DNA of 64,000 nucleotides from a virus. The notes under the pieces were generated by a model, which had not been told where the DNA came from, searched no databases, and saw nothing but the letters and a program-made list of their open reading frames with translations. Positions 1 to 64,000 of the stretch are shown here, one piece after another (within the stretch, counting starts at the first letter, position 1; each line of letters starts with the position of its first letter). Made by a program: the position numbers and the translations under genes. The stretch lies in the IMG/VR virus record IMGVR_UViG_3300037606_000137, positions 46,381-110,380 of that record. The stretch is one strand, 5' to 3'.

Positions 1-305
1 ATATCGTAATACTCTTTAATAACTTTACCTTTTGTAGCTTTTACAATAGGTGTTATAAATTCATAACAAAAACCTAATTCTAACAATTCAGGCCACATTT
101 TATGTATAAAATTAATTAATAAACCTTTAATTGAAATACCAAAACAATTATGTGTTAACATATATCCAAGTTCATGTTTAATATGAAATGTGTGATCATT
201 TTCAATAGTTAAATCTATGCATTTTGTTTCTTTGTTTATGTGTGAAATACTGTCTATTTTATGTATTTCATATTGACTCAAATCTATATTTATTTTTTCT
301 ATCAT
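1..305 (-). CDS. Split-intein C-half (53 aa, 305..147) fused to the C-terminal part of type II DNA topoisomerase; runs off the window edge, absent from the ORF track
   Basis: Manual translation from ATG at 305: MIEKINIDLSQYEIHKIDSISHINKETKCIDLTIENDHTFHIKHELGYMLTHN|CFGISIKGLLINFIHKMWPELLELGFCYEFITPIVKATKGK. Intein block F (IDLTIENDHTF), terminal HN and +1 Cys, then the topo II IKGLLINF...FITPIVK motif. ATGA overlap with the upstream gene's stop. Confidence 0.92.
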   Translation of the reverse strand, partial: MIEKINIDLSQYEIHKIDSISHINKETKCIDLTIENDHTFHIKHELGYMLTHNCFGISIKGLLINFIHKMWPELLELGFCYEFITPIVKATKGKVIKEYYD

Positions 306-1339
306 AAGTATATTATGTTTTTAATTATTTTTAATTGTTTTATTATGTCTATTAATATTTTTTCTTCTGGTACATTGTTTTCCCATAAAATAATAAGTGG
401 TCCATTTGTTGATTCTATAATTTGTTTATTTCTAATTTCATCATCTTTCCAAATTTCGTATGCATATTTCTTTTTTAATTTATGATAATAGTCTTTTTTG
501 TAATTTCTTGGGTCACAGTGCCAAAATTGCCCAAAAAATTCTAAACATATATTATAATCTACTAAATAAAAATCTACAATTTTTGGTCTTATTTTGTTTA
601 AAATATGAATTGGATATTCTTCGATATATTTAATATTGTATAATTCTAATGTTTGTTTAATTTTTTGTGATACTTTACTTATTTTTGTTCCAGTTGTAAC
701 TTTTATTAATTTTGCTAAATATGATTCATATTTAGTTTTACCTATATCATATCCAAATTTATTTATATACCAATCTAAAGTATTAGATTTTCCTATTTTA
801 TCACATCTCTCTTTATATTTTATTGGTCCGTCAATTTCACCATATCTTATAATATAACCAGCTAAATTTGTACGCTGTGATATTGGTACATTATCACCAG
901 ATTTATTTCTGTTTGGTAATACTATATATTGTGCATCTTCTAATGTTATTTTTTTTATTATTGATAAATATTTTGGATTAGAACCAATGTGTTCATATGT
1001 TTTTTTATCATATGATGTACCCAATATTTTTAAACTTAAATCATTTTTACATTCAATACTATTACAAAAAAAACCACATTTATAGTATCTAGTAAATGTA
1101 TAATTTTCATTATCTAATCTATAAATAAAAAAAGAGTTTTTATTACAATTTCCACATTTTTCTATAGGTTTATCCTCAACATAATATCTTTTAATGTAAT
1201 CATCAAATATTATATTATGTTTTCTTTTAACATGACTAATTAAACCACTATTATTATTTACTATTTTATTACATATTTTACAAGTCATACACATACCAAA
1301 TTGTTTATATTTATATATTAATTTTGGTATGTGTATCAA
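302..1339 (-). CDS. Free-standing homing endonuclease (Zn finger plus Vsr/DUF559-like PD-(D/E)xK domain) between the split-intein halves; likely start at ATG 1294
   Basis: CKIC...HVKRKH zinc finger, RYG/KFG repeats, C-terminal VDFYLVDYNICLEFFGQFWHCDP. A TAATATATA box lies just upstream of ATG 1294. Confidence 0.8.
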   Translation of the reverse strand: MIHIPKLIYKYKQFGMCMTCKICNKIVNNNSGLISHVKRKHNIIFDDYIKRYYVEDKPIEKCGNCNKNSFFIYRLDNENYTFTRYYKCGFFCNSIECKNDLSLKILGTSYDKKTYEHIGSNPKYLSIIKKITLEDAQYIVLPNRNKSGDNVPISQRTNLAGYIIRYGEIDGPIKYKERCDKIGKSNTLDWYINKFGYDIGKTKYESYLAKLIKVTTGTKISKVSQKIKQTLELYNIKYIEEYPIHILNKIRPKIVDFYLVDYNICLEFFGQFWHCDPRNYKKDYYHKLKKKYAYEIWKDDEIRNKQIIESTNGPLIILWENNVPEEKILIDIIKQLKIIKNIIYL

Positions 1340-3117
1340 TTTCTTTTTATTAATACTAAATCTGTGTATAGCAATGATTCTGCATAAATTACTATAGTTT
1401 CACCATTGCGTAATACAATTAATTTGTGTTGTTTACTACATAAATATTCAGTGCCTGAAACCATAAATGACACCATATCATTTTTTATAGATGCAATTAT
1501 ATTTATAACTTTTTTATATTCTCCGGTGTGTGTTAATACATAATCATCATATGTAATATTTTTTATTTTCTTTTCGCCATCTTTTGTTAAAACTATAGTA
1601 TTTTCTTCTAAACAGTCAGCATCAGTAAAAAATACAATTTTACCATATCTTAATTCGTTTATATCTGTATATTTTTTACCCGGTACTAATCCAATAATTT
1701 TAATAATATTTGCTATTTCATCATTATTAATTATTTTAGATACCGGTACATCTCTTACATTTAATGGTCTTCCTTTTATTGGAAAAACACCCCAATAATC
1801 TCTACCAACAACACTCAACCCTGTTATAACTGTTCCTTTTGCACTATCACCTTCTGTAATACAAAGTGTTGATTTATAACCACTTGTAGTTCCAGCTTTA
1901 TGTGCATCAACTAATTTTTCTACACGAATTGTTTTACCAGCAGATTTTTTATTCATTTTATTCAATGCTGCTTGTTCTTTCATTAAAACCCATTCTAAAA
2001 TAGATTCTATGATTTCAGATTTCATTAATAATTTATATAATTTATCAGATAAATCAACATCATCTATAATTTTAGATATTAAATTTTCTTTTGTTTGTGC
2101 ATCAAATTTAGGATTAGCTATTTTACATATTAAAAACATGTGAAATTTATTTTTAATATCGTTTGGTTTAATATTAATACCTTTTCTACCTTTAGTTAAA
2201 TCTGTTATTAATCTTTTAATAACTTTACTCATTATAAAATCAACATGTGTTCCACCTTGCCATGTAGTATTACCGTTTATAATAGAACAGTGTTCAAATG
2301 TGTCTGTACTTGATTGTGTTAAACCAATATTCCATTTATCATTAATTTCTTCTTTAAATAATTCTGCATTTGGTTCTATATGTAATGACATCCAATCTGA
2401 AATATTATTAATTTTAATTAATTCATCATTAAAATAAACTTTAATATTTGGATTGTATGCAGCAATATCATATGCTCTTTTAATACATAATTTCATTGTA
2501 TCATTACTATAATCAGCTATTGGTAGTCTTGTAATATCTGTATTATATGTTACACATGTATATGATTTTTTACATGGTTTTATAACGGGTTTTGTTTTAT
2601 TTCTTGCATTATTTGATAATTCTTGATAATAAGATTTAGATCCATCACCACAATCAATAATAAATTTTGATGAAAATAATGCAACACAACCAGAACCAAC
2701 ACCATTTCTACCAGCACCATAACGTTCTTCGGTATCATTGTAATTCGACCCAGAATTTAAACGCCCTAAAACCATTTCAGGAACATACATATTATGTTCT
2801 TTATGAATTGTAACTGGAATACCTTCACCATCATTCCATACTTTAATAGTCCAATCGCTTTCTATATTAATTTTAATGGTTGTAACTTTTTTCCCCCTTT
2901 GTGCATGATCTGACGCATTTGTTATAATTTCATCATATAATTTCAAAAATCCGGGTATATATGTTAATGATTGTTTTCGAATATGATTATCTTCAAAACA
3001 CCACATATCTTTAGTTTGTTCTTCAATAGAACCAATCATTGTATCAGGTCTAAGTAAAATTTGTTCTTCTTGACTTAATAATTTATATTCTTCTTCAACA
3101 TTTATTTTTTTTACCAT
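1336..3117 (-). CDS. Type II DNA topoisomerase N-terminal part (GHKL ATPase, transducer, start of TOPRIM) ending in a split-intein N-half (1614..1339, 92 aa)
   Basis: EIITNASD, GRNGVG, GGTHV, TEGDSA, PIKGRPLNV and FFTDAD, followed immediately by intein block A CLEENTIVLTKDG and block B CSKQHKL, then a stop. Confidence 0.93.
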   Translation of the reverse strand: MVKKINVEEEYKLLSQEEQILLRPDTMIGSIEEQTKDMWCFEDNHIRKQSLTYIPGFLKLYDEIITNASDHAQRGKKVTTIKINIESDWTIKVWNDGEGIPVTIHKEHNMYVPEMVLGRLNSGSNYNDTEERYGAGRNGVGSGCVALFSSKFIIDCGDGSKSYYQELSNNARNKTKPVIKPCKKSYTCVTYNTDITRLPIADYSNDTMKLCIKRAYDIAAYNPNIKVYFNDELIKINNISDWMSLHIEPNAELFKEEINDKWNIGLTQSSTDTFEHCSIINGNTTWQGGTHVDFIMSKVIKRLITDLTKGRKGINIKPNDIKNKFHMFLICKIANPKFDAQTKENLISKIIDDVDLSDKLYKLLMKSEIIESILEWVLMKEQAALNKMNKKSAGKTIRVEKLVDAHKAGTTSGYKSTLCITEGDSAKGTVITGLSVVGRDYWGVFPIKGRPLNVRDVPVSKIINNDEIANIIKIIGLVPGKKYTDINELRYGKIVFFTDADCLEENTIVLTKDGEKKIKNITYDDYVLTHTGEYKKVINIIASIKNDMVSFMVSGTEYLCSKQHKLIVLRNGETIVIYAESLLYTDLVLIKRN

Positions 3118-3287
3118 AATCTAATTAATCCTTTTATTCATTTAAATGTATTACTATACTTTTATTATACATTTAAACTTTTATTTGTTTATTAATTTAT
3201 TCTTATATAGTATTTTTTATTTTAATACATAAAAATATTTTTTTATTAAATAAAAAATTAATATATTTGTAAAAAATAAAATTAATT

Positions 3288-3599
3288 ATGAAATATATTA
3301 AATTATCAATTACAACATTTTTCTTGTTTATATCATTTTGGTTAACAACATTAATATTCGGAAAACAATTTTCTGTGAATAACTTAGAATATGCTATTGA
3401 CAATCATACAGAAAACACATTAATGATTTTAATCATATCAACAGTGTTATCTGCAATCGGTATATTTTTGTTAGGTCTATTAGCTCTTTTTATACATTAT
3501 GTTTTTGTAAAATTAACATTTCATAATGAAATTAGAAAAGATGCTTTTTTATTATTGAAATATAGACGTAATAAACAAAATAAATTAAAAACAAAATAA
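3288..3599 (+). CDS. Hypothetical membrane protein
   Basis: Two hydrophobic segments; TATATTTG box at 3262. Confidence 0.6.
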   Translation: MKYIKLSITTFFLFISFWLTTLIFGKQFSVNNLEYAIDNHTENTLMILIISTVLSAIGIFLLGLLALFIHYVFVKLTFHNEIRKDAFLLLKYRRNKQNKLKTK

Positions 3600-3601
3600 A
3601 T

Positions 3602-4138
3602 ATGAAAGAACAAATTAAATCATTTTTATTAAAAATTAAAATACAACTAAAATTAGTTAATTGGAATTCTATATCAGTGCGTTATAATTTATCAGAATCA
3701 TTCATTAGAGAAAATAAAGATAGAGTTGATTGGTTTCGTATATCACAATATCAAAAGTTATCAGAAGCTTTTATAACAGAATTTAAAGATAAAGTTGATT
3801 GGAATAATATATCAGGTTATCAAAATTTATCTGAATCTTTTATCAGAGAATTTAAAGATTTAGTTGATTGGGGTTATATATCAATGTATCAAAATTTAAC
3901 GGAAAATTTCATTAGAGAATTTAAAAATGAAGTTGATTGGTATTATATATCATGTAGTCAAAAGTTATCAGAATCATTCATTAGAGAAAATAAAGATGAT
4001 GTTAATTGGGATTATATATCATGTTTTCAAAAATTATCAGAAGAATTTATAATAGAAAATAAAGATAGAGTTTATTGGGATTATATATCAAGTAATCAAA
4101 AGTTATCCGAATCATTCATATCAAAACATAAAAGATGA
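3602..4138 (+). CDS. 22-aa Trp-repeat protein, truncated copy
   Basis: About 7 W-x-x-IS-x-x-Q(K/N)LSE(S/E)FI units; an extra A near 4130 causes the stop. Confidence 0.75.
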   Translation: MKEQIKSFLLKIKIQLKLVNWNSISVRYNLSESFIRENKDRVDWFRISQYQKLSEAFITEFKDKVDWNNISGYQNLSESFIREFKDLVDWGYISMYQNLTENFIREFKNEVDWYYISCSQKLSESFIRENKDDVNWDYISCFQKLSEEFIIENKDRVYWDYISSNQKLSESFISKHKR

Positions 4139-4249
4139 TATTAATTGGACTAGTTGGTTGTTGAAGTTAGAATTCATAAAGATGATCTAACTGCATTGGT
4201 TCATGATGGTGGTAAAATTAGATGTCAAAAATTTACAATTTTAAATTAA
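4139..4249 (+). pseudogene. Relic of the Trp-repeat family C-terminal domain
   Basis: 4154..4249 reads LVVEVRIHKDDLTALVHDGGKIRCQKFTILN*, nearly identical to the ends of the 4254 and 62423 proteins, but it follows in-frame stops. Confidence 0.8.
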
Positions 4250-4253
4250 AAGT

Positions 4254-5594
4254 ATGAGAACATTAAAAGAAATTATAAAATTATTAGATATTAAAACTAA
4301 ATCAAAAGATTTAAAAAAGGTTTTATATGATAAATTAATTAAAAACAAAATAAATATGAAAGAACAAATTAAATCATTTTTATTAAAAATTAAAATACAA
4401 CTAAAATTAGTTAATTGGAATTCTATATCACAATATCAAAAATTGTCTGAAGATTTTATGAGAGAACATAAAGATTATGTTAATTGGCATTCTATATCAT
4501 ATTATCAAAAGTTATCAGAATCATTTATAACAGAACATAAAGATAAAGTTAATTGGGAACGTATATCAAGTAATCAAAAGTTATCTGAATCTTTTATTAC
4601 AGAACATAAAGATAGTGTTGATTGGAATGCTATATCACAATTTCAAAATTTATCTGAATCTTTCATATCAGAACATAAAGATTATGTTTATTGGTATAAT
4701 ATATCTTGTTATCAAATGTTATCTGAATCTTTTATTACAGAACATAAAGATAAAGTTAATTGGGAACGTATATCTTGTTATCAAAACTTATCAGAAGAAT
4801 TCATTACAGAACATAAAGATAAAGTTTCTTGGTATGATATATCACAATATAAAAAATTAACTGAATCATTCATTACAGAATTTAAAGATTATGTTGATTG
4901 GGAATGTATTTCACATTATAAAAAATTAACTGAATCATTCATTGAAAAACATAAAGATGAAGTTTTTTGGCCTTTTATATGTGAATATCAAAAGTTATCA
5001 GATTCATTTATAACTAAATTTCAAGATTATGTTGATTGGTATCGTATATCAAAATATCAAAATTTATCTGAAGAATTCATTACAGAACATAAAGATAAAG
5101 TTTCTTGGACATGTATTTCAAAATTTCAAAAATTATCGGAAGAATTTATAATTGAATATAAAGATTTAATTGATTGGTCTATTATATCAAAATTTCAAAA
5201 ATTATCTGAATCATTCATATCAGAACATAAATTAGAATTGAATCCTAATAGTTGGTTATATAAGGATGGTGATTATAAATTGGAAGCTATTAGAAAGACT
5301 GGTTTATATACAACTGATGATAATTATGTTTATGGATTTAAAGGTATTAGACGGGATCGTTATAGTAAATTTAACTTTCAATTTCAATACTTAAAAGGTC
5401 AAGAATATGAATGTCATGCTGATTTCAATAATGATAATGAAAATTCATTTGGTTTGTCTGTTTGGACAAAAAAAGAAGCAACTGATTATTGTAAACAATT
5501 GGTTGTTGAAGTTAAAATACACAAAGATGATTTATCAGCATTAGTGCATAATGGTGGTAAAATTCGATGCCAAAAGTTTACAATTTTAAATTAA
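4254..5594 (+). CDS. 22-aa Trp-repeat protein with conserved C-terminal domain
   Basis: 12 tandem 66-nt units, then YGFKGIRRDRYSKFNFQFQYLKGQEYECHAD...SFGLSVWT...LVVEVKIHKDDL. Confidence 0.9.
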   Translation: MRTLKEIIKLLDIKTKSKDLKKVLYDKLIKNKINMKEQIKSFLLKIKIQLKLVNWNSISQYQKLSEDFMREHKDYVNWHSISYYQKLSESFITEHKDKVNWERISSNQKLSESFITEHKDSVDWNAISQFQNLSESFISEHKDYVYWYNISCYQMLSESFITEHKDKVNWERISCYQNLSEEFITEHKDKVSWYDISQYKKLTESFITEFKDYVDWECISHYKKLTESFIEKHKDEVFWPFICEYQKLSDSFITKFQDYVDWYRISKYQNLSEEFITEHKDKVSWTCISKFQKLSEEFIIEYKDLIDWSIISKFQKLSESFISEHKLELNPNSWLYKDGDYKLEAIRKTGLYTTDDNYVYGFKGIRRDRYSKFNFQFQYLKGQEYECHADFNNDNENSFGLSVWTKKEATDYCKQLVVEVKIHKDDLSALVHNGGKIRCQKFTILN

Positions 5595-5602
5595 TTATTA
5601 GT

Positions 5603-6856
5603 ATGAATTTTCAATTATTTACAAAAACAAAAATAGAAAAAATTAAAAGTAATCATTCTTATGGTATACTTATTGAAGTTGGTGCTGGATGTCCGGTTTA
5701 TAATGAATTATGTCAATATCAAAACACAGCTTCAAAAATTGTAATGTATGCAGAATCACCGAATTCTTGGATATATAATCAATTTAAATATAAAAATGAA
5801 AATGTAAGAGCAATATCAGCTGAAATTTGTCGTAATTTTATAGAACAAAAAAAGAATCATCATGGAATGTTAATTAATTTTGAATTAGTTAATACAATTC
5901 AAATTGCTAATGATGATAAAACACAAACACATGGATGGTTTGGTTTAAAATATTTAGATGAAATTAAGTATTACCATTTTACTATTTCAAATAAAACAAC
6001 AGACAGAAAATATTTATGTGAAATTATTTCAAAAATTGGTTTAGATATTTTAGCATCACAAAACAATGTAGAATTGTTAGATAATGGTTATATAGATCAA
6101 ATTTTAGATAATAATTTAAATCAATTAAAAGAAGAAACATTAACTGTTATTATTAATGGTAAATTAAATATTAATAATATCAATAATACAATAACTGTAT
6201 TTACTCCAGATAATAATATAATTAGATTTAATGATTATTTACGGTCTATTCAAAATAGTTCATTAACTGTATTTAAGGGTAGTTTTAATCCAATACATAA
6301 ACAACATATCAATTTAATAGAAAGTGCACGAAAAGAGCTTAAATGTGATAATACAGTACTTTGTATTTCTGTTTACAATAGAGATATAACTAAAAAAATA
6401 TGTGCAGAAAATTTATTAAAGCGTATACAAATATTAAATGATTTAGGATATACTGTTTTAATAGATTGTTTAGGACAATATCATTATTCATATACGTCAA
6501 TGTTAAACAATGTCAATTTTAAAAATATAGAATTAAATTACATTATGGGTTCTGATATTATAAAAAGATTTTTACTTGATGAAGATGTTTATATAAAAGA
6601 GAAATCAAATAAAAACATTACAGATTTTAATAATAAATGGGATAAATGTAATTTTCATTATGTATGTCGTGATGGTGTGTGTGATGTTAAAAAACATATT
6701 AATATAGATTTATTAAATGTTAAACATATGGATATTCATTATAACGAAATATCATCAACACAAATTAGACAATTACTATTGAATGAAGATTATGATACAT
6801 TAAAAGAATTAGTTGGTGATGAAATATTAACATTATATAAAAAACATAAAATATGA
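5603..6856 (+). CDS. NadD/NMNAT-like nucleotidylyltransferase with a possible N-terminal CinA/PncC-like domain
   Basis: KGSFNPIHKQH (HxGH-like), IMGSD and EISSTQIR. The N-terminus (EVGAG...TASKIV...RAISAE) loosely resembles CinA C-terminal domains. Start taken at ATG 5603. Confidence 0.75.
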   Translation: MNFQLFTKTKIEKIKSNHSYGILIEVGAGCPVYNELCQYQNTASKIVMYAESPNSWIYNQFKYKNENVRAISAEICRNFIEQKKNHHGMLINFELVNTIQIANDDKTQTHGWFGLKYLDEIKYYHFTISNKTTDRKYLCEIISKIGLDILASQNNVELLDNGYIDQILDNNLNQLKEETLTVIINGKLNINNINNTITVFTPDNNIIRFNDYLRSIQNSSLTVFKGSFNPIHKQHINLIESARKELKCDNTVLCISVYNRDITKKICAENLLKRIQILNDLGYTVLIDCLGQYHYSYTSMLNNVNFKNIELNYIMGSDIIKRFLLDEDVYIKEKSNKNITDFNNKWDKCNFHYVCRDGVCDVKKHINIDLLNVKHMDIHYNEISSTQIRQLLLNEDYDTLKELVGDEILTLYKKHKI

Positions 6857-7167
6857 AAGAACATATATTAAAACGATTTGGTACAAAAGAATTTGAATTT
6901 AAAAATGATGTTTTTTATACAGATGAATATTGTATAACAACATACAATTATACTGAAGGATTTGGAATTATGTTTCATCCAACACGTGATAATGGTAAAA
7001 CATATCAATTACATAAAGGCACAAAAATTTATAAACGACCAAAAAAATCAGAAATTGTATTATGTGATACTATTTATAATACTATGATACAAAATGTATC
7101 ACCATTTTTTAAATGTTTAGTAAGTGACGATTATACCAATTACGAAGAATATATACAAAAACCATAA
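6853..7167 (+). CDS. Hypothetical protein
   Basis: ATGA-coupled to the upstream gene. Confidence 0.55.
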   Translation: MKEHILKRFGTKEFEFKNDVFYTDEYCITTYNYTEGFGIMFHPTRDNGKTYQLHKGTKIYKRPKKSEIVLCDTIYNTMIQNVSPFFKCLVSDDYTNYEEYIQKP

Positions 7168-7310
7168 AATAATTATATTATAATTGTAGTTTAATAATTA
7201 AAAATATTTATTATATTTGCAATAAAATGTATTACAATTAAAACAATTATATAAAATAACATATAAACTATAAGTAAAAATTAATTAATTAATAAATAAA
7301 AAATAAAATT

Positions 7311-8762
7311 ATGAAACATTTTCAAAGCATGTGGAATATCATGCTCGCAACAGATAGCTATAAAGCTACACATCACGGTATGTTACCAAAAGGATTAACA
7401 TATATGGAATCTTATGGTGAATCAAGAGGTGGAGACTATCCATTTACGTTATTTTTTGGTATGCAATATTATTTAAAATCGTATTTAGTTGGTCAACAAG
7501 TCACAGAACAAAAAATTCAAGATGCTGTTAAATTTTATAATGCACATTTTGGTGTAGATAATATGTTTAATGAAGATGGTTGGAGATATATTCTTGATAA
7601 ATACGATGGAAATTTACCTTTAAAAATAGAATCAGTAAAAGAAGGATCTATTGTACCAACAAAAAATATGTTATATAAAATTTCATCTACAGATGAAAAA
7701 TGTGCATGGTTAGTAAATTGGGTAGAAACATTATTAATGAAATTATGGTACCCAATTACAGTTGCTACAAATTCATTAGCTGGTATGGAAATTGTCAACA
7801 TACATGCAGAAAAATCAGGAACTAAGTCAGGTAATGAATTTAAGTTAGTTGATTTTGGTTATAGAGGTGTTGCAAGTGAAGAACAAGCATGGCTTGGTGG
7901 TGCAGCAAATTTATTATCATTTAAAGCTACAGATACCGTTGCTGGTATTAGAATGTTGATGGAATATTATGATGCACCAATGTGCGGATATTCAATTCCT
8001 GCAACAGAACATATGGTTATGACAATTAGAGGTCGTGATTTTGAAAGAGAAACATATAAACAAATTTTATCTGATCCTAAATACCGTAGTGGTAAATTAG
8101 CATTAGTTTCTGATACATATGATATTTATGCAGTATGTCGAATGTTATCAGAAGATACTGAATTAAAAGAATTAATTTTAAGTAGAAATGGACAATTGAT
8201 TATACGTCCTGATTCAGGTGATCCACAAGATGTTTTACTTAAATGTTTAGAAATTTTAGGTGATGGTTTTGGTTATACCGTAAATGAAAAAGGATATAAA
8301 GTATTAAATCCAAAAATTGGTTTATTACAAGGTGATGGTATTACAATATATACTATGCATGAAATAATGGAATATTTAGAAAGTGCAACAAATATGTGGT
8401 CATTTGATAATATAGCATTTGGTTCAGGTGGTGGATTATTGCAACACTTTAATAGAGATTCATTAAAATTTGCAATTAAAGCATGTTATGCAGTAACTGA
8501 TGGTGTTGCTATTGATGTATATAAGGATCCAATTACAGGATCAGGTAAAACATCTAAGAAAGGACAATTATATACTGTATGGAATGATAAAACCGGATAT
8601 GAAACAATTACAAAAGCAGAATTTGAAACTAATAATAGTACAAATATGTTACAAGCTGTATTTTTAAATGGTGTTTTATATAACGAACAAACATATCAAG
8701 ATATTATTGATACAAAAAACAATGAAATAAAAAAATTAGAGAATTTAGAAGATGACAAATAA
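7311..8762 (+). CDS. nadV: Nicotinamide phosphoribosyltransferase (NAMPT)
   Basis: TDSYKATH, DFGYRGV, SIPATEH, VSDTYD, IRPDSGDP, QGDGI, AFGSGGGLLQ, KDPITGSGKTSKKG. Confidence 0.95.
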   Translation: MKHFQSMWNIMLATDSYKATHHGMLPKGLTYMESYGESRGGDYPFTLFFGMQYYLKSYLVGQQVTEQKIQDAVKFYNAHFGVDNMFNEDGWRYILDKYDGNLPLKIESVKEGSIVPTKNMLYKISSTDEKCAWLVNWVETLLMKLWYPITVATNSLAGMEIVNIHAEKSGTKSGNEFKLVDFGYRGVASEEQAWLGGAANLLSFKATDTVAGIRMLMEYYDAPMCGYSIPATEHMVMTIRGRDFERETYKQILSDPKYRSGKLALVSDTYDIYAVCRMLSEDTELKELILSRNGQLIIRPDSGDPQDVLLKCLEILGDGFGYTVNEKGYKVLNPKIGLLQGDGITIYTMHEIMEYLESATNMWSFDNIAFGSGGGLLQHFNRDSLKFAIKACYAVTDGVAIDVYKDPITGSGKTSKKGQLYTVWNDKTGYETITKAEFETNNSTNMLQAVFLNGVLYNEQTYQDIIDTKNNEIKKLENLEDDK

Positions 8763-9048
8763 AACAAATTATGCAATTATATCAATAATTTATGAGGATA
8801 AAAAATATAAATCTATATTATTAGACATTGATGACGATTTAGATAACAGAGAATTAGTTACATTATTATCTGAATCAGGAACAACAAAATTATCAATGTT
8901 TAAAATGCCTACAAGTAAAACAAAATTTATAATATTTTCAAGAGAACAATTAGATAAAGCAGTATTTGAAATTGAGTTATTAACAAAAATAAATAAAACG
9001 ATAACTACTTGGGATGAAAGTAATGAAAATGAAATGATAAAATCATAA
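8752..9048 (+). CDS. Hypothetical protein
   Basis: Overlaps the nadV end and is followed by a terminator. Confidence 0.55.
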   Translation: MTNKTNYAIISIIYEDKKYKSILLDIDDDLDNRELVTLLSESGTTKLSMFKMPTSKTKFIIFSREQLDKAVFEIELLTKINKTITTWDESNENEMIKS

Positions 9049-9049
9049 A

Positions 9050-9082
9050 AAAAGAGACTTATTAATAAATAAGTCTTTTTTT
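9050..9082 (+). terminator. Intrinsic terminator
   Basis: AGACTTATT-aata-AATAAGTCT followed by a T-run. Confidence 0.7.
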
Positions 9083-9093
9083 ATATATATATT

Positions 9094-9903
9094 ATGAAAA
9101 TCATACAACCTTTTGATTTAACAAAAACATCAATTGAATCATTATTAAATGATAAAAAAATTTTATTAGCTAAAGATAATAAATCTTGGAGCGCATCAAT
9201 ATTTCCATTATCTAAAAAATTAAATAATATTACAACATTTGATAAAGACCATATAATAACACAAATAGATGATAAATTATTTGATGATTTTTTAATAGCT
9301 GATAATGTTAATCAAACAATTTATAATATTACTAATACCAAAAGAGATTATATAAAATGTATTGAAATTGGTGATATTAATGATAGTATAAAAAGATATA
9401 CACAATTAAATGTGTCTGTTGATTATAATACCGATGCACAAAAATTTTTAAATATACCAAATCAAGATTATTCACAAAATACAAATTTAAATATTTCTAA
9501 TAGAAATATATATCAATCTGAAATTGATATATTAATGAGTAAAAATAAAAAAAATAATATTTTTGATAACAATATTAATCATCCACATATTAATCAATAT
9601 AATCAATCTAATAATCTAACAAAAAATAATAATAAATCTATTATTATACAAATATTTAAGTGGGCAAAAGAAAAAGGTATTAAATATATTTATTGTATAA
9701 ATGAAAATAGACCTAATGTAATAAACAATCAATATGTTTTACCATTTGTATACTATACTATTAAAGGAACATATGATAAACAAAATACATTATTTAATGG
9801 TAATTTTGGAACAGGTAGTCAATCAATAGAAATATATACAAATATTATAGATGAATTTAATAATGATATAATAGATGAAAATAATATTGAATTAATTTAT
9901 TAA
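9094..9903 (+). CDS. Hypothetical protein
   Basis: 269-aa ORF in a co-oriented gene run. Confidence 0.6.
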   Translation: MKIIQPFDLTKTSIESLLNDKKILLAKDNKSWSASIFPLSKKLNNITTFDKDHIITQIDDKLFDDFLIADNVNQTIYNITNTKRDYIKCIEIGDINDSIKRYTQLNVSVDYNTDAQKFLNIPNQDYSQNTNLNISNRNIYQSEIDILMSKNKKNNIFDNNINHPHINQYNQSNNLTKNNNKSIIIQIFKWAKEKGIKYIYCINENRPNVINNQYVLPFVYYTIKGTYDKQNTLFNGNFGTGSQSIEIYTNIIDEFNNDIIDENNIELIY

Positions 9904-9925
9904 AATAAAAAATAAGCATACATAT

Positions 9926-11203
9926 ATGACACCACCAGCAAAAAAACAAATAAAAGATTTTGAAGAGACATTAACTATAAATAATTTATCGTTACATTTA
10001 ATACAATTTTGGGATAGTTTAAATAATAAATATATTACCAAAACATTAAAACATTCAACATTAATAAATAGTATAAGTGGTGTAAATATACTGTTTAATG
10101 ATTTTTTAGTGTTAATTACTAATGCACAATTAATACCACAAACAGTTTATAGAATAACAGATTATAAATCTTTTAATTATTTAAATGGATATAACAATTT
10201 CATTGATGGAATTCCATCAACAACAAATTTTGATACTACTGCAATTTATGAAAGTTTAGAAGAAGTTATTTTAGTAACAGCAATAACTAATAATAAAATA
10301 GCACCGTTTACATATAGTGAAACATATCCTAATGATATTATATATTATGATCCAACAATTACTGGTATCAATACTAAAGGTAGAATTTTTAGACGAATAG
10401 ATACAAAATTTAACATTGATGTATGTTGTGATTGGAGAAATATAAAATATAGACGATTTAATGCATCAACTTTAAGTGGTATAACTGGATATATTACTAT
10501 TGGTAATATGAATAGTGCATATATTGATACTATTAATTTAAACGATTTTAATGATTTTAATATATTTAACAATAGTCCAGCAGCAACAAATTGTTTTAAT
10601 ATAGTTATTAAAACAGTACACGATAATAATTTTATATCATTTGATAATAATATTATTGTAAGTGGTAATAATGTTAATATATCATGTTCAACATTTTTTA
10701 ATAATTATATAGAACAAGCAACTAACTTAAAAATGATGGATGAAGATGTTAAGAATAATATATTTAATAATATATATTTATGTAATTTTGAGTCTAATTG
10801 TATATCAAATGATATTTTCTTTATAAGAGGATGTAATATTAAAAATATTTTTAGAGACAATATTATACGTGATAATTTTGCAAGTAATAATATTAATACA
10901 CCTTTTACCAATAATATTATTGGTAAAACCTTCACAAATAATCAAATTAATGGTGAATTTACATACAATAATATCCAAAATGATTTTAAATTGAATATTA
11001 TTAATAACACATTTAATAATAATATTGTGTTAACTAATTTTCAAGTTAATATATTTAACACTATTGTTGATCTAATTGATTTTTCAGCAGCAACACATGT
11101 TTATAATGATTATACCTGTACAACATTGATCGGTAGTAATGGTACTAATTATTTACAATATTTTGATGGTACAACAACACAAACAACTGGTCTAAATTTA
11201 TAA
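9926..11203 (+). CDS. Beta-helix-repeat protein, possibly tail fibre/appendage
   Basis: LIPQTVYRITDY and DWRNIKYRRF segments plus Asn-rich FxNNxI repeats of about 9-10 aa. Confidence 0.55.
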   Translation: MTPPAKKQIKDFEETLTINNLSLHLIQFWDSLNNKYITKTLKHSTLINSISGVNILFNDFLVLITNAQLIPQTVYRITDYKSFNYLNGYNNFIDGIPSTTNFDTTAIYESLEEVILVTAITNNKIAPFTYSETYPNDIIYYDPTITGINTKGRIFRRIDTKFNIDVCCDWRNIKYRRFNASTLSGITGYITIGNMNSAYIDTINLNDFNDFNIFNNSPAATNCFNIVIKTVHDNNFISFDNNIIVSGNNVNISCSTFFNNYIEQATNLKMMDEDVKNNIFNNIYLCNFESNCISNDIFFIRGCNIKNIFRDNIIRDNFASNNINTPFTNNIIGKTFTNNQINGEFTYNNIQNDFKLNIINNTFNNNIVLTNFQVNIFNTIVDLIDFSAATHVYNDYTCTTLIGSNGTNYLQYFDGTTTQTTGLNL

Positions 11204-11232
11204 ACATTTAAATAAAATTTCATATAAATTAT

Positions 11233-11766
11233 ATGAAATTAATAATAGTTGGTGCATCTGGGAGTGGAAAAGATTACGCATTAAATACATTACGTAAAAA
11301 CGGATTAAATTGTGCTGTTAAATATACAACACGACCTAATAGAAATTTTGAAGAAAATGGTATTGATTATCATTTTATAAAAAATGATCAATTTGAAAAA
11401 ATGATCATTAATAATACTATGTGTGTATATCAATCATTTAATATAAATAATGATATATGGTATTATGGTTTTTCTTCAAATAGTTTTCAAGAAAATGATA
11501 TTTTTATATTAACACCAAAAGAGTTATTACATTTAGCACTAGATATTAGACAAAATTGTATTGTTTTATATTTAAATATAGATAAAGAAACCAGATATAA
11601 TAGATTAATTTCACGTAATGATAATAATGATGATATAAATCGTAGAATTTTATCAGATGAAAAAGATTTTGAAAATTTTAAAGAGTACGATATTCAAATT
11701 AGTAATTCAAATTTCCATATACAACAGATCTACATGGCATTAAATTTAATATATAATTATAAATAA
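11233..11766 (+). CDS. gmk: Guanylate kinase
   Basis: GASGSGKD, YTTRPNRNFEENGIDYHF, WYYG. Confidence 0.88.
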   Translation: MKLIIVGASGSGKDYALNTLRKNGLNCAVKYTTRPNRNFEENGIDYHFIKNDQFEKMIINNTMCVYQSFNINNDIWYYGFSSNSFQENDIFILTPKELLHLALDIRQNCIVLYLNIDKETRYNRLISRNDNNDDINRRILSDEKDFENFKEYDIQISNSNFHIQQIYMALNLIYNYK

Positions 11767-11779
11767 TTACAATAATAAA

Positions 11780-12502
11780 ATGGAATTAGCATCATGGATA
11801 AAAAAAGATAATGATAAATTTCCAATATTAGGTTTAGAAAGTTTTAATACGTTTTTAAAAGTATGTGCAGAATTTTCTGAGTGGGCATTAGACGATATAG
11901 GACTATCAAATAGAAATAATTCATATAAAATTTGGGTTTGTAAAATTAAACCAGAACAAATAAATAAAGTAAAAGAGATATTAGAACGTTATACATCAAT
12001 GGCATTAATATTACAATATTATAATATTAATATTGTTGAAAATAATGCCATTGCATTATATGTTAAATTAGATTGGGAAGAAAATAAATGGGTTATGAGT
12101 TATGGTATAACAAATAATAAAAAATTATTTAAAGGTGGTGAATTTGATTATACTTTTAATACTGAATTACCAGAAAATAAAATATTAAAATATATTATAG
12201 AAGATATAAATGATTTTAATCCACGAGAACATTTATTATTATTCATCATTAAAAAAAATATATTTTTATTTGATCCTGGTTATTGTCAAATTTCAGATCC
12301 TTTAATAGTTGATAAAGAAATTGTATTATCAACATATAATTTAGGTCAATGGATAGAACAAGATATAGCTTTAGGTGAAGCTGAAAAATATTTAAATGTA
12401 TTTAAAAACTGGGTTAAAACACAAAAATGGTGGAACCAAGTTCATTTAATTGTTAGACCAAGAAAAAATAAATGGATGGATTTTGTAATTAAATTAAAAT
12501 AA
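11780..12502 (+). CDS. Hypothetical protein
   Basis: 240-aa ORF; TAATATATA box upstream at 11747. Confidence 0.6.
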   Translation: MELASWIKKDNDKFPILGLESFNTFLKVCAEFSEWALDDIGLSNRNNSYKIWVCKIKPEQINKVKEILERYTSMALILQYYNINIVENNAIALYVKLDWEENKWVMSYGITNNKKLFKGGEFDYTFNTELPENKILKYIIEDINDFNPREHLLLFIIKKNIFLFDPGYCQISDPLIVDKEIVLSTYNLGQWIEQDIALGEAEKYLNVFKNWVKTQKWWNQVHLIVRPRKNKWMDFVIKLK

Positions 12503-12549
12503 TTTATATATTTGTATTAAACTTTTATTAATACACTAATATAATAAAT

Positions 12550-13068
12550 ATGAATAAAGAAATTAACATAGTTTATATGGATTTTGATGGTTGCATTGCA
12601 GATACCCCACATCATGATTTTGGTAAACAACAATGGTCTGATTATTACGGTATACCATATCCACATATTGGTTGGTGGGGCAGATTAGAATCAATGGATC
12701 CTGTTGCATTTAATATTAAAACACATCCAGAACAACATGCAGAATGGATTAAATATAATGCTTTAGGGTATAAATCATATATTCATACATCACGTCAACC
12801 GAAATTTGAACCATTAATTGCTGGTATTTTAAAAAATAACAATATAAATGTTGATGGTATTTTAACAGTTAAAGGAAACATTACTAAAGGTGAAAGAATT
12901 TTACTAGAAGTTAAATCGTTTATTGAAAATGGTTATGTTGTAAAAAATGTTGTTTTTTTCGATGATAGACAAAAAGAAATTGTTACAGTAGAAGCAGTTA
13001 AAGAAGAATTAAATCAACTAGGTGTATTAATCGATATTATTAAAGTAGAATCTGATGCATTAGATTAA
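12550..13068 (+). CDS. HAD-superfamily phosphatase (Swiss-army-knife RNA-repair-like)
   Basis: MDFDGCIADTP...GWW, TSR, K and FFDDR motifs. Confidence 0.75.
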   Translation: MNKEINIVYMDFDGCIADTPHHDFGKQQWSDYYGIPYPHIGWWGRLESMDPVAFNIKTHPEQHAEWIKYNALGYKSYIHTSRQPKFEPLIAGILKNNNINVDGILTVKGNITKGERILLEVKSFIENGYVVKNVVFFDDRQKEIVTVEAVKEELNQLGVLIDIIKVESDALD

Positions 13069-13095
13069 TTCAAAATGAAATAAAATAAAATTTAT

Positions 13096-13124
13096 AACCT
13101 TGATAATATTATCAAGGTTTTTTT
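13096..13124 (+). terminator. Intrinsic terminator
   Basis: AACCTTGATAATATTATCAAGGTT palindrome plus T-run. Confidence 0.75.
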
Positions 13125-13155
13125 TAAACAAAAAATTAATAATTCATATAAATGT

Positions 13156-13389
13156 ATGTTAAATGAAACAGAAAATTTATTAGCGCTTGTAAACAATGAT
13201 GCTAAAGTAAAACAAATTAAAAGAGCAATAAGATTAAATAAATTTTTAAAAATTAAAAAAATTTTAAAAATTATTGTATTAATATTTTTAGGTGTTGTAT
13301 TATTATTTTTTCCTGTTCAAACTGGTACAATTATTGGTACATGGATAAATGAATTTTTTGTAACAATTTATAAAAATATTATTAAATAA
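13156..13389 (+). CDS. Small membrane protein
   Basis: One strong hydrophobic segment. Confidence 0.55.
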   Translation: MLNETENLLALVNNDAKVKQIKRAIRLNKFLKIKKILKIIVLIFLGVVLLFFPVQTGTIIGTWINEFFVTIYKNIIK

Positions 13390-13393
13390 AAGA

Positions 13394-14068
13394 ATGGAAA
13401 ACGCAAAAGACATAGCTGAAGAGTTATATAGAAGTTTTAAATCTCAAGTACTTTGGAAAGAAGTTGATTTTAAACGTATTGAAAAATTCAAAAAGATTAT
13501 ATCTCGTAGGTTTATATTAGAATTAAATACAGAAGTTCAAAAATTATCTATTAGTAGTGAAGAAATTATAGAAATAAAAAAAGTTGCTGATACATTAGTT
13601 TTACCAACAGATAATTTAGTTCAAGTAGATCATCAAACACTATTACAAAGAATTGTTGAAGCACAAGATGAACAATTTAATATAAATGAAAATAATATAA
13701 TTGAAAACGATTTTCCTACTCAAGGTATAGATGCAGCTAAAGTACTTATGTCTGAATTAAATAAAGCTGTAAATTTGTTAAAAGATAAAAGATATTTTAT
13801 TACAATTGAATGTGATGGAATTATTAAAAAACCAAATTTTCAATTATTTAAAGATGCAGATATAATTGAAAAAAATTTTAGAACAGATCAAATAACACGA
13901 CAAAGATCAATATTTAAAGGATATGTTGATACACATGATAGAGTAAATATATATGAAACAATAAAAGAATATTTTATAAATGCTGGTATATCTGATATAA
14001 TCGAAGTTTCTATTGATGAAATACCTGTACGATATAAAGATATTTGGCAAAATAGAACAAAATTATAA
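13394..14068 (+). CDS. Hypothetical protein
   Basis: 224-aa ORF in an operon-like run. Confidence 0.6.
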   Translation: MENAKDIAEELYRSFKSQVLWKEVDFKRIEKFKKIISRRFILELNTEVQKLSISSEEIIEIKKVADTLVLPTDNLVQVDHQTLLQRIVEAQDEQFNINENNIIENDFPTQGIDAAKVLMSELNKAVNLLKDKRYFITIECDGIIKKPNFQLFKDADIIEKNFRTDQITRQRSIFKGYVDTHDRVNIYETIKEYFINAGISDIIEVSIDEIPVRYKDIWQNRTKL

Positions 14069-14137
14069 ATAATATAAAAAAATTCAACACATGTTGGATT
14101 TTTTTGTTTATATTTGTTTAATAAAAAAATAAAAAAT

Positions 14138-14521
14138 ATGCAAAAAAATGTTAGTGTTGTATTGATTAACGAGCACGGTAACGTGTTATGTGTTTCAAGA
14201 AAAGATAATCATTTAGATTTTGGAATGCCTGCTGGAAAAGTTGATGATACTGATTTAAATGAATTGGAAGCAGCTCATCGTGAAGTAAAAGAAGAAACCG
14301 GATTAGATATAAATAATTTAAGATTGATTTATGCTAATTGTGAAAATGAATCTATGGGATATACATATTTAGCAGATTATTCAGGTGTAATTGAGTTTAA
14401 CGAACCACATGTTGTTAAATGGGGTTCATTTAAAGATTTAATTGCTGGAACTTTCAGTAAATGGAATGAAAATGTATACAATTCATTAATTGAAATGAAA
14501 ATTAATGTAAATATTAAATAA
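14138..14521 (+). CDS. Nudix hydrolase
   Basis: Nudix box AGKVDDTDLNELEAAHREVKEETGL. Start taken at ATG 14138. Confidence 0.9.
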   Translation: MQKNVSVVLINEHGNVLCVSRKDNHLDFGMPAGKVDDTDLNELEAAHREVKEETGLDINNLRLIYANCENESMGYTYLADYSGVIEFNEPHVVKWGSFKDLIAGTFSKWNENVYNSLIEMKINVNIK

Positions 14522-14586
14522 AATATTTTTTATTCAAAAAGTTTAGTATATTTGTCGAGTATAAATTAAATAAATTAAAATATAAT

Positions 14587-15510
14587 ATGTCAAAATTTAA
14601 CATTCATGCAAAATTAACAATAATTGAACAGGATTCAATTGATAAATATTTACAAGAATTGCGTTTAGATAAAACAACTACGCCGTTATCTCGAGCTGAA
14701 CAAAATAGTTTATTTAGTCAATACAAAATGACAGGTGACAAACTAATTAAAGATCGTTTAATTAAATCAAATTTACGATGGGTTATATCTGTTGCAAAAC
14801 AATATACTTATACAAAAGTTAAATTAGCAGATTTAATTAATGAAGGAAATATTGGTATGATTGAAGCAATAGATAAATTTGATGTTTCTCGAGAAACGTC
14901 ATTTATTACATTTGCGACAAATTACATTAGATTAGCTATAACATCATATATTAATGACGTTGCTGTAGATATTCCACAACCAGCTAATCGTTTTAGAATT
15001 AATCGTTTAATTAAAAAAGCATTATTAGATTTAAAAATATGTGGAAACAATACACCATCAGATTATCAATTAGTTGAATATTATGCATCAATTAAAAAAC
15101 AATGTGATCCAATTTTAAGTGTTTCATTATTGAATGAAGTAAGAAACAATTCTAAAGATTTTGTATCAATGCATACAAGTGTATCATCTAGTAGTGAAGA
15201 TTATGAATTAATTGATACATTTAAATCTTCAAAAGAATGGAATGCAGATTTTGAAATGGAAAAAACTGAAAAAACAAATATTTTAAATGAATATTTAAAA
15301 AAACATTTAAATGAGCGTGAATTAGAAATTATAACAATGTCATTTGGTTTAATCACACAACTGTCAATGACAAATGAAGAAATTTCATTTCGAACAGGAT
15401 ATACTCGTGAAAGAGTTGGACAAATCATAAAAGAAGGTGTTAAAAAATTAAGTAAAAATAAAAACATTTTAAATGGTTTAAGTGAAACAAACTATAGCAT
15501 TGTTTCTTAA
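14587..15510 (+). CDS. Sigma-70 family factor (RpoD/RpoS-like)
   Basis: SNLRWVISVAKQY, DLINEGNIGMIEAIDKFD and region-4 TRERVGQI. Confidence 0.92.
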   Translation: MSKFNIHAKLTIIEQDSIDKYLQELRLDKTTTPLSRAEQNSLFSQYKMTGDKLIKDRLIKSNLRWVISVAKQYTYTKVKLADLINEGNIGMIEAIDKFDVSRETSFITFATNYIRLAITSYINDVAVDIPQPANRFRINRLIKKALLDLKICGNNTPSDYQLVEYYASIKKQCDPILSVSLLNEVRNNSKDFVSMHTSVSSSSEDYELIDTFKSSKEWNADFEMEKTEKTNILNEYLKKHLNERELEIITMSFGLITQLSMTNEEISFRTGYTRERVGQIIKEGVKKLSKNKNILNGLSETNYSIVS

Positions 15511-15524
15511 AAAAATAAAATAAT

Positions 15525-15553
15525 AAACCCCACACTTTTATGTGTGGGGTTTA
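15525..15553 (+). terminator. Hairpin terminator
   Basis: AAACCCCACAC-tttta-TGTGTGGGGTTT. Confidence 0.65.
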
Positions 15554-15586
15554 ATTTATATAATTGTTTAGATATTAAAAAAATAT

Positions 15587-16072
15587 ATGGAGAGTAATTA
15601 TACTGATTGTTTACAATATATACCAGATTTAAAAAAATATGTTAAAAAATGTGTAGGCGGAAGTGAATGGGAAGATGTTGTACAAGATACATTGTTATAT
15701 TTATTTTTAAAGTATGATAATATTAATGTTACAAATGTTAAAGGTTTATTAATAAATACATCACTATTTTTTATAAAAAAACATTTATCATATAATAGTA
15801 AAGTAAATACGTGTGAAATTAATGATACAAATATTATTATAGATTATAATAATGCAAATATTAAAATTGGAAAATATAATTCTATTTTAATAGATGATAC
15901 ATTATTTAATAATATTAATAGAGTATCAAAATCTTTATTTATACCATTCCAAATGCAATTAAATGGTAAATCTATAGAAAGTATAGCTAAAGTATTAAAA
16001 ATAAATGAAAACACTATTAAAACACGAATAAGACGGTGTAAGTCTGTATTAAGAGAAAATATAATATTATGA
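15587..16072 (+). CDS. ECF-type sigma factor-like protein
   Basis: WEDVVQDTLL (region 2) and GKSIESIAKVLKINENTIKTRIRR (region 4 HTH). Confidence 0.8.
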   Translation: MESNYTDCLQYIPDLKKYVKKCVGGSEWEDVVQDTLLYLFLKYDNINVTNVKGLLINTSLFFIKKHLSYNSKVNTCEINDTNIIIDYNNANIKIGKYNSILIDDTLFNNINRVSKSLFIPFQMQLNGKSIESIAKVLKINENTIKTRIRRCKSVLRENIIL

Positions 16073-16962
16073 ATAATAAATTAAAATTAGATGATCGTAT
16101 GAAACAATACGAACATATTAATAGAAACTATTTAATTCCTAACATGTATAATGTTATTCGTTTAGATGGTAAAGCTTTTCATACATATACAAAGCAATTT
16201 ATTAAACCATTTGATGATGTATTTATTAATGCAATGAATGAAACTGCAAAATATATATGTGAAACAATGCAAGGTGCAAAATTTGCTTTTGTACAAAGTG
16301 ATGAAATATCTATATATTTTACAGATACTGATAACCATGAACAACAATTATGGTTTGGTGGTAATATACAAAAAATAGTATCAGTAGCAGCATCTAAAGC
16401 AGCAGCAAAATTTAACCAAATTATATTTTTACATAATTCAAAATCTACAATAGAAGAATTACAACAACTACAATTAGCCGAATTTGATGCTCGCGTTTTT
16501 CAATTACCAAACAAACATGAATTATTAAATTGTTTTATTTGGAGACAAGAAGATTGTATTAGAAATAGTGTATCTACTGTAGCACAATATTTTTATTCTA
16601 CAAAAGAATTACATAAAAAAACAGTAAAAGATATGAAAACTATGCTACTTGAAAGTGGTAGAGCATGGGAAAATTATAATTCAAAATATAAAAATGGTAG
16701 ATTTATTTCTAAAGAAATTTATATAAATGATATTTTAGTTGGTGATAATGAAACAGAAATTCGGTACCAACCAGATAATGAAGGTATTTTTAAATCTAAA
16801 TATGGTAGAGCATTACAATTAAACACGTCTGAAAATGATGAAATTGATTGGTGTGATATTAAAATTAAAAAAATGAGATCTTTTTGGAATATTTCTAATG
16901 CTAATATATTTTTAAACGTTAGAGAAACATTAATAAAAAAATATTTTCATAATGATAAATAA
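16069..16962 (+). CDS. Thg1-like tRNA(His) guanylyltransferase / 3'-5' polymerase
   Basis: IRLDGKAFHTYT, FVQSDEIS, FDARVF, WRQEDCIRNSV. Confidence 0.92.
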   Translation: MNNKLKLDDRMKQYEHINRNYLIPNMYNVIRLDGKAFHTYTKQFIKPFDDVFINAMNETAKYICETMQGAKFAFVQSDEISIYFTDTDNHEQQLWFGGNIQKIVSVAASKAAAKFNQIIFLHNSKSTIEELQQLQLAEFDARVFQLPNKHELLNCFIWRQEDCIRNSVSTVAQYFYSTKELHKKTVKDMKTMLLESGRAWENYNSKYKNGRFISKEIYINDILVGDNETEIRYQPDNEGIFKSKYGRALQLNTSENDEIDWCDIKIKKMRSFWNISNANIFLNVRETLIKKYFHNDK

Positions 16963-17338
16963 TACAAATAAATTTATAATTATAAATGATAATCTAATTT
17001 CAATCAGTGATATTGTATTAATTAAACCTGCATTATATCATAATGGATATTCTGCATCATTTTCAATTATATTTAATAATAATAATATTGAATTGAATCA
17101 ATATTATTATTATAATGAGTTTAGTAATAATTATGATAATTCTCCAACAGTCACTAAAAACATTATTAAAAACTCTATATTAGATTTTTTAAATGATGAA
17201 ATATTAAAATTTAAATTTTTATTAATAAATAATGACATTAATAAAAATTTAAATTATTTACAAACAAGTGATTTAAAAGAAAAATATGAAAAATGTGAAA
17301 TTTATGAAAATATGATAAATGATGTTAATAATTTATAA
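16952..17338 (+). CDS. Hypothetical protein
   Basis: Overlap-coupled ORF. Confidence 0.5.
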   Translation: MINNTNKFIIINDNLISISDIVLIKPALYHNGYSASFSIIFNNNNIELNQYYYYNEFSNNYDNSPTVTKNIIKNSILDFLNDEILKFKFLLINNDINKNLNYLQTSDLKEKYEKCEIYENMINDVNNL

Positions 17339-17347
17339 AATAAATAT

Positions 17348-17656
17348 ATGAAAATAATAATAGATAATGATGGTGATGCAATTTTCTTACATAAAGAAAA
17401 TATTAAGAGTATTTCAAAAATAAAAAGTAATAGTTCTTATCTTTATTTTAATGTTAATTGGATAGATGGAGCAGAGAATTCATTTATTTTTGAATATTCA
17501 AATTATGATATGGATAAAGATATTTTATTAAATAAAATATCAAAAATACGTTTAGATATACTTAGTGATTTAAATGGTGGAATTAATCCTGAAATAATGT
17601 TTCCGGAAATTAATTTAAAAAAAGAAATTAAATTAACTACTCATCCAAATATATAA
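17348..17656 (+). CDS. Hypothetical protein
   Basis: ORF in a co-oriented run. Confidence 0.5.
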   Translation: MKIIIDNDGDAIFLHKENIKSISKIKSNSSYLYFNVNWIDGAENSFIFEYSNYDMDKDILLNKISKIRLDILSDLNGGINPEIMFPEINLKKEIKLTTHPNI

Positions 17657-17692
17657 AATAAATATATAAAATAAATAAATAAATAAATAAAT

Positions 17693-18097
17693 ATGGACGT
17701 TTTCCTTGGTGGTACATGTAATAATTCTGAATGGAGAGATGAATTAATACCTTTATTAAATTGTGATTATTTTAATCCTGTTGTAGATGATTGGACAGAA
17801 GATGCACAAAAATTAGAATTACAAAAACGCATAGAATGTGATTTTGTGCTTTATGTAATAACACCAAAAATGACTGGTGTGTATTCATTAGTCGAAGCTA
17901 CAGATGATTCAAATAAGAGACCACAAAGAACTATATTTTGTGTTCTTACAAATGATGATGGTAACGAATTTACAGAATCACAATTAAAGTCATTAGAAAT
18001 GACAAAAAATTTAATTAGAAATAATAATGCTAGAGTTTTTGATACGTTACAAGATATTGCAAGTTTTTTAAATTATATGAATTTGGTACCAAATTAA
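17693..18097 (+). CDS. Nucleoside 2-deoxyribosyltransferase-like protein
   Basis: VFLGGTCNNSEWRDELIP...FNPVVDDWT...GVYSLVE. Confidence 0.75.
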   Translation: MDVFLGGTCNNSEWRDELIPLLNCDYFNPVVDDWTEDAQKLELQKRIECDFVLYVITPKMTGVYSLVEATDDSNKRPQRTIFCVLTNDDGNEFTESQLKSLEMTKNLIRNNNARVFDTLQDIASFLNYMNLVPN

Positions 18098-18164
18098 ACT
18101 TAATTGTTTTTATTCTGTATAATAATTCTAAATAACAAAAATAAAAAGAATTAAAATTATTATT

Positions 18165-18335
18165 ATGGACAAGAATCAAATTTTTACAGAATTAGAAACA
18201 TTATGGGAAGCATTTAAAGCAGAACATGAATCAACAAAGAAAATTGCAGGTGGTAGAGCTAGAAAAGCAATTGGTGAAATGAAAAAATTAGTTACACCTT
18301 ACCGTCAAGCATCTGTTGAAGCAGGAAAATTATAA
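18165..18335 (+). CDS. Small histone-H1-like (Hc1-type) DNA-binding protein, 56 aa; not in the ORF track
   Basis: MDKNQIFTELETLWEAFKAEHESTKKIAGGRARKAIGEMKKLVTPYRQASVEAGKL; the AGxRARKA...K...YRxxS pattern matches Bacteroidota/Chlamydia Hc1-like proteins. Confidence 0.7.
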   Translation: MDKNQIFTELETLWEAFKAEHESTKKIAGGRARKAIGEMKKLVTPYRQASVEAGKL

Positions 18336-18431
18336 AAAATAAATAAAAATTTTTATATATCAAAATAAATTCTTATATTTGTTTTGTAAAAGTAAAAAGG
18401 GAAGAAAAAAAATTAATATATACAATTAAGA

Positions 18432-18591
18432 ATGAAAAATTTATCAAACATATTAGTGGATCGTTATTATGATCGTGAACCGGAGAGATTACTTGGGACT
18501 AACAATGTTATGTGTAAATTTTAATTATTAAAAAGATATTAAATTTTTAAACAAATAACTGAAAAGTCCCTTAGCAATAAGGGACTTTTTT
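18432..18591 (+). promoter_or_regulatory. Putative attenuator 1: leader ORF 18432..18524 (MKNLSNILVDRYYDREPERLLGTNNVMCKF) with antiterminator and terminator ahead of the tRNA cluster
   Basis: GGGACT (18495..18500) is complementary to AGTCCC in the 5' arm of the terminator. Leader codons match the downstream tRNAs. Confidence 0.7.
18562..18591 (+). terminator. Intrinsic terminator 14 nt before tRNA-Glu
   Basis: AAAAGTCCCTTA-GCAA-TAAGGGACTTTT followed by T residues. Confidence 0.9.
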
Positions 18592-18605
18592 ATTTTAAAT
18601 CATAT

Positions 18606-18677
18606 GCTCCTATCGTCTAACGGTCAGGACTCTACCTTTTCAAGGTAGCAATGAGAGTTCGATTCTCTCTGGGAGTA
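18606..18677 (+). tRNA. tRNA-Glu(TTC)
   Basis: Acceptor GCTCCTA/TGGGAGT, anticodon arm CTACC-TTTTCAA-GGTAG, T arm GAGAG-TTCGATT-CTCTC. Confidence 0.92.
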
Positions 18678-18759
18678 CAAAAAATAAATTGTAGTGTACA
18701 ATAGGTGAAATTTGTATATGAATGGTAAGACAGCTCGAGACTGTATTTATTTTTTTTAA

Positions 18760-18839
18760 CTAGATGCTTGAGCAGTTGGTTGAACTCGCCTGTTTTGGGA
18801 ACAGGAGCATTTGCGTAGGTTCGAATCCTACCATCTAGA
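18760..18839 (+). tRNA. tRNA-Pro(TGG), atypical D/variable region
   Basis: Acceptor CTAGATG/CATCTAG, anticodon arm CCTGT-TTTGGGA-ACAGG, T arm GTAGG-TTCGAAT-CCTAC. Confidence 0.85.
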
Positions 18840-19035
18840 CATAAATTATTGATAACAAACAAGTTACAATAAAAAATATATTTACTAGTAATGTTTAGTA
18901 AATTAAAGATAATAGTTGGATAATGAAAATATGAGCTGTAACTTGTATAATAGTAATTATAAGCTAGAATATAGAAATGATATAATATTTAAGTATTATT
19001 ACAGTAAGAAAGAATTAAATTGAATTGAAGTATTT

Positions 19036-19110
19036 TTTATGTGTGGTGTAATTGGATAGGCACGCTTGCGTTGAGTGAGTAGATTATTGGTTCGAATCCA
19101 ATACATGAAA
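19036..19110 (+). tRNA. Degenerate tRNA-like element, identity unresolved
   Basis: Acceptor TTTATGT/ACATGAA, D arm GTGT-AATTGGATAG-GCAC and a perfect T arm, but an abnormal anticodon arm. Confidence 0.5.
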
Positions 19111-19120
19111 CAAAAAATAA

Positions 19121-19191
19121 GGTCCATTGGTGAAATGGTATCATGACTCACTGTCTATGAGTTGTCGTCGGATCGTAACCGGCATGGACCG
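19121..19191 (+). tRNA. tRNA-Asp(GTC)
   Basis: Acceptor GGTCCAT/ATGGACC, anticodon arm ACTCA-CTGTCTA-TGAGT, variant T loop ATCGTAA. Confidence 0.85.
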
Positions 19192-19217
19192 CTAAAGAAA
19201 CAAAAATAATAAAATAA

Positions 19218-19290
19218 GGTCCTGTAGCACAATTGGTAGTGTAACTTGTTGTCTGCGAGATGGTTGACGGTTCGAATCCGTTCAGGACCG
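19218..19290 (+). tRNA. tRNA-Asp(GTC), second divergent copy
   Basis: Acceptor GGTCCTG/CAGGACC, anticodon loop TTGTCTG, T arm GACGG-TTCGAAT-CCGTT. Confidence 0.82.
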
Positions 19291-19386
19291 CAATAAACTG
19301 AGTTAGTGTACTACAAGTTCGAAACTTGTGATCTTGACAAAAAAAAATTAAAAAAGATGAAAAAAATAATAGTAAATAAAAATGTA

Positions 19387-19506
19387 ATGATAAGTGTAAG
19401 AAATATTTCTTATTCATATTATTATAACTTATTGAAATCTCAATGAGACTGAAATTGTATTTTAACAAATTTTAAGTCCTATTGAGAAATCAGTAGGACT
19501 TTTTTT
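19387..19506 (+). promoter_or_regulatory. Putative attenuator 2: Tyr-rich leader ORF 19387..19446 (MISVRNISYSYYYNLLKSQ) with antiterminator and terminator directly before tRNA-Tyr
   Basis: TCTCAATGAGACT (19438..19450, contains the leader stop) pairs at 12 of 13 positions with AGTCCTATTGAGA of the terminator 5' arm and loop. Confidence 0.8.
19474..19506 (+). terminator. Intrinsic terminator 4 nt before tRNA-Tyr
   Basis: AAGTCCTATTGA-GAAA-TCAGTAGGACTT plus T-run. Confidence 0.9.
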
Positions 19507-19510
19507 ATAA

Positions 19511-19553
19511 CCGACAGTATGCAAGTGGTTAAAGCAGGGGGATTGTAAATCCT
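19511..19553 (+). tRNA. tRNA-Tyr(GTA), 5' part of an interrupted gene
   Basis: CCGACAG acceptor strand, D arm TGC-AAGTGGTTAAA-GCA, anticodon arm GGGGA-TTGTAAA-TCCT. Confidence 0.85.
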
Positions 19554-19598
19554 GTTACAGTCAATTCGAATTTAATATATAAAGATAAAAAACTATAT

Positions 19599-20138
19599 AT
19601 GTGTGATTTGAAAAAATGTGAAAATTGTGATAACGATCATAATGGTGATTATGGAAGTGGAAGATTCTGTTCGAATAAATGTGCTAGAGGATTCTCAACC
19701 AAAAATAAACGAAAAGAAATAAATAAAAAAGTAAGTAATACATTACAGTTAAAATTAAATAATGGATTAACAACACAACAAGTAATACAAAAAAAATATG
19801 CAGCTAAACACGCTTCTTATATTAGAGAAACTGAAATAACTACATTATATGATTTAAGTACACGTACAATAAGTAAAATATTAAAAAGATTAAAATTACC
19901 ATGTTCATTATGTAAATGGTATGTTGAAGATGTTGTTGGTGATTTACATCATATAATAGAAAGAAAAAATGGTGGTTCAAACAATCATGATAATTTAACA
20001 TATGTATGTCCTAATTGTCATAGATTAATTCATTCTAATAAAATAGATAATAGTAAAATAATAAATCTTAAAGATTATATTGGTGACGAATGGAAAAAAT
20101 ATTATTATGTAATCAATAAAAAATTAATAAACAAATAA
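19599..20138 (+). CDS. HNH endonuclease inserted in tRNA-Tyr
   Basis: CSLC...HHIIERKNGGSNNHDNLTYVCPNCHRLIH and an N-terminal Zn motif (RFCSNKCA); TAATATATA box at 19573. Confidence 0.9.
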   Translation: MCDLKKCENCDNDHNGDYGSGRFCSNKCARGFSTKNKRKEINKKVSNTLQLKLNNGLTTQQVIQKKYAAKHASYIRETEITTLYDLSTRTISKILKRLKLPCSLCKWYVEDVVGDLHHIIERKNGGSNNHDNLTYVCPNCHRLIHSNKIDNSKIINLKDYIGDEWKKYYYVINKKLINK

Positions 20139-20142
20139 TTTG

Positions 20143-20185
20143 TTCTCTTCGGAGTTCGTAAGTTCAAATCTTACCTGTCGGACCA
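20143..20185 (+). tRNA. tRNA-Tyr, 3' part with encoded CCA
   Basis: Variable arm CTC-TTCG-GAG, T arm GTAAG-TTCAAAT-CTTAC, then CTGTCGG-A-CCA, perfectly complementary to CCGACAG at 19511. Confidence 0.88.
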
Positions 20186-20351
20186 CAACAATTTTAAGTT
20201 GTACTTCTAATTTTATTAAATTAAAACATAAATATGTTGATGTATTTTTGTTTTAATTTTTTTGTTTATATAATTGTATTCATAACAATTTAAACAAAGT
20301 TAAACAATTCATATATAATACTATAGAAAATATAGTAAATATAGTAAAGCT

Positions 20352-20885
20352 ATGGGAACAATAAAAGATTATATACAAGAAAGAATAACATTAAATCATT
20401 TACCTTTAAATATTAATGAATGTTTAGCTGTTATAGAAACATATGAAACAATATATTCTAATGTTTCAGAGAAAGAACGTTTTTTTTTATTTATCAAAAA
20501 TAAAGTTGGAGAAATACTAACAAATATTGATGAAGATTTGTCTGAAATTTTAGGATGGTTACATGTACATAAAAGTAAACAAGATATAGTTTATTTTTTA
20601 TTTGAAACCGAAGAAGATTATTATAATTGGTTAAGTGTTCGTAAAGATTTATATTTACAATTAAATGAAGATTACACAAGATTATTAAATTTTTTAGAAT
20701 TATCGACTATGGATTTCATTTCTGATATAACTACTAATTGTAATTATATCTTAGAATTAAAAAATAAAAAAACAGATTTTAAAAAAGAAGGATATGGTGT
20801 TGATGTTGAATCAACAATATCATTCATTAAATACTTAGGTGCATCATTTAAAAAAGGATATAACTTTAAACCAACAAAAATATGA
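20352..20885 (+). CDS. Hypothetical protein
   Basis: 177-aa ORF, ATGA-coupled to the next gene. Confidence 0.6.
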   Translation: MGTIKDYIQERITLNHLPLNINECLAVIETYETIYSNVSEKERFFLFIKNKVGEILTNIDEDLSEILGWLHVHKSKQDIVYFLFETEEDYYNWLSVRKDLYLQLNEDYTRLLNFLELSTMDFISDITTNCNYILELKNKKTDFKKEGYGVDVESTISFIKYLGASFKKGYNFKPTKI

Positions 20886-21145
20886 AAATAAAATTTTTGT
20901 TTTTCAATACTTTTGATAGTACCGAACCATGTGATATTAAAATACTTTCTGGTAATAGTTTAAAAGAAATACTTTCAGATAATTATACTATTAATGATAC
21001 ACATTATAACGATTATAATGATATAGAAAAAACATTATTAAATGGTGGTAAAGTTGTACTTGATGAATCATCTGATAAATCAGATGATCCACAATTTTGG
21101 CATGAAGACGATTGGATTATAAAAATAGAAATAATAGAAATATGA
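20882..21145 (+). CDS. Hypothetical protein
   Basis: ATGA coupling. Confidence 0.55.
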   Translation: MKIKFLFFNTFDSTEPCDIKILSGNSLKEILSDNYTINDTHYNDYNDIEKTLLNGGKVVLDESSDKSDDPQFWHEDDWIIKIEIIEI

Positions 21146-21382
21146 ATACAATTAAAATAAGACAATACACACCACCACAATTATCAGTTTTTGATTTCAA
21201 TGATCAATTTATTGGATTTATTAACCATTATGAAGAATTTAAATCGTTACAAAATGATATTTTTAATAATGCTATTACTGGTTATTACGCTACTTATGGT
21301 GAACATAAAATAATTTTTACAGAATTTGGTTATGTTGGTATAGATAATATTATATTTTTAAAATCACTTTATAATATAAAAC

Positions 21383-22297
21383 ATGAATATTAAAAATATT
21401 GATGTTAGTAAAATTTCAGATTTAATTTTATTAACAAAAGATTTAAGAAATTTCAAAAGTGAAATTGTATTAAAAGCAAAATTAGAAGCAATAAACAATT
21501 TTTTTAAAACACATAATTTAGATTCTTGTGTTTTAGGTTTATCTGGTGGTATAGATTCATCAGTTGTTTTAATGTTATTATTAGAAGCATCAAAATTATC
21601 AGAATCACCAATTAAAAAAGTGATTGGTGCATTTATGCCAATTTATTCTCAAGGTATTACTGGACAAGATGCTGCTAATGTATATGTAAATCAATTATTA
21701 TTATTTCTTGCAGAAAGTTATAGTGTATTTAATTATAGAAAAATAGATTTAAGTATAGTTTCAAACGAATATAGTAAAACATTAAATATACGTGATAAAC
21801 GAACAGTTGGACAAATTGATTCTATTATTAGAACACCTGCAATGTATGGTCTTGCTGCTGATTTACAATATAGAAATTTTAAATCTATTGTTGTAGGAAC
21901 TACAAATAGAGATGAAGGTGCATATATCGGATTTTATGGTAAAGCAAGTGATGGAATGAATGATCTTCAACCAATTGCTGATTTACATAAATCAGAAGTT
22001 ATTGAATTAGCAAAATTGTTAAACATTGATAAACATATTATAAATCGTCCACCAATGGGTGATGTTTGGGATGGATCATTAGATGAAGATACAATTGGTG
22101 CACCTTATTGGGCATTAGAAATGTATCAAATACTTATGGAATTTAATGCAACATACTTAATTAATAGAGTTACAAATTGTCCAGAATTAATCAAATATGT
22201 ATTAAATATAGAATCAATTCATAATATAAATGCTCATAAATATATGGTTGGTTCTCCAAGTCATTATATCGATGTAATGAATAGAAAAATAAAATAA
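21383..22297 (+). CDS. nadE: NH3-dependent NAD+ synthetase
   Basis: LGLSGGIDSSV, VVGTTNRDE...GFYGKASDG, PIADLHKSEV; no glutaminase domain. Confidence 0.92.
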   Translation: MNIKNIDVSKISDLILLTKDLRNFKSEIVLKAKLEAINNFFKTHNLDSCVLGLSGGIDSSVVLMLLLEASKLSESPIKKVIGAFMPIYSQGITGQDAANVYVNQLLLFLAESYSVFNYRKIDLSIVSNEYSKTLNIRDKRTVGQIDSIIRTPAMYGLAADLQYRNFKSIVVGTTNRDEGAYIGFYGKASDGMNDLQPIADLHKSEVIELAKLLNIDKHIINRPPMGDVWDGSLDEDTIGAPYWALEMYQILMEFNATYLINRVTNCPELIKYVLNIESIHNINAHKYMVGSPSHYIDVMNRKIK

Positions 22298-22308
22298 TAT
22301 ATAAAAAT

Positions 22309-23343
22309 ATGAAAAAACTTTTAATAAGTATAATGTTCATAATTTCTGTATTTACAGTAATTGGGCAAATAATATATAGTTGGACACCTAATGTAAATCC
22401 AGGTTGGACATCAAGTAATCCATCAGTAAGTACGTTAGGTTGGCAATCTGTTGCTAATATTGTATCTACATCTGACCAAGTTGTAATAAATGGTGGGTGG
22501 TATACATATGATGATTCACAAATAACAACATATACTAGTCCATTAATTAATACAACCTGTTTATTATCTAGTGCTGTTGTAATAAATTTCACTTTAGATA
22601 TAAATTTAGAAAACCGAAGGGATTGGTTATATTTTCAATATTCATCAGATGGTGGAACAACATGGTTAAATCCTGTAGTTACTAGTGGTTCTATTAATAA
22701 TTCTTTTGTAAATTTATCACCATTTCTACCTTTAACAGCATGGGTTAATAATAATTCAAACAGAAATGGTTGGACTAATAATATAGGGGTTATAAATTTA
22801 AGTTATACAATACCATCGTCTATTAATTCAAGATTTAGATTTATTTTTGCTTCGAACTTCGCTGTTAATACATATGGGTCAAATTTTATATATTATGCTG
22901 ATATTTCTGTTTTCCGTATATTATGTACAACACAGTTACCCATTGAGCTTATTGATTTTGTTGGATATAATGAAATTGATAATGTATTAGAATGGGAAAC
23001 AGCTACCGAAAAAAATAATGATTATTTTACATTAGAACATTCAGAAAATGGTACTGATTGGAATATAATCGGTAGAGTTGATGGTAAAGGTGATTCACAA
23101 TCAAAACAATCATATAATTTTAAACATCAAGATTTTAAATTTATAACAAATTATTATAAATTAAGTCAAACAGATTTTGATGGTGTTGTAAGAATATATA
23201 ATAATCATGTAGCAATTAACAACACACAAGGCTTTAAACACATAGTTAGAGTTATTAATTTATTAGGTCAAACAGTTGATATAAATACAACAGGTGTAAA
23301 GATTGTTATATACAGTGATGGAACAATTAAAAAAATAATGTAA
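22309..23343 (+). CDS. Secreted Bacteroidota-type protein with Ig-like domain and T9SS-CTD-like tail
   Basis: Signal peptide ending in GQ; LPIELIDF...LEWETATEKNNDYFTLEHSENG...YYKLSQTDFDG; C-terminal NLLGQTV...YSDGTIKKI. Confidence 0.75.
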   Translation: MKKLLISIMFIISVFTVIGQIIYSWTPNVNPGWTSSNPSVSTLGWQSVANIVSTSDQVVINGGWYTYDDSQITTYTSPLINTTCLLSSAVVINFTLDINLENRRDWLYFQYSSDGGTTWLNPVVTSGSINNSFVNLSPFLPLTAWVNNNSNRNGWTNNIGVINLSYTIPSSINSRFRFIFASNFAVNTYGSNFIYYADISVFRILCTTQLPIELIDFVGYNEIDNVLEWETATEKNNDYFTLEHSENGTDWNIIGRVDGKGDSQSKQSYNFKHQDFKFITNYYKLSQTDFDGVVRIYNNHVAINNTQGFKHIVRVINLLGQTVDINTTGVKIVIYSDGTIKKIM

Positions 23344-23383
23344 AAATATTTTTTTATTTAAATATTTTTTATATATTTGTTAT

Positions 23384-23923
23384 ATGAAAATATTAATAAA
23401 TTATTTAAGTGTACTTTTAGATTTAAAATCATTGATGTTTTATTTTAAACGTTCTTGTGTGATGGTTGAGATTTATAAATCAAATATCTATCATAGATTT
23501 GTACCAGTATCTAATGTTTTAGTTGAATCAGATTATGCTATTAAATTTGGACTTGATTCAAGTCATACTAATCGCATAATTAAAGAAAAAGAAAAAACAA
23601 ATTTACCCATACCTAGAGAATTATATGATAACCGTACAGGATATTATATTGATGGAACACCAATTGTAACTAGATTACATCCATTACATGATAAACAATT
23701 AGTTTGTAAAAAAACAGGTAAAAGATATGTAATTGATACTGTTCATTATACAAATTATTATGGGAAACATATAATGTTAGGTATGCGTCAAGAAGGATCT
23801 AAATCACATAAACATATTACTTGGACTAATATTTCATGCCGTGAACCAGATACAGTTAAATCTATTAAAGAAAATTCAAAAAAATATATAATAGAAGATA
23901 AAACATATTTTGAAGAATATTAA
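23384..23923 (+). CDS. Hypothetical protein
   Basis: ORF after a TATATTTG box. Confidence 0.55.
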   Translation: MKILINYLSVLLDLKSLMFYFKRSCVMVEIYKSNIYHRFVPVSNVLVESDYAIKFGLDSSHTNRIIKEKEKTNLPIPRELYDNRTGYYIDGTPIVTRLHPLHDKQLVCKKTGKRYVIDTVHYTNYYGKHIMLGMRQEGSKSHKHITWTNISCREPDTVKSIKENSKKYIIEDKTYFEEY

Positions 23924-23949
23924 TCAATAAAAAATACAACAATAAAAAC

Positions 23950-24345
23950 ATGAAAAAAATATTAATTTTTTTATTATTATTAATTAGTAATAATTTATTT
24001 ACACAAATAGTAGTAAAAACATATTCAAATGATCATACACTTATATCAAAAATTGAAACCGAAACATCTATTGAAATTAATTTATATTTAAATAAAAAAG
24101 ATATTGCAAAAATTATAAAATTTAATGTATATGATGGTGATGAAAAAATTGCTATGTCTAATTATGAAATTAAAAAAAATAAATTTTATGGTAATATATG
24201 GGATTGTAATTTAGTTGATAGTAATAACAATAAATTCAAAATGTTATTATTAATTTATGAAGATGAAGATGAAGATCAAATAAAAATGATTACATTCTTA
24301 TATAAAGATAAATATATAATATTCACTGGTAATTTAACATATTAA
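23950..24345 (+). CDS. Hypothetical secreted protein
   Basis: Signal peptide MKKILIFLLLLISNNLFTQ. Confidence 0.55.
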   Translation: MKKILIFLLLLISNNLFTQIVVKTYSNDHTLISKIETETSIEINLYLNKKDIAKIIKFNVYDGDEKIAMSNYEIKKNKFYGNIWDCNLVDSNNNKFKMLLLIYEDEDEDQIKMITFLYKDKYIIFTGNLTY

Positions 24346-24347
24346 AA

Positions 24348-24743
24348 ATGATTAAAAGTATAACAGATATTAAAATAAGTAAACCATTATTATTAATAAG
24401 TGAAATACGTAAAGATTTTCCTAATAAACCATTTCATGAAATTAAAGAATTTGTTGTTTCATTAATTAAAAATAAAGAATTATTAGTAAGTGATAATTCT
24501 GAAAATCAAGAAATATATAGATTATTAATTTATTCTGATAATATTGTTGGTGTTTTTAAAAACATAGACGAAGATAATTATACAGAACCATCTAAGAACA
24601 ATACAGAATTAATTAATAATGTATTAGAAAACAAATTAGGTTTAACTGATTCGGAAAGATGGTTTAATATACAAACTAAAGAAAATAAAGAATACGTTAA
24701 ACAATTATCAATTATTTTTAACCCAAATTTAATAGCACACTAA
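24348..24743 (+). CDS. Hypothetical protein
   Basis: TAATG-coupled to the next gene. Confidence 0.55.
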   Translation: MIKSITDIKISKPLLLISEIRKDFPNKPFHEIKEFVVSLIKNKELLVSDNSENQEIYRLLIYSDNIVGVFKNIDEDNYTEPSKNNTELINNVLENKLGLTDSERWFNIQTKENKEYVKQLSIIFNPNLIAH

Positions 24744-25255
24744 TGAAATTATTTATACCGGAAATTGGAACTGAATTTATACTAACTAAAGATTGGTTAT
24801 TTAAATTAATTCTTGAAAAAAGAAATAATAAATTAATTAAAAGATTTTATCCAAATTATTATAATGAGTCATATTCATATTACAGTTATGTAATTGCTGA
24901 TATTCTTGAATTTAAAGGTCAAGTATTACAATCAAATATATTACATGCACTTATAAATAATATACCATATAGAAGTGATATGACAAAAGATGGAAGAACA
25001 CAATTTAAATTAGATTTATATAATTTATGGATGGATAATCCAACAGAATGGATAGCTGAAGAAAAATTAGATGCAATATGTTTACCAGTTGGAACAGTAT
25101 TAAAAGTAGATCGTATTTATATTCGTAAAGGTAAAGATATGTCAAATTATTCATCTATATCATTTTATGCACAATTACCAGGTGATAAATCAAAAATTAG
25201 ATTTTTTGCAAAACTTGATGATGTGAATACAATTGAATGTGAATTAAAATTATAA
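24743..25255 (+). CDS. Hypothetical phage protein
   Basis: 170-aa ORF containing LPVGTVLKVDRIYIRKG. Confidence 0.6.
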   Translation: MKLFIPEIGTEFILTKDWLFKLILEKRNNKLIKRFYPNYYNESYSYYSYVIADILEFKGQVLQSNILHALINNIPYRSDMTKDGRTQFKLDLYNLWMDNPTEWIAEEKLDAICLPVGTVLKVDRIYIRKGKDMSNYSSISFYAQLPGDKSKIRFFAKLDDVNTIECELKL

Positions 25256-25530
25256 TATTTTCACTATTGAAATTATATGTATATATTTGTATCAATAATA
25301 TTATAATTAAAAAATGATTAAACTTAATGAATTAATTGAATTAGGATTTTATGTTAATATACATAATAATAATGAATATTTTCTATATGGTTGGGAATAT
25401 TTATATGTAGTTAGTTCTTGTGATTTTTTTTGTATATATGATGGTTGTGGTGAAGAAGAGTTTATAGCAAAAATATATAATTTAGAACATTTAAAAGAAA
25501 TTATAGAATTATTACCAGAAAATAATTAAT

Positions 25531-25917
25531 ATGGAAAAACATTTTGTATCATATGATATTGCATTAGTATTAAAAGAATTAGGTTTTGATGAAATGTGTT
25601 TTGGTTATTATTATAATCAAGGAGATCTTAAAATAACAAGTGGTATTTATAATTTGACTAAAACTTGTATATTGGCACCAATATATGATCAAGTATTTGA
25701 TTATATTAGTACTATTTTTAAAATTGATTGTAATATTATATCTTTTGGAAATAAATTAAATTGTTGGGAATTTACTATTTGTAATATAGTTAATTCAAAA
25801 GATGATAATTTGGATTATGATTCATCATATAATGAATTATTATTTGATACACCAAAAGATGCAAAAGATGCATGTTTGAAGATGGTTATTGATATAATAC
25901 AAAGAAAAAATGGATAA
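25531..25917 (+). CDS. Hypothetical phage protein
   Basis: FVSYDIALVLKELGFDEMC N-terminus; overlap-coupled to the next gene. Confidence 0.6.
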   Translation: MEKHFVSYDIALVLKELGFDEMCFGYYYNQGDLKITSGIYNLTKTCILAPIYDQVFDYISTIFKIDCNIISFGNKLNCWEFTICNIVNSKDDNLDYDSSYNELLFDTPKDAKDACLKMVIDIIQRKNG

Positions 25918-26707
25918 AATAGTACATAGGACAAAACCAAATAAAAAATCTTTACCAGGTTTTTTTGAACCAACTATAGAAATTAATTTACATCCACATC
26001 CTAGTATTCAAACAATACCTGGATTTTCTAGTGATGATGCAGTAATTTTAACAAATATATTATCTAAAGATGTGTGTAATAAATTAATCGATTATATGCA
26101 CACATCAGATAACTTTGAAAGTGTTGGTGTTCAAGGAATGATAGATAACGAAGACAAAAAAATTGGGTCTCTTAGAACGAGTATATGGACACCAAATGTT
26201 GCAGAACAAATTTGGGATAAAATTAAAACATATTTGTCAATACAACATTGTGATAATAATAAAGCAACTGATTGGTGGCAAGGATTATGTCATAGTGTGA
26301 TAACATATAATAATGTGACAACATATGTACCTGTTGCAGTTTCACCATTATTACGATTTATGAAATATGGTAAAAATGGTCAACATTATGCTCATTATGA
26401 TGCATCATTTATTTATCCTGATAATGAATATCGATCATTAAAATCGATGATTATTTATTTAACATCAAATGATGGAGCAGCAACTAGATTTATTAATGAT
26501 GGACAATCTGATATTGATATTTGGAACCGTAAACATGAAGATTGGAATAGACCAGTAACTGATGATGAAATTATTGGTAAATCTGAATGTATTCAGGGTA
26601 ATGTATTAATTTTTGATCATAGAATTTGTCATGATGTTCAAAAATATATGGGTGATGATGTTAGAATTATTATCAGAGGTGATATAATTTATAAATTAAA
26701 TATATGA
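25910..26707 (+). CDS. 2OG-Fe(II) oxygenase (prolyl-4-hydroxylase-like)
   Basis: LRFMKY...HYD (HxD), IYL, FDHRICHDV and IIRGD. Confidence 0.85.
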   Translation: MDKIVHRTKPNKKSLPGFFEPTIEINLHPHPSIQTIPGFSSDDAVILTNILSKDVCNKLIDYMHTSDNFESVGVQGMIDNEDKKIGSLRTSIWTPNVAEQIWDKIKTYLSIQHCDNNKATDWWQGLCHSVITYNNVTTYVPVAVSPLLRFMKYGKNGQHYAHYDASFIYPDNEYRSLKSMIIYLTSNDGAATRFINDGQSDIDIWNRKHEDWNRPVTDDEIIGKSECIQGNVLIFDHRICHDVQKYMGDDVRIIIRGDIIYKLNI

Positions 26708-27123
26708 AAAAAATAGAAGAATTAAAAAACGAATTACAACAATATCAAAAAGATTATATCAAAATTTCGGCAGAAAGAAGATTTTTAAAAAAAATTATTT
26801 TATCAACATTAAAAAATATTGATAATTTAGAACCAAAATCAGTATTTTTTAATATACATGCAAAATTAATTTACCGTGATGTAGATTTATGTGTAGATTT
26901 TATTAGAGAAAATTCTAGTGTAACATCAACACAACTAATTACATATTTAAATACGATATTAACAGATCTTGAAAAAAGATGGCCAGAAGATAAACCATTA
27001 GATGGAAATTATTTTATGGCACGTGTTGGTAATAAATTAAAATTGGATTCTCGTATACGATATGAAAAGAATGGTATTGGTATGGCTGGAAAAAAAACAA
27101 CAATTTGGGAAATTAAAATATAA
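26704..27123 (+). CDS. Hypothetical protein
   Basis: ATGA coupling. Confidence 0.55.
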   Translation: MKKIEELKNELQQYQKDYIKISAERRFLKKIILSTLKNIDNLEPKSVFFNIHAKLIYRDVDLCVDFIRENSSVTSTQLITYLNTILTDLEKRWPEDKPLDGNYFMARVGNKLKLDSRIRYEKNGIGMAGKKTTIWEIKI

Positions 27124-27145
27124 TAATTATAACTATATTTACAAC

Positions 27146-28636
27146 ATGAAATTAAAATTTGAACCATATTATAATAAGTTGAGTGAAAATATTGCTATAT
27201 CTACTGGATATTTTGAACCGACACATGATGAAATTAATTGGAATGAACATGTAAATTTACCATGTACACCAATTAATTTTTTAAGAGAATGTAATGATAT
27301 TCATAAACCAGCAATATTAATATCTACTGGAGCACATTGTCCAATGCATAAAGGACACATTAGTATTATGACTAATGCCAAAAAATCTGTTGAACAAGCT
27401 GGATATACAGTGATTGGTGGTTATTTATCTCCAGGTCATGATGAATATATTAATCAAAAATTAGGTAATGATGCAATGAACATTTCAAAACGTATGCAAT
27501 GGGCAAATAATTTACTTAATGAAAATAAAAATAATAATTGGTTAGCCATTGATCCATGGGAAGGAGTTTTTGCACCTGGTGCTGTAAATTTCACATCTGT
27601 TGTATATAGATTACAATTGTATATTAAAAAGTTTTACAAACATGCTGAAAATGTAAAAATATTTTTTGTATGTGGTGATGATAATGCGAGATTTATGGTA
27701 CCATTTGAAAATACTGATATAGGTACTGTAATAGCAACACGTCCCAATTATGAAGAAATAAGATTACAATATAAAAATGTATCAACTACAAATAATGTAA
27801 TTTTTGCTGATAGTGGTATAAATACATCTTCTACAGAAGTTCGTAAAAGTAAAGAATATACAGATTTCAAAAATACAAAAGATGTTCAAGCTATTGTTAG
27901 ATTAAAATACGATAGTACAAATCATACAATTTTAAATATATTAAGAGAATATTATTCTAATGTTTGGCCACAATATATAGATAAACAAATTACATCTTTA
28001 AAATTCACAGATTTTAAATATCCAATTATTAATATGGATAGTGAAATTGATTTGGGTACAAAATTAGAAATTTCAAGATTGTATGATAATTTTGGACAAA
28101 AACAATTAGGTTATACAAATAGACCAGGTTCTAAAGATTTAGAAACACAATTTTATGATATTAATAGTCAAGATATAAAAGAATATTATTTATTCGATGA
28201 TGATATTTTTACAGGATCTACAATGAAATATGTTGAAAAATGTTTATCTAATTTTAATATTTTAATTAAAGGCCGATTAAGTTTTATATCTGGAAATACT
28301 GAACACGAAGTTGTAGACATAAAAGATTTTTTAATGTATGATGGTGGTGGATTAGTTACTAAAATCGATAATGAATTAGTACGTATACCATACATTTATC
28401 CTTTTGTTGATCCATCAACTAGAGCAAGTATTAAAAATCCATTACAGTTCTCTATTGATATGTGGAAACAATCAGAAAATTATTATTATAATGTACTTAC
28501 ACCACCAATATTAATTGGTGAACATGAACATCTTAGATATTTAATACAATTGGGATTTAATGCTAATACATCAATGCAAGAAGTGTGTGCATATTATTAT
28601 ACATTTCTAACAAAAATAAAAAATTACGAATTATGA
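27146..28636 (+). CDS. NMNAT-like nucleotidylyltransferase fused to a PRTase-like domain
   Basis: TGAHCPMHKGH, GGYLSPGHDEY, VCGDD and SSTEVR; C-terminal LFDDDIFTGSTM resembles the PRPP-binding loop. Start taken at 27146. Confidence 0.8.
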   Translation: MKLKFEPYYNKLSENIAISTGYFEPTHDEINWNEHVNLPCTPINFLRECNDIHKPAILISTGAHCPMHKGHISIMTNAKKSVEQAGYTVIGGYLSPGHDEYINQKLGNDAMNISKRMQWANNLLNENKNNNWLAIDPWEGVFAPGAVNFTSVVYRLQLYIKKFYKHAENVKIFFVCGDDNARFMVPFENTDIGTVIATRPNYEEIRLQYKNVSTTNNVIFADSGINTSSTEVRKSKEYTDFKNTKDVQAIVRLKYDSTNHTILNILREYYSNVWPQYIDKQITSLKFTDFKYPIINMDSEIDLGTKLEISRLYDNFGQKQLGYTNRPGSKDLETQFYDINSQDIKEYYLFDDDIFTGSTMKYVEKCLSNFNILIKGRLSFISGNTEHEVVDIKDFLMYDGGGLVTKIDNELVRIPYIYPFVDPSTRASIKNPLQFSIDMWKQSENYYYNVLTPPILIGEHEHLRYLIQLGFNANTSMQEVCAYYYTFLTKIKNYEL

Positions 28637-29343
28637 ATTTAATAGAAAAATATAAAAAAGATCCTAATGTATTAAACATATATCAATTTGGTTCTTTCGT
28701 TTATGGTACAAATTCAATAAATTCTGATATAGATTTAATTTTAATAGTTAATGAATATTTTGATTCAGAAAATATTGATGTACACGTTTATACCGTTAAA
28801 GAATTTGAATTATCTTTACAATTGCATGATATTCAATCTATTGAATGTGTATCAGCAGACTATAATTTTTGTTATAAAAAATCAATTAATTTTGAAATAC
28901 CTAAAATTGATTTACAACAATTACGTAAATCGATTTCAACTATTTGTAATAATAGTTATGTTAAGGGTAAAAAGAAATTGATTGTTGCTGGTGATTACGA
29001 TATGTATATTGCAATTAAATCTGTTTTTCATTCATTACGTATTTATGATTATGGTTATCAAATTGCATTGTATGGACATATATACAATTTCGGTTCAGTT
29101 AATTATATTTGGGATGATTTATTAAAACTATCAGAAAAATATAAAAGAGTAGAATTATGGAATCAAATTGAATCTAAATACAAAAAAACATTTAATGAAT
29201 TTGCAACTAAATTTAAAAAAGTTGCACCTAAAGATTTAGATGAAAACGATAAAAGAAAACAATTGGAAAATTTGTTGATAAATACATTTGGAGAATTAAA
29301 TGATACATTAAAATATAGTATTTTATCTATATTTGAAAAATAA
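28633..29343 (+). CDS. Pol-beta-family nucleotidyltransferase
   Basis: FGSFVYGTNSINSDIDLI (GS...DxD). Start taken at 28633. Confidence 0.8.
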   Translation: MNLIEKYKKDPNVLNIYQFGSFVYGTNSINSDIDLILIVNEYFDSENIDVHVYTVKEFELSLQLHDIQSIECVSADYNFCYKKSINFEIPKIDLQQLRKSISTICNNSYVKGKKKLIVAGDYDMYIAIKSVFHSLRIYDYGYQIALYGHIYNFGSVNYIWDDLLKLSEKYKRVELWNQIESKYKKTFNEFATKFKKVAPKDLDENDKRKQLENLLINTFGELNDTLKYSILSIFEK

Positions 29344-29360
29344 ATAATATAATTGTAAAT

Positions 29361-29717
29361 ATGAATATATCATCAAACATTATTATCGGATTACAATATG
29401 CAAAATTTTGTAATTTTTATAATAACTTACGTACATATACATTAGAATTAAATAATGTATATCCAAATACTAATGACGAGTTATTAATCGCGTTGTGTAT
29501 ACATATAATTAAAGTAAATAATAAAGAATTACTAGAACATGTATACTTTACAAGTAATAAAAACGGTATTCGTAAATATACATATACTATAAATAAAGAA
29601 AATGATAATCCATTATGGGTTGATTGTGATTACGATTTAGAATTGAATGATATAAAAGAATATATTTCACTTCAACCAAATATTCACAATTTAGATTATT
29701 TTTATAAAAATGTGTAA
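29361..29717 (+). CDS. Hypothetical protein
   Basis: ORF in a co-oriented run. Confidence 0.5.
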   Translation: MNISSNIIIGLQYAKFCNFYNNLRTYTLELNNVYPNTNDELLIALCIHIIKVNNKELLEHVYFTSNKNGIRKYTYTINKENDNPLWVDCDYDLELNDIKEYISLQPNIHNLDYFYKNV

Positions 29718-30627
29718 TAATGAAAGTTTTTGATTTACTTAAAAATGTTAAAACCACATTGGTTTGAAGATATAAATAAATTATGAATCAGATATTGATA
29801 TGCCTTTTATTGCAGTTTGTGTTATTTATACCATTTTATTTTATTTGGAAAAACGACTGCAAAAAAATAGGTAAAGACAACTTAGCAGTAAGTTTGGCAG
29901 AAAGATTCTTTTATTGGTTACTTTTTTTCCCAATTTGGTTAACTGGGATGGTATCGTAACTATGGATGCTAAAAAATTATAAAGATTTGTGACCAAAAGT
30001 TTATATAAACTCAAGGTTATTGTCATGTTTCAAATAATTTATTAAAAAATATTCAATTACCAGTATAAATATCAAATATTATTATTATATTTGTGTAAAT
30101 TAAATATAGAAAATGAATAGAACAAAATTAAATTGGTTGAAAGTATTACGTTTCTTCTTTGGTCCTAAATATAAACCATACAAACCATCATTATTAAAAA
30201 TACAAAAAAGTGTTGATCCAAATGGTAATGATTTAGATGCTAATGATTTAATGTTTGCTAAAAACAAATTAAAAGGCATTAATGCACTTACAGTCGATAG
30301 AAATGTATGTCATTATGACTATGTTAAAAACACTTGTAGATGTGGTATAACATTACAAAAATTAAAAAAAGATGAAAATTGTCCATTAAAATAATAATAG
30401 TATGGAATTATTAAAATATATATTTTGGAAAAAACATGTTTGTGTTTTTTTTAACCCATTAGCATCAAGATATGTTTCTTTTAATTGTAGAGATATAGCT
30501 TATTCATGCACATGTGGTAAAAAAACTATAAAAAGAGTACATGCATATCAAGATCAAGCTTTTCCTATTGAAACTAATATGTTAATGAGTACAAAAGAAC
30601 TTGAAAATATAGCTAAAAATTAATAGT

Positions 30628-30965
30628 ATGCTGATTAAAAAAGAACACATAGAACAACATTTTATTATAAATAGAGATTGGAAAGCTTTATTTATTTCAA
30701 AATTTCCTAATTGGACAAATGAAACGTGGGAACGAGATGTTTTATCAATTTTTGAAGCAAATGGGTACCGTTATGATATTCAAATAATCCAAATTCTAAA
30801 TTGTATACTGCTGTTAAATGTATTGATTTATATGGTCCAATAACAGAAGAAAATGATGATGGTTTTGTAATTGGTCTAGGTGATGTAAATATTTCTAGTG
30901 CAATACAACAATTATTAATAATGGTTATATGTGATTTTTTAGTTGATTTTAATACATTTAAATAA
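30628..30965 (+). pseudogene. Frameshifted small gene (or sequencing error)
   Basis: After about 30780 another frame reads SNNPNSKLYTAVKCIDLYGPITEENDDGFVIGLGD... to a TAA at 30963..30965 that overlaps the next ATG (TAATG). Confidence 0.6.
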
Positions 30966-31651
30966 TGAAAGAGTATAAAGATATAATAGTATTAGAAAAT
31001 GATATTGAACATATTGGTTTGAATCGTTTTTTAGGAATGGTTTTAAAAAATGAAACCGTAAATGTTGACATGTTTTGGGATTTTTCATCTACATTTCATT
31101 ATGAAAGAGAAAAATCCTTTGAAAGATTAAAAGCTATCAATTCAGATACATTAGTTTTAACTAATCCATCATTTGTTGGTTCTGATAATTCATTTAGTGG
31201 TTATCTTGGATTATTTCTTTTATTAAAACAAATGAATATTAAATTAGACGTTGCTATTATTTATTATGATGGTTTTTTTAAATATTTAATTGATTTTATG
31301 TATGGTGAATCAAATTATTTAAAAAATCAAAATAATCATAGAATGTTGCAAGAAGTTTTAGAATTTCATACAATTTATGAAATTGATTTTAATAATGTTA
31401 ATTTAAATAATGGTACTATTAAAAATTCAAGTAAACTAATTACTTGGGATAATTTAAATAGTTATTATTTTGAAACACATCGTAAATTACCTAAAACGAT
31501 GATGCGAGTTAAAGCAACAGGTGAAGTATATCATTTAATTTATATAAATAAACATGTAAATAATTTAGAAGATATGGAATTTGAATTACTTATAAGTGAA
31601 ACACCATTTAAATCTGAAAAATACACATTAAATCAAATCGAAAAAATATAA
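30965..31651 (+). CDS. Hypothetical protein
   Basis: 228-aa ORF. Confidence 0.6.
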   Translation: MKEYKDIIVLENDIEHIGLNRFLGMVLKNETVNVDMFWDFSSTFHYEREKSFERLKAINSDTLVLTNPSFVGSDNSFSGYLGLFLLLKQMNIKLDVAIIYYDGFFKYLIDFMYGESNYLKNQNNHRMLQEVLEFHTIYEIDFNNVNLNNGTIKNSSKLITWDNLNSYYFETHRKLPKTMMRVKATGEVYHLIYINKHVNNLEDMEFELLISETPFKSEKYTLNQIEKI

Positions 31652-31862
31652 TTATGACAAATAAAGAAGCAGGACAAGACGCATACCACGAAGCAAGAGC
31701 TTTTGGTCACTCAAAAAGTGAAGCACAATCCATTAGAAACAATTGGAAATATTCAAAAAATGATACTCGTAGTAATTCAAATCATTGAGATGATTCAGAC
31801 GATTATGTGAATGATTCAGAACCATATTCACAAGATTGTATTGATGATTAAATAAAACAAAT

Positions 31863-32234
31863 ATGAAACATGCATCAATTTCAAATATACCAAACAATCC
31901 TAAAGAAATTTTAGATTATGCATTAACTAAATGTTTCGATTCTTGGGTAGATGAAAAAGGAACTAAAGATAATCCGGGTATATTTCAACGAAAATTAAGT
32001 AAATTAACACACGATGAAGCGTTTGATATAATACAAAATAATAAACCACATTGGGTATTTATATTTAGAAATCTTTCAAGTATATCAAAATCCAAAAAAG
32101 ATTATTGGGATATTGGTGGTTGTAATATTGGTAGTAATAATTATGGTGAAGTATTTATATGGATTCATGTTACTGTTGAAGATGCAGAATTATTATTTAA
32201 AAAATTTAATCTTAATATAAAAGAACATGGTTAA
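31863..32234 (+). CDS. Hypothetical protein
   Basis: 123-aa ORF. Confidence 0.55.
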   Translation: MKHASISNIPNNPKEILDYALTKCFDSWVDEKGTKDNPGIFQRKLSKLTHDEAFDIIQNNKPHWVFIFRNLSSISKSKKDYWDIGGCNIGSNNYGEVFIWIHVTVEDAELLFKKFNLNIKEHG

Positions 32235-32309
32235 AAGTAAAAAAATAAATCAAAATAATTTTTTTATTGATTTATTATAGCTATATTTGTTAAGACAAAA
32301 AAATTATAT

Positions 32310-34241
32310 ATGGCAAATTCATTAGATTTAACAAAATTAACAACTGACGAGGGTTTATATCTTAGAGCAAAAGCAACATATGCTATTGGTCAACCTATTA
32401 TTGATGATGTTGAATTTGATATTTTAGAAGAACATTTAAGACAACAAGATTCGTTTGTTGTTGATATTGTTGGAGCAATTAAAATCAAAGGAAATAAAGT
32501 ATCAATTTCTAAAGGAAAGAAATTGTTTATTGCACATACAACACCAATGGGTTCATTGGCAAAAATTCAGTTCAAGCCTGGTTATGTTCCACATCCAGAA
32601 TTTTCACATTGGTTAACATCAAATGTTTTATCTAATACTGATCCTGTTTTAGAATTTGGTCCTAAGTTAGATGGTAATGCAATTAATATTACGTATGATA
32701 ATGGACAATTAAAATCTGTTACATCAAGAGGTGATGGTATTGAGGGACAAGATTACACAAAATGTTATCCATCAAATATACCTAAATACATTAAAGGTTT
32801 TACAGGCGAAATTAGAGGTGAAGCAGTTATGGATGTTTATGTGTTTGATAATACATATGGACCTGATTCAAATGCTGTAAAGAAATATGCAAATGCTCGT
32901 AATATTGTAGCAAGTGGTTTAACTAAAGGTGATCCATCAATGATTGCTGATATTGATTTTATTGCATTTCAAATTGTAGATTTTACTGGAGACACAAATA
33001 CACAATTAATTAAATGGGGATTTGATACATTAAATTTCTTAAAAACATATGCTTCATCACAAATGAATTTATTTGTATTTGAAAAAATGTATGCTGAATT
33101 TAAATACTATCGAGAAAATTGTAAATACCAATTAGATGGTATTGTTTGTAAAATTGAAGAAGAATATAGAGATGCAATCGGTGGTAATTCACATCACCCA
33201 TATTGGGCATTAGCAATTAAGTTTGAAACTAAAGAAGTTTATACAACTATTGTTAGTATTGAATGGTCATTAGGTAAACGTGGTCAATTAGCACCTGTTG
33301 CAATTTTAGCACCTGTTAATTTATTAGGTTCTGTTGTACAAAGAGCATCAGTATATAATGCGGATTGGATGTTGAAAAACAAATGTTATCCAGGTGCAAC
33401 AGTTTCATTGATTAAATCAGGAGACATTATACCAAAAATTGTTGCTATTACAATAGAATCTACAGAAGTATTTGAATTACCTACTGTATGGAATGGTAAT
33501 TCAGTTTCTTTTGATGGTGTTCAGTTGATGGTTGATGATTTTGAGCAAACGGATGCGTTTAAATCACTTCAATTACACAATTCAATTGTTGCACTAGGTA
33601 TTGAAGGAATCGGTCCAGCAACAGCATCTAAATTGCAAGATGCTGGACAAACACTTATTTCTTTATTAAGTACTAATCCTGACGGATTGAGAATGGAATT
33701 ATTGAAGTCTGATGTATTTAAAGATGGTCGGGACCTTGAAATTTTAGTTGAGAATGTATTTGCATTAACTAAAACAGAATTGTGGAAAGTTATTTATGCA
33801 ATGAATTATAGAAATTGTGGTAAAACAATTTCAAAACAATTAGGAAATTGGATGGCTAAAATTCCTTTTGATTTTAAAGGTTTAGAAAAAGCTGTTGTTG
33901 AAGCATTCATTATGGATATTGATAAACAAGATGAGGTTAAACATTTAGTTGGTATTTTATTAGCAAATAATGTTAATATAATTAAACCAGAAGCACCTAA
34001 AGCAGGAATCATTACTTATTGTATGACTGGTTCTCCAAGTAGCGGTCATGCAACTAAAAAAGACTATTCAAGAGACGTTGAATCAAGTGGTAAATGTATT
34101 GAATCATCTTTGACAAAGGAAACACATTATTTAGTTGCTGAATCATTAGCTGGAATGACAACAAAAATGCAAAAAGCTGAAAAGAATGGTACAAAAATAA
34201 TTTGTTATTCAGATTTTTTAGATTTAATTAAATCATTATAA
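32310..34241 (+). CDS. ligA: NAD-dependent DNA ligase
   Basis: PKLDGNA (KxDG), SRGDG, EIRGE, DGIVCK, ALAIKF, SGDIIPKI, HhH motif GIEGIG and a C-terminal BRCT-like domain. Confidence 0.95.
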   Translation: MANSLDLTKLTTDEGLYLRAKATYAIGQPIIDDVEFDILEEHLRQQDSFVVDIVGAIKIKGNKVSISKGKKLFIAHTTPMGSLAKIQFKPGYVPHPEFSHWLTSNVLSNTDPVLEFGPKLDGNAINITYDNGQLKSVTSRGDGIEGQDYTKCYPSNIPKYIKGFTGEIRGEAVMDVYVFDNTYGPDSNAVKKYANARNIVASGLTKGDPSMIADIDFIAFQIVDFTGDTNTQLIKWGFDTLNFLKTYASSQMNLFVFEKMYAEFKYYRENCKYQLDGIVCKIEEEYRDAIGGNSHHPYWALAIKFETKEVYTTIVSIEWSLGKRGQLAPVAILAPVNLLGSVVQRASVYNADWMLKNKCYPGATVSLIKSGDIIPKIVAITIESTEVFELPTVWNGNSVSFDGVQLMVDDFEQTDAFKSLQLHNSIVALGIEGIGPATASKLQDAGQTLISLLSTNPDGLRMELLKSDVFKDGRDLEILVENVFALTKTELWKVIYAMNYRNCGKTISKQLGNWMAKIPFDFKGLEKAVVEAFIMDIDKQDEVKHLVGILLANNVNIIKPEAPKAGIITYCMTGSPSSGHATKKDYSRDVESSGKCIESSLTKETHYLVAESLAGMTTKMQKAEKNGTKIICYSDFLDLIKSL

Positions 34242-34243
34242 TT

Positions 34244-34630
34244 ATGAAAATTAAAGCATCAAGATTCGATTTAATAGATATATTAACATATCCAATATTT
34301 TTTAATATATCTCTTATAATTATATTGCTATCGTTAGGAACATTTAATATATTATTTGGGTGGATGCATATAAAATGTGTAGGGAAATATACGGTTTTAT
34401 ACATAAATAAAAAAAAATATTTTGAAACATTACGAGATGTAATTTCTGCATGGTTATTATTATTTATAAATAGTTGGTATTGGAATATTAATTATTCACG
34501 GTTTCTTGTAGATTATTTAATGTTTGTATTGTGGCCATATTATGAAAAAGATTCTGATTTATATAATCGTGAACTTAATGATTTTTGTACAAGTATGATT
34601 AATAGAAAAAATATAAGAAAAAACAAATAA
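34244..34630 (+). CDS. Hypothetical membrane protein
   Basis: Hydrophobic segments. Confidence 0.5.
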   Translation: MKIKASRFDLIDILTYPIFFNISLIIILLSLGTFNILFGWMHIKCVGKYTVLYINKKKYFETLRDVISAWLLLFINSWYWNINYSRFLVDYLMFVLWPYYEKDSDLYNRELNDFCTSMINRKNIRKNK

Positions 34631-34677
34631 AATAAAATATTTGATAAACAAAAATCAGAATAATTCATATAATATTT

Positions 34678-35811
34678 ATGAAATATTCTGATTTTTTACA
34701 TTTAGAAGATAAATTGAAAGAACAAACTTTTAATACTTCTTATAAAACTATAAATACATTATTAACTGTATTTTCATATTTAGGAAATTTAATTTCCATA
34801 TTTTTAGCATTTTTCTTTTTATTTAGTATTATATCTATTGGTATTTCTAATATTTATATTAGTGGTGGTGTAAGTATATTATTATTAATTGGTTTAGAAT
34901 TATTTAAAAGAGATGTATTTAAAAAGTTTTCTTTTGCTATTTTAAGTAAGAAAAAAAATATACAAACATATGTATCATTATTAATTTTTAGTTTGTTATT
35001 AATATTTATGTCATTTTACTCATCATTAACTGGTGCTAAAATGTTTTCAAATAAAAATACACAAATAGAAAACACACAAGATAAATTAATTGAAAATTAT
35101 CGAGATAGTATTTACACTAAGAATTTATCAAAGAATAACATAATAGAAAAAGAAATTAATTTTTATAAAGAAAAATTAATTATTAAAGACAATGAGCAGT
35201 TTGAGATTAATAAAAAATTACAAAGTAATGCAACATTATCAAGATCCGAAAAAGATCGTAATGTACAATTAACAAATGAAAAAACAGAAATTAATTCATT
35301 TATATTAAAAAACGAATTATTATTAAATAATAATTCAAAGTATCAAGATTCATTAATAACTAATTATACGGTACAAATTAAAGATAAATCAAAAACTGAA
35401 ATATTAAAAAATTCAAATGATTCAATAATATTTATTTTATTATCAACAATTATTGAATTTGTTATTTTATTTGGTGTATTTTTTAATGTTTACTTTTTAA
35501 ATAAATCATATACAGAATATAAAAAGAATATACAATATGATCCAATATTTCAAAAGTGGTATTTATATAATGAAGTATTAAATATTTTATATCCAAAAAA
35601 TATAAAAATAAATCAAAGAATACAAACATTAAATAGTATTATTGATATGTGTAAAATAAACAATATTTATGCAGATAAAAAAGAGATTGAATCATTTTTG
35701 AAATTGTGTAATAATATTGGAATTATTACACAAAAAGGATCATACAGATATATCATGCAACAATATGATAGCGCTTATGAATTATTAAAAACACATTTTA
35801 ACATTAAATAA
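34678..35811 (+). CDS. Multi-pass membrane protein with coiled-coil region
   Basis: Three N-terminal TM segments, a charged helical region and one further TM segment. Confidence 0.65.
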   Translation: MKYSDFLHLEDKLKEQTFNTSYKTINTLLTVFSYLGNLISIFLAFFFLFSIISIGISNIYISGGVSILLLIGLELFKRDVFKKFSFAILSKKKNIQTYVSLLIFSLLLIFMSFYSSLTGAKMFSNKNTQIENTQDKLIENYRDSIYTKNLSKNNIIEKEINFYKEKLIIKDNEQFEINKKLQSNATLSRSEKDRNVQLTNEKTEINSFILKNELLLNNNSKYQDSLITNYTVQIKDKSKTEILKNSNDSIIFILLSTIIEFVILFGVFFNVYFLNKSYTEYKKNIQYDPIFQKWYLYNEVLNILYPKNIKINQRIQTLNSIIDMCKINNIYADKKEIESFLKLCNNIGIITQKGSYRYIMQQYDSAYELLKTHFNIK

Positions 35812-36027
35812 TTATGAAAAAAATACTAGCATATATACCACTTTGGAGCTTATACAGATTTGCTCAATTAATAAATTATATAAATAATATAATTGAAAAA
35901 ACTTTTAAATTTATTGATTTATTAAATCCAATAGATAATTTTATGATGTATATATATTACATCATAATGTTACAATGTATACAACTACAAGAGTGGTCAA
36001 AATTAACTAAACCATATAATTTATAAT

Positions 36028-36951
36028 ATGTTATTAGAAATTGCTATAGGTGATGCTTACGGTCGTTCATTTGAGTTTAATTCAAATGAATTTATAAAAG
36101 AATTTAATATTGGATTAGATTATGTTTTAAGAAATGATGATGAAGAAATTAATTTATTTGGTACATATACCGATGATACACAAATGTCAATTGCTTTAGC
36201 TGAATTGTTAATAGATGATAATGCCGGATTTGATTTTAATACAATAGGTAAAAAGTTTGTAAAAACATATAAACGTGATCCACATGGTGGATATAGTAAA
36301 CGGATTTTAGCTGCGTTTGCTGAAGCATCAAACCATTTACAATCAGGTAAAAAGTTTTTTAACGCATGCCAAACAGATGTATTAATACATAGTAATGGTA
36401 GTATTATGCGTTCTGTGCCATTAGGTATCTTACCAACTGAGGGACATGTAATTAGAGCAGCACAAATGCAATCATTGGTAACACATTGTTCACATGAAGC
36501 ATCAATGGGTTCACAATTAATTGCAATAACATCTCATTATTTTTATTATAAAAAACATAAGGGAGATTTTAGTGTTAATGCATATTTAAAATATTTAGGA
36601 ACACAAAACATGTTTGAATATTATATGATTTGTGAAAATGCTTTTTATAAACATTATAAGCAGTATAAAACAATACCGTGTGATGCAAATATTACAGTAG
36701 GTGCTGTAATAAATACATTATTTTCATGTAAAACAGCACAAGAAATATTAATTTATGCTATATCTTTTAGTGGTGATGTTGATAGTATTGCTGCAATTAC
36801 ATTAGGTATTGCATCGTTAAAAGATGATATTATTATGAATTTTTCTAAAAATTTAATAATTAATTTAGAAAATAAAAAATACGGAAAAAACTATTTAATT
36901 GATTTAGATAATATTATATTCAAAAAGTATAATAGAGATATTAATTATTAA
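36028..36951 (+). CDS. ADP-ribosylglycohydrolase (DraG/ARH family)
   Basis: AIGDAYG, YTDDTQMS, SNGSIMR, VTH, GDVDSIAAI. Confidence 0.93.
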   Translation: MLLEIAIGDAYGRSFEFNSNEFIKEFNIGLDYVLRNDDEEINLFGTYTDDTQMSIALAELLIDDNAGFDFNTIGKKFVKTYKRDPHGGYSKRILAAFAEASNHLQSGKKFFNACQTDVLIHSNGSIMRSVPLGILPTEGHVIRAAQMQSLVTHCSHEASMGSQLIAITSHYFYYKKHKGDFSVNAYLKYLGTQNMFEYYMICENAFYKHYKQYKTIPCDANITVGAVINTLFSCKTAQEILIYAISFSGDVDSIAAITLGIASLKDDIIMNFSKNLIINLENKKYGKNYLIDLDNIIFKKYNRDINY

Positions 36952-36962
36952 TATATATTATT

Positions 36963-37205
36963 ATGAAAAAACATTTAACGATATTTCTTATTTTATTCTT
37001 TATTATGTATGCAATATTGTTTTGGTTCTTTTTATTAAATGGTATTTATTTAGATACATTATATGTAAAAATAGCAGTTGGTTTCACATCACATGTTGGT
37101 GTAATTTTATCTACTGTATGGTATTATTTAAATTTAAAAGGGAAATTGTTTATAGAACAATGGGATATTTTATTTAATAAAAATAAAACAAAAAATAATA
37201 AATGA
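36963..37205 (+). CDS. Small membrane protein
   Basis: Two TM segments; TAATATATA box upstream. Confidence 0.55.
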   Translation: MKKHLTIFLILFFIMYAILFWFFLLNGIYLDTLYVKIAVGFTSHVGVILSTVWYYLNLKGKLFIEQWDILFNKNKTKNNK

Positions 37206-37597
37206 TAAGTGTTATTTTAGTAGTAGTTGGAATAATATTAGTAGGTTTAGCTGGTATTAGTGAAGCAATAATGGATAAATTGATTTTTCATTACGATAAT
37301 AGTATTTTTAAATCATTTAATAATCAAAAATATTGGGATCCAGAGTTATCATGGGTTAATAAATATAAAAAAGATTTAGTAACAGAAAGATTTATGTTTT
37401 CAACAACAATATTAGTTTTTCTTACAGATGCTTGGCATTTTTTAAAATTTGTACGAACATTATTTATGTTTGTTGGCTTAGTTATAATAGGCGCAAATTC
37501 ATTATCTATATTTCATATTATTATTTTCACTATAATTGCTAGAATTGTATTTGGTGTAATTTTCGAATATTTTTTTAAACATGTTTTTAACATATGA
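37202..37597 (+). CDS. Membrane protein
   Basis: Several TM segments; SWVNKY...FLTDAWH. Confidence 0.6.
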   Translation: MISVILVVVGIILVGLAGISEAIMDKLIFHYDNSIFKSFNNQKYWDPELSWVNKYKKDLVTERFMFSTTILVFLTDAWHFLKFVRTLFMFVGLVIIGANSLSIFHIIIFTIIARIVFGVIFEYFFKHVFNI

Positions 37598-38493
37598 GTT
37601 TTTATAAAGGATTATTACATAATAGTAGAAAAGAATTAACATTTATGTTAACGCCAAAATATATATTACATATTAAAGAAAATGTAGATCAAACATTTGT
37701 ACCAAGATTTTCTTTAAAAAATATAGATATTTTTGATGATTTTCCAACAAATACACCAACTAAATTTACACCAGAATTAATTTTAAAAGCAATTAATTGG
37801 GGTATGATTATTCAAATAGATTATAAAGGTGATGAAGATGATAATTTTTCAGGACATGAACGAGTAATTTATCCTGTAGCTTTTGGAAAATCAAAAGATG
37901 GTAAATATTTAATAAGAGGTTATCATTTAAAAGGTTGGTCAATTAGTCGTGGTGGTAATGTTCAAAAAGAATGGAGATTATTTAGAGCTGATAGAATATT
38001 AAATATGACTTTTAGTGGTGCATTTTTTAGATTGGCACCTGATGGATATAATGCCGACGGCGATAAAGGTATAACAAAATTAATGGCAAGAGCCGATTTT
38101 AATCAAATACGTAATAACCAACAATCATTATTAAATAAAAATGATATTGATACATTAGATAGAGTAATTTTAAATAAAATTACAGAAGTTGAAGTAAAAG
38201 ATTTAAATTATAATTTTAAAATTTTTAGTCCATGGTCTAATAACATTATACCAAAAAAAGATGCTAAAAATATTAGAATAACTTTTGCTAAACCCTTAAT
38301 TGGTAATGGTCAATGGATTGCAATTGTTGGTTCAAGCATTGAACCAAATAATATTTTTAAATTAAAATTAAACAATACAATTATTAGTTCATATAAATCT
38401 GTAAAGTGGATAATGGCTGACGAATTAGATAAAACAAAAAATATCGAATCGCAAGTAGAATTTAAACTTTATTTATTTTTAAAAGCAAAATAA
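37594..38493 (+). CDS. WYL-domain-like protein
   Basis: IDYKG...ERVIYPVAFG...YLIRGY...WRLFRADRI. Confidence 0.7.
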   Translation: MSFYKGLLHNSRKELTFMLTPKYILHIKENVDQTFVPRFSLKNIDIFDDFPTNTPTKFTPELILKAINWGMIIQIDYKGDEDDNFSGHERVIYPVAFGKSKDGKYLIRGYHLKGWSISRGGNVQKEWRLFRADRILNMTFSGAFFRLAPDGYNADGDKGITKLMARADFNQIRNNQQSLLNKNDIDTLDRVILNKITEVEVKDLNYNFKIFSPWSNNIIPKKDAKNIRITFAKPLIGNGQWIAIVGSSIEPNNIFKLKLNNTIISSYKSVKWIMADELDKTKNIESQVEFKLYLFLKAK

Positions 38494-38897
38494 TGAAAGG
38501 TAAATCATTTAGTTTTTTTCGTTATAACAAATTCACATTTGGTGAACAAGTTGTATCACAATTTGTATTATTTGAATGTAAATTTTTATTTAGTATAATA
38601 TTATTTTATTTTCATAAAACAAATGGAACACAAGACCGTTATCATACACACGCATTTAATTCTTTAAGCGTTAAATTGTGGGGTAATTATAACGAATATA
38701 TTTTATTAACTAAAGATCCACAAAGTTTTAATATTAAAAAACGTACAAAAACTTTTAAATATTTTTCAAAAAACGTATATCATAAAATTGGTAAATCTAA
38801 TGGGTGTTGTACAATATTATTTTCTGGTTCATGGGATAAAACATGGGAAGAATTTTTAAATGAAAAAACATATACATATAATTGGAATAGAAAATGA
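38493..38897 (+). CDS. Cupin-like protein
   Basis: YHTHAF...E...YHKI metal-binding pattern. Confidence 0.6.
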   Translation: MKGKSFSFFRYNKFTFGEQVVSQFVLFECKFLFSIILFYFHKTNGTQDRYHTHAFNSLSVKLWGNYNEYILLTKDPQSFNIKKRTKTFKYFSKNVYHKIGKSNGCCTILFSGSWDKTWEEFLNEKTYTYNWNRK

Positions 38898-39148
38898 AAG
38901 CAAATATAAATATAGAAGAAATTGTTTATAATTATAAAACAGAACATATTTCTGGTTTTACATCAACAGAAGTTTTAAATATTAAAAAGTGTTTTAATTT
39001 TATAAATGAAAAAAAATTCAATGTTGCATTAATGGGAATCAGTTGTACTCGTATTAATAATGAATTAATAATATATCACCAAGATGTAATTACAGCATTA
39101 AAATGTGGTATAGATGGTAGAAATATGTACGAAAGTGAATTTGATTAA
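38894..39148 (+). CDS. Hypothetical protein
   Basis: ATGA coupling. Confidence 0.55.
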   Translation: MKANINIEEIVYNYKTEHISGFTSTEVLNIKKCFNFINEKKFNVALMGISCTRINNELIIYHQDVITALKCGIDGRNMYESEFD

Positions 39149-39150
39149 TT

Positions 39151-39546
39151 GTGGAATTTAAATTTTATAAAAACTTTGAAAACAAATGGTATATTGATAT
39201 ACCTAATTGGACTGGATCTATAGATGATTTAGAAATGGTTTCTGGTGCTGATGTAATGTTAAATATTATGACACAAGGTGATAATGAAATATATTTAACA
39301 ATTTCTGATAAACCTTTTGAATTAATACCATTGGTTAAAAACTTAGATAATTCACATGTTGATATAAGTAAATATAAACATCCAAAAAATACAATATTAA
39401 CAAAAATTAAAAACACTCCTGATATTGGTGGTGCTGAATATAATTTTGATCAATGGTGTGGAATTGATTACAACATCACTATTTGGTTGTGTGGTGTCAC
39501 TGAACACGTTTTTAGCTATCTACCTGATAGAATATATATAATATAG
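39151..39546 (+). CDS. Hypothetical protein
   Basis: WYIDIPNW...DLEMVSGAD...IWLC; GTG start. Confidence 0.6.
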   Translation: MEFKFYKNFENKWYIDIPNWTGSIDDLEMVSGADVMLNIMTQGDNEIYLTISDKPFELIPLVKNLDNSHVDISKYKHPKNTILTKIKNTPDIGGAEYNFDQWCGIDYNITIWLCGVTEHVFSYLPDRIYII

Positions 39547-39573
39547 AAAAGGACGCATTTAATGCGTCCTTTT
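39547..39573. terminator. Bidirectional terminator between convergent gene blocks
   Basis: AAAAGGACGCATT-T-AATGCGTCCTTTT. Confidence 0.9.
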
Positions 39574-39583
39574 CACTTTATAA

Positions 39584-40228
39584 TTATTTAATTAATTGTG
39601 CATATTTATATGTTAATGCTTTACGATCATCTAAACCATTTGTTCCACCATTTATACGTTTAGATATTTTTAAAATTGTTGCATCATTAATACCACCTTT
39701 ACACATATCCCATATTTTATTTTTATCAAAGAAATATATTGCACTTTCAAAAGCATATATATCTGCAACAATATCTGGTGTAGACATAATTTCTGTTTTT
39801 TTTATAGAATTTGCAAAAGCTTGATAATTTGCACGTCCTGTTAATTGTATTGCACCACGGCCTCTAAATTTCCAACCATCACCAGATGCTTCATTTCCAT
39901 TACCATTTTGATTCGCATATACGAAATTTGCTATTGGTTCAGGTTTGCGTGATAAAGTATTAGCTTTTATTTTTTCATTTGCTTCAATAATTCTATTTTT
40001 ATTAATATCAAAATCAGATTTGAATGTTATTAATAATCCACTAGCTGAATAATTTAAATTTTCACTAAAAGCTTTAAACTTTCCGGTTTCATGGCCACAT
40101 TGAGCAAAAAAATGTACCATATGATCTAAAGGCTTATTAAAAAAAATTGCAGCTTTTGTTATTGTTTCTTTACCAAAACTACCATCAGGTTTAGCTCCTA
40201 TTTTTTGTTGTAATTTTATTAAACTCAT
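39584..40228 (-). CDS. Endolysin, glycoside hydrolase family 19
   Basis: HFFAQCGHETG, ENLNYSA, GDGWKFRGRGAIQLTGRANY, RINGGTNGLDDR; N-terminal LQQKIGAKPDGSFG peptidoglycan-binding-like motif. Confidence 0.93.
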   Translation of the reverse strand: MSLIKLQQKIGAKPDGSFGKETITKAAIFFNKPLDHMVHFFAQCGHETGKFKAFSENLNYSASGLLITFKSDFDINKNRIIEANEKIKANTLSRKPEPIANFVYANQNGNGNEASGDGWKFRGRGAIQLTGRANYQAFANSIKKTEIMSTPDIVADIYAFESAIYFFDKNKIWDMCKGGINDATILKISKRINGGTNGLDDRKALTYKYAQLIK

Positions 40229-40250
40229 TTTATTTTATTTCATTTTGTTT

Positions 40251-40619
40251 TTATTTATAAATAATATTTACATTATTTACACCAAGATCTATATTTATTA
40301 TTCCAATATCTTGTACAGTACCAGATAATATATAAACGTTTATAATATAATCATTTGTAGATAATTCTGGGATATGTTCTTCAAATTGTTCTTTAATACT
40401 ATCTTGTATAGTTGTTGCTGGGAAACTTGTTTTCCATAAATATTTTGGTATATCAGCACCAAAATCTGGATTGCCTAAAACATCACCTTTATTTGTCATT
40501 AAAATAACATACATTTTAGAAATAACTGTATCTAAAAATGTAGTTGTTTCAATTTGTGTTTCGTTATAAAATGGATCAGTTGTTCCTTTTATATAAATAT
40601 CTGATATATCCGTTGCCAT
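40251..40619 (-). CDS. Baseplate wedge protein, gp25-like
   Basis: LMTNKGDVLGNPDFGADI. Confidence 0.75.
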   Translation of the reverse strand: MATDISDIYIKGTTDPFYNETQIETTTFLDTVISKMYVILMTNKGDVLGNPDFGADIPKYLWKTSFPATTIQDSIKEQFEEHIPELSTNDYIINVYILSGTVQDIGIINIDLGVNNVNIIYK

Positions 40620-40634
40620 ACGTTATATATTAAT

Positions 40635-41378
40635 TTATACTGTTATCTTATAAGTATTATTTTTATTATAAAAGTTTTTATGAAACATACAAGTGATAAC
40701 TTTAAATGTAATTACATCAGTTTTTTTATTTGATAACAATGAACCAACAACATTTAAATCATTAGTTGAATTATGAATTAAAACTGGATCATTTATATTT
40801 AAAGTGTTATCAATTAATAAATCAATTATTTGTTCTGTTGCATTATCTACAGTTTGTTTAATATCACCATTCTTAATATATTCACTAGATCTACCTTGTC
40901 TTTCCATTGAATGCATTGAATGTTTTAAATCTAATTCAATTGTAATAGTTTTTGTAATTTTACCAATGTTTGCAACTGTATCAAAAGCATAATCTTCATT
41001 CATATCTACACTAATATATGATTTAGCAATATCTATAAAATTTGTAACTTCATTTGATTTATATGTATCTAAAGATGCAATAACATCTTGTTGTACATTA
41101 TCATCTTCATCATCATATCTACGAATTAAATCATAACTAATTTCCCATGTTGTTGTACTATCAGATTCTACAATAAAATAACCATCAGATAAATCACCAG
41201 AAATATTCCATGCATGAATTCCGGCCCAATCTGTACTTGTAACAGATTCTTTTGTGAATGTATTATTTAATGTTTGTACAAAAGTTTTTTTAAATCTTTT
41301 AATTTCAATTTCTTCATGAGATATATCACCCATAGACTCATTTATGTATTGTTTGAATTCTTTTATATTTGTTATCAT
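40635..41378 (-). CDS. Probable internal head/virion protein
   Basis: N-terminus MITNIKEFKQYINES resembles T4-type capsid-targeting propeptides. Confidence 0.5.
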   Translation of the reverse strand: MITNIKEFKQYINESMGDISHEEIEIKRFKKTFVQTLNNTFTKESVTSTDWAGIHAWNISGDLSDGYFIVESDSTTTWEISYDLIRRYDDEDDNVQQDVIASLDTYKSNEVTNFIDIAKSYISVDMNEDYAFDTVANIGKITKTITIELDLKHSMHSMERQGRSSEYIKNGDIKQTVDNATEQIIDLLIDNTLNINDPVLIHNSTNDLNVVGSLLSNKKTDVITFKVITCMFHKNFYNKNNTYKITV

Positions 41379-41395
41379 AATATTTATTTATATTT

Positions 41396-42151
41396 TTAAT
41401 TAGTTTTATTGAAAAAGAATGATGCTCTTGTAATACCTTTAATATATTCTTTTGTTTCTATAACAAGTTTGTCACCACGATCATAAATACGATCTGTGCT
41501 TATTTTTGAGTTACCTGCTAATTCCATGTCAACAAAAGACAAGTGTGTTGCATAATCCATCATTGCCATACCTGTAACATATTTAATAAACCATGGATCA
41601 GCGAATAAAAATTGTTCAGGTATAGATGCATAAACTTCTAATATTAAATTATTACGTAATGATGTTTGAACTTCAAATCTTTTACTATTTGGATCAAATG
41701 CAAACTTAACGGTAGTTTTAACAAACATAGAAATTGCATCTTGTAATGTTTGCATTACACCTACAGATTGTGCAAATTCAGAAACATTAATAGCTGCAAC
41801 ATATGGTGTTGATGTCATTCCTAAAGCAACGCTGTTATTAGGCATTAAATATCCTAAATTACGCATATTACTAAAATTAACATTATAAATCCATCTGATA
41901 GCTTGTATTTCTTTAGGTAATGTTATAAACTTTACACCATTTGAATTGTTTTTAAATAATGATTGTAAATCAACGTAATAATATGTTCGTTGTGTTGCAT
42001 ATTTGTATTCACGATAAAACCAAGGTAATGCATCATATTGAATAACTCTTTCAATATTTTCATTACCTAATGTATACGGAAGTTTACAATTGAATGTAAT
42101 ATTTTGTCGAATTATATCAATAAATTCATCTAGGCCATATTCATTTTCCAT
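41396..42151 (-). CDS. Probable neck/head-completion protein (gp13-like)
   Basis: Size, context and C-terminal DPWFIKYVTG...ELAGNSKISTDRIY pattern. Confidence 0.5.
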   Translation of the reverse strand: MENEYGLDEFIDIIRQNITFNCKLPYTLGNENIERVIQYDALPWFYREYKYATQRTYYYVDLQSLFKNNSNGVKFITLPKEIQAIRWIYNVNFSNMRNLGYLMPNNSVALGMTSTPYVAAINVSEFAQSVGVMQTLQDAISMFVKTTVKFAFDPNSKRFEVQTSLRNNLILEVYASIPEQFLFADPWFIKYVTGMAMMDYATHLSFVDMELAGNSKISTDRIYDRGDKLVIETKEYIKGITRASFFFNKTN

Positions 42152-42154
42152 TAT

Positions 42155-43492
42155 TTATTTTAAATCTTTTTTCTTTTTATCAATTGGATTTACTCTCCAA
42201 AAAGTATCTTTATTTGCCATTTTAACACTCATATCAATATCTGCATCAGATCCAACAGTTCCAGATCTAAATACACCGTTTTTCATTATACAATTTAATG
42301 TACCACCATCAAATAAACAGTTATTTAATTCAGTCCATTCTAAACCATTACAATTAGATAATCTAGTATTTGTTATTTCAGATTCATATATATTTGAATT
42401 ATAAATATGTCCATTTTCAATAGTTGTACCAATAATATCACAGTTAAAAATTGTACAATTTTTAATTTGACAATCAATAAAATCAACATGTTTAATATAA
42501 TGTATATTATTTAATAAACCATTTAATAATTCTAATCTATTTGTAGTACTATTATAATTAATTGTTAAATCGTTAATACTATCACATGAACGAATCACTT
42601 CAAATAATTTATTTTTAAATTTATCCCATGACATTTTAATCATTTTATATGATGCGTTTTTATCTACTTGAACATTAACCCCTGATATATTAGCTAAAAA
42701 GTCATCATATGTTTTATATTGTTTCATCCAATTAATATTATCTTCTAAATATGATAATAATTTAATTTGATCTTCATCGTTTAAATCATTAGTTATTGCC
42801 AAACGTGTTTGTAATATAAAATAATCCATTGCTGATAATATTTCATCAGTTTTTTCTTCATATTTTTCTCCACCAATATATCTAAATTCTAAATAACCAT
42901 TAATTTTTTTTTGAAAGTTTATACCATAATATTTAGTATTATCTGGTATTTTTAATGTTTGTAAAATTGAATCTAAAGCTGATTGTGAATTACACCAATC
43001 TTCAAATGGTACGATCCATTTAATAGATCTCGCATAAATATTATTACGTCTAGTAGGAAATAAATCATAAACAAAATCTTCATTGAAATTTAAAATTAAT
43101 TTAATAGGATTTAAATCCATCATTTTAATATCTGTAAATGAAATATTTATATGTATTGAACAATGATCATCAGTATATCCATGTTTTTTAATAAATTCTA
43201 ACATTTTAATAATAATAACTCTTGCATCAATCCAAGACATTTGTCCTGTAATTAATTCAACCATTTCTGATCCACCAGAATAATCGGGTTCTATTTTAAA
43301 ATGTTTATCATCAACTTTAAATGCAGAATGATAAACATTAAAACCCCATATCTCTATTGGCTGAAATTCTAAATTTAATAATTCCATTGTTTTAATATAA
43401 GAATAGTTTGAAAAAAATTCAAACTCCAATCCAATAACCGCAGTTTGTAAGTCTTTCCAATTATTAATAAATTTGTTATTAAATGAATTCAT
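42155..43492 (-). CDS. Putative amidoligase (COOH-NH2 ligase) with a C-terminal beta-helix-like tail
   Basis: IGLEFEF, EPDYS..ELIT, CSIHINIS, KYYGINF, YLEFRYIGG. Confidence 0.78.
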   Translation of the reverse strand: MNSFNNKFINNWKDLQTAVIGLEFEFFSNYSYIKTMELLNLEFQPIEIWGFNVYHSAFKVDDKHFKIEPDYSGGSEMVELITGQMSWIDARVIIIKMLEFIKKHGYTDDHCSIHINISFTDIKMMDLNPIKLILNFNEDFVYDLFPTRRNNIYARSIKWIVPFEDWCNSQSALDSILQTLKIPDNTKYYGINFQKKINGYLEFRYIGGEKYEEKTDEILSAMDYFILQTRLAITNDLNDEDQIKLLSYLEDNINWMKQYKTYDDFLANISGVNVQVDKNASYKMIKMSWDKFKNKLFEVIRSCDSINDLTINYNSTTNRLELLNGLLNNIHYIKHVDFIDCQIKNCTIFNCDIIGTTIENGHIYNSNIYESEITNTRLSNCNGLEWTELNNCLFDGGTLNCIMKNGVFRSGTVGSDADIDMSVKMANKDTFWRVNPIDKKKKDLK

Positions 43493-43507
43493 ATGTTTTA
43501 TATATTA

Positions 43508-43537
43508 AAAAAGTCCATCATTAATGATAGACTTTTT
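43508..43537 (-). terminator. Intrinsic terminator
   Basis: AAAAAGTCCATCATTAATGATAGACTTTTT. Confidence 0.7.
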
Positions 43538-43554
43538 ATGTAATTTGTTTTTAT

Positions 43555-43803
43555 TTATTTTGATTTAATATCATTAAGTAATGATATTTTATCTCGAATG
43601 CTATCTTTTAAACATTCTTCTAATTGATCTGTTTCAAATTGAATATTTTCAATTGTTAATTTACGGTATACACGATTATAAATGAATTTATAATTATCTT
43701 CATCAATATTTAAAAAATTCATTAAATGTATCGGTTTTATACCTTCACTAATATAATCATTTAATACATCATTAATATAAAAGTAAATCTTATTTATAAT
43801 CAT
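43555..43803 (-). CDS. Hypothetical protein
   Basis: ORF in the minus-strand run. Confidence 0.5.
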   Translation of the reverse strand: MIINKIYFYINDVLNDYISEGIKPIHLMNFLNIDEDNYKFIYNRVYRKLTIENIQFETDQLEECLKDSIRDKISLLNDIKSK

Positions 43804-43806
43804 AGT

Positions 43807-44157
43807 TTATCTATTAAAATATTGTTCTAATTTAGCTTTTAATACCAATTTATGGTAATCTGTTTCAATAGAATTTTTTTTAGTTTCATACATTGCAATA
43901 ATATTATTATATGCAATATTCATTTCTTCTTCTTCGGTATTATTTAATTGTGCTGATTCTTTAACTGTTTCAACTACATTTAATGAATTCATTTCATAAT
44001 CAACAACATTATCAATTGAATCTATTACACTATCAACTAATTCACCTGCATTACTTTCAGAATTTGCTACAACTGTACCTTCTATTTTAACAGTTGCCAT
44101 ATACTTATATGTTTTAGTTTCATCTTGTTCTTTTATTAATTCTGTTAAGTTTCTCAT
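43807..44157 (-). CDS. Hypothetical acidic, possibly virion, protein
   Basis: Acidic composition; late-gene context. Confidence 0.55.
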   Translation of the reverse strand: MRNLTELIKEQDETKTYKYMATVKIEGTVVANSESNAGELVDSVIDSIDNVVDYEMNSLNVVETVKESAQLNNTEEEEMNIAYNNIIAMYETKKNSIETDYHKLVLKAKLEQYFNR

Positions 44158-44181
44158 TTTGTTTTTTATTTGTTTTTTATT

Positions 44182-44676
44182 TTATAAAATTTCATTCATT
44201 AACTCGTTTATTAATGATATTGATTTTGTATTTATTTCTTCGTTATTCATATCACTAATAGATACAAAATCAATATCATTACCATTATCATCAATAAAGT
44301 ATTTAGAATAATTAATTGATTTAATATTTATATCATAATTATCATCTGAATATTCAGCTGGTTGTAATTGTGTTTCTCCCGTTTCTAATTTACCGCCATT
44401 ATTTATTACAGTATATTCAAAATCTAACTGTTCATCAAAATCCACTTCTTCATTTCTTATAGAAACTTCAGCATTGAACATTTCACCTGGATTTTCATAT
44501 CCATTATTACTTGTTATAACGAATTTACCAACTTTCAAATCTGTATGAATTTTACGTTTAAAATCATATTTATAATTAGTAATTATAAAATCAATTATTT
44601 CGATGGTTCTATTTTTTGAAAAATCTCTATCAGATTTGAATTCTTCAAATAATTTAATTATAATTTTCTTTTCCAT
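44182..44676 (-). CDS. Hypothetical acidic, possibly virion, protein
   Basis: IIKLFEEFK N-terminus. Confidence 0.55.
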   Translation of the reverse strand: MEKKIIIKLFEEFKSDRDFSKNRTIEIIDFIITNYKYDFKRKIHTDLKVGKFVITSNNGYENPGEMFNAEVSIRNEEVDFDEQLDFEYTVINNGGKLETGETQLQPAEYSDDNYDINIKSINYSKYFIDDNGNDIDFVSISDMNNEEINTKSISLINELMNEIL

Positions 44677-45278
44677 TTTAATTGTGTGCTAATATTTTTT
44701 GCATTACATTGTTGTAATAATTTCATAATAGTATTTCTGTTTTTATCATTCAATTTATCAATTGAATTTATAAAAAATATATTATTTTCATATAACGATT
44801 TAAAATCATTTTTAGTTATTTGTGTATTTAATATCTTAGTTAATTTTTCAATCTTTAAATTTTCTTTTACATACATTACACATTCAAACGGAAATTCATT
44901 TTCAGTCATATCTGTTGTAAATGTTAATGGATTTTCTGGATATTCATCATCTGGAATATTATCTAAAATTTCTACAATTTCACCCATATTATTTTGTACA
45001 AATGCAACAGATATATCATCTGGTGCTTGTGTAGGATCAACAAATATTTTTTGTACCATTCCAATTGTGTCTGGTTTAGACATATCAAAATCTTTAGCAT
45101 ACATTGCAATATCTAAACATTGTTTAGACACAACACTATTTATTGTTTTATCTGCTGGAAAATTAATATCATCTGAATTTGAAACAGCAATTTCGTTGAT
45201 TTGTTTATTTTTAAACTCACAAACAGCTATAGCAATTAGAGTTTGTTTCTTTTTCCACTCATTTAAAGATATAATCAT
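44658..45278 (-). CDS. Hypothetical, possibly virion, protein
   Basis: MIISLNEWKK N-terminus. Confidence 0.55.
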   Translation of the reverse strand: MIISLNEWKKKQTLIAIAVCEFKNKQINEIAVSNSDDINFPADKTINSVVSKQCLDIAMYAKDFDMSKPDTIGMVQKIFVDPTQAPDDISVAFVQNNMGEIVEILDNIPDDEYPENPLTFTTDMTENEFPFECVMYVKENLKIEKLTKILNTQITKNDFKSLYENNIFFINSIDKLNDKNRNTIMKLLQQCNAKNISTQLKWKRKL

Positions 45279-45315
45279 ATTTAAAATTGTATTTATTTGT
45301 ATTATATATATTTAT

Positions 45316-46200
45316 TTAAAAATTGAATTCATCATAATTTTCATCGTCTACATCTTGTTTAAATGCACCAACCGTATAAGAAATTATTTCTTCTTCCTGT
45401 GTATTAACATACATATCATAATGATATAATTTCCAGCCTTGTGTTTTACCGTATTTGGGCGCAATAGATGTATTAATTCGTTTATCTAATGTTGATTTAG
45501 ATATATTGTATTTTTTACAAAAATCTATTATATCATTACCTTTTACATTATATACACCATTTAATGATGATGTAAATATATAATTTAATGCACGTTTACT
45601 TTTTTTCCCTTTATTGGCTTTCCCTATTTTATTTCTTATTTCTTGTGTAACTTCAACACCATATCTAGCATTACCTTTACCACTCTGTAATTTCGATAAT
45701 AATTTTAATGTTTCTGTTGTATGTTTTTTTCCTTTAAAATATCCACCTGCATCTTTTTGTAATTTGTTTCTTAATTTTCTTTGTATTTTAGCTTTTTCAA
45801 CACCATATATTTCTTCATATGTTTTACCGGCATGATTAGGAGGTCGATTATCAATACAAAAATTACATAAAGTTCCACGTTTAATAGTTTCACCATCAAT
45901 TGTTCCTATTTCTTTAATTAAAATAGATTCTAAATCATATACAATACTTTCATTTGTATTTTGATTTATTTCTATAATAAATGGATTTAAATTCAATTTA
46001 AATATTTTATCTAATTTATTATATAAAATTGAATTTATTCTACTTTTACGGTTTGTTTTATAATATGTTATATGATTATTTTTTCTCTTGTTTTTACCTT
46101 TTCCAACATAAATTGGTTCATATAAAAAACAAATATCATTATATTCATATTTTCCTGGTTTTCTTGGGTCTAAATATATGTAATTATAAAAAATATCCAT
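45316..46200 (-). CDS. GIY-YIG-type homing endonuclease with NUMOD3-like repeats, ending in a copy of the NrdB C-terminal tail
   Basis: YIYLDPRK...YVGKGKNKR and KGKKHTTET; ends QEEEIISYTVGAFKQDVDDENYDEFNF. Confidence 0.82.
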   Translation of the reverse strand: MDIFYNYIYLDPRKPGKYEYNDICFLYEPIYVGKGKNKRKNNHITYYKTNRKSRINSILYNKLDKIFKLNLNPFIIEINQNTNESIVYDLESILIKEIGTIDGETIKRGTLCNFCIDNRPPNHAGKTYEEIYGVEKAKIQRKLRNKLQKDAGGYFKGKKHTTETLKLLSKLQSGKGNARYGVEVTQEIRNKIGKANKGKKSKRALNYIFTSSLNGVYNVKGNDIIDFCKKYNISKSTLDKRINTSIAPKYGKTQGWKLYHYDMYVNTQEEEIISYTVGAFKQDVDDENYDEFNF

Positions 46201-46636
46201 TAGTATTAATCGTTGTATTTATTGTTTCTATTTTGTATTCAGAATATAATATTTGTTTAAAAATATTTATATTTTTTCCATAAACAAACAATTTTTTATC
46301 ATAAATACGACATGGTGTAATATCTAAAACGTTTTTTGTTTTTTTGTTAATAACAACAGAATGTAAAATACATAATAATGTTGTGTTTTCTTTATTAATT
46401 AATACATAAAAACCTAATAATTTATCATATGTTTTATTTTTTTTAATGAATATATTAACATTATTATGACAATTATTTTCACCATATATACTAAAATTTG
46501 TATTTGTAGATAATAATTCAATTGAATCATTATTAATAAAAACTTCTAATTTTTTAAATATTTTAGAAGTTTTTATTGGTAAATACCACTTATGTATTAT
46601 ATCCGATTTAAAAATTGAATTCATCATAATTTTCAT
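46184..46636 (-). CDS. Hypothetical protein within the nrdB-associated insertion
   Basis: CHNNV...GFY...HSVV...LDITP motif; lies between the two repeat copies. Confidence 0.55.
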   Translation of the reverse strand: MKIMMNSIFKSDIIHKWYLPIKTSKIFKKLEVFINNDSIELLSTNTNFSIYGENNCHNNVNIFIKKNKTYDKLLGFYVLINKENTTLLCILHSVVINKKTKNVLDITPCRIYDKKLFVYGKNINIFKQILYSEYKIETINTTINTNGYFL

Positions 46637-47681
46637 CGTCTACATCTTGTTTAAATGCACCAACCGTATAAGAAATTATTTGTTCTTCCTGTGGTGCTTC
46701 CTGAACAGTATTACCACCAATCCAATTACCAATCCATGAAATTGGGTTTTTAACTTTATCAAAAATTGGATCTAATTTTATCATTTTTAATCGATTATTA
46801 GTTAACCATTGCATATATTCAATTAATATATCTGAATTTAACCCAATAATAGATCCATCTTTAAATAAATATTTAGCCCATTCAATTTCTTCATCTGCTG
46901 CATCTTTATACATTTGAATAACCGTTTCTTTACAATCTTCTGCAATTTGTAGAAAACCTTCACTTTCATCTTCACCCATGCGTTTTAAAACAAATGAACT
47001 AAAACCCATATGTAAATTTTCATCTCTTGCAATTAACGATATAATTTTAGCATTACCTGTCATTTTTTTATTTTGTGCAAAAGCAAAAGAACATGCAAAT
47101 GATACATAAAATCTAATACCTTCTAAAATGTTAATAGAAACTAAAGTTAAATATAATTTCTTCTTTCTATCATATTCAGATTCATCTGGTATTTTATTAA
47201 TCAATGCATCGTAATATTTTGTAACCGAACTTGCTCTTTTAATAATTTCTTCATCTTCTAAAATATTATCCAATACTTCTGTAGGATTTGTATAAATTTG
47301 TTTAATAATATATGTGTACGAATATGAATGTATTGTTTCAGAAAACTCCCATGCTTTAGCAAATGCCTCTATTTCAGAATTTGTACAATTTTCTAATAAA
47401 TTAGAAATACCTCGTGATTGAATACTGTCTAGTAATATTTGGTACCCAAGATTTTTTGTAAATATAAATTTCTCATGTTCAGATAAATTATTAAAATCAC
47501 TTTTATCTTTACTTACATTAATTTCTTCTGGTCTCCAAAAGTATGATAATTGTTGTTTAAACATATTAAACAATTTTTCATATTTTGGTTGATCATATCG
47601 TTGTATTCCCATTCCTTCTTTACCGAAAAAAATTGGTTGTAACGAATTTTTTTTTTGATTTGTATTTATTATTGATTTCAT
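46608..47681 (-). CDS. nrdB: Class Ia ribonucleotide reductase beta subunit
   Basis: FWRPEE, LLDSIQ, ETIHSYSY, LEGIRFYVSF, IARDENLH. Confidence 0.97.
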   Translation of the reverse strand: MKSIINTNQKKNSLQPIFFGKEGMGIQRYDQPKYEKLFNMFKQQLSYFWRPEEINVSKDKSDFNNLSEHEKFIFTKNLGYQILLDSIQSRGISNLLENCTNSEIEAFAKAWEFSETIHSYSYTYIIKQIYTNPTEVLDNILEDEEIIKRASSVTKYYDALINKIPDESEYDRKKKLYLTLVSINILEGIRFYVSFACSFAFAQNKKMTGNAKIISLIARDENLHMGFSSFVLKRMGEDESEGFLQIAEDCKETVIQMYKDAADEEIEWAKYLFKDGSIIGLNSDILIEYMQWLTNNRLKMIKLDPIFDKVKNPISWIGNWIGGNTVQEAPQEEQIISYTVGAFKQDVDDENYDEFNF

Positions 47682-47775
47682 ATTATTTATTTGTTTATTT
47701 TATATAAATAATAAAGAAAAATGTTTATATAATACATAAACATTTTTCTTTATTTATTTTATGTTTTATATTGTT

Positions 47776-50055
47776 TTATAAAGAACAACCACCACTATCA
47801 CAGCCACTATCACTACCCATATCATCAACATTGTCTGATTTTTTATCATCTGTATTTGCATAATATAAAGTTTTTAATCCCATTTTATATGAATATAAAA
47901 TATCTTTAATTACACCACCTAATGATATACCCTCACTTGAATATTGATAATAATGGTTAGCACTTATAGATTGATCCATCCATTTTTGTATAACTGCTAC
48001 AATGTTTGTATAACCATCATTTGTTTTCATATCATATGCCATTTGATATTTATTTTTCAATTTTCTCATTTCAGGTAATACTTGTTTAACTAAACCTGAT
48101 TTTGATCGTTTAGATGTTATTAAACCTCTAGGTGGTTCAATTCCGTTTGTAGCATTTTGTATTACAGATGAACTTTCAGCTGGAAATTCAGCAGATAGTA
48201 CAGAATTTCTTAACCCGTGTAATTTTATATCTTTTCTTAATTTTTCCCAATCACACGAATGTTCTCTAGTTACAATTGTATCAACATTTTTATTATATCT
48301 ATCAATCGGTAAAACACCTTTACTATATGTTGTTTTATCGAACCATTCACATGCACCAAATTCTTGTGCTAATTTATTAGATGCTAATAATAATGAATAC
48401 TGGAAGTGTTCAAATAATTCATCAACTTTTTCTAAACTTTCACTATCAGTATATTTTAAATTCTGTTTAGCTAACCAATATGCAAAATTAGTAACACCAA
48501 CACCAATTGAACGTCTTTTTAACATTTTACGAGATGCATTAATTGGATAATCTTGATGTGTAATAACAAAATCTAAAATTCGAACCATATATTCAGAACA
48601 TTTATACAATTCTTCATTGTTTTTTATATTACCTAAATTATGTCCAGCTAAAACACATAAAGCAATTTCACCCTCAGATAAATGTTCTGTTGCAGGATTC
48701 CAATCAATATCATAAATACTTTTTAATGGTGAAACCGGTAATAAAATTTCTTGACATAAATTGCTCATTGTCAAATGATCAGTGAATGGTGAATTTTCAT
48801 TTACATTATCTATAAACATTGCATATATTCTACCAGTACCGATTCTTTCTTGTGCAAAAGCATTCATTAAATCACGAGCATTTACAGTTTTACGTTTGAT
48901 TTTTTTATTTGATTCATATTTGATATACAATTCGTCAAATTTATCATTATAACCAAAAACGTCATATAAACCTGGAACATCATTTGTAGAAAATAATGAT
49001 ATAGTTTTGTTTTCAATAAATCTTTGGAAAAATAATTTAGAAAATTGAATTGAATAATCAACATGTCTTACTCTATTATCGTCTGTACCTTTATTGTTTT
49101 TTAATACTAAAATATCTTCAATTTCTTGTGTCCACCATGGAAAATGTATTGTTGCGCCAGCTTTTCTAATACCACCTTGTGAACATGAATGTACTGATGC
49201 TTGTGCTTGTTTTAAAAATGGAACAATTCCTGTATGAATAACTTCACCACCACGAATCTCTGCACCTTCTCCTCTAATACGACCCATATTTAAACCTATT
49301 CCAGCTCGTTTAGCAACATATTTTGTAATTGCTGTATTCATACTTGTTATTGTATCTAAATCATCAGCAGAATCGATTAAAACACAACTACTATATTGTC
49401 TATTAGGTGTTCTTACTCCAGCCATTATTGGTGTAGGTAATGATATTTTTTGTGTTGATATTAAATCATAAGCTTCTTTAATATGATTAATTCTTGTATC
49501 AATTGGATAATTCATAAAAGATGTCATAGCAATTAGCATAAATGCATATTGTGGTGTTTCATAAATTGTTTTGCTTTTTCTATGTTGAACTAAATATTTG
49601 TCCATCAATTGCTGTAATCCAGCATATGTAAAATCATAATCTCTTTTATGTTTTAATACTAAATCTAATATAGATATTTCTTCAGATGTGTATTTTTCTA
49701 ATATGATTTTATCATATACTTCTCGTGAAACATTATCTGTTATTACTTTCCATAAATGCGGCATTTCTGTTTTTACTTCAAATACCTCTTTACGTAATAA
49801 GTAATTTAATAAATTACCCGCAACTATTTGATAATTTGGATTTTCTTCCGTAATTAAATCTACAGCCGATTGAATCAATACATTATGTATTTGACTAGTT
49901 TTCATATTAGCAAAAAACTGTATCTCTGCATTCATTGCTATATCACTTGCAGATACTCCATTTATTCCATCACACGCCCATAATAATACTTTATTTATTT
50001 TCTCTGCATCAAAGATCGTTTTTTCACCAGTTCTTTTTGTTACATTTAATTCCAT
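47776..50055 (-). CDS. nrdA: Class Ia ribonucleotide reductase alpha subunit with ATP cone
   Basis: VTKRTG, PTPIMAG, SSCVL, SNLCQEI, NATNGIEP, KTLYY and C-terminal CDSGGC. Confidence 0.97.
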   Translation of the reverse strand: MELNVTKRTGEKTIFDAEKINKVLLWACDGINGVSASDIAMNAEIQFFANMKTSQIHNVLIQSAVDLITEENPNYQIVAGNLLNYLLRKEVFEVKTEMPHLWKVITDNVSREVYDKIILEKYTSEEISILDLVLKHKRDYDFTYAGLQQLMDKYLVQHRKSKTIYETPQYAFMLIAMTSFMNYPIDTRINHIKEAYDLISTQKISLPTPIMAGVRTPNRQYSSCVLIDSADDLDTITSMNTAITKYVAKRAGIGLNMGRIRGEGAEIRGGEVIHTGIVPFLKQAQASVHSCSQGGIRKAGATIHFPWWTQEIEDILVLKNNKGTDDNRVRHVDYSIQFSKLFFQRFIENKTISLFSTNDVPGLYDVFGYNDKFDELYIKYESNKKIKRKTVNARDLMNAFAQERIGTGRIYAMFIDNVNENSPFTDHLTMSNLCQEILLPVSPLKSIYDIDWNPATEHLSEGEIALCVLAGHNLGNIKNNEELYKCSEYMVRILDFVITHQDYPINASRKMLKRRSIGVGVTNFAYWLAKQNLKYTDSESLEKVDELFEHFQYSLLLASNKLAQEFGACEWFDKTTYSKGVLPIDRYNKNVDTIVTREHSCDWEKLRKDIKLHGLRNSVLSAEFPAESSSVIQNATNGIEPPRGLITSKRSKSGLVKQVLPEMRKLKNKYQMAYDMKTNDGYTNIVAVIQKWMDQSISANHYYQYSSEGISLGGVIKDILYSYKMGLKTLYYANTDDKKSDNVDDMGSDSGCDSGGCSL

Positions 50056-50210
50056 ATGTAATTTTAATTTTTTTTTGAATTTTTTGTATAATTATATATT
50101 GTTAAGAAACCTAAAAGTTTTATTTATTATCACTGTATTATGTGTCCCGTTTTTTTATATATTTTTAAATCACTATTTAAATTTCATAAAATAAAAATAT
50201 ATTTTAAATT

Positions 50211-50248
50211 AAAAAACGACATAATATCATAGTATTATGTCGTTTTTT
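50211..50248. terminator. Intrinsic terminator
   Basis: AAAAAACGACATAATA-tcatag-TATTATGTCGTTTTTT. Confidence 0.8.
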
Positions 50249-50380
50249 ATATTTTTAATTGATAGTATTATTAATTCAATATGTGTAAAAAATGTATAAC
50301 ATTATTATATTGTATTAAATAATAATGTTTATTTTTAATGAAAAATAAAGTGGACACATATGATATATAAGTAAAAATAA

Positions 50381-52699
50381 TTAAAATATTATACTTGGTT
50401 TTAAATATTTAAATATTTTTACACCTGAATTTGGTATAACTAAAATTTCATTTTTAGTAATTTTTTCTTTTATTTCATTATGTTTCATTGGTTGTCTATG
50501 TTTAATAATATTTTCTTTTACCCAATAGTTCATTATACCACCTTTTGAATAACCAATAAATTCAAAATTTAAATTTGATAAACTGTTTCCTAAATTATGA
50601 TCATAATCAGAATAAAATTTTATTTCTTTTACATTAATTAGTTTTTTACCTATTTGTATAGTTTTATAATTTTGTAGAAAATGATTAAATAATTTAGAAC
50701 TACCACCAGTAACCGAATGATATTTTAAAGTACCAACTCTTATTACTTCAATAACACCGTCTTTTTTTGCAAAGAAATTATGTCCAAACGTATATAACAT
50801 AATTAAAGAACCTGCTTTTAAATCACATTTATCTTTTTTTAAAATTAATCCTAAATTTAAAGATGCTCCACGTTTACCATAAAAACAGTTTTCTTTTTCA
50901 AATGATCTAGCTGTTTTATTATCAATAATCTTAACTATACAATCACGAGCATAAATTTTATTGATAGTTTTATTTGCTGCATGTAATATATAAGATTTTA
51001 AAATATCTTTTTGATTTAAATTATCCCATTCAAAATCTTTAATCCAACATTTAAAAGAATTGTTTTTTTCGGCTTCAACTGATAATGAATAAAAATATTT
51101 TTTATCTATATCATTTAATGAATAATTAAAACTATCAATATAACATATTTCATATTTCATATTATTTTTTGTATAAAAACAATAATTATTATGTTCCATA
51201 AAATAATCAATATTATTATGTTCTAAAAATAATTTCATTTCATTATTATACAATATATGTTTATCTTGTAATGAATAAATAGTCGAACCAGAATCATATA
51301 TTTTATGATAATTAAAATTTATAATCTCAATATCATTATGATTATATTTTGTTTCAATATTGTCTTTAATATAAAGTTTTATATTTTGTTTATCATTAAA
51401 ATTTACATATTTATAATCTGGTAATTTATATTTAATAAAACAAAATTTAGTAGTATCTAAAAATATATTGTTATTATCATGTACATAATAATGATTAATT
51501 AAATTTAACTCTTTTATAAAAATATCAAATACAATATTATTATTATAATTACTATCACAATTGAAATCAATAATGTAATTATTATCAAATTCGATTGACG
51601 CAATTATATTATTATTGATTATTAATTCATTATTAATTATTTTATAATTTTGTATTGGTGAATAATTATTTTGAATATAATTTTTTAATTTTAATTTAAT
51701 ATCATTTTTATCATTTAACCAATCAGTTTCATAAATGTGATATAATTTAATATTTTTATTTATACAATTAATAGATTTATTAAAGTGAAAATCATTATCT
51801 TTATATTTATTACAATGCCAATAAACACCATTATACTCAATAGCTAAATTTATATCTTTACAATAAATATCTAAATGTTTACCATCTAATATAGTTTTAT
51901 TTGTTTGTTCACATATTGTATAATCAGATACATAGTTAAATATGTCTTGCTCAGCCCACGATATTTTATTATTAATAGGATTACATAAAATACAAGGACA
52001 AACATTGTATAACTTAGTTCTTTGATATAATAATTTATAAGTTGTTATGTAATCTTTATTACATATATTACATTTTATTTGTAATTTATTATCTGTAATT
52101 ATTTTAAAATTAAAAATATTATAATCTGTAGTTAATTTATTAGTATAAAAATCAATCCATTTTTTTTGTATTTTATTTTTAAAATAAATAGATTGATTAA
52201 AACTATCAGAACCGTATTTTTTATTATTAGTTGCTATTGTTTTTAATTTTATATCTGGATGTGCTAATGGCGATTTATTTCCATACCTTTCTAAATTTGT
52301 TATTAATTTCTTTTCTTGCACTTCAGGAACTAATAATGTATTTTTTACACCGTACCGATTCAAACATGTTTTTTTGTATTTATCTTTACCCTCTTGTGTT
52401 TCCATATAATTGTTACTACCATATAATTCATTACATGTTAAATTTGCTTTAACTCTTGAACATTTTTTACAACTATAAAAATTATACCTATTATAATTTT
52501 GAACATACTTATAATACATCAATTGCCTTTCATCTTTACATAAATCACAAACAGCTGTAATTTTATCATGTGAATTAATTGATATATCTTCAATCAATAC
52601 AACAGTTAATTCATCATCGTTTTTTACATAATTCTTATCTTCATAATATTTTTTATTGCGATTTGTAATATTAATTAATATTTCTTTTTCTTTTATCAT
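50381..52699 (-). CDS. Large homing-endonuclease-like protein (Zn motifs, xxYG repeats, Vsr-like nuclease domain and a second C-terminal module)
   Basis: TCLNRYG/TNLERYG repeats, LDIYCKDINLAIEYNGVYWH, YDSG, IYARDC...GGSSKLF...FYSD. Confidence 0.7.
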   Translation of the reverse strand: MIKEKEILINITNRNKKYYEDKNYVKNDDELTVVLIEDISINSHDKITAVCDLCKDERQLMYYKYVQNYNRYNFYSCKKCSRVKANLTCNELYGSNNYMETQEGKDKYKKTCLNRYGVKNTLLVPEVQEKKLITNLERYGNKSPLAHPDIKLKTIATNNKKYGSDSFNQSIYFKNKIQKKWIDFYTNKLTTDYNIFNFKIITDNKLQIKCNICNKDYITTYKLLYQRTKLYNVCPCILCNPINNKISWAEQDIFNYVSDYTICEQTNKTILDGKHLDIYCKDINLAIEYNGVYWHCNKYKDNDFHFNKSINCINKNIKLYHIYETDWLNDKNDIKLKLKNYIQNNYSPIQNYKIINNELIINNNIIASIEFDNNYIIDFNCDSNYNNNIVFDIFIKELNLINHYYVHDNNNIFLDTTKFCFIKYKLPDYKYVNFNDKQNIKLYIKDNIETKYNHNDIEIINFNYHKIYDSGSTIYSLQDKHILYNNEMKLFLEHNNIDYFMEHNNYCFYTKNNMKYEICYIDSFNYSLNDIDKKYFYSLSVEAEKNNSFKCWIKDFEWDNLNQKDILKSYILHAANKTINKIYARDCIVKIIDNKTARSFEKENCFYGKRGASLNLGLILKKDKCDLKAGSLIMLYTFGHNFFAKKDGVIEVIRVGTLKYHSVTGGSSKLFNHFLQNYKTIQIGKKLINVKEIKFYSDYDHNLGNSLSNLNFEFIGYSKGGIMNYWVKENIIKHRQPMKHNEIKEKITKNEILVIPNSGVKIFKYLKPSIIF

Positions 52700-52786
52700 A
52701 ATGCACCATATATACTATTTGTATATGTATATATTAATTAATATTAAATTGTTTAAACAACATAATAATAATTTTATATAATAATC

Positions 52787-54139
52787 ATGAATACAATCGA
52801 TTATAATATATTTGAACTAAATAGAAATAAAGAAGAATTATCTGAAACTGAAATTGAATATCTTAATACTTTGGATATTAAACAAATAGAATCATATATT
52901 ACATATTGTAATAGTAATTATAATTATTATAATGCTATTCAAACAGGATTAAAATTAATTCTTAATAGTATTTATGGTGCGTTTGGAAATGAATATTTTG
53001 TATGTTCTACAAAGGATATTGCTGGAGCAATTACAGCAATGGGTAGAGATGTTGTAAAATACATGGATAATATTAATGAAAAATATTGGTATGATTTTTG
53101 GCATTTAGATGAAGAATTACATGCGCATTTAGGAATAGATACGGCAAATGTGAAAGCTATTGATAATAGTTGGATCCATAGAGAATCAAAAACACCACAT
53201 TATGAAGAAGTGACGCAAACAGATATAGTTGATGGTGAATATCAGAGATTAGTACCAGTGTCTAATTATGTTGATACTGATTCATTGTTTGTTGGATTTC
53301 AGCCGGCAATGAATAGTTGTAATTGGACTGAAGATGAGCAAGATTTTGTATGGAAAATATGTAAATTTAGATTAGAAAAAATATTTAAAGCAAAATTAAT
53401 TGGTTATGCTAAAAAATACAAGGTTGAAAATTTACAAGAGTTTGAATTAGAGAATATAAATGAATCTGTATTGTTTGTTACAAAGAAAAATTATATTAAA
53501 CATGTTATATGGGAAGATGGTATGCAATATAATAGATTGACTAATATAACACCAAAAGGTGTTTCATTGATTAAAAAAGGAACACCAAATTTTGCACGGA
53601 CTAAAGTGATGGATATTATTAATTATATTTTTGATAATTCAAAAACATATAATATAAAGGATTTATTAAAATTTGTAAGAGATCTTAAGAAAGAATTTGA
53701 ATTAACAAGTATTGATGAGATTGCACCGACGGGAAACATTAATAATTATTGGTCTAGTAAATTATTTATAGATGGACAAACTATAGATGGACCTGGTATT
53801 GTTGAAGATAGAGAAGATTTAATTATGGGAAAACTTACATATTTTGTAATTAAATCTGCTGGTTTATATAATCATTTATTATACAAACATGCTGAATTAA
53901 TTAATGATTATGAAGTAATTCGACCGGGAACAAAAGTTAGAATTTATCCATGTATACATGAATTAAATGATAAATTTTGTTACATACCTGGTGCTTGTCC
54001 AATAGAGTTTGCACCACCAATAGATTATGATACATTATTTGAAACATCTGTATCAAATCAAGTTAATTATTATTTAAAAGCTTTGAATTTACCAATATTA
54101 AATAAAAGATTAAAAATAGTTATTTCATTATTTGATTAA
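52787..54139 (-). other. No minus-strand gene supported here; see the plus-strand polymerase call at the same coordinates
   Basis: No minus-strand ORF in the track over this interval. Confidence 0.05.
52787..54139 (+). CDS. Family-B DNA polymerase, C-terminal subunit only (split gp43-like)
   Basis: Motif B QTGLKLILNSIYGAFGN, motif C YVDTDS, KKNY and KGV; no exonuclease domain or motif A. Confidence 0.9.
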   Translation: MNTIDYNIFELNRNKEELSETEIEYLNTLDIKQIESYITYCNSNYNYYNAIQTGLKLILNSIYGAFGNEYFVCSTKDIAGAITAMGRDVVKYMDNINEKYWYDFWHLDEELHAHLGIDTANVKAIDNSWIHRESKTPHYEEVTQTDIVDGEYQRLVPVSNYVDTDSLFVGFQPAMNSCNWTEDEQDFVWKICKFRLEKIFKAKLIGYAKKYKVENLQEFELENINESVLFVTKKNYIKHVIWEDGMQYNRLTNITPKGVSLIKKGTPNFARTKVMDIINYIFDNSKTYNIKDLLKFVRDLKKEFELTSIDEIAPTGNINNYWSSKLFIDGQTIDGPGIVEDREDLIMGKLTYFVIKSAGLYNHLLYKHAELINDYEVIRPGTKVRIYPCIHELNDKFCYIPGACPIEFAPPIDYDTLFETSVSNQVNYYLKALNLPILNKRLKIVISLFD

Positions 54140-54191
54140 ATGAAATGAAATAATAATAATACATAAAATATATAAAAAGACAATAAATAAT

Positions 54192-55340
54192 ATGAACAAA
54201 AGAATAACATTTGAACCAGAATTTACAGATATTACATTATATCAGATTTTAGAAAAAGTACCAATGCATTCAGAATTAAATATTGTACAAGAATTAGATT
54301 TAAATAAATTTGAAACATTAATTAAAAAATATTTATCAAATACAACAGAATTAAATAAAACACAATTCACACAATTTACAGATGAACCTGGTAGTTTAAA
54401 CCCATTTTATACATTTAAAACTGTTTTAGGTGATAACATTGCAATATCATATGATTATACAGAATTAAAAAATCAAGAAGAAGATGAAGATTTAGATGAA
54501 GAATTGATGATTGATGAAATAATAAAACCAATAGTGAAAATTGAATCTAAAGCAGAAACATGTAATGAAATTACTATTTATTATAATGAATCAACATCTA
54601 GTATTGTTAAATCAATAATGGGTGAAATTAATGATTGTATTCATAATAATATTGAAACAAATTTATTTTATACTATTGGTCTTACTTCTTATGGTTTTAA
54701 TTTAGTAAAACAAGAAGTTAATCTTGTTGATATAGATGTTGAGTTAAATTATGGTTCTAGTTTTGTACCAGTATATGATGATATTATAAATAATTTAAAA
54801 ACTAAGTTCCATGGGTTAATTTTATTACATGGTGCACCAGGAACGGGGAAAACAACAATAATTAGAAAAATTATAAGTGAATTATGTAATACTAAAAAAA
54901 TTATTTATATTCCGGCATATATGATTGAACAAATAGCGAATCCAGAATTTATTACATTTATTCAAAAATATAAAGAATCTGTATTGGTATTAGAAGATGC
55001 AGAATTTGCATTACAATCACGTTCAGAAGAATATGGTGCACAAGCTGTATCTAATCTATTAAATATAACAAATGGTTTATTAAACGATGCGGTTAAGATA
55101 CAAGTTATTGCAACATTTAATATGAATAAAAAAGATATTGATTCTGCATTATTACGTCCAGGTCGTTTATTAAATGATTGGAAATTTAATAAATTGACAA
55201 TTGAAGAATCAAAAAAATTAGCTGATTCTTTAAAGAAAAAAATAGAAATTTCTGAACCAATGACAATTGCAGAAATTTATGCAGAAAAAACTGCGGTTAA
55301 AAATGTAAATACAGACAAAAAAAGAAAAATAGGATTTTAA
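54192..55340 (+). CDS. AAA+ ATPase
   Basis: HGAPGTGKT, VLEDAE, ATFN...IDSALLRPGRL. Confidence 0.9.
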   Translation: MNKRITFEPEFTDITLYQILEKVPMHSELNIVQELDLNKFETLIKKYLSNTTELNKTQFTQFTDEPGSLNPFYTFKTVLGDNIAISYDYTELKNQEEDEDLDEELMIDEIIKPIVKIESKAETCNEITIYYNESTSSIVKSIMGEINDCIHNNIETNLFYTIGLTSYGFNLVKQEVNLVDIDVELNYGSSFVPVYDDIINNLKTKFHGLILLHGAPGTGKTTIIRKIISELCNTKKIIYIPAYMIEQIANPEFITFIQKYKESVLVLEDAEFALQSRSEEYGAQAVSNLLNITNGLLNDAVKIQVIATFNMNKKDIDSALLRPGRLLNDWKFNKLTIEESKKLADSLKKKIEISEPMTIAEIYAEKTAVKNVNTDKKRKIGF

Positions 55341-55343
55341 TCT

Positions 55344-55655
55344 ATGGTTTATACATTAGATGATATACAACGATTAGATAAATTTAATGATTTATCACAA
55401 AGAGAATTGATTGAATTGATCGAAATATTACGTAATGAATTAAAATTTCAAATGTATAAACGTGATAATTCTCAATTTAGTGTACAAAATAATATAAATG
55501 TTTTAGAAAACAAATTAAATGAATGTGTTTCTTTAAATGAAAAATATAAAAAATCTATTCAACATTACTTTAAAATGTATGATCGTAAATTAACATTTAA
55601 AGAAAGATTATTTGGTAAAATTTATAATATTGTACGAGTAGACGACATCAAATAA
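55344..55655 (+). CDS. Hypothetical coiled-coil protein
   Basis: 103-aa ORF. Confidence 0.55.
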   Translation: MVYTLDDIQRLDKFNDLSQRELIELIEILRNELKFQMYKRDNSQFSVQNNINVLENKLNECVSLNEKYKKSIQHYFKMYDRKLTFKERLFGKIYNIVRVDDIK

Positions 55656-55692
55656 AATATATAAAAAAAGAAAATAAAAAACACTATTTAAA

Positions 55693-58600
55693 ATGGCTAA
55701 AAAAAAATATTCTATTAATGATTTTGCTGCACAATTAATGCGTACAAATCAAAACAGTATTGAATTATTAACAAAATTAGATCAATCGTTAAATAGTAAT
55801 GAATCATACATTACAGCAAAAAGTGTTGATGCTTCTGGTAAAGAAGTAAACACACAAATACCAACAGTCGGATTTTTTAAACAAAAGTTAGAACAATTAA
55901 CTAAAATGGTTAAAACTATGTCTGGTTTAGAAGGTGTTACATCATCTATACAAATTGATGATAATTCATTTAAGCGTATAATTACGGCAGATATTAATAA
56001 AGAGCCGAGTCAAATATCACAATTATCACCATTATCAGTTTTTAAAACATCACCTAATTGGATTTTCGATTCATTTTTAAATCCATTAATTAGTGTTGAA
56101 TTAGATTTAACAGGTCGTATTGAAGATAATACTAAAACAATTTTATCAAAAAGATTTATAGTTAAATTTGATAGAATTGTTTCTTTTGATGAAAACAATA
56201 ATGAAATTGTTGAGTTATCAACTAATGCTAAATTACGTTTAATAGAATTTGAACAAAAATATAAAGGTAAAAGTGATATTAATATTGTTGAGTTTGTTAC
56301 ATGGTTAGATAGTCCTGGATTAGTTAATAGTGTTGATGATACATTATTAGATCAAGATGAATTTAAAATTGAACCTAGTAGATTACAATATAAAGGTGAT
56401 TTTACAGTTAAAAATACAGAACTTGATACAATAAATAAAAAATTATGGTATGTATTAGATACATTAACATATTATGATGTTACTGATTTATCTACAACAC
56501 CAAATCCAACTGATTTAAAAATTGGTGATTTAATTAAAATAAATCCAGCTGTTTTAGGCGCATCATCAGCAACAGTTTATAGAGTTGTAGAAATATCTAC
56601 AATAACATCAGAATATAGAGTAAGATTTGAACAAGTGTTTGGACAAGAACCAATACCAGTTCGTAATAATGCTATTTCAATATATTCTGATATAATTCCA
56701 ACAAAAAATGTAAAAGTTAGTGTTGGTTTTGACGAATACTGCGTTTTATTTGTAAAACAATTAGATGATTTTAATAATATCGTTGGTTTAGATTGGTCTC
56801 CAGGTATTGGATTCCATACAAATGAATTACGATTAGATAATGAAACAGGTGAATTATTTTCTGACTATTATATTAATACTGTATATGATTATGGTATTGT
56901 ATTACAAGATCTTGTTGCAAAAAAAGTTCCTAATTATTATGGAATTAAACCAAATGCACCAGTATTAGATGATACAAATTTTAAAGTTGTACAAATTAAT
57001 GCACACTTAACACAAACAGTTGAAGCTGAAAAAATAAGAGATTTACATAATCAAAAAAATAATTTAATTTCTCAAATTTCTCAAATACAAACAACAGTAG
57101 AAAAACAAAATCGATTAATATCAACTACAGATTTTACATCTAATGCAGATAAAAAAAGAGCAGATGATCAATTAGTTACTTTACTATCTAAATTAGATGC
57201 AAGAAATAAATCAAAAACTACACTAATTACAGATATTTTAGCATCTAAAAAAGATTTAAATAAAATTGCTCCAATATTTCATATTAGAGGTTTTTATCCA
57301 ATGCCAGAAGCAATACAAAACACAAAAACAAAACCACAAGAAATTGTACAGTTTGAAGTATGGTATAGAAAATTATCTAAATCTGGTGATGAAAATCCAA
57401 TATTAACAATTACAGATATTAATAATATCGCAGCTCAAACTGCAAGTGTAAAAAATACAACAGCAAGCACAATTAAAAAACCTAAAGTTGTTAATGGTAC
57501 ATTCTCAAACTGGGTAAAATATAAATCAGACGCTCGTAAAAGAGTACAAGACCCAATTACTGGTGCATGGTTATGGGAACTTGAAGATGTAACAGATGCA
57601 AATACACCAAATATTAATCAAATAGATATACCTCTATTACCAGGTGAAAGAATCGAAATTAAAATTAAATCTCTATCAGAAGTCGGATGGCCCGAAACAC
57701 CAATCGAATCAGATTTTTCTAATACTCTTGCAATAAATTTTCCTGATGATTTAAATAAAGTTTTAAATGAAGATGAATTCATTCTTAAAGAAGCACAAGC
57801 AGATGATATGAAAGTGTCTTTTGATCGTGATTTAGAAGCACGTGGTTTAAACTTACACTTATCTACAGCTTTACGTGACTCAGATATTTATTACGCCCAC
57901 AAAGCCGATGCAATTGCCTCTGGATTTAAAGATAATAACGGAAAAATAATTAATCTATACGATCAATTATTAGCAATGATGTCACAAATTAATACATTAC
58001 AAGAAAATATAAATAGATCAAAAGGTATTCTTGAAGTGTATTTATTAAATAAAGGAAATCAAACTAAAATATTTAGTGGTAATAATCTATCATTCAATAT
58101 AAACTTAGAAGACTATATGATACCAACAAAAATTGGTTTAACATCAGCTCCAGTAGATTCAATCGCTCGTACATATAAAAATGAATTAATACTAATTAAT
58201 GACTTTCAACTAATTATTAAAAATGCAGCTCAAACAGCAGATCTTGGTATTCTTTCTTATAGAGGATATGGTCAACCAACAGGAAAACAACCATCAACTT
58301 TTGCGTATAATCATAACGGTTTAGCATCTAGAGTTCCTCAAGCATTATGGATCCAACCAGATTCAACAATGCTTTTAAACCAAATTACAGCAAATGCTAC
58401 AAGTGTAGTTGTTACACAAGCACCTGTATTTGCAACACAACAAGATAATCAATGGATATGGTTACAAACTGGTGATTTATCAGGTAATGATATTTATTTT
58501 AGAGATACAACACAACCAGATAATACATATTTTGGTGATACAGGTTTAGCAAATGGTGCATCAGGTGTTCATAAGTCATTAACAGAGAAAAAACATAATT

Positions 58601-59484
58601 TAGGATTTACAACTGGTCCAAATCAAATATTAGGTTCAAATCCAGGTAATGATATTACATCAATAACTAATCCTTTAAATTGGGAAATAAATGAAGATCC
58701 ATCAACAGTTGGTGGTGTCATTGGTAGCATGGGATCAACAATTCATCCAGTTATTAATGGATTTTCTGATATTATTGAAACATCTTCACAATTAATAAAA
58801 TTTATTAAACCAGGTGATACTAATAGTATTAATATACCAATCTATATTTATGCTAAACCATATACAGGTACAGGTTGTCATGTTACCGGTTCACCAAATA
58901 CCGAATTTAATGATGCTCTTACAATTCCTAGTATTGGTGGAAATATGCCATCAGTTCTTGCACTTGGTAATCTATCTAAAGATCCATCAACAAATAGATT
59001 AAGAATAAGTTTAACAGTAGGTTCAGGTAATATTATTAAAACAAATGATAAAATTATATTATCTGGCGTTACTGGATTATTATCTGATGTTAATGGTAAA
59101 ATATTAACTGTAACAAATTCAGCATCTAATATTATAACAGTTAATTACGATGCTAGTATTTTAGCATCAGGACAAATTGACGGTGGTAATATATTAATAG
59201 ATCAATTACATAAAAGATATAATAATACAACTGAGGGTACACAATTATTTAATTATAATGTATTAGGGAAAGTTGGTTCTGACAATAGATATGTTACTAA
59301 TTATGTAGAGATTGTTAATACTGGAACACCTACTGAAATAACACATAATAAAAAAATGCGTTTATTTTTAGAAGATGAAAATAATATTAGACCTTTTGAA
59401 TTTCAATTAAATTGGAATATTAAACAATATAAACCAACATTAATATTAGGTGCAAATATTTTACAAGCACAGAATAGAAATTAA
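55693..59484 (+). CDS. Large probable virion structural protein (tail/baseplate-associated)
   Basis: 1263 aa, beta-rich and G/T/N-rich with a central coiled coil; no enzymatic motif recognised. Confidence 0.55.
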   Translation: MAKKKYSINDFAAQLMRTNQNSIELLTKLDQSLNSNESYITAKSVDASGKEVNTQIPTVGFFKQKLEQLTKMVKTMSGLEGVTSSIQIDDNSFKRIITADINKEPSQISQLSPLSVFKTSPNWIFDSFLNPLISVELDLTGRIEDNTKTILSKRFIVKFDRIVSFDENNNEIVELSTNAKLRLIEFEQKYKGKSDINIVEFVTWLDSPGLVNSVDDTLLDQDEFKIEPSRLQYKGDFTVKNTELDTINKKLWYVLDTLTYYDVTDLSTTPNPTDLKIGDLIKINPAVLGASSATVYRVVEISTITSEYRVRFEQVFGQEPIPVRNNAISIYSDIIPTKNVKVSVGFDEYCVLFVKQLDDFNNIVGLDWSPGIGFHTNELRLDNETGELFSDYYINTVYDYGIVLQDLVAKKVPNYYGIKPNAPVLDDTNFKVVQINAHLTQTVEAEKIRDLHNQKNNLISQISQIQTTVEKQNRLISTTDFTSNADKKRADDQLVTLLSKLDARNKSKTTLITDILASKKDLNKIAPIFHIRGFYPMPEAIQNTKTKPQEIVQFEVWYRKLSKSGDENPILTITDINNIAAQTASVKNTTASTIKKPKVVNGTFSNWVKYKSDARKRVQDPITGAWLWELEDVTDANTPNINQIDIPLLPGERIEIKIKSLSEVGWPETPIESDFSNTLAINFPDDLNKVLNEDEFILKEAQADDMKVSFDRDLEARGLNLHLSTALRDSDIYYAHKADAIASGFKDNNGKIINLYDQLLAMMSQINTLQENINRSKGILEVYLLNKGNQTKIFSGNNLSFNINLEDYMIPTKIGLTSAPVDSIARTYKNELILINDFQLIIKNAAQTADLGILSYRGYGQPTGKQPSTFAYNHNGLASRVPQALWIQPDSTMLLNQITANATSVVVTQAPVFATQQDNQWIWLQTGDLSGNDIYFRDTTQPDNTYFGDTGLANGASGVHKSLTEKKHNLGFTTGPNQILGSNPGNDITSITNPLNWEINEDPSTVGGVIGSMGSTIHPVINGFSDIIETSSQLIKFIKPGDTNSINIPIYIYAKPYTGTGCHVTGSPNTEFNDALTIPSIGGNMPSVLALGNLSKDPSTNRLRISLTVGSGNIIKTNDKIILSGVTGLLSDVNGKILTVTNSASNIITVNYDASILASGQIDGGNILIDQLHKRYNNTTEGTQLFNYNVLGKVGSDNRYVTNYVEIVNTGTPTEITHNKKMRLFLEDENNIRPFEFQLNWNIKQYKPTLILGANILQAQNRN

Positions 59485-59569
59485 TTTTAATTATTTTTGA
59501 TAAAAGTTTTTTTTATTAAAAAAGATTTACTATATTTGTAATGTATTAACAAATTAAAAAATATAAAAT

Positions 59570-60199
59570 ATGAAAAAGTTATTAAGTTTAGTAGTTGTAA
59601 TGTTTGTAACATTAAATTCATTTGGACAACAACCATTAAGTATTACATATACGTTGCCAAATAATATAACAATAACAGATACTATTAATGCACTACAAGA
59701 TGCTGGAAATGTTAATTTTAATACTTTGACAATACCAAAAAATACAACCATTAATTTTATTAAAAATGAACTGGGACATGATTTAGATATGGAGTCTGTA
59801 ATTGAGGACCCATTTTCAGTTTATCCTTTAGTAATACCTAATACATATTATTCAGAAGAATCTTTTCTTATTCGTGTTACAAATAGTTTTAATTATATTA
59901 TAATTATTGTATATGATCCAACACAAACATCATTAGGGACAGATGAGTTTAAGTTTGATAGAGAGATGATGAAAGTATTTCCGTCGCCTGCGATTGATAA
60001 AGCAACTGTAAGTTTTATTGCAAGTGATATGAATGTACCTTTAGTTATTTATTCAATGAATGGTTCTATAGTATTTACAGATAATGAAAAAAGAAACGTT
60101 GGTGCATTGAATGAGATACAATTAGATTTGTCTAGATTTGATTCAGGTGTTTATATTGCAAGAGCGGGTAAAGATTCTTTTAGATTTATCAAACAGTAA
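59570..60199 (+). CDS. Secreted protein with T9SS type-A C-terminal sorting domain
   Basis: Signal peptide ending SFGQ; KVFPSPA...IYSMNG...LDLSRFDSGVYIAR...RFIKQ. Confidence 0.85.
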   Translation: MKKLLSLVVVMFVTLNSFGQQPLSITYTLPNNITITDTINALQDAGNVNFNTLTIPKNTTINFIKNELGHDLDMESVIEDPFSVYPLVIPNTYYSEESFLIRVTNSFNYIIIIVYDPTQTSLGTDEFKFDREMMKVFPSPAIDKATVSFIASDMNVPLVIYSMNGSIVFTDNEKRNVGALNEIQLDLSRFDSGVYIARAGKDSFRFIKQ

Positions 60200-60224
60200 T
60201 ATAAATAAATAAATAAATAAATTT

Positions 60225-60256
60225 AAAAGTCTTATCTTAATTGATAGGACTTTTTT
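60225..60256 (+). terminator. Intrinsic terminator
   Basis: AAAAGTCTTATC-ttaatt-GATAGGACTTTT. Confidence 0.8.
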
Positions 60257-60288
60257 AATATATAATAAAAAAAATACAGATTAAAATT

Positions 60289-61983
60289 ATGATTACAAGT
60301 ATTAATGATTATAAAAAAATTAATGAATCATTATCTAAGGAAAGAGAACGTGCTGCAAAATTGGAGACTTTAATTAAATTGGGTAGAGAAATGATTGATG
60401 CATATAAGAAAGTTGATGAGATTAAGGAATTAAAGAAAGTTAAAGATGATAATATTCAGGAATTATTAACAAAATTGAATGAAACATCTATTATAGCAAA
60501 AGGTACATTGATTGAGGTTATTAAACCATTTAAGCAAAATAGATTATCTAGTTCTGCATATTTTAGTTTTGTTGAAAATTCTGTAAATGTAATTTCAGCT
60601 GATTTTAAGAGTATTTCTGATGAGATTAAGATGGCAGCGAATAAGATGTCAACAGCAAGTACTACATTACGTAAAACAAACAATGCTAAGAATAAGGTAA
60701 CAGGTGAAATGACAGCAGAAGGATTGAAAGATGTTTGGGCTGGAGTTGTTAAAGTATTGAGTGGTTGGATGAGTAAATTTGGATCATTATTAAATAAGAC
60801 ACAAAAGCATTTAGAAAGTATTAATACTAAAGCTGCAAAATTTTTAACTGTTACAGAATCATTAACTGTTACAGAGGGATTTGTAGATAATATTTTTATT
60901 GCTGATTTATATGATGATGATCAAGAAATAATTATGCGTCAAATTATTCAAAAATTAGAATTAAAATTTGATACTATTAATATGCAAGAAGTATTTCAAA
61001 CAATTGCATCTTTATCTTTTGATTTAATAACATTAAATATTAACATTGATGATAATTTTTACAAATTTGTTGAAATGACAAATTTAAATAGTGCTGTAGT
61101 TAAAGATAATATTGATATTGTTATTAAAAATAATACGTCAATGTTTTTACGTGATGAATCAATTTTAAACGAAGAATTAACGGAAGATGATAGATTAGCT
61201 AGAAATAAATATTCAAGAGAGTACAAGCAGCGACAACGCAATATTGTAAGTGTATTAGAACAAGCAAAAGAAACGATAGTATTAGCGGAAGAATCTGAGT
61301 ATTATACACAATTAGCAAAGACAAATGAAAAGATGATTATAAATTTATTAAAAGAATTTAAGTCAAAATCTATTGCTATTGACGATAAAATCATATCTTT
61401 GGTAAATACAGCAGCATCTGATAAATTTGATTTTTCTATATATCAAGAAAAAATAACAAATGCTGAAGAGGTTGGAGATGCTGTTGCATTGATGGCTAAA
61501 GCATTATTAGATGTACACAGAAATGTTGTAGAAATGTCTGGATCTGTACGACAATATAAAGATGATACTGCATCACAAGATGGTACGATGGGTGCATCAT
61601 TTGATTACGTAAATAAAACTGTTAAATTACCAGAAGGTAAAACAAATGAAGGTAAAGAATTTAATTATATGTTATTAAGTAGATTACAAAGTGATTGTGA
61701 ATATTTTTTAGGATATGGAAATAGACGTGAAAATGCATTACATCAAGGTGGTGTAGAAGGTCAAATATCTAAAATGAAAGAGTTATGGAATGGTTTTCCT
61801 GTAGATGAAAAACCGGAATGGTTAACAATGGAACAAATTGAAGAATACGAAACTAAAATGTTACAAGAAAATACAAATGAAGGTATTGGATCTTGGATGA
61901 AAATTTGGAGTAAAGTAAAAGCATTCTTTAGTAATTTTAAAACAGCATCACAACAAGTTGATGTTGCGTTGAATAATATTTAA
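60289..61983 (+). CDS. Probable protease-processed virion polyprotein containing an LPD11-like domain
   Basis: MITSINDYKKINES start and recurring (N/T/A)E-(S/G) sites; YMLLSRLQSDCEYFLGYG...KPEWLTMEQI matches LPD11 as recalled. Confidence 0.6.
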   Translation: MITSINDYKKINESLSKERERAAKLETLIKLGREMIDAYKKVDEIKELKKVKDDNIQELLTKLNETSIIAKGTLIEVIKPFKQNRLSSSAYFSFVENSVNVISADFKSISDEIKMAANKMSTASTTLRKTNNAKNKVTGEMTAEGLKDVWAGVVKVLSGWMSKFGSLLNKTQKHLESINTKAAKFLTVTESLTVTEGFVDNIFIADLYDDDQEIIMRQIIQKLELKFDTINMQEVFQTIASLSFDLITLNINIDDNFYKFVEMTNLNSAVVKDNIDIVIKNNTSMFLRDESILNEELTEDDRLARNKYSREYKQRQRNIVSVLEQAKETIVLAEESEYYTQLAKTNEKMIINLLKEFKSKSIAIDDKIISLVNTAASDKFDFSIYQEKITNAEEVGDAVALMAKALLDVHRNVVEMSGSVRQYKDDTASQDGTMGASFDYVNKTVKLPEGKTNEGKEFNYMLLSRLQSDCEYFLGYGNRRENALHQGGVEGQISKMKELWNGFPVDEKPEWLTMEQIEEYETKMLQENTNEGIGSWMKIWSKVKAFFSNFKTASQQVDVALNNI

Positions 61984-61992
61984 CATACATAA

Positions 61993-62361
61993 ATGAAAAA
62001 AAAATACATATTAACAAAAGAACAAGTGATTCAAACCGTCAATGAACGATGGTTTGAATCAATTGTTAATAAATATAAAAACGAATTTAAATTATTTTTT
62101 ATAAATTTAAAAAAACAATTTAAATTTAATGCAAATGCTCGTCGTATCATATTAACATATATGAAAACAAAAAAAATATCTAATGATGATCAAATAATTT
62201 TAAAAATTATTATTACTGATTCATTAAAAATGGTTGGTTTAGGGGGTATTGTTATTCCAATACCAGGAGGTGTAGTTTTAGTAACATTATTAATATCTAT
62301 GTCTAAAAAATTTAATATAGATATTTTACCATCACAATTTGAAAAAGAAAAAATAATTTAA
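61993..62361 (+). CDS. Hypothetical protein with hydrophobic hairpin
   Basis: GLGGIVIPIPGGVVLV...ILPSQF. Confidence 0.55.
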   Translation: MKKKYILTKEQVIQTVNERWFESIVNKYKNEFKLFFINLKKQFKFNANARRIILTYMKTKKISNDDQIILKIIITDSLKMVGLGGIVIPIPGGVVLVTLLISMSKKFNIDILPSQFEKEKII

Positions 62362-62422
62362 TACATAATTTTTTATTTATTGCTTTTTATTTATATTCTT
62401 GTAATGTAAATAAATTAAAAGT

Positions 62423-63511
62423 ATGAGAACAATAGAAGAAATTATTAAATTATTAAATATTAAAACCAAATCGAAAGATTTAAAGAAAGTTTTATATGAT
62501 AAATTAATTAAAAAAAATATTGATTATGACATTTTAATTCAATATCCAGAATTAATTTTATTATTTAAAAATTCAAATAAAATTGACTTAAATAAATTAT
62601 ATTGGTATCATATATCAATTAATCAAAAATTATCTGAATCATTTATCAGAGAATTTAAAGATAAAGTTTATTGGTCTAGTATATCAGAATATCAAAATTT
62701 ATCTGAATCTTTTATTACAGAACATAAAGATAAAGTTTGGTGGGATCGTATATCATGTTTTCAAAAATTATCTGAATCTTTCATATCAGAACATAAAGAT
62801 AAAGTTTCTTGGTATGATATATCACAATATCAGAAATTATCAGAATCATTCATATCAGAACATAAAGATAAAGTTAAATGGTATCATATATCTGAATTTC
62901 AAAAATTATCTGAATCATTCATATCAGAACATAAAGATAATTTTAATTGGTATTATATATCAGAATATCAAAAATTATCTGAATCATTTATCAGAGAATT
63001 TAAAGATAAAGTTTCTTGGTATTATATATCAGAATATCAAAAATTATCTGAATCATTTATCAGAGAATTTAAAGATAAAGTTTCTTGGTATAATATATCA
63101 AAATATCAAAAATTAACAGAATCATTCATTACAGAACACAAAGATAAATTAAAATTGAATGATGATAGTTGGTTATATAAGGATGGTGATTTTAAATTGG
63201 AAGCAATTAAAAAGACGGGTTTATATACAACTGATGATAATTATGTTTATGGTTTTAAAGGTATTAGAAGTAATAGATATTCAAGATACAATTATCAATA
63301 TCAATATTTAAAAGGTAAAACTTATGAATGTCATGCTGATTTTAATAATGATAATCGAAATTCATTTGGTTTGTCTGTTTGGACGAAAGAAGAAGCAACA
63401 AATTATTGTAATGAATTAGTCGTTGAAGTTAAGATACACAAGGATGATTTATCAGCATTAGTGCATAAAGGAGGAAAAATTAGATGTCAAAAATTCACAA
63501 TTTTATCATAA
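62423..63511 (+). CDS. 22-aa Trp-repeat protein with conserved C-terminal domain
   Basis: 9 tandem units; C-terminal domain nearly identical to that of 4254..5594. Confidence 0.9.
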   Translation: MRTIEEIIKLLNIKTKSKDLKKVLYDKLIKKNIDYDILIQYPELILLFKNSNKIDLNKLYWYHISINQKLSESFIREFKDKVYWSSISEYQNLSESFITEHKDKVWWDRISCFQKLSESFISEHKDKVSWYDISQYQKLSESFISEHKDKVKWYHISEFQKLSESFISEHKDNFNWYYISEYQKLSESFIREFKDKVSWYYISEYQKLSESFIREFKDKVSWYNISKYQKLTESFITEHKDKLKLNDDSWLYKDGDFKLEAIKKTGLYTTDDNYVYGFKGIRSNRYSRYNYQYQYLKGKTYECHADFNNDNRNSFGLSVWTKEEATNYCNELVVEVKIHKDDLSALVHKGGKIRCQKFTILS

Positions 63512-63550
63512 TAAATAGTATTATATTTATATTTACAAAAAATTAAAAGC

Positions 63551-64000
63551 ATGAGAACATTACAAGAAATTATAAAATTATTGGATATTAAAACTAAATC
63601 AAAAGATTTAAAAAAAGTTTTATATGATAAATTAATTCGTAAAAATATTGATTATGACATTTTAATTCAATATCCAGAATTAATTTTATTATTTAAAAAT
63701 TCAAATAAAATTGACTTAAATAATGTTGAGTGGTCTTATATATCAGAATATCAAAATTTATCTGAATCTTTTATTATTGAATTTAAAGATAAAGTTAATT
63801 GGGATTCTATATCATGTTTTCAAAAATTATCTGAATCTTTCATATCAGAACATAAAGATAAAGTTTCTTGGTATGATATATCACAATATCAAAAATTATC
63901 AGAATCTTTTATCAGAGAATTTAAAGATAAAGTTAAATGGTATCATATATCTGAATTTCAAAAATTATCTGAATCATTCATATCAGAACATAAAGATAAT
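63551..64000 (+). CDS. 22-aa Trp-repeat protein, partial at the window end
   Basis: MRTLQEIIKLLDIKTKSKDLKKVLYDKLIR... followed by the same repeat units. Confidence 0.88.
   Translation, partial: MRTLQEIIKLLDIKTKSKDLKKVLYDKLIRKNIDYDILIQYPELILLFKNSNKIDLNNVEWSYISEYQNLSESFIIEFKDKVNWDSISCFQKLSESFISEHKDKVSWYDISQYQKLSESFIREFKDKVKWYHISEFQKLSESFISEHKDN

Follow-up and report, generated by a model that had tools for sequence, protein, structure and literature searches.

Predicted leader-peptide attenuators in front of phage tRNA genes

Two short open reading frames (sORFs) on a contig of an uncultured giant phage, each followed by an intrinsic terminator and then by tRNA genes, are likely to be the leaders of ribosome-mediated (leader-peptide) transcription attenuators. 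This reading is based on the anatomy of the units, on their conservation, on a family-wide correlation between leader codons and downstream tRNAs, and on alternative pairings that covary with the terminators. From these observations we infer translation of the sORFs, ribosome stalling and regulated read-through. That is, the phage probably makes these tRNAs only while ribosomes read the matching codons slowly. An earlier sequence-only reading had proposed attenuators of the trp/his type on phage tRNA genes, with leader codons that track the downstream anticodons, and the comparative evidence given below strongly supports this proposal. The window, i.e., the whole stretch of DNA that was analysed, is 64,000 nt long (positions 46,381 to 110,380 of IMG/VR record IMGVR_UViG_3300037606_000137), and coordinates refer to it unless stated otherwise.

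Anatomy of the two units in the window

The two units, called B (18374-18596) and C (19357-19508), comprise the following features.

18374..18431, plus strand: promoter-like block (TATATTTG ... AAAAAG ... TTAATATATA) and A-rich 5' UTR of unit B
18432..18524, plus strand: leader sORF B, 30 codons, with the family prefix MKNLSNI
18459..18488, plus strand: regulatory codon run D-R-Y-Y-D-R-E-P-E-R, i.e., codons 10-19 of leader B
18494..18501, plus strand: segment 2 (antiterminator) of unit B
18561..18596, plus strand: intrinsic terminator of unit B (13-bp stem, 4-nt loop, T tract)
19357..19446, plus strand: leader sORF C, 29 codons
19428..19435, plus strand: segment 1 of unit C, immediately 3' of the Tyr run
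19437..19451, plus strand: segment 2 (antiterminator) of unit C, across the stop codon
19474..19508, plus strand: intrinsic terminator of unit C (12-bp stem, 4-nt loop, T7 tract)

The terminator stem-loop of unit B (18561-18590) has a folding energy of -17.2 kcal/mol (z -5.7) and that of unit C (19474-19501) one of -16.4 kcal/mol (z -6.5). Terminator-like sites are rare: 7 were found in 8 kb, for which shuffles gave an expectation of 0.8. The stem of unit B ends 15 nt ahead of the tRNA-Glu (start 18606) and that of unit C 9 nt ahead of the tRNA-Tyr (start 19511), such that the two short ORFs do precede strong terminators close to a tRNA, as had been claimed from the sequence alone.

The same reading had noted a segment complementary to the terminator's 5' arm in each ORF region, which also holds. 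In unit B, GGGACT (18495-18500) is complementary to AGTCCC in the terminator 5' arm, and the best duplex between leader and arm reaches -10.9 kcal/mol, a value equalled in 48/1000 shuffles. Alternative partners of this segment 2 are CCGGAG and the 5' part of the sORF. The codon run of leader B contains CCGGAG as segment 1 together with an internal 6-bp hairpin (GATCGT/ATGATC), and the consensus fold of the unit shows both the internal hairpin and the 1:2 pairing. In constrained folds, segment 2 of unit B pairs with the arm only if the ribosome is stalled within the run.

For unit C, the duplex of segment 2 with the terminator 5' arm is at -13.8 kcal/mol (equalled in 0/1000 shuffles), and among 21 leaders its own leader is the strongest binder of the unit C arm. 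Segments 1 and 2 form an 8-bp local hairpin (fold of 19357-19452, z -4.1), and the antiterminator pairing disappears in the constrained fold with the ribosome at the stop codon. In equilibrium folds, unit C thereby presents a textbook set of 1:2, 2:3 and 3:4 segments. It has no promoter block of its own and sits behind unit B; a two-tier arrangement of both units is anatomically plausible.

With regard to codon content, the proposed match between leader codons and downstream tRNAs stands at the family level (see below) and modestly for leader C, but not for leader B taken by itself. In the run of leader B, 7/10 codons are cognate to the downstream Glu, Pro, Asp and Tyr tRNAs; cognate codons of the leader number 7/19 (P 0.13), and the best 12-codon window yields P 0.056. 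No cognate tRNA for the three Arg codons of leader B is present on the contig, which is 28% complete, and Gln, i.e., the amino acid of a doubtful Gln-like tRNA downstream, is not represented in this leader. Leader C contains Y-S-Y-Y-Y at 19411-19425, with TAT for each of the four Tyr. This number of Tyr among 25 codons corresponds to P 0.044 (best-window P 0.015), and the Tyr match is only 1/25 in its other reading frames.

tRNA genes of the window

The genes behind the two terminators are listed below.

18606..18678, plus strand: tRNA-Glu (UUC); ARAGORN, Rfam 60 bits
18760..18840, plus strand: tRNA-Pro (UGG); ARAGORN, Rfam 40.3 bits
19036..19111, plus strand: doubtful tRNA-like element, Gln (UUG) by ARAGORN; poor anticodon stem, G at position 33
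19121..19192, plus strand: tRNA-Asp (GUC), copy 1; ARAGORN, Rfam 48.1 bits
19218..19291, plus strand: tRNA-Asp (GUC), copy 2; ARAGORN, Rfam 53 bits
19511..20185, plus strand: tRNA-Tyr (GUA), interrupted by ~594 nt; ARAGORN in intron mode only
19599-20138, plus strand: HNH endonuclease ORF inside the tRNA-Tyr; Pfam HNH 2e-7

Glu, Pro, two Asp and Tyr tRNAs had been read from the sequence; four of them are recovered by ARAGORN and Rfam, and the tRNA-Tyr turned out to be interrupted. The element at 19036-19111 is called in ARAGORN's default mode, is missing in intron mode, and has no Rfam tRNA match at E <= 1. We also considered a hidden tRNA-Arg in this element and in the spacers of 81 nt and 195 nt and rejected it, given that inspection provided no acceptable cloverleaf and Rfam no match.

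The HNH ORF accounts for 540 of the 594 nt inserted in the tRNA-Tyr. Comparison with intact Tyr tRNAs places the insertion point at the start of the variable arm, and the 3' part from ~20143 provides the variable arm, T arm and acceptor strand. We rejected a group I intron, for which we looked for a P3-P9 ribozyme core with the Intron_gpI model and for an insertion in the anticodon loop: no Intron_gpI match at E <= 10 was obtained in 19480-20230, nor in the whole contig. An RtcB or Rnl-type ligase to rejoin the split tRNA was not found on the contig (28% complete). The interrupted tRNA-Tyr that unit C would gate may be dead or non-functional.

A third unit on the contig and the promoter block

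One further unit of this layout is found on the same contig.

29174-28090 in contig (genome) coordinates, minus strand: unit A, outside the window

Codons 2-16 of its sORF (29080-29003, minus strand) encode K, N, F, H and W only, and its terminator lies 14 nt ahead of Trp-like, Asn, Phe, His, Lys and Lys tRNAs. The codon/tRNA match covers 15/17 codons (P 1.8e-7).

Unit A is headed by the same promoter block as unit B. The composite motif has two copies in the 110-kb contig, both of them before an sORF-terminator-tRNA unit, and in viral_contigs 4/8 of its matches are tRNA leaders. The promoter motif of the leaders is of the Bacteroidota type. As a host clue, we also considered a T9SS sorting domain in the ORF at 22309-23343, which Pfam did not confirm. 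A scan for sigma-70-type promoters found 84 sites vs. 81 expected and is uninformative in this AT-rich DNA.

In the units of the contig, the terminator stem is followed by the first tRNA after 9-16 nt. This gap cannot accommodate a promoter, and no promoter block was found there. Internal promoters inside the tRNA array are conceivable.

Conservation of unit B

We compared unit B with its counterpart in the relative L009. Here, leader sORF B is the best conserved stretch, with 83% nucleotide identity compared to 74-75% for the flanking coding sequences. The sole indel in the sORF is 3 nt long, such that frame and stop codon stay in register, and 27 nt of the run are identical. This identity may be explained by RNA structure, namely the GATCGT/ATGATC hairpin, just as well as by the codons themselves. 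The promoter block is kept as well. On the structural level, 4 of the 43 consensus pairs of the unit show compensatory changes, two of them within the terminator stem, and none is broken; the antiterminator duplex of the relative is an 8-bp version that is equalled in 2/1000 shuffles.

Within viral_contigs, the 23-nt core of leader B occurs in this relative only, and neither exact Thg1 peptide patterns nor the 3' half of the tRNA-Tyr have a match. The search for the Hc1-like neighbour returned only the same relative, its duplicate and non-syntenic loci. Among deposited phages, BLAST matches were limited to the tRNAs and the HNH gene, the latter in Lak phages at ~69%. Closer protein relatives are present in other assemblies.

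A family of units in other phage contigs

About 20 further units of the same layout were found in other phage contigs. As an independent set, we used 80 unrelated Thg1 loci and their terminators at most 80 nt ahead of a tRNA: 5/5 real terminators are preceded by an sORF whose run lists the downstream tRNAs. A search seeded only by the promoter block added 2 more leader types, and one seeded only by the first 21 nt of the sORF retrieved 22 units of 10 types. Respective leaders share the MKNLSNI prefix, which heads 10 other leader types before tRNA arrays, i.e., the peptides have only these 7 residues in common, beyond which they change along with the tRNA set. Leaders of other family members list up to 12 amino acids. 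One member (in L101) would gate a truncated HisRS-like gene along with tRNAs including His.

To relate codon content to anticodons across related arrays, as the sequence-only reading had suggested, we re-paired leaders and tRNA sets. In two family sets, the true pairing ranks first among 720 permutations, and in a third set its match is unreached in 20000 re-pairings (0/20000). The match vanishes in the other two reading frames.

The leaders also fit their own terminators. For 10/10 units, the best duplex between leader and terminator arm is within the top 5% of shuffles. It starts at codons 15-22 in nine of these units and at codon 28 in unit C. For 17 of 21 terminator arms, the own leader ranks 1-3 among the 21 leaders. 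Folding with a ribosome constraint, likewise put forward in the earlier reading, gives the antiterminator in 10/10 units for a ribosome that stalls within the run. Once the ribosome is placed on the stop codon, the pairing is lost in 7/10 and retained in 3/10 units, where all folds are equilibrium and not co-transcriptional calculations. In several units, the stop codon is too far downstream for a direct masking of segment 2.

Proposed mechanism and alternative explanations

In the attenuator reading, the dedicated promoter block would initiate a short transcript on which a ribosome translates the sORF of about 30 codons, with a middle run made up of codons that the downstream tRNAs decode. 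With an ample supply of the matching aminoacyl-tRNAs, the ribosome would reach the stop codon, where segment 2 is masked or is re-captured by segment 1 or a protector helix. With segment 2 unavailable, the strong terminator would fold and transcription would end 9-15 nt short of the first tRNA. A slow codon, on the other hand, would leave a stalled ribosome that keeps the upstream partner apart, such that segment 2 is freed, binds the terminator 5' arm and lets RNA polymerase enter the tRNA genes. Such a circuit would act as a negative-feedback supply controller, because its tRNA products relieve the stall. Unit B would gate the Glu, Pro and two Asp tRNAs, and unit C would be a second, Tyr-specific gate before the tRNA-Tyr.

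The terminators might instead be ordinary or factor-controlled ones that act as leaky insulators or as timing devices released by an antiterminator protein of the phage, with sORFs that are incidental or structural. Genes for the contig's own sigma factors lie just upstream, the conserved long hairpin of leader B could be a recognition element for a protein or RNA polymerase, and the codon match of unit B is weak taken alone. We nevertheless regard this explanation as improbable: it accounts neither for in-frame runs that list the downstream tRNAs in more than 20 units, nor for the loss of the match in other frames, nor for an sORF segment that lies at a constant spacing after the run and covaries with the terminator arm of the same unit. 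Each unit is also a complete promoter-to-terminator cassette of ~200 nt, and weak, sub-threshold Rfam similarities to sRNAs overlap the terminator of unit B, which would suit stand-alone small genes for a peptide or small RNA, with the tRNAs transcribed separately. It is very improbable that the units are such genes, as the short gap between terminator and tRNA offers neither space for a promoter nor a promoter block, and peptides that vary with the tRNA set beyond a 7-residue prefix are unlike a functional peptide family.

A different question is what real attenuators would have been selected for. Their selection as a counter-defence, in which anticodon nucleases cleave tRNAs and stalling on the leader induces replacements, implies the same anatomy. 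The tRNAs behind the contig's units (Lys, Asn, His, Asp, Tyr) overlap the known target classes of anticodon nucleases, and a Thg1-like gene of the tRNA-repair type is located 1.5 kb upstream. However, a simple shortage caused by the codon demand of the phage (23.5% GC) or by host shut-off fits equally well, the up to 12 amino acids per family leader exceed the targets of any known nuclease, and RNA ligase/RtcB is absent from the contig (only 28% complete). We consider a counter-defence origin unlikely; a simple feedback between supply of and demand for aminoacyl-tRNAs accounts for this anatomy as well. A more elaborate scheme appears doubtful, too, namely a modular, phage-borne surveillance of the tRNA pool: here, the multi-amino-acid leader of each block would serve as a 'checklist' sensor, such sensors would fire singly on defence-driven tRNA loss and replace only the damaged part, and unit C would be a Tyr-only checkpoint nested in the operon of unit B.

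The tRNA genes of phages tend to be viewed as cargo that is expressed passively. If the attenuator reading is true, large phages would gauge decoding speed codon by codon and top up only scarce tRNAs, with a self-limiting feedback that acts on the translation apparatus itself. Leader-peptide attenuation would then extend to RNA-gene targets, to Bacteroidota-type phages and to as many as a dozen amino acids per leader. The units provide a testable handle on the purpose of phage tRNAs, which may lie in codon demand, in host shut-off or in a defence that cleaves tRNAs, and the compact leaders of ~200 nt could serve as reporters of the supply of specific tRNAs.

Comparison with known systems

In the literature searched, we found no description of tRNA genes attenuated by a leader peptide. 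A cmscan of 17500-21000 (E <= 1) gave no match to the Rfam leader families (Trp_leader, His_leader, Thr_leader, Leu, Phe) or to the T-box; apart from the tRNAs, it reported only three sRNA matches below threshold, which fall on the terminator.

The closest layout is that of the enterobacterial leaders trpL, hisL, pheL, leuL, thrL and ilvL. As in the phage units, a short leader ORF with regulatory codons and a terminator precede the regulated genes, and mutually exclusive 1:2, 2:3 and 3:4 pairings are set by the position of the ribosome. Runs for several amino acids are known from thrL and ilvL as well. In contrast to the enterobacterial leaders, with which they share no sequence homology, the units are phage-borne, carry a Bacteroidota-type promoter motif, would regulate tRNA genes instead of enzymes, and can list 4-12 amino acids, one per downstream tRNA. 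Feedback would accordingly run via tRNA supply and not via amino-acid synthesis.

The pheST leader represents leader-peptide control of an aminoacyl-tRNA synthetase gene. Leaders with His codons are found upstream of hisS paralogues in bacilli (PMC2965389). Both resemble the design predicted for the phage units in that they sense the decoding of specific codons and control a component of translation supply, but they act on protein genes of cellular genomes, whereas the phage units precede tRNA genes. T-box riboswitches share the terminator/antiterminator switch upstream of translation-related genes and the read-out of tRNA charging. However, they bind uncharged tRNA directly and without translation, while the phage units would sense it via the ribosome. 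T-boxes, mainly from Firmicutes, further have a conserved specifier loop and T-box sequence, and Rfam identifies no such RNA here.

With regard to phages, tRNA clusters are known from T4, T5 and jumbo phages, where they compensate for a mismatch in codon usage or for depleted host tRNAs. As observed here, tRNA genes of these arrays are interspersed with homing endonuclease genes. Their expression is described as constitutive or temporal, whereas the distinguishing feature of the arrays studied here is a codon-matched leader plus terminator for each block.

Leader-terminator-tRNA units on the contig

The window corresponds to positions 46381-110380 of an IMG/VR viral contig of 110 kb (23.5% GC). 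With an estimated completeness of 28%, this contig represents part of the genome of a very large phage. The genes around its tRNA island encode two sigma factors, a Thg1-like tRNA-His guanylyltransferase, a deoxyribosyltransferase-like protein, an Hc1-like histone and a NAD synthase. The two sigma-70-family genes and the Thg1-like gene (14587-16962) lie immediately upstream of the island, which contains units B and C:

18432-18524, plus strand: leader sORF B, 30 codons; codons 10-19 read D-R-Y-Y-D-R-E-P-E-R
18561-18590, plus strand: terminator of unit B, 13-bp stem followed by a T tract; -17.2 kcal/mol, z -5.7
from 18606, plus strand: tRNA-Glu(UUC), found by ARAGORN and Rfam
19357-19446, plus strand: leader sORF C, 29 codons, containing Y-S-Y-Y-Y
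19474-19501, plus strand: terminator of unit C, 12-bp stem followed by T7; -16.4 kcal/mol, z -6.5
19511-20185, plus strand: tRNA-Tyr(GUA), split by an insertion of ~594 nt with an intact HNH ORF (19599-20138, 540 nt)

That is, all elements named by the sequence-only reading (sORFs, terminators, tRNAs, segments complementary to the terminator arm) are present in both units. ARAGORN and Rfam agree on the Glu(UUC), Pro(UGG) and two Asp(GUC) tRNAs of unit B. The duplex between leader segment and terminator 5' arm is reached by 48/1000 dinucleotide shuffles for leader B and by 0/1000 for leader C. The reading had also matched leader codons to the downstream tRNAs. The respective codon stretches exist, but the match is weak for each unit taken alone: leader B scores 7/19 (P 0.13; best 12-codon window P 0.056) with three Arg codons left without match, and leader C gives P 0.044 and 0.015.

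The island holds further elements. A tRNA-like Gln(UUG) element at 19036-19111 with good acceptor stem and T arm, poor D and anticodon arms, and no Rfam support is reported by ARAGORN in default mode only. In the spacer 5' of it, a short Tyr-codon-rich ORF with a Y-Y-Y run (18916-19023) is followed by no terminator; it could be the remnant of a leader or, in such AT-rich DNA, a chance occurrence. Within the unit B operon, a weak 4-bp hairpin with a long T-rich tract (18734-18758) directly precedes tRNA-Pro, where it may terminate transcription weakly or mark a processing site. Degenerate tRNA-like pieces are also found at contig positions 28250-28500 and 34100-34820.

The clearest unit of the contig, unit A, is located outside the window, 17 kb before it:

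genome 29174-28090, minus strand: unit A
genome 29080-29003, minus strand: leader ORF, 25 codons; codons 2-16 encode only K, N, F, H and W
genome 28967-28936, minus strand: 14-bp terminator

Its tRNAs, the first one 14 nt past the terminator, are Trp-like, Asn, Phe, His, Lys and Lys. The codon match reaches 15/17 (P 1.8e-7). As in unit B, the leader is preceded by a promoter-like block, i.e., TATATTTG, then AAAAAG, then TTAATATATA. This composite block occurs at just two sites in 110 kb, those of units A and B; since it is found only at leaders on the contig, it might be driven by a phage sigma factor. The Trp-like tRNA (contig 28921-28848, minus strand) has an 8-nt anticodon loop, read by ARAGORN as 'ccaa' (Trp or Leu), which could reflect altered decoding or decay. 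Behind a homologous leader on another phage contig (L170), the tRNA-Trp(CCA) is normal.

Units in other phages

More units were sought in three ways, and the codon/tRNA match itself was never the starting point. For 80 loci around Thg1 homologues in unrelated large phages, we listed all terminators located no more than 80 nt in front of a tRNA. Two matches are in fact the T arm of the tRNA before; the remaining 5/5 follow an sORF whose run, i.e., its regulatory codon stretch, lists the tRNAs behind (e.g., W, P, Y, C before tRNAs Tyr, Pro, Pro, Trp, Cys, or H, S, I, T before Ser, His, Thr, Thr, Ser, Ile, Ile). The promoter block alone, searched against viral_contigs, retrieved 8 stretches, 4 of them tRNA leaders of three types. 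Among these, the leader at L101 3006-4501 (and L099) combines three His codons with Y, K, F and W codons and gates a truncated HisRS-like gene (207 aa, Pfam 1.2e-19), downstream of which lie tRNAs for Tyr, Phe, His, Trp and Lys, the last in four copies. Finally, using the first 21 nt of the sORF as a pattern yielded 79 short ORFs, 22 with a tRNA close behind. These 22 units represent 10 different leader types, and the leader of each type is enriched for the tRNA set it precedes.

Window sORF B belongs to this 10-type family, since both have the seven-residue prefix M-K-N-L/F-x-N/K-I/H (window 18432-18452; L110-L198), encoded by near-identical 21 nt in phages of 21-43% GC. Beyond the prefix, the peptides track their tRNA set. 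The shared prefix could serve translation initiation or synchronisation with RNA polymerase, or could stem from common descent by duplication.

When each family contributes a single member, the real combination of leaders and tRNA sets outscores every other one of the 720 permutations, and does so in both of two alternative member sets; translating these leader nucleotides in either other frame abolishes the match. For a third, independently found set, 0/20000 random re-pairings reach the observed score. The correlation of leader codons with downstream anticodons, which the sequence-only reading had expected in related phages, is thus found.

The predicted switch

The best duplex between leader and terminator 5' arm is within the top 5% of shuffles in 10/10 units. 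It starts at codons 15-22 in nine units and at codon 28 in unit C; read from the coordinates, these starts lie 6-13 nt past the last run codon. In 17/21 units the own leader ranks first to third for the arm, near-ties being homologues; segment 2, the antiterminator, therefore co-varies with its terminator.

We folded the nascent RNA with the 3' arm not yet made and a 30-nt stretch kept single-stranded as ribosome. Given these constraints, the antiterminator is formed in 10/10 units for a ribosome stalled mid-run and is lost in 7/10 for a ribosome at the stop codon, including units A, B and C. Unit C shows the complete classical segment set: segment 1 (19428-19435) directly follows the Tyr codons, the stop codon lies within segment 2, and segments 3 and 4 form the terminator.

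Unit B is conserved on a 6.6-kb contig (L009), whose Thg1 is 55% identical to the window's Thg1-like protein. Synteny extends over the Hc1-like gene, promoter block, sORF and terminator, which are followed by tRNA-Pro and tRNA-Glu. The sORFs share 83% nt identity, compared to 74-75% in the three neighbouring protein genes and 65-69% in the tRNAs. Their single indel has 3 nt, so that the stop stays in register; no difference occurs in the 27 nt over D-R-Y-Y-D-R-E-P-E, and GGGACT is retained. The RNAalifold consensus of both comprises 43 pairs, of which 0 are broken and 4 have changed in both partners such that pairing is kept. Two of these 4 belong to the terminator and two to a long helix closing the sORF on itself. 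In this closed form, a GATCGT/ATGATC hairpin lies within the run and CCGGAG:CTTGG pairing sequesters segment 2. The hairpin may explain the Arg codons of leader B.

The split tRNA-Tyr

Only ARAGORN's intron mode finds the tRNA-Tyr of unit C, as the HNH-bearing insertion interrupts the gene. A visual alignment to uninterrupted Tyr tRNAs of other loci puts the insertion point at the start of the variable arm, with TGTT microhomology at the junctions. The insert is nearly all HNH ORF, with matches to PHROG HNH families. The 5' tRNA piece continues into a degenerate T-arm-like stretch. A group I intron was considered and rejected, given no model match and no detectable core, and no RtcB or Rnl-type ligase is encoded on the contig. 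For these reasons, unit C may gate a disabled tRNA-Tyr, or there may be another maturation route.

In L009 (region 4056-5578), a homologue of this HNH gene directly follows tRNA-Glu, and a GIY-YIG endonuclease gene lies on the opposite strand between the full deoxyribosyltransferase-like gene and its duplicated C-terminal fragment. Such tRNA regions are being reshaped by homing endonucleases.

Mechanism and relation to known attenuators

Taken together, we consider it likely that the units apply trp/his-type attenuation to tRNA operons, with sORF translation, stalling and regulated read-through predicted from sequence and folding. Slow decoding of the listed codons would open the terminator, and the tRNAs thereby made would relieve the stall. 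As the trigger, the sequence-only reading proposed host anticodon nucleases. Leaders listing up to 12 amino acids are no less compatible with a controller of general tRNA supply.

In a full-text literature search, tRNA genes were nowhere described as targets of leader-peptide attenuation. A broad attenuator survey lists hisS paralogues, but no tRNA genes, among those with leader peptides (PMC2965389). The mechanism class is known; new are its target (tRNA genes), its carrier (a phage) and its form as a multi-amino-acid checklist.

What the first reader, a model, noticed from the sequence alone, without database searches (positions are those of the whole stretch)
18414..18605. Multi-amino-acid attenuator at the head of the tRNA cluster
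A TAATATATA box (18414) is followed by a 30-codon leader with the patch GAT CGT TAT TAT GAT CGT GAA CCG GAG AGA, which is GC-rich for this genome. It samples Asp, Tyr, Glu and Pro, the four identities of the recognisable downstream tRNAs, plus Arg. Possible helices: protector AACAT-A-TTAGT with ACTAA-CA-ATGTT, antiterminator GGGACT with AGTCCC, and the 12-bp terminator. Inference: one leader integrates several tRNA pools, like the multivalent ilv/thr leaders. The Arg codons predict a current or former tRNA-Arg. The antiterminator core is only 6 bp, so this case is weaker than the Tyr one.
Basis: partly seen in the sequence, partly recalled or inferred. Interest (0 to 1): 0.82.

Follow-up and report, generated by a model that had tools for sequence, protein, structure and literature searches.

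The report
Leader-peptide attenuator gating phage tRNAs
A large uncultured phage places a tiny translated "test" gene and a switchable transcription stop directly in front of a block of tRNA genes. The test gene is written mostly in the amino acids those tRNAs carry, so the phage probably makes the tRNAs when ribosomes read those codons slowly; I found no paper describing this kind of control for tRNA genes.

Summary
The window is part of a 110-kb IMG/VR phage record with 23% GC. A 30-codon ORF (18432-18524) is followed by a 13-bp hairpin with a T-run (18561-18596). That run ends 10-15 nt before tRNA-Glu, so there is no room for a promoter in between.

Three diverged syntenic relatives (flanking proteins 50-69% identical) keep the whole unit:
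- the open frame, with in-frame indels
- the D/R/Y/E/P codon patch
- a terminator with compensatory changes
- a 6-8 nt segment at the same ORF position that covaries with the terminator's 5' arm

The ORF RNA also folds into a conserved "protector" structure (z -2.0 to -3.7).

The Asp/Glu/Pro/Tyr match of this leader is weak on its own (corrected p 0.09; the Arg codons are unexplained). The same architecture recurs with other codon lists that match other tRNA sets:
- Tyr run, then tRNA-Tyr
- KNFNKHNNFNFKFWN, then Trp, Asn, Phe, His, Lys
- NWNDWNNDRN, then Trp, Asp-like, Asn
- YHRSSSLQPYQHSCP, then Cys, Pro, Ser, Tyr, Arg, Gln, His, Ser

Best reading: a ribosome-mediated transcription attenuator for a tRNA operon (about 0.75). 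It rests on comparative evidence only. Other agents of this scan reported the same design on other phage DNA. I found no published description.

The parts
18374..18381 (+). Promoter-like -7 box TATATTTG (Bacteroidota TAnnTTTG type)
   Evidence: Invariant in the alignment of the four orthologous leaders. The same motif precedes the paralogous leader L3 and the G002 leader. That it is a promoter is an inference from the published Bacteroidota consensus, recalled from my own knowledge.
18413..18422 (+). TTAATATATA box, 10 nt before the ATG
   Evidence: Present in the sequence. An AATATATA-like box is conserved in L013, L170, L094 and before L3. It is not enriched genome-wide. Its role, as phage promoter or AU-rich translation-start region, is undecided.
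18432..18524 (+). Leader ORF, 30 codons (MKNLSNILVDRYYDREPERLLGTNNVMCKF)
   Evidence: It is open in the same frame in L013 (31 aa), L170 (36 aa) and L094 (30 aa) with in-frame indels, while the other frames are closed. 19 further peptide clusters of 29-36 aa exist in the public protein library.
18459..18488 (+). Codon patch D R Y Y D R E P E R (candidate sensing codons)
   Evidence: A 27-nt core is identical in L013 and 25/27 identical in L170. Pro17 is invariant, and Tyr13 and Glu16 nearly so, across 21 family members. Identical residues keep the same codon far more often than in the flanking genes (10/12 against 26/83 versus L094).
18436..18457 (+). 5' strands of protector helices P1-P3 (codons 2-9)
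   Evidence: These strands pair in the minimum-energy fold and in the RNAalifold consensus of the four orthologues. That consensus has 27 pairs, 5 of them with changes on both sides.
18480..18497 (+). Inner hairpin: CCGGAG pairs with CUUGG and ties up the first G's of the antiterminator segment
   Evidence: Present in the minimum-energy folds of all four orthologues.
18495..18500 (+). Antiterminator segment GGGACT (codons 22-23)
   Evidence: RNAduplex of ORF region against terminator 5' arm: -10.9 kcal/mol, p=0.032. The orthologues pair at the same alignment columns with different letters: TTGGGACT/AGTCCCAA, TCAGGT/GCCTGA and ACCTGGG/CCCAGGT.
18498..18522 (+). 3' strands of protector helices P3-P1; overlaps ACT of the antiterminator segment and reaches the stop codon
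18561..18596 (+). Intrinsic terminator: 13-bp hairpin plus T-run, ending 10 nt before tRNA-Glu
   Evidence: 13 pairs, 4 G-C, loop of 4. Hairpin energy is -13.6 kcal/mol. It is conserved in the relatives with compensatory changes (TTA/TAA in the window, AAA/TTT in L013) and with wholly different stems in L170 and L094.
18606..18678 (+). tRNA-Glu(UUC)
   Evidence: ARAGORN; Rfam tRNA, 60 bits.
18760..18840 (+). tRNA-Pro(UGG), 81 nt
   Evidence: Rfam, 40 bits.
19036..19111 (+). Atypical tRNA-like gene of uncertain identity
   Evidence: ARAGORN calls Gln(UUG), with G at position 33 and three G-U pairs in the anticodon stem. Infernal gives no tRNA hit there even at E<=10.
19121..19192 (+). tRNA-Asp(GUC)
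19218..19291 (+). tRNA-Asp(GUC), second copy
19357..19508 (+). Second, nested gate: 29-codon leader with YSYYY, an antiterminator spanning its stop codon (19437-19451), and a terminator (19474-19501 plus T-run) directly before the tRNA-Tyr 5' part (from 19511)
   Evidence: Antiterminator duplex is -13.8 kcal/mol, with 0 of 500 shuffles reaching it. It is conserved before tRNA-Tyr in L170 (YSYYY) and L094 (YYYYY). In folds of the nascent RNA the antiterminator is lost only when the ribosome reaches the last codons.

Best explanation
The stretch is a ribosome-mediated (leader-peptide) transcription attenuator at the head of a phage tRNA operon.

Proposed mechanism:
1. Transcription starts upstream of the leader, probably at the conserved TAnnTTTG box.
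2. The 30-codon leader is translated while RNA polymerase moves on toward the terminator, which sits 10-15 nt before tRNA-Glu.
3. If the ribosome runs through the leader quickly, the leader RNA refolds behind it into the conserved protector structure. In this fold codons 2-9 pair with codons 23-30, and CCGGAG pairs with CUUGG. This ties up GGGACU, so the terminator hairpin forms and little transcript reaches the tRNAs.
4. If the ribosome lingers on the Asp/Arg/Tyr/Glu/Pro codons (codons 10-18) because the matching charged tRNAs are scarce, it covers the 5' strands of the protector. GGGACU is then free to pair with AGUCCC, the terminator's 5' arm. The terminator cannot form, and polymerase reads into tRNA-Glu, -Pro, the two -Asp genes and on to a second Tyr-specific gate before tRNA-Tyr.
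5. The phage tRNAs then relieve the stall, giving negative feedback.

Shown by sequence and comparison: the ORF, the terminator, the covarying alternative pairings, and the codon/tRNA correspondence across several leaders. Inferred: translation of the leader, stalling, regulated read-through and the promoter.
For: 1. Geometry. A strong intrinsic terminator ends 10-15 nt before the first tRNA with no room for a promoter, and this holds in all four orthologues.

2. Conserved translated frame. Three syntenic relatives (Thg1-like 50-55%, deoxyribosyltransferase-like 54-65% and Hc1-like 50-69% identical) keep the ATG, the frame and the stop, with 3-nt and about 21-nt in-frame indels. The other frames are closed. 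19 more peptide clusters of 29-36 aa exist in public data, with the D/Y/R/E/P core conserved.

3. Terminator and antiterminator covary. The pairs are GGGACU/AGUCCC, UUGGGACU/AGUCCCAA, UCAGGU/GCCUGA and ACCUGGG/CCCAGGU, all at the same ORF columns. Shuffle p values are 0.032, 0.002, 0.044 and 0.014.

4. Protector fold. z-scores are -2.06, -3.71, -2.05 and -2.76. The RNAalifold consensus has 5 pairs with changes on both sides.

5. Codon-level conservation beyond protein need.

6. The logic generalises to leaders that were found by position, not by codon content.
- Window L2: YSYYY, then tRNA-Tyr.
- Same genome L3 (L005): residues 2-16 all in K, N, F, H, W, then Trp, Asn, Phe, His, Lys x2.
- L122: NWNDWNNDRN, then Trp, a tRNA-like gene with GUC in the anticodon loop, Asn.
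- G002: YHRSSSLQPYQHSCP, then Cys, Pro, Ser, Tyr, Arg, an atypical Arg or Leu, Gln, His, Ser.
- Corrected p values are 1e-2, 5e-7, 4e-6 and 1.5e-5. In a leader-by-tRNA-set matrix each leader scores best with its own set.
- All ten leaders show antiterminator complementarity at p<=0.076.

7. Of about 35 tRNA-upstream regions screened in other loci, only three had a terminator-like hairpin, and all three had a codon-matched ORF.
Against: - There is no experimental evidence of any kind. Host, promoter, translation and read-through are all inferred.
- This leader on its own is the weakest case: 7 of 9 residues in D/E/P/Y, corrected p=0.09.
- Two or three Arg codons (CGT, CGT, AGA) have no recognised cognate tRNA downstream. 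Arg is nevertheless conserved across the peptide family, so that part of the patch may serve RNA structure instead.
- ARAGORN's 'Gln' tRNA has no Gln codon in the leader.
- The antiterminator is only 6 bp here.
- GGGACU lies inside the ORF, 22 nt before the stop. A terminating ribosome therefore does not mask it, and termination must rely on refolding of the protector. A ribosome stalled on the last patch codons (Pro, Glu) would itself begin to cover GGGACU.
- Equilibrium folds of the nascent RNA do not cleanly separate the two states for the L1 type. The decision would have to be kinetic.
- The N- and C-terminal peptide motifs (MKNLxNIS... and ...VLSxF) are conserved across 50%-identity clusters. 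This could also mean a functional micro-protein, although these codons are the two strands of helices P1-P3.
Confidence: 0.75

Rival explanations
1. The ORF encodes a real, conserved 30-aa micro-protein. The hairpin is simply its terminator (and that of the Hc1-like gene), and it leaks constitutively into the tRNA genes. The codon/tRNA match would be coincidental.
For: The peptide family is conserved over its whole length in 19+ clusters, including N- and C-terminal motifs. In-frame indels are what a coding gene shows. The codon enrichment of this leader alone is not significant.
Against: - This does not explain why a segment inside the ORF covaries with the terminator 5' arm in four lineages.
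- It does not explain why identical residues keep identical codons far more than in the neighbouring genes.
- It does not explain why unrelated leaders of the same build list exactly the amino acids of their own downstream tRNAs.
- There is no Pfam match.
- The conserved termini are the two strands of helices P1-P3.
Confidence: 0.1
2. The stretch is a translation-independent RNA switch or processing element. The conserved leader RNA would bind a factor (protein, tRNA or small molecule) that decides between the terminator and antiterminator folds, as in T-box or PyrR-type attenuators. The open frame would be incidental.
For: There is strong nucleotide-level conservation of the 27-nt core, including the unusual codons CCG and GAG in a 23% GC genome. 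The leader fold is significantly stable. A related GATCGGAACC...CCGG motif is present in the L122 leader, whose tRNA set differs.
Against: - The ATG, the stop and the open frame are maintained through indels in four lineages, and peptides of 29-36 aa occur family-wide.
- The variable part of the different leaders is a codon list that matches tRNA identity, which only makes sense if it is decoded.
- No T-box or other cis-regulatory Rfam family reaches threshold. PyrR and PyrG_leader score far below gathering, and only on the second hairpin.
Confidence: 0.08
3. Chance: a spurious ORF in an AT-rich spacer lying next to an ordinary terminator.
For: A 30-codon open frame has roughly 6% probability in random sequence of this composition (my estimate). 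A 6-nt complement is short.
Against: The whole unit is conserved in three diverged relatives and 19 peptide clusters, with covariation.
Confidence: 0.02

Closest known systems
Multivalent leader-peptide attenuators of enterobacterial amino-acid operons (thrL for Thr/Ile; ilvL and ivbL for Ile/Leu/Val)
   Same: Both have a short translated leader with clustered codons for several amino acids. Both have an intrinsic terminator before the first structural gene, with mutually exclusive terminator, antiterminator and protector pairings set by ribosome position. Several aminoacyl-tRNA pools are integrated by one leader.
   Different: The controlled genes are tRNA genes, not biosynthetic enzymes, so the sensed quantity and the product are the same kind of molecule (direct feedback on tRNA supply). 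The element is phage-borne, probably in a Bacteroidota host. The antiterminator strand lies inside the ORF, well before the stop. There is no sequence relationship.
Single-amino-acid leaders trpL, hisL, pheL, leuL
   Same: The nested second gate in the window (YSYYY, terminator, tRNA-Tyr) has the simple form: a run of one codon and an antiterminator that the ribosome masks when it reaches the stop.
   Different: The target is a tRNA gene. In the folds, the untranslated state favours read-through rather than super-attenuation.
pheM leader of pheST (an aminoacyl-tRNA synthetase operon under leader-peptide attenuation)
   Same: A gene of the translation apparatus is controlled by ribosome stalling on cognate codons.
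   Different: The product is a synthetase, not the tRNA. I checked E. coli pheV (tRNA-Phe) for a leader ORF, because I vaguely recalled one, and found none.
T-box riboswitches
   Same: Both use transcription attenuation that reads out the state of a specific tRNA and controls translation-related genes.
   Different: T-boxes bind uncharged tRNA directly through a specifier codon and the T-box motif, without translation. No T-box match is found here, and an open frame is conserved.
Earlier notes of this scan on other phage genomes (e1-3411523, e1-5368892, e1-5402871, e1-5806396, e1-5766206, e1-5759923, e1-5765779)
   Same: They describe the same design: a codon-matched leader ORF plus terminator in front of phage tRNA blocks, mostly in Bacteroidota-type large phages.
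   Different: They concern other genomes. They are AI notes that I did not check. My reading was reached before I saw them.

Membership tests
Leader-peptide (ribosome-mediated) transcription attenuator | Short ORF with start and stop in the 5' leader of the controlled genes | tested here: met
   ORF 18432-18524. The frame is conserved in L013, L170 and L094, and the other frames are closed.
Leader-peptide (ribosome-mediated) transcription attenuator | Clustered codons for the amino acid(s) whose charged tRNA is sensed, related to the operon's product | tested here: inconclusive
   For this leader alone, 7 of 9 residues fall in D/E/P/Y, with corrected p=0.09 and Arg unmatched. The feature is clearly met in the orthologues (p 0.003-0.005) and in sister leaders (p 1e-2 to 5e-7). 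The own-set against other-set matrix is diagonal.
Leader-peptide (ribosome-mediated) transcription attenuator | Intrinsic terminator between the leader ORF and the first controlled gene | tested here: met
   13-bp hairpin plus T-run at 18561-18596, 10 nt before tRNA-Glu. Conserved with compensatory changes.
Leader-peptide (ribosome-mediated) transcription attenuator | Antiterminator pairing that competes for the terminator's 5' arm | tested here: met
   GGGACU:AGUCCC, p=0.032. It covaries in three orthologues at the same columns (p 0.002-0.044).
Leader-peptide (ribosome-mediated) transcription attenuator | Protector (anti-antiterminator) pairing whose 5' strand lies in or near the sensing codons, so that ribosome position decides | tested here: met
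   Helices P1-P3 and the CCGGAG:CUUGG hairpin are present in all four minimum-energy folds. z-scores are -2.0 to -3.7, and 5 pairs show changes on both sides. The geometry is plausible but not ideal.
Leader-peptide (ribosome-mediated) transcription attenuator | Read-through rises when the cognate charged tRNA is limiting and depends on leader translation | not testable with these tools
   Needs reporter, Term-seq or coupled in vitro assays.
T-box riboswitch | Stem I with specifier loop and the conserved T-box sequence (Rfam model) | tested here: not met
   There is no T-box hit at gathering threshold over the window, nor at E<=10 over 18600-20250. The leader itself (18336-18605) was covered only by the gathering-threshold search.
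Intrinsic (Rho-independent) terminator | G+C-containing hairpin immediately followed by a U-run | tested here: met
   13 pairs, 4 G-C, loop of 4, T-rich tail. Hairpin energy -13.6 kcal/mol.

The most novel reading that the evidence does not exclude
This leader is one gate of a modular, codon-addressed control system in large Bacteroidota-type phages. Each tRNA block sits behind a translated 'checklist' of its own codons, and gates can be nested (L1, then the Tyr gate). The phage would sense in real time which charged tRNAs the infected cell lacks, whether from codon-usage mismatch, host shut-off or host anticodon nucleases, and would transcribe just those replacement tRNAs. That would be an inducible, self-limiting tRNA supply or counter-defence circuit.
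Probability: 0.45. Interest if true: 0.9.

Novelty: new variant of a known kind. Interest (0 to 1): 0.8.

Why it matters
- tRNA genes are textbook examples of growth-rate and stringent control, not of attenuation, and phage tRNA genes are usually treated as constitutively co-expressed cargo.
- A leader that reads out the very codons served by the downstream tRNAs would be direct feedback control of tRNA supply.
- It would explain how phages sort tRNA genes into blocks.
- It would give a testable link between phage tRNAs and host tRNA depletion or tRNA-cleaving defences.
- It would extend leader-peptide attenuation to a new class of target genes, and to Bacteroidota-type phages.
- The codon list can also be used to predict the identity of atypical phage tRNAs that standard tools miss. 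Here the Asp codons in the L122 leader pointed to a tRNA-like gene with GUC in its anticodon loop that ARAGORN's default run had skipped.

Tried and rejected
The closest relatives (75-78% identical neighbour protein, from Logan and ENA assemblies) and the DNA behind the 19 leader-peptide clusters could not be fetched.
- **Single-protein scans of viral contigs** with the two neighbour genes found nothing.
- **The loose pattern TCCGGTTCN{1,4}TCATAA** hit 118+ unrelated contigs, none with a tRNA nearby. That scan was wasted.
- **Strict core patterns** found only L013 in viral contigs and nothing in genome contigs.
- **A profile of the YEEPDR subgroup** found no relative in viral contigs. The full 21-member alignment was too variable to search with.
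- **The search for homologous proteins** refuses queries under 40 aa.
- **nhmmer with the leader alignment** found no further copies in about 290 held loci.
- **Loci found through the tRNA-Glu word** (L009-L012) are unrelated phages without leaders.
- **A recalled precedent** (a leader ORF before E. coli tRNA-Phe pheV) is not supported by the K-12 sequence. The 1985 paper could not be opened.
- **TTAATATATA as a genome-wide phage promoter** was rejected as unproven, because its count equals chance.
- **Reading the atypical tRNA at 19036-19111 as tRNA-Arg(GCG)**, which would explain the CGT codons: one register allows it, but the D-arm then fails. I left it undecided.
- **Equilibrium folds of nascent RNA with a masked ribosome footprint** separate the two states well for the Tyr-type leaders but not for the L1 type.
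- **Literature:** six full-text searches found no description of leader-peptide attenuation of tRNA genes.

Full report
**What the window is.** The window is bases 46381-110380 of a 110-kb IMG/VR virus record that CheckV estimates to be 28% complete. It has 23% GC. Genes upstream of the finding, all on the + strand, encode two sigma-70-like proteins, a Thg1-like tRNA-His guanylyltransferase homologue, a nucleoside deoxyribosyltransferase-like protein and a 56-aa Hc1-like protein. Weak DNA similarity points to Lak-type Prevotella megaphages. Promoter-like TAnnTTTG boxes suggest a Bacteroidota host; that is an inference.

**Observation.**
- The TTAATATATA box lies at 18413-18422.
- The 30-codon ORF is 18432-18524, with the patch GAT CGT TAT TAT GAT CGT GAA CCG GAG AGA.
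- GGGACT (18495-18500) is complementary to AGTCCC in the 5' arm of a 13-bp hairpin (18561-18590).
- The hairpin is followed by a T-run, and tRNA-Glu starts at 18606.

ARAGORN and Rfam find tRNA-Glu, tRNA-Pro and two tRNA-Asp genes. ARAGORN also finds an atypical gene that it calls Gln. Infernal does not recognise that gene at all. A second hairpin with the same AAGTCC...GGACTTTTT frame precedes the tRNA-Tyr 5' part. Zero such pairs are expected by chance.

**Conservation.** Scans using a profile of the neighbouring deoxyribosyltransferase-like protein fetched three syntenic lineages:
- L013 (the same contig as L095)
- L170 (the same sequence as L160)
- L094

Their flanking proteins are only 50-69% identical to the window's. 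Each keeps the same order: Hc1-like gene, TAtaTTTG box, AATATATA box, a small ORF of 30-36 codons, a hairpin with a T-run, and then immediately a tRNA cluster of Pro, Glu and Asp. In L170 and L094 a second small ORF, a hairpin and tRNA-Tyr follow.

Further points on conservation:
- The leader frame alone is open in all four; indels are 3 nt and about 21 nt, in frame.
- A 27-nt core is identical in L013 and 25/27 identical in L170.
- Identical residues keep the same codon in 10 of 12 cases against L094, compared with 26 of 83 in the neighbouring gene. Selection therefore acts on the nucleotides as well.
- A profile search of 1.84 billion representative proteins found 19 further 29-53-aa peptides of this family. 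Pro17 is invariant, and Tyr13 and Glu16 nearly so.

**RNA structure.**
- Terminator. The terminator stems differ between lineages but are always followed by a T-run next to the first tRNA.
- Antiterminator. At the same alignment columns of the ORF, 3-4 codons after the patch, each lineage has a segment complementary to its own terminator 5' arm. The pairs are GGGACU/AGUCCC, UUGGGACU/AGUCCCAA, UCAGGU/GCCUGA and ACCUGGG/CCCAGGU. Dinucleotide-shuffle p values are 0.032, 0.002, 0.044 and 0.014.
- Protector. The ORF RNA is more stable than shuffles (z -2.06, -3.71, -2.05, -2.76). It folds the same way in all four. Codons 2-9 pair with the last codons (helices P1-P3, five pairs with changes on both sides). 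CCGGAG pairs with CUUGG, which sequesters the antiterminator strand.

**Codon-to-tRNA match.** Taken alone, this leader is weak: 7 of 9 residues fall in D/E/P/Y, with corrected p=0.09. The orthologues do better (0.005 and 0.003). The decisive support comes from sister units that I found by position or by promoter similarity, not by codon content.

| Leader | Where | Codon list | Downstream tRNAs |
|---|---|---|---|
| L2 | window 19357-19446 | YSYYY | tRNA-Tyr; conserved in L170 (YSYYY) and L094 (YYYYY) |
| L3 | same record, outside the window (G000:C1 about 28939-29080, minus strand; L005) | residues 2-16 KNFNKHNNFNFKFWN | Trp, Asn, Phe, His, Lys, Lys |
| L122 leader | L122, an unrelated contig of about 45% GC | NWNDWNNDRN | Trp, a tRNA-like gene with GUC in its anticodon loop (missed by ARAGORN's default run), Asn |
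| G002 leader | G002, a 184-kb viral contig | YHRSSSLQPYQHSCP | Cys, Pro, Ser, Tyr, Arg, an atypical gene read as Arg or Leu, Gln, His, Ser |

In the G002 leader 14 or 15 of the 15 residues are matched, depending on how the atypical gene is read. Corrected p values for these four are 1e-2, 5e-7, 4e-6 and 1.5e-5. In a matrix of leaders against tRNA sets, each leader scores best with its own set. All ten leaders show antiterminator complementarity at p<=0.076. Of about 35 tRNA-upstream regions screened in other loci, only three had a terminator-like hairpin, and all three had such an ORF.

**Mechanism (inferred).**
- A fast ribosome clears the leader. The protector refolds, GGGACU is tied up, the terminator forms, and few transcripts reach the tRNAs.
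- A ribosome lingering on codons 10-18 covers the protector's 5' strands. GGGACU then pairs with the terminator's 5' arm, and polymerase reads into the tRNAs. The new tRNAs relieve the stall.
- No promoter-like box lies between tRNA-Asp and the second leader. The Tyr gate is therefore probably nested inside this operon, which would explain the Tyr codons in the first leader.

Caveats on the geometry:
- GGGACU lies 22 nt before the stop, so a terminating ribosome does not mask it.
- A stall on the last Pro or Glu codons would start to cover GGGACU.
- Equilibrium folds with a masked footprint do not separate the two states for the L1 type, though they do for the Tyr type. The choice must be kinetic.

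**Unexplained.**
- The Arg codons (CGT, CGT, AGA) have no recognised cognate tRNA here. Yet Arg is conserved in the family core, and the CGT codons take part in the GAUCGU/AUGAUC hairpin. They may be structural, or they may reflect a lost tRNA-Arg.
- In G002 a tRNA-Arg(ACG) sits next to tRNA-Tyr and its leader has an Arg codon.
- The atypical tRNA at 19036-19111 is undecided.

**Comparison with what is known.** The element works like the multivalent thr and ilv leaders. It meets the structural criteria of a leader-peptide attenuator, but the controlled genes are tRNAs. There is no T-box or other Rfam cis-regulatory match. E. coli pheV has no leader ORF. Six full-text searches found no description of such control of tRNA genes. 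The library does not hold most subscription journals, so absence there is not proof.

After reaching this reading, I found that other agents of this scan had reported the same design in at least seven other phage genomes. I did not check those notes.

**Verdict.** It is a new variant of a known mechanism. Confidence is about 0.75 and interest is 0.8.

This prevented the best remaining test, which is whether variant codon lists track variant tRNA content in the closest relatives.

Noticed in passing
window 19357-19508: Second, nested gate. A 29-codon ORF with YSYYY has an antiterminator spanning its stop codon, and its terminator ends 4-10 nt before tRNA-Tyr. It is conserved in L170 (YSYYY, then two tRNA-Tyr) and L094 (YYYYY, then two tRNA-Tyr). 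In folds the antiterminator is lost only when the ribosome reaches the last codons.
   Followed up: partly
outside the window: G000:C1 about 28090-29120, minus strand (L005:535-1560): Third unit in the same phage. It has a TATATTTG box, a TTTAATATATAA box and a 25-codon ORF whose residues 2-16 are all K, N, F, H or W. A hairpin with a T9 run follows, then tRNA-Trp, Asn, Phe, His and two Lys. A 9-codon ORF (MKTIKQYKQ) also sits just before the two tRNA-Lys genes.
   Followed up: partly
window 19511-20187: tRNA-Tyr appears split. The 5' part runs to about 19566 and the 3' part covers about 20140-20187, separated by an HNH endonuclease ORF (19599-20138, Pfam HNH). In L013 the homologous HNH gene instead abuts tRNA-Glu. 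I did not test whether the insert is an intron or the tRNA is dead.
   Followed up: no
window 19036-19111: ARAGORN calls this tRNA-like gene Gln(UUG). The model has G33, an extra base before the D stem and a G-U-rich anticodon stem. Infernal gives no tRNA hit. Another register would place GCG (Arg) in the anticodon, but it spoils the D arm.
   Followed up: partly
window 19121-19291: Both tRNA-Asp copies have a pyrimidine at position 37 (loops CUGUCUA and UUGUCUG). The first has an unusual T loop (GGAUCGUAACC). The same traits recur in L170's tRNAs.
   Followed up: no
window 14587-18335: The tRNA block lies in a conserved neighbourhood: two sigma-70-like genes (14587-15510, 15587-16072), a Thg1-like gene (16069-16962), a nucleoside deoxyribosyltransferase-like gene (17693-18097) and a 56-aa Hc1 histone-like gene (18165-18335). 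The Thg1-like, deoxyribosyltransferase-like and Hc1-like genes are syntenic in L013 and L170; in L094 the search matched the latter two and ORF 17348-17656, but not the Thg1-like gene.
   Followed up: partly
L122:6897-6977: A tRNA-like gene with CUGUCAC in the anticodon loop (GUC, Asp by my reading). ARAGORN's default run missed it, and relaxed settings called it with an odd 4-base anticodon. Its existence was suggested by the Asp codons in the leader.
   Followed up: partly
protein P0135 (public library, 53 aa): This leader-family peptide has an N-terminal extension that reads like a translated tRNA T-arm (GGSNPSP). This suggests that in that genome the leader follows directly after another tRNA gene.
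   Followed up: no
window 18679-18759 and 18841-19035: Two spacers inside the tRNA block (81 and 195 nt) have no recognised gene. The first ends in a T8 run closed by a long A/U helix, and the second folds into several AU-rich hairpins. Their function is unknown.
   Followed up: no

What the first reader, a model, noticed from the sequence alone, without database searches (positions are those of the whole stretch)
19387..19510. Tyr-sensing attenuator directly upstream of tRNA-Tyr
Leader MISVRNISYSYYYNLLKSQ* carries four TAT codons within five positions. Its stop codon lies inside TCTCAATGAGACT (19438..19450), which pairs at 12 of 13 positions (one G-U, one mismatch) with AGTCCTATTGAGA in the terminator arm and loop. 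A ribosome reaching the stop would mask the antiterminator and allow termination. One stalled at the Tyr run, which ends 12 nt upstream, would leave it free. There is no room for a promoter in the 4 nt between the terminator and the tRNA. Caveat: TAT is common in AT-rich DNA, so the geometry is what carries the argument.
Basis: partly seen in the sequence, partly recalled or inferred. Interest (0 to 1): 0.9.

Follow-up and report, generated by a model that had tools for sequence, protein, structure and literature searches.

The report
Tyrosine-codon attenuator gating phage tRNA-Tyr
A tiny tyrosine-rich "test" gene, wired to a switchable transcription stop, sits directly in front of a large phage's tyrosine tRNA gene, so the phage probably transcribes that tRNA only when ribosomes read tyrosine codons slowly; it is one of three codon-matched switches in this genome, I found no paper describing this control for tRNA genes, and the tRNA gene here is itself interrupted by a selfish HNH nuclease gene.

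Summary
The evidence is computational only.

- **Leader ORF:** it runs 19357/19387-19446 and carries four TAT codons in five positions.
- **RNA helices:** its 3' end forms a 1:2 hairpin (19428-19447). Region 2 can instead pair with the terminator's 5' arm as an antiterminator (-15.7 kcal/mol, p<0.001 against shuffles). The terminator is a 12-bp GAAA-loop hairpin plus T7 (-16.0 kcal/mol) that ends 4 nt before tRNA-Tyr.
- **Spacing:** it fits trp-type ribosome-mediated attenuation.
- **Same genome:** two more elements have the same layout. One leader spells only K, N, F, H and W ahead of the tRNA genes Trp-Asn-Phe-His-Lys-Lys. The other (DRYYDREPE) precedes Glu-Pro-Gln-Asp-Asp. It is conserved in a relative with compensatory stem changes, and the Tyr element is its paralogue.
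- **Other phages:** in 17 terminator-before-tRNA cases, leader composition matches the downstream tRNAs (0 of 5000 permutations reach the observed score).
- **Caveats:** the gated tRNA-Tyr is split by a 588-bp HNH cassette with no recognisable intron. No orthologue of this element and no expression data could be obtained.
- **Earlier work:** this scan noted the same kind of element in at least 50 other genomes. My literature searches found no paper on it.

The parts
19357..19446 (+).
   Evidence: The upstream context is A-rich and has no Shine-Dalgarno sequence, like 97 of 99 long ORFs of this genome.
19411..19425 (+). Control codons: TAT TCA TAT TAT TAT (Y S Y Y Y)
   Evidence: The leader ranks in the top 0.2% of 1146 small ORFs for Tyr enrichment. 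Genome-wide, 25 distinct windows have at least 4 Tyr codons in 5.
19428..19447 (+). Hairpin 1:2 (protector): region 1 at 19428-19435, loop 19436-19439, region 2 at 19440-19447. It includes the leader stop codon.
   Evidence: RNAfold, -6.9 kcal/mol; present in the minimum-energy fold of the whole leader.
19438..19450 (+). 5' strand of the antiterminator (2:3), complementary to 19475-19487
   Evidence: Duplex -14.3 kcal/mol, p about 0.0005 against shuffles. The 2:3 fold of 19437-19489 is -15.7 kcal/mol.
19451..19473 (+). Small spacer hairpin nested inside the antiterminator
   Evidence: RNAfold.
19474..19506 (+). Intrinsic terminator (3:4): 12-bp stem, GAAA loop, T7 tail
   Evidence: -16.0 kcal/mol.
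19511..19556 (+). tRNA-Tyr(GTA), 5' part: acceptor strand, D arm, anticodon arm. It ends in the TGTT repeat.
   Evidence: Partial Rfam tRNA match of 14.7 bits.
19557..20144 (+). 588-bp insert carrying the HNH endonuclease ORF 19599-20138. It is flanked by TGTT on both sides, so the junction is ambiguous within 4 nt.
   Evidence: Pfam HNH, E = 2e-7. 542 relatives. No group I or group II intron model matches.
20145..20185 (+). tRNA-Tyr, 3' part: variable-arm hairpin, T arm, acceptor strand, A73, encoded CCA
   Evidence: Joining 19556 to 20145 gives an 87-nt class II tRNA-Tyr(GTA) in ARAGORN.
18432..18605 (+). Companion attenuator E2: 30-codon leader 18432-18524 with D-R-Y-Y-D-R-E-P-E, GGGACT at 18495-18500 complementary to the terminator arm, terminator 18561-18590, then tRNA Glu-Pro-Gln-Asp-Asp (18606-19291)
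   Evidence: Orthologue in L046. Paralogy with the Tyr element.

Best explanation
The stretch 19357-19510 is a ribosome-mediated (leader-peptide) transcription attenuator that senses how fast Tyr codons are decoded. It gates transcription from the upstream tRNA operon into the tRNA-Tyr gene.

Inferred mechanism:
1. RNA polymerase coming from the Glu-Pro-Gln-Asp-Asp tRNA genes transcribes the leader, and a ribosome starts on its A-rich 5' end.
2. If Tyr-tRNA is plentiful, the ribosome runs to the TGA inside region 2 and covers roughly 19432-19458. Region 3 then pairs with region 4 and transcription stops at the T7 run.
3. The same happens with no translation, because region 1 pairs with region 2.
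4. If the ribosome stalls with one of the last TAT codons in its A site, it covers region 1 (19428-19435) but not region 2. Region 2 then pairs with region 3 before region 4 is made, the terminator cannot form, and polymerase reads into tRNA-Tyr.
5. The output would be homeostatic: more phage tRNA-Tyr when Tyr decoding is slow, and shut-off once it recovers.

In this genome the gated gene is now interrupted by an HNH cassette, so read-through also transcribes that nuclease gene. Whether a working tRNA results is unknown.

What is shown: the sequence anatomy, the energies, the statistics and the comparative pattern. What is inferred: translation, termination and the response to Tyr-tRNA supply.
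For: **Anatomy**
- The ORF, the four TAT codons, the stop inside region 2, the terminator and the 4-nt gap to the tRNA are all present.

**Alternative helices**
- Energies are 1:2 -6.9, 2:3 -15.7 and 3:4 -16.0 kcal/mol.
- Antiterminator complementarity has p about 0.0005 against shuffles, and 0 of about 3000 natural segments reach it.

**Spacing**
- The last TAT codon ends 2 nt before region 1 and 12 nt before the antiterminator strand. The stop codon lies inside region 2.

**Codon enrichment**
- The leader is in the top 0.2% of 1146 small ORFs for Tyr.

**Family in the same genome**
- E1 lies at G000 29080-28936 on the minus strand. All 15 of its leader residues 2-16 fall in {K,N,F,H,W}, ahead of the tRNA genes Trp-like, Asn, Phe, His, Lys and Lys. 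That is the only such window among 82,295 stop-free 15-mers of the six-frame translation.
- E2 precedes Glu-Pro-Gln-Asp-Asp.
- All three have GNRA-loop terminators 4-15 nt before a tRNA, and antiterminator p values of 0.02, about 0.03 and <0.001.

**Paralogy**
- The Tyr element aligns with E2, including a 15-nt identical run with the L046 copy across the antiterminator strand. Its control codons have been rewritten to Tyr only.

**Orthologue of E2 in L046**
- The 27 nt of control codons are identical, GGGACT is kept, and two stem pairs are changed in a compensatory way.

**Other phages**
- Leaders match clusters in these examples:

| Locus | Leader residues | Downstream tRNAs |
|---|---|---|
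| L080 | NLYLYLLL | Tyr, Leu x3 |
| L084 | QRWHR | Trp, His, Arg x3, Gln |
| L139 | YLNILENLLLNDY | Leu, Asn, Asp, Tyr |
| L140 | TYKKFYYK | Tyr |

- L140 has an antiterminator of -18.9 kcal/mol with p<0.002.
- Permuting tRNA sets among the 21 cases gives 53.5 observed against 25.5 +/- 4.4.
- Leaving out this genome and L046 gives 37.5 against 19.9 +/- 3.8, with 0 of 5000 permutations reaching it.
- Antiterminator complementarity is significant in the codon-matched cases and absent in the unmatched ones.

**Start context**
- The genome does not use Shine-Dalgarno sequences (2 of 99 long ORFs), so the A-rich leader start is typical for it.
Against: - No orthologue of this particular element was found, so there is no covariation for its own helices.
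- There are no expression or termination data.
- The element has no promoter of its own. It depends on read-through from the upstream tRNA genes, and translation would have to start on a tRNA precursor transcript.
- The gated tRNA-Tyr is split by a 588-bp HNH cassette with no recognisable self-splicing intron. The switch may therefore now be a relic or serve the nuclease gene.
- TAT makes up 4.9% of codons in this 23% G+C genome. A Y-Y-Y run in a short ORF without a terminator lies only 400 nt upstream, at 18994-19002.
- The complementarity between regions 2 and 3 follows from two similar hairpins lying in tandem. A duplication without function could also produce that.
Confidence: 0.7

Rival explanations
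1. The hairpin is a plain terminator that ends the Glu-Pro-Gln-Asp-Asp tRNA operon. The Tyr-rich ORF is a chance product of AT-rich spacer DNA, and the region 2 complement is a by-product of a hairpin duplication.
For: Tyr runs occur 25 times in 110 kb over six frames. TAT is 4.9% of codons. Another Y-Y-Y ORF without a terminator lies nearby. The 1:2 hairpin looks like a diverged copy of the top of the terminator.
Against: The Tyr enrichment ranks in the top 0.2% of small ORFs. The complement has p<0.001. The element is a paralogue of a conserved leader unit. The codon-to-tRNA match recurs in this genome and in 17 independent cases.
Confidence: 0.15
2. The ORF encodes a small protein with its own function, and the hairpin is simply its terminator. 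The match to tRNA-Tyr is incidental.
For: The ORF has a gene-like A-rich start and a strong terminator. Leaders of this kind often begin M-K-N or M-K-K.
Against: The peptides share no sequence across loci except composition, and that composition tracks the downstream tRNAs. tblastn found no match for the E2 leader peptide in 50,697 phage records. A small-protein gene does not explain the antiterminator.
Confidence: 0.05
3. The element is a real attenuator, but it is now a relic or has been re-used. Since the HNH cassette split tRNA-Tyr, read-through yields no working tRNA and mainly controls expression of the homing endonuclease.
For: The tRNA is interrupted at the junction of the anticodon stem and the variable arm. 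The ORF fills the insert and no intron model matches. The HNH ORF starts 88 nt after the terminator.
Against: Both tRNA parts are intact, with a perfect 7-bp acceptor stem and an encoded CCA. The cassette carries its own conserved upstream motifs. Relatives of the cassette sit inside tRNA-Tyr genes in several other contigs, so the split state persists.
Confidence: 0.1

Closest known systems
Leader-peptide attenuators of amino-acid biosynthesis operons (trpL, hisL, pheL, leuL, thrL, ilvL of enterobacteria; textbook knowledge)
   Same: A short ORF with tandem codons for the sensed amino acid; mutually exclusive 1:2, 2:3 and 3:4 helices; an intrinsic terminator; a stop codon placed so that a terminating ribosome masks region 2.
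   Different: The gated genes are tRNA genes, not enzyme genes. The element lies in a phage and inside a tRNA operon with no promoter of its own. It has no sequence similarity to any Rfam leader family.
pheST leader (pheM) attenuator of E. coli phenylalanyl-tRNA synthetase (own knowledge)
   Same: Leader-peptide attenuation applied to a component of the translation machinery for the same amino acid that the leader senses.
   Different: It controls a synthetase protein operon of a bacterium, not the tRNA itself.
T-box riboswitches (own knowledge)
   Same: They sense the state of a specific tRNA pool and switch between a terminator and an antiterminator.
   Different: T-boxes bind uncharged tRNA directly and need no ORF. 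There is no T-box match here.
Phage tRNAs as counter-defence against tRNA-cutting immunity: T5 tRNA-Tyr against Retron-Eco7 PtuAB (PMC11555353); Septu cutting the variable loop of tRNA-Tyr (PMC13096335); PARIS and tRNA-Lys (PMC11464382)
   Same: A phage-encoded tRNA-Tyr supplies a pool that host defences are known to deplete. This gives a plausible reason to sense Tyr decoding.
   Different: The abstracts seen concern tRNA function, not regulation; I did not read the papers in full, and none of my literature searches found demand-sensing control of phage tRNA genes.
Codon-matched leader attenuators before phage tRNA blocks noted earlier in this scan (e1-5402871, e1-5402855, e1-4038560 and others)
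   Same: The same layout and logic, found in at least 50 other genomes according to those notes.
   Different: Those are multi-amino-acid units at the head of tRNA blocks. This one senses a single amino acid, lies inside an operon, and gates a tRNA gene split by an HNH cassette. The notes are unpublished AI notes and are not independent evidence.

Membership tests
Ribosome-mediated (leader-peptide) transcription attenuator | Short ORF with clustered codons for the sensed amino acid | tested here: met
   Four TAT codons in five positions at 19411-19425. Top 0.2% of 1146 small ORFs.
Ribosome-mediated (leader-peptide) transcription attenuator | Intrinsic terminator between the leader and the regulated gene | tested here: met
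   12-bp hairpin plus T7 at 19474-19506, -16.0 kcal/mol. By sequence only.
Ribosome-mediated (leader-peptide) transcription attenuator | Antiterminator mutually exclusive with the terminator and overlapping the end of the leader ORF | tested here: met
   19438-19450 pairs with 19475-19487; -15.7 kcal/mol as a fold; p<0.001 against shuffles.
Ribosome-mediated (leader-peptide) transcription attenuator | Protector (1:2) helix, and spacing that fits a ribosome footprint | tested here: met
   1:2 hairpin at 19428-19447 (-6.9 kcal/mol). Region 1 starts 3 nt after the last TAT codon, and the stop codon lies inside region 2. The footprint sizes are from general knowledge.
Ribosome-mediated (leader-peptide) transcription attenuator | Leader is translated, and termination responds to the supply of charged tRNA | not testable with these tools
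No expression data.
Ribosome-mediated (leader-peptide) transcription attenuator | Conservation or covariation of helices and control codons in relatives | tested here: inconclusive
   No orthologue of this element was found. Its paralogue E2 is conserved in L046 with two compensatory pairs, and the Tyr element aligns with E2.
Rfam leader, T-box and PyrR families | Score at or above the family's gathering threshold | tested here: not met
   Best match is PyrR at 26.7 bits against a threshold of 54 (E = 0.23). No Trp, His, Leu, Thr or Phe leader match and no T-box match.
Intact tRNA-Tyr gene as the regulated target | Continuous cloverleaf called by tRNA finders | tested here: not met
   Not called by ARAGORN or Rfam. 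The cloverleaf appears only after 588 bp are removed.
Group I or group II self-splicing intron (for the insert in tRNA-Tyr) | Match to a ribozyme core model, and room for a core outside the ORF | tested here: not met
   No Rfam intron match at E up to 10. Only 42 nt lie before the ORF and 6 nt after it inside the insert.

The most novel reading that the evidence does not exclude
The phage carries a set of codon-matched attenuators that read host tRNA shortage directly at the ribosome. Such a shortage could arise when defence nucleases cut tRNA-Tyr, as Retron-Eco7 PtuAB and Septu do. The attenuators would then switch on the matching replacement tRNAs on demand. The Tyr unit is a specialised duplicate of a multi-amino-acid unit. 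Its read-through would also induce the HNH homing endonuclease lodged in tRNA-Tyr, coupling activity of the mobile cassette at the tRNA locus to Tyr-tRNA shortage.
Probability: 0.25. Interest if true: 0.9.

Novelty: new variant of a known kind. Interest (0 to 1): 0.82.

Why it matters
Phage tRNA genes are usually treated as constitutive helpers for codon usage or, more recently, as counter-measures against host nucleases that cut tRNAs. A leader-peptide switch in front of them would mean the phage measures decoding speed for particular codons and makes the matching tRNAs only on demand. That extends a textbook mechanism from amino-acid operons to tRNA genes and to viruses.

It also gives a simple sequence signature (leader, antiterminator, terminator, tRNA) for predicting which tRNA pools limit a phage in its host. 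The Tyr element is a clean single-amino-acid case suited to direct testing. tRNA-Tyr is a known target of bacterial immunity (PMC11555353, PMC13096335).

Tried and rejected
**Searches for orthologues of the element**
- An exact pattern from the tRNA-Tyr anticodon arm gave no hit in IMG/VR.
- The flanking proteins 20352-20885 and 17693-18097 have no relatives in IMG/VR.
- The E2 control-codon pattern hits only the L046 contig.
- tblastn with the E2 leader peptide against 50,697 phage records found nothing.
- blastn of 18400-20200 found only tRNA and HNH similarity.
- The look-up by sequence in the scan's own notes found no look-alike.

The many HNH relatives at 60-73% identity therefore could not be placed on their contigs.

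**Ideas rejected**
- The insert as a group I or group II intron: no model match.
- A recoded stop codon: the standard code fits, and TGA ends 12 of 109 long ORFs.
- My first reading, that the leader was chance and the hairpin only an operon terminator: dropped.

**Weak or unresolved leads**
- Host assignment to Bacteroidota: NCBIfam gave no sorting-domain match. Only weak hints remain, namely the absence of Shine-Dalgarno sequences and a TATATTTG box.
- The TAATATATA box as a promoter: 16 and 20 copies per strand against about 14 expected. It is not over-represented, although many copies lie just before gene starts.

**Literature**
- Four searches for leader-peptide control of tRNA genes found nothing relevant.

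Full report
**Source.** The window is part of an IMG/VR virus record of 110,380 bases. CheckV estimates it at 28% complete, so this is a large phage. G+C is 23%. The standard genetic code fits. Only 2 of 99 long ORFs have a Shine-Dalgarno-like sequence. On the + strand lie the tRNA genes Glu, Pro, Gln, Asp and Asp at 18606-19291.

**The observation.**
- The leader ORF runs from ATG 19387 to TGA 19444-19446. An in-frame ATG at 19357 gives 29 codons.
- TAT codons lie at 19411, 19417, 19420 and 19423.
- 19438-19450 pairs with 19475-19487 at 12 of 13 positions. The duplex is -14.3 kcal/mol against -5.9 +/- 1.7 in 2000 dinucleotide shuffles, and none of about 3000 natural segments reached it.
- The terminator is a perfect 12-bp hairpin with a GAAA loop followed by T7.
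- The tRNA acceptor strand starts 4 nt after the T run.

**An addition to the observation.** 19428-19447 is itself a hairpin of -6.9 kcal/mol, and it resembles the top of the terminator. The element therefore has the full 1:2, 2:3, 3:4 layout. The antiterminator (-15.7) and the terminator (-16.0) are about equal in energy. Region 1 begins 3 nt after the last TAT codon, and the stop codon lies inside region 2. A ribosome stalled on the last Tyr codons would cover region 1 and free region 2. A ribosome at the stop codon would cover region 2. With no ribosome, 1:2 and 3:4 both form. This is the trp-type logic. The footprint sizes come from general knowledge.

**Is the Tyr run chance?** Tyr runs are not rare here. 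TAT is 4.9% of codons, there are 25 runs of at least 4 Tyr in 5 codons in 110 kb over six frames, and 3 of 1121 small ORFs have one. Even so, the leader ranks in the top 0.2% of 1146 small ORFs for Tyr. On its own this would be suggestive only.

**What changed my reading.** Earlier notes of this scan pointed to a second leader at the head of the cluster. I then examined every tRNA of the record.
- **E1**, outside the window (G000 minus strand): leader at 29080-29003, terminator at 28967-28936, then the tRNA genes Trp-like (8-nt anticodon loop), Asn, Phe, His, Lys and Lys. Leader residues 2-16 are KNFNKHNNFNFKFWN, so all 15 belong to the five amino acids of the cluster. That window is unique among 82,295 stop-free 15-mers of the six-frame translation.
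- **E2**, window 18432-18605: its leader carries D-R-Y-Y-D-R-E-P-E ahead of Glu, Pro, Gln, Asp and Asp, with Tyr further on. Arg has no tRNA in the cluster.
- All three terminators have GNRA loops and end 4-15 nt before a tRNA. All three have a leader segment complementary to the terminator's 5' arm, with p values of 0.02, about 0.03 and <0.001.

**Relatives.**
- L046 is a true relative of the phage. It has the same small basic protein gene upstream, then the same boxes, leader, GGGACT and terminator, followed by tRNA-Pro and tRNA-Glu.
- The 27 nt of control codons are identical, while the flanks have diverged. Two pairs in the upper terminator stem are changed on both sides.
- The Tyr element aligns with E2. 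It shares a 15-nt identical run with the L046 copy across the antiterminator strand, plus the following A/T block, and its T-A-T codons align with those of E2. It is therefore a duplicate of the E2 module with control codons rewritten to Tyr only and a shortened spacer.
- No orthologue of the Tyr element itself could be found.

**Other phages.** The 164 loci fetched through HNH homologues carry about 1260 tRNA genes.
- Thirty-one tRNAs have a hairpin plus T run ending within 32 nt upstream.
- Many of those are preceded by a short ORF that lists the downstream tRNAs:

| Locus | Leader residues | Downstream tRNAs |
|---|---|---|
| L080 | NLYLYLLL | Tyr, Leu x3 |
| L084 | QRWHR | Trp, His, Arg x3, Gln |
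| L040 | L- and Y-rich | Tyr x2, Leu x3 |
| L139 | YLNILENLLLNDY | Leu, Asn, Asp, Tyr |
| L018 | N-rich | Asn |
| L140 | TYKKFYYK | intact tRNA-Tyr |

- Using a fixed rule for choosing ORFs and locus-specific backgrounds, the summed match score over 21 cases is 53.5. Permuting the tRNA sets among cases gives 25.5 +/- 4.4, with a maximum of 40.8 in 1000 permutations.
- Leaving out this genome and L046 leaves 17 cases, with 37.5 against 19.9 +/- 3.8 and 0 of 5000 permutations reaching the observed value.
- Within each sequence the leaders outrank other small ORFs. The Fisher combined p is about 1e-14.
- Antiterminator complementarity is significant in the codon-matched cases and absent in the unmatched ones, so the two independent features go together.

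**The target gene.** The 'tRNA-Tyr' at 19511 is only the acceptor strand, D arm and anticodon arm. tRNA finders do not call it. The variable arm, T arm, acceptor strand, A73 and CCA lie at 20145-20185. Joining 19556 to 20145 gives an 87-nt class II tRNA-Tyr(GTA). The 588-bp insert is flanked by TGTT and is almost filled by an HNH endonuclease ORF. No intron model matches. No other tRNA-Tyr is present in the 110 kb held. The switch therefore evolved for tRNA-Tyr, but what it delivers now is open.

**Comparison with what is known.** The element works like the enterobacterial leader-peptide attenuators and like the pheST leader. It is not a member of any Rfam leader family. Four literature searches found no account of leader-peptide control of tRNA genes. 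tRNA-Tyr is a known target of Retron-Eco7 PtuAB and of Septu, and phage tRNA-Tyr rescues infection (PMC11555353, PMC13096335). That gives a plausible selective reason for the switch. This scan has noted the same kind of element in at least 50 other genomes. I treated those notes as leads and tested the general claim on my own set of loci.

**Verdict.** The main rival is a plain terminator with a chance ORF (0.15). I class the element as a new variant of a known kind. It has not been tested experimentally. The tools for contig look-up and for sequencing runs were not available.

Noticed in passing
window 19511-20185: tRNA-Tyr(GTA) is split at the junction of the anticodon stem and the variable arm by a 588-bp insert flanked by TGTT. 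The insert is almost wholly an HNH ORF (19599-20138). Both tRNA parts are intact, with a 7-bp acceptor stem starting C1:G72, A73 and an encoded CCA. No group I or group II intron model matches.
   Followed up: partly
L001-L164 (HNH homologue loci): This HNH family lives in phage tRNA arrays. In 97 of 130 distinct loci a tRNA lies within 150 nt, and the nearest is Tyr in 25 of them, although Tyr is only 6% of the tRNAs there. In L085 and L089 the ORF runs into an intact tRNA-Tyr and stops at the TAA of its anticodon loop. In L016/L017, L009 and L011-L013 the ORF sits inside a split tRNA-Tyr. The region upstream of the ORF carries recurring ACTGTA, TTCGAA and TATATA motifs.
   Followed up: partly
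G000:C1 29080-28936, minus strand (outside the window): Attenuator E1: leader residues 2-16 use only K, N, F, H and W. It is followed by a GAAA-loop terminator and then the tRNA genes Trp-like, Asn, Phe, His, Lys and Lys.
   Followed up: yes
window 18370-18605 and L046 2110-2347: Attenuator E2 is conserved between two phages. Both have a TATATTTG box, a TTAATATATA box, identical control codons for D-R-Y-Y-D-R-E-P-E, GGGACT, and a terminator with two compensatory pairs. The three Arg codons have no matching tRNA in the cluster.
   Followed up: yes
G000:C1 28848-28921, minus strand: A tRNA with an 8-nt anticodon loop (anticodon read as ccaa, Trp or Leu by ARAGORN). The E1 leader has one TGG codon.
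   Followed up: no
window 19292-19340: A T-arm-like hairpin (ACAAG-TTCGAAA-CTTGT) right after the second tRNA-Asp, with no complete tRNA around it. It is probably tRNA debris.
   Followed up: no
window 18916-19023: A short ORF ending in F-K-Y-Y-Y-S-K-K lies just before tRNA-Gln without any terminator hairpin. It shows that Tyr runs also arise in this spacer DNA without a switch.
   Followed up: no
window 18841-19035: A 195-nt gap between tRNA-Pro and tRNA-Gln with no tRNA called, even at low ARAGORN thresholds.
   Followed up: partly
L140 2634-2870: An unrelated phage contig has a Tyr-only unit: a leader with T-Y-K-K-F-Y-Y-K, a 21-nt antiterminator strand (-18.9 kcal/mol), a GAAA-loop terminator and an intact tRNA-Tyr, followed by an HNH-related ORF.
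   Followed up: partly

What the first reader, a model, noticed from the sequence alone, without database searches (positions are those of the whole stretch)
19511..20185. tRNA-Tyr split by an HNH endonuclease gene with no obvious ribozyme
Both halves look intact: a perfect 7-bp acceptor CCGACAG/CTGTCGG, encoded CCA, and a class-II variable arm. About 590 nt containing a 540-nt HNH ORF separate them at the base of the anticodon stem. Joining T19553 to T20143 gives a canonical GGGGA-TTGTAAA-TCCTT arm, with a U| ... G| junction like a group I intron. However, only about 45 nt and 4 nt of non-coding sequence flank the ORF, too little for a separate catalytic core. A TGTT direct repeat sits at both junctions. 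Options: a recent lethal insertion, a ribozyme core overlapping the ORF, protein-catalysed splicing, or a two-piece tRNA. The intact upstream attenuator argues for retained or very recent function.
Basis: partly seen in the sequence, partly recalled or inferred. Interest (0 to 1): 0.8.

Follow-up and report, generated by a model that had tools for sequence, protein, structure and literature searches.

The report
Nuclease gene splitting phage tRNA-Tyr gene
A selfish DNA-cutting-enzyme gene, from a family that lives beside tyrosine-tRNA genes of very large phages, has landed inside this phage's tyrosine-tRNA gene with nothing visible to splice it out, so the tRNA gene is most likely dead, though every part of it is still there.

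Summary
The stretches 19511-19553/6 and 20143/5-20185 are two colinear, complete parts of one tRNA-Tyr(GUA). They are separated by about 586-589 nt, of which 540 nt are an intact HNH ORF (19599-20138).

No known splicing device is present:
- no Rfam hit to group I or II introns or small ribozymes, even at E<=10;
- no spare sequence, since the ORF is collinear with free-standing homologues;
- the insert ends are not tRNA-shaped, and there is no bulge-helix-bulge;
- no RtcB, RNA ligase or splicing endonuclease in the 110 kb held (28% of the genome).

Comparison explains the layout. The HNH belongs to a large uncharacterised family that sits in tRNA arrays of huge phages. In its closest clade, 8 of 11 relatives abut a tRNA-Tyr gene. 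Other lineages (L016, L025; L060 for tRNA-His) carry the same family inside a tRNA gene, entering at the anticodon loop. In L016 and L025 positions 39-47 of the outer gene are missing; in L024 the acceptor strands no longer pair. Those outer halves are debris.

The best reading (about 0.7) is a homing-endonuclease insertion that killed this tRNA-Tyr copy, caught before decay. A protein-spliced or two-piece tRNA remains possible (about 0.13). The scan has noted similar cassettes in other genomes.

The parts
19474..19508 (+). Intrinsic-terminator-like hairpin plus T run, ending 2 nt before the tRNA 5' part. No sigma-70-like promoter lies between it and the tRNA.
   Evidence: 12-bp stem with 4 GC pairs. 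Three such sites in the region against 0.3 expected.
19511..19556 (+). tRNA-Tyr(GUA) 5' part: acceptor strand, D arm, whole anticodon arm (GGGGA / TTGTAAA / TCCT+G or T). The last 1-4 nt are ambiguous with the junction repeat.
19553..19556 (.). TGTT, left copy of the 4-nt direct repeat at the insertion junction.
   Evidence: read directly from the sequence.
19541..19562 (+). 8-bp hairpin GATTGTAA / TTACAGTC. The tRNA's anticodon loop pairs with the first bases of the insert. In free-standing relatives the equivalent CTGTA...TACAG hairpin lies wholly in the HNH leader.
   Evidence: fold of the junction mini-construct; alignment of leaders.
19557..19598 (+). HNH leader. It is homologous to the leaders of free-standing relatives (TTCGAA box, AAGATAAA, A/T-rich promoter-like box 10-25 nt before the ATG). 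Homology to relatives starts at TTACAG, which fixes the left junction.
19599..20138 (+). HNH homing-endonuclease gene, 179 aa: N-terminal Cys-rich module, helix-turn-helix-like middle, HNH/zinc motif at residues 102-146. Intact, with composition like the rest of the genome (GC3 8.3% against 10.2 +/- 3.0%).
20141..20144 (.). TGTT, right copy of the junction repeat.
20143..20185 (+). tRNA-Tyr 3' part: position 43 (in one join), class-II variable hairpin, T arm, acceptor strand, A73, encoded CCA.

Best explanation
The HNH gene is a homing-endonuclease gene of a family specialised on tRNA genes in the tRNA arrays of very large phages. Its closest clade is tied to tRNA-Tyr(GUA). In most genomes it sits free-standing, filling the spacer beside an intact tRNA-Tyr gene.

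Here the cassette (leader plus ORF, about 584-589 nt) has been copied into the tRNA-Tyr gene itself. The entry point is the boundary between the anticodon stem and the variable arm. The probable route is repair of a break that the enzyme makes in the anticodon-arm coding DNA, using only microhomology (TGTT, and CTGTA/TTGTA).

The insertion destroys the enzyme's own target, so the genome becomes immune to further cutting. It also leaves the tRNA gene in two colinear pieces that no visible mechanism can rejoin. This tRNA-Tyr copy is therefore most likely non-functional. It is a young pseudogene in which nothing has yet been lost.

Shown: the split, the intact HNH, the absence of known splicing devices, the family's tie to tRNA-Tyr, and decayed equivalents in other phages.

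Inferred: the cleavage site, the repair route, and the lack of a mature tRNA.
For: 1. No splicing device.
- Rfam (4227 families) gives no intron or ribozyme hit in 18400-20600 at E<=10. There is none in the window at gathering score and no group I match in the 110-kb record at E<=1.
- The same model does find group I introns in related phages' tRNAs, so the method works on this kind of DNA.
- The ORF is collinear with 50 homologues of 168-189 aa. Only 42-45 nt and 4 nt are non-coding.
- The insert ends pair at best 6 of 7, with A/T and G:T pairs and no T arm, and there is no bulge-helix-bulge.
- The whole precursor is not unusually structured (z -1.8).

2. Family context.
- There are more than 500 homologues. 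In 60 distinct loci the gene sits in tRNA arrays, typically 45-85 nt after one tRNA and abutting or overlapping the next.
- WIN falls in a 12-row clade (aLRT 95, quick tree). In that clade 8 of 11 relatives have tRNA-Tyr as the immediate neighbour, while Tyr is only 5.4% of the tRNAs in these loci (binomial p about 2e-6). That test does not allow for the relatives' shared ancestry, so the p-value is optimistic.
- Lak A, B and C phages show the same order, tRNA-Tyr then HNH.

3. Decayed equivalents.
- L016/94/95/96 (HNH 60% identical): the tRNA-Tyr 5' part ends right after CTGTAAA. The 3' part is only the T arm plus a matching acceptor strand, and positions 39-47 are missing. ARAGORN calls another tRNA-Tyr next door.
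- L025/L101/L102 (44% identical): same layout, positions 39-47 missing. In the sister locus L024 the 3' acceptor strand no longer pairs with the 5' strand.
- L060: a tRNA-His 5' half, then a complete tRNA-His plus HNH, then the 3' half.
- L092: the HNH is followed at once by an orphan tRNA-Tyr 3' part.

4. The left junction maps where homology to the relatives' leaders begins.

5. A strong terminator and no promoter lie directly upstream of the 5' part.
Against: - Every tRNA element is retained and of normal quality, unlike L016 and L025. That fits either a very young insertion or selection for function.
- No other tRNA-Tyr-like gene exists in the 110 kb held, although the record is only about 28% complete.
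- The HNH has the genome's own extreme composition, so it is not a fresh import from a differently composed donor.
- A Tyr-codon-rich short ORF plus terminator sits just upstream. The chance of such a patch in that 200 nt is roughly 0.03.
- No transcript data could be examined, so absence of a joined tRNA is inferred, not shown.
- No uninterrupted allele was found.
Confidence: 0.7

Rival explanations
1. The split gene still yields a working tRNA-Tyr without a ribozyme. One route: host or phage proteins cut out the HNH RNA and an RNA ligase joins the exons. The other: the two pieces stay nicked at the variable region and work as a two-piece tRNA, held together by the 7-bp acceptor stem and D/T-loop contacts.
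For: - All tRNA parts are intact and the exons fold into a cloverleaf.
- The break lies outside the anticodon arm, so the 5' piece keeps a complete anticodon hairpin.
- No second tRNA-Tyr in the 110 kb held.
- Lak phages carry unexplained tRNA introns (PMC6784885).
- Earlier notes of this scan propose splicing by RNase P and RNase Z plus a ligase for tRNA-shaped HNH inserts (unchecked leads).
Against: - The insert ends are not tRNA-shaped and there is no bulge-helix-bulge.
- No RtcB, RNA ligase (PF09414) or splicing endonuclease in the 110 kb.
- Equivalent inserts in other lineages have lost essential tRNA parts, so the layout is not generally maintained.
- A terminator lies directly upstream.
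Confidence: 0.13
2. The layout arose by two deletions or unequal recombination from an array of the form tRNA-Tyr, HNH, tRNA-Tyr (as in L014), not by insertion into one gene. The 3' half of the upstream copy and the 5' half of the downstream copy were lost. The result is equally a dead gene.
For: - L014 has tRNA-Tyr on both sides of the HNH.
- These loci are full of tRNA fragments.
- A T-loop-like TTCGAAT follows the 5' part at 19566-19572.
Against: - It needs two exactly complementary deletions.
- In L014 the two flanking tRNA-Tyr genes differ in sequence, so their halves would not pair. The WIN halves pair 7 of 7.
- The 4-nt repeat and the lossless junction fit a single insertion better.
Confidence: 0.1
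3. A self-splicing or self-cleaving RNA is hidden inside the HNH coding sequence. It could be a degenerate group I core or an unknown small ribozyme.
For: - The insert ends in G and one possible 5' exon ends in U.
- AAGATAAA in the leader resembles the first bases of the tRNA-Tyr group I intron of L036.
- A 6-nt match AGGATT inside the ORF could pair with the exon end AATCCT.
Against: - No Rfam hit at E<=10 or in the whole record.
- The ORF is collinear with homologues that are free-standing and need no ribozyme.
- No guide sequence in the leader, and a 6-mer match is expected by chance in 590 nt.
- The fold z-score is only -1.8.
Confidence: 0.03
4. Assembly chimera: the HNH gene was joined into the tRNA by mis-assembly of a metagenome.
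For: The record is a metagenome-assembled fragment.
Against: - Both junctions are unique sequence, and the halves are colinear and complementary.
- The same kind of layout recurs in independent assemblies.
Confidence: 0.02

Closest known systems
Phage T4/T6 SegB, and from my own knowledge the phage T5 F-Tfl HNH enzymes: free-standing homing endonucleases inside phage tRNA gene clusters (PMC2330249; PMC13096335)
   Same: A nuclease gene embedded in a phage tRNA array, sporadically present, expected to cut tRNA-region DNA of competitors and be copied in by repair. tRNA-Tyr is also the tRNA at stake in the T6/Septu work.
   Different: SegB is a GIY-YIG enzyme and sits between tRNA genes. Here an HNH enzyme of an uncharacterised family sits inside a tRNA gene. 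No cleavage assay exists for this family.
[quoted passage not shown]
   Same: A homing endonuclease whose target and insertion site are the anticodon-arm coding DNA of a tRNA gene.
   Different: That enzyme rides in a self-splicing intron, so the tRNA survives. Here no ribozyme is present. The enzyme fold also differs (PD-(D/E)XK against HNH).
[quoted passage not shown]
   Same: Relatives of this HNH lie directly downstream of tRNA genes that carry ORF-less group I introns in the anticodon: L036 tRNA-Tyr at U35/A36, plus L046, L070 and L116.
   Different: In the window the endonuclease gene itself, not an intron, interrupts the tRNA. The described cases are in protein-coding genes.
Phage Aeh1 mobE, an HNH homing endonuclease gene that splits nrdA into two genes
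   Same: A free-standing HNH gene inserted into a functional gene without an intron.
   Different: The two NrdA polypeptides reassemble into an active enzyme. Nothing comparable is known for a tRNA cut in two in bacteria.
'Enigmatic' tRNA introns of Lak megaphages (Devoto et al. 2019, PMC6784885)
   Same: Interrupted tRNA genes, including a tRNA-Tyr(GTA), in very large AT-rich phages. Lak phages also carry this HNH family next to tRNA-Tyr.
   Different: The Lak inserts are about 93 nt, hold no ORF, and at least some contain a nested tRNA-like sequence. The window's insert is a bare protein gene.
Split tRNA genes of Nanoarchaeum equitans and archaeal bulge-helix-bulge introns (my own knowledge; PMC4090602 for tRNA introns)
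   Same: tRNA made from separately encoded or interrupted parts.
   Different: Those need a bulge-helix-bulge motif, a splicing endonuclease and a ligase. None was found here.

Membership tests
Group I self-splicing intron | Conserved catalytic core (P3-P8, P7 guanosine site), as scored by Rfam RF00028 | tested here: not met
   No match at E<=10 in 18400-20600, none in the window, none in the 110-kb record at E<=1. The same model finds the introns of L036, L046, L070 and L116.
Group I self-splicing intron | P1 helix: the 5' exon end pairs with an internal guide sequence, with a U:G at the splice site | tested here: not met
   The 42-45-nt leader has no GG-containing complement to AATCCT. The only match is a 6-mer inside the ORF with U-A instead of U:G, which is expected by chance.
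Group I self-splicing intron | About 200 nt or more of RNA free to form the core | tested here: not met
   42-45 nt and 4 nt are non-coding. The ORF is collinear with free-standing homologues.
Group II intron | 5' GUGYG, domain V, 3' AY | tested here: not met
   The insert begins GUUAC or UUACAG. No Rfam group II match. At 590 nt with a 540-nt ORF it is too short.
Small self-cleaving ribozymes (hammerhead, twister, pistol, hatchet, HDV-like) | Match to the family covariance model at either junction | tested here: not met
   None among the 23 hits at E<=10.
Bulge-helix-bulge (archaeal/eukaryal) tRNA intron | Two 3-nt bulges separated by a 4-bp helix at the splice sites, plus a splicing endonuclease | tested here: not met
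   The junction mini-construct folds into the anticodon-loop/TTACAG hairpin instead. No PF01974 in the record, though the genome is incomplete.
tRNA-shaped inserts (nested tRNA; cutting by RNase P and RNase Z proposed in earlier notes of this scan; Lak 'enigmatic' introns) | The insert's own ends form an acceptor stem with an adjacent T arm | tested here: not met
   Best end pairing is 6 of 7, all A/T or G:T plus one G:C, with no T arm. The non-coding insert sequence is too short for a tRNA.
HNH homing endonuclease of phage tRNA arrays | HNH/zinc catalytic motif intact | tested here: met
   Pfam PF01844, E 2e-7. C102, C105, D115, H117, H118, N132, C137, C140, H141 and H145 are invariant in 50 homologues including this one.
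HNH homing endonuclease of phage tRNA arrays | Sporadic presence at a conserved kind of site next to the putative target gene | tested here: met
   the gene lies in tRNA arrays in nearly all loci, and 8 of 11 clade relatives abut tRNA-Tyr.
HNH homing endonuclease of phage tRNA arrays | Site-specific cleavage of the endonuclease-free allele, and preferential inheritance | not testable with these tools
   Needs purified enzyme and the uninterrupted tRNA-Tyr gene. No uninterrupted allele was found.
Functional tRNA-Tyr (bacterial type) | Continuous transcript with cloverleaf, long variable arm, A73 and GUA anticodon | tested here: inconclusive
   All elements are present but split by 586-589 nt. 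The first pair is C1:G72 rather than the bacterial G1:C72. No RNA data.

The most novel reading that the evidence does not exclude
The split gene is expressed as a working tRNA-Tyr in a bacterial host without any ribozyme. Either proteins excise the HNH RNA and an RNA ligase joins the exons, or the product is a two-piece tRNA nicked at the start of the variable arm. That would be a kind of tRNA intron or split tRNA not described for bacteria or their viruses. It would also mean a homing endonuclease can colonise a tRNA gene at no cost.
Probability: 0.12. Interest if true: 0.85.

Novelty: new member of a known kind. Interest (0 to 1): 0.4.

Why it matters
On its own this is a selfish-DNA accident: a homing-endonuclease gene has broken a phage tRNA gene.

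Its value is as the cleanest specimen of a wider pattern. An uncharacterised HNH family targets the anticodon-arm DNA of tRNA genes in huge phages. Its genomes show three states:
- the HNH free-standing beside the tRNA;
- the HNH inserted into the tRNA itself.

Such cassettes probably drive turnover of phage tRNA sets. tRNA-Tyr in particular is a known target of anti-phage defence (PMC13096335).

Because nothing has been lost here, this locus is also the best place to test directly whether a bacterial system can rejoin or use a tRNA split by a protein gene.

Tried and rejected
- Searched for the uninterrupted allele or close relatives by exact DNA patterns in viral contigs and in genome contigs. 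Nothing found.
- Looked for synteny through the downstream ORF 20352-20885. No relatives.
- blastn of 7 kb around the site against GenBank phages found only Lak HNH matches at 69%. The phage has no near relative in the collections, so neither decay nor covariation of the halves could be measured.
- The four contigs carrying the L016 layout are identical over 1 kb, so they give no covariation either.
- Group I, group II and small-ribozyme readings were rejected.
- tRNA-shaped insert and bulge-helix-bulge readings were rejected.
- ARAGORN calls of 'introns' of 603 nt in L025-27 and L101-102 were rejected as artefacts that join halves of different tRNAs.
- Looked for RtcB, RNA ligase, splicing endonuclease and TyrRS in the record. 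None found, but the record is only 28% complete.
- The genome search 'relatives' is not available for a virus record.
- Read laying therefore could not be used, and no read-level or RNA evidence was obtained.
- The careful maximum-likelihood tree did not finish. Only the quick tree is cited.

Full report
**What is there**

The window is part of a 110-kb IMG/VR virus record. It has 23.5% GC, an estimated completeness of 28%, and the standard genetic code fits. A cluster of tRNA genes (Glu, Pro, Gln, Asp, Asp) lies at 18606-19291.

Directly after a strong terminator-like hairpin (19474-19501 plus a T run) comes the 5' part of a tRNA-Tyr(GUA). It has the acceptor strand CCGACAG, a D arm of bacterial tRNA-Tyr type, and the anticodon arm GGGGA/TTGTAAA/TCCT (19511-19553).

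The 3' part lies at 20143/5-20185. It has a CTC-TTCG-GAG variable hairpin, a canonical T arm, the strand CTGTCGG, A73 and CCA.

ARAGORN finds nothing here by default. With introns allowed it calls one tRNA-Tyr over exactly 19511-20185. The joined exons fold into a cloverleaf as the minimum-free-energy structure. ARAGORN still detects them when its score threshold is raised to 106-112% of default. The phage's twelve uninterrupted tRNAs are detected up to 100-120%.

**The insert**

Between the halves lie a 42-45-nt leader, a 540-nt ORF (19599-20138) and 4 nt. The ORF is an HNH endonuclease (Pfam E 2e-7; PHROG HNH families). It keeps every Cys, His, Asn and Asp that is invariant in 50 homologues. 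Its GC3 of 8.3% matches the genome's 10.2 +/- 3.0%.

An alignment of the leader with those of the closest relatives shows that homology starts at TTACAG (19555-19560). This places the left junction at 19553-19556. The right junction is at 20140-20144. TGTT occurs at both junctions.

Several joins give an equally good tRNA.

**No splicing device**

- All 4227 Rfam models at E<=10 give no intron or ribozyme hit in 18400-20600. Nothing appears at gathering score in the window. No group I match appears in the whole record.
- The model does work on this kind of DNA. It finds group I introns in tRNA genes of related huge phages: L070 at 54.8 bits, L046 at 49.2, L116 at 42.3 and L036 at 30.2 bits, E 4e-6.
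- The ORF has no extra segment compared with homologues that are free-standing, so there is no room for a core.
- The precursor is not unusually structured (z -1.8).
- The insert's ends do not form a tRNA-like acceptor stem, and the junctions do not form a bulge-helix-bulge.
- The 110 kb held encode no RtcB, PF09414 RNA ligase, splicing endonuclease or TyrRS. That is weak evidence, because most of the genome is missing.

**What the relatives show**

The protein has more than 500 homologues, the best at 60-73% identity, many on contigs of 30-390 kb. I fetched 160 further loci from metagenome and viral contigs.

In nearly all of them the gene sits in a tRNA array. It typically starts 45-85 nt after one tRNA and abuts or overlaps the next.

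In a quick maximum-likelihood tree the window's protein falls in a 12-row clade (aLRT 95). Eight of its 11 relatives have tRNA-Tyr(GTA) as the immediate neighbour, on either side. Tyr is only 5.4% of the 1003 tRNAs in these loci (p about 2e-6, not corrected for shared ancestry).

Lak A, B and C megaphages have the order tRNA-Tyr then HNH. More distant clades sit by Leu, Lys, Val, His or Thr genes. So this is a family of tRNA-gene-associated homing endonucleases, and the window's clade is tied to tRNA-Tyr.

**Other split tRNAs around this family**

- L016/L094/L095/L096 (a 388-kb phage, HNH 60% identical) hold a tRNA-Tyr 5' part that stops right after the anticodon loop CTGTAAA. A leader, the HNH and an odd tRNA-like RNA follow. 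Then comes only a T arm plus an acceptor strand that pairs 7 of 7 with the 5' part. Positions 39-47 are gone, and ARAGORN calls another tRNA-Tyr next door.
- A custom scan for orphan T arms whose acceptor strand pairs with sequence upstream of the HNH recovered the window and L016.
- The same scan added L025/L101/L102 (HNH 44% identical). Again the tRNA-Tyr 5' part ends after CTGTAAA and the 3' part has only a T arm and acceptor. In the sister locus L024 the 3' acceptor strand no longer pairs.
- In L060 a tRNA-His 5' half (to position 37) is followed by a complete tRNA-His, a leader, the HNH and the matching 3' half.
- L092 has an orphan tRNA-Tyr 3' part directly after the ORF.

Cassettes of this family have therefore entered tRNA genes at or just after the anticodon loop several times. 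Where time has passed, the outer halves have lost essential parts. They are debris, not exons.

**Mechanism proposed**

The recurrent junctions at positions 37-45 point to a cut in the anticodon-arm coding DNA. The CTGTA...TACAG hairpin in the leaders resembles the tRNA-Tyr anticodon loop. In the window that hairpin is completed by the tRNA's own loop (8 bp). In several relatives the ORF stops in the TAA of a downstream tRNA-Tyr anticodon loop.

Genomes carrying the enzyme must protect their own tRNA-Tyr. I see three states:
- a free-standing gene beside an intact, presumably variant, tRNA;
- the gene inserted in the tRNA itself.

The window is the third state, with a lossless junction and a 4-nt repeat. 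That fits repair by microhomology or fill-in rather than by long homology. These steps are inferred, and no cleavage data exist for the family.

**Why I do not go further**

Several points keep a functional reading alive at about 0.13:
- all tRNA parts are retained;
- no other tRNA-Tyr lies in the 110 kb held;
- the HNH has the genome's own composition;
- a Tyr-rich short ORF plus terminator lies upstream.

The last point is weak. Patches with at least 4 Tyr codons in 5 occur 28 times in the record, against 22.9 +/- 5.0 in shuffles.

Lak phages are reported to have unexplained tRNA introns (PMC6784885). Earlier notes of this scan describe both 'tRNA-shaped' HNH inserts and dead-halves cassettes in many other genomes. 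I used those notes only as leads. The tRNA-shape test fails here.

**Verdict**

This is a homing-endonuclease insertion that most likely inactivated this tRNA-Tyr gene (0.7). It is a new member of a known kind of event. It is of moderate interest as the most intact example of a widespread, unpublished-looking association between an HNH family and tRNA anticodon-arm DNA in huge phages.

Noticed in passing
L036:1140-1432 (also L107); L046:653-926; L070:374-680; L116:1163-1442: True group I introns (Rfam RF00028, 30-55 bits) interrupt the anticodons of phage tRNA genes: Tyr at U35/A36, a tca tRNA, Leu-taa and Thr-tgt. Each lies directly upstream of a relative of this HNH, a collaborative-homing-like layout. 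A 2014 review stated that all phage introns known then were in protein genes (PMC3984707).
   Followed up: partly
L013:291-379; L016:2010-2095; L021:1360-1446; L022:1285-1371; L023:1372-1457: A conserved tRNA-Tyr-like RNA of about 87 nt that ARAGORN and Rfam miss. It has an acceptor stem, a CTGTAAA anticodon hairpin and a T arm. A D-stem-like helix appears to close around the anticodon arm, and a GGTGG loop sits in the long 'variable' region. By eye, L021 and L022 differ by compensatory changes in three helices. It always lies next to the HNH (alignment A2).
   Followed up: partly
L060:49-160 and 775-805: A tRNA-His 5' half (to position 37) and the matching 3' half flank a cassette made of a complete tRNA-His plus an HNH relative. 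The cassette carries its own replacement tRNA.
   Followed up: partly
L025:1444-1500 (also L024, L101, L102): The HNH ORF has no ATG, GTG or TTG near its conserved N-terminus. The open frame runs back into the tRNA-Tyr 5' part, to a TTG in the D-loop region, with AGGAG just after the anticodon loop. The start codon is unclear.
   Followed up: no
window 19511/20181: This tRNA-Tyr has C1:G72, the archaeal/eukaryal first pair, together with a bacterial-type long variable arm and A73. The other tRNA-Tyr genes that I read in full (Lak-B3, L014, L016, L025, L036) start with G. No TyrRS gene lies in the 110 kb held.
   Followed up: partly
window 18561-18597 and 19474-19508: Two similar strong terminator-like hairpins (AAGTCC...GGACTT plus a T run) lie immediately upstream of tRNA-Glu and of the tRNA-Tyr 5' part. 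No sigma-70-like promoter follows either. How the tRNAs are transcribed is unclear.
   Followed up: no
L126-L171 (for example L135:1501-1632): The N-terminal module of about 50 aa (CxxC...GxYGSGRFC...CARGFSTK) is 65-84% identical in many loci where tblastn matches nothing beyond it. This suggests a shuffled DNA-binding module shared with other proteins.
   Followed up: no
L012:1438-1517; L020/L100; L004:3540-3614; L037: In several relatives the HNH ORF runs into the 5' half of the downstream tRNA-Tyr gene. It stops at the TAA formed by the anticodon loop CTGTAA, so gene and tRNA overlap by 14-38 nt.
   Followed up: no
G000:C1:28848-28921, 34115-34186 and 40313-40459 (outside the window): Two tRNA-like genes have irregular anticodon loops (ARAGORN '???', 4-nt and 2-nt anticodons). 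A second, weaker HNH match lies on the minus strand.
   Followed up: no
L002:563-727; L003:400-564: This is the Lak A/C 93-nt 'enigmatic intron' tRNA, called Tyr(GTA) in the paper and Ser(gct) by ARAGORN. From the sequence printed in the paper's Table S6, the insert holds a nested tRNA-like sequence with its own 7-bp acceptor stem and T arm. A shift of the intron by one nucleotide gives a canonical CTGTAAA loop.
   Followed up: no
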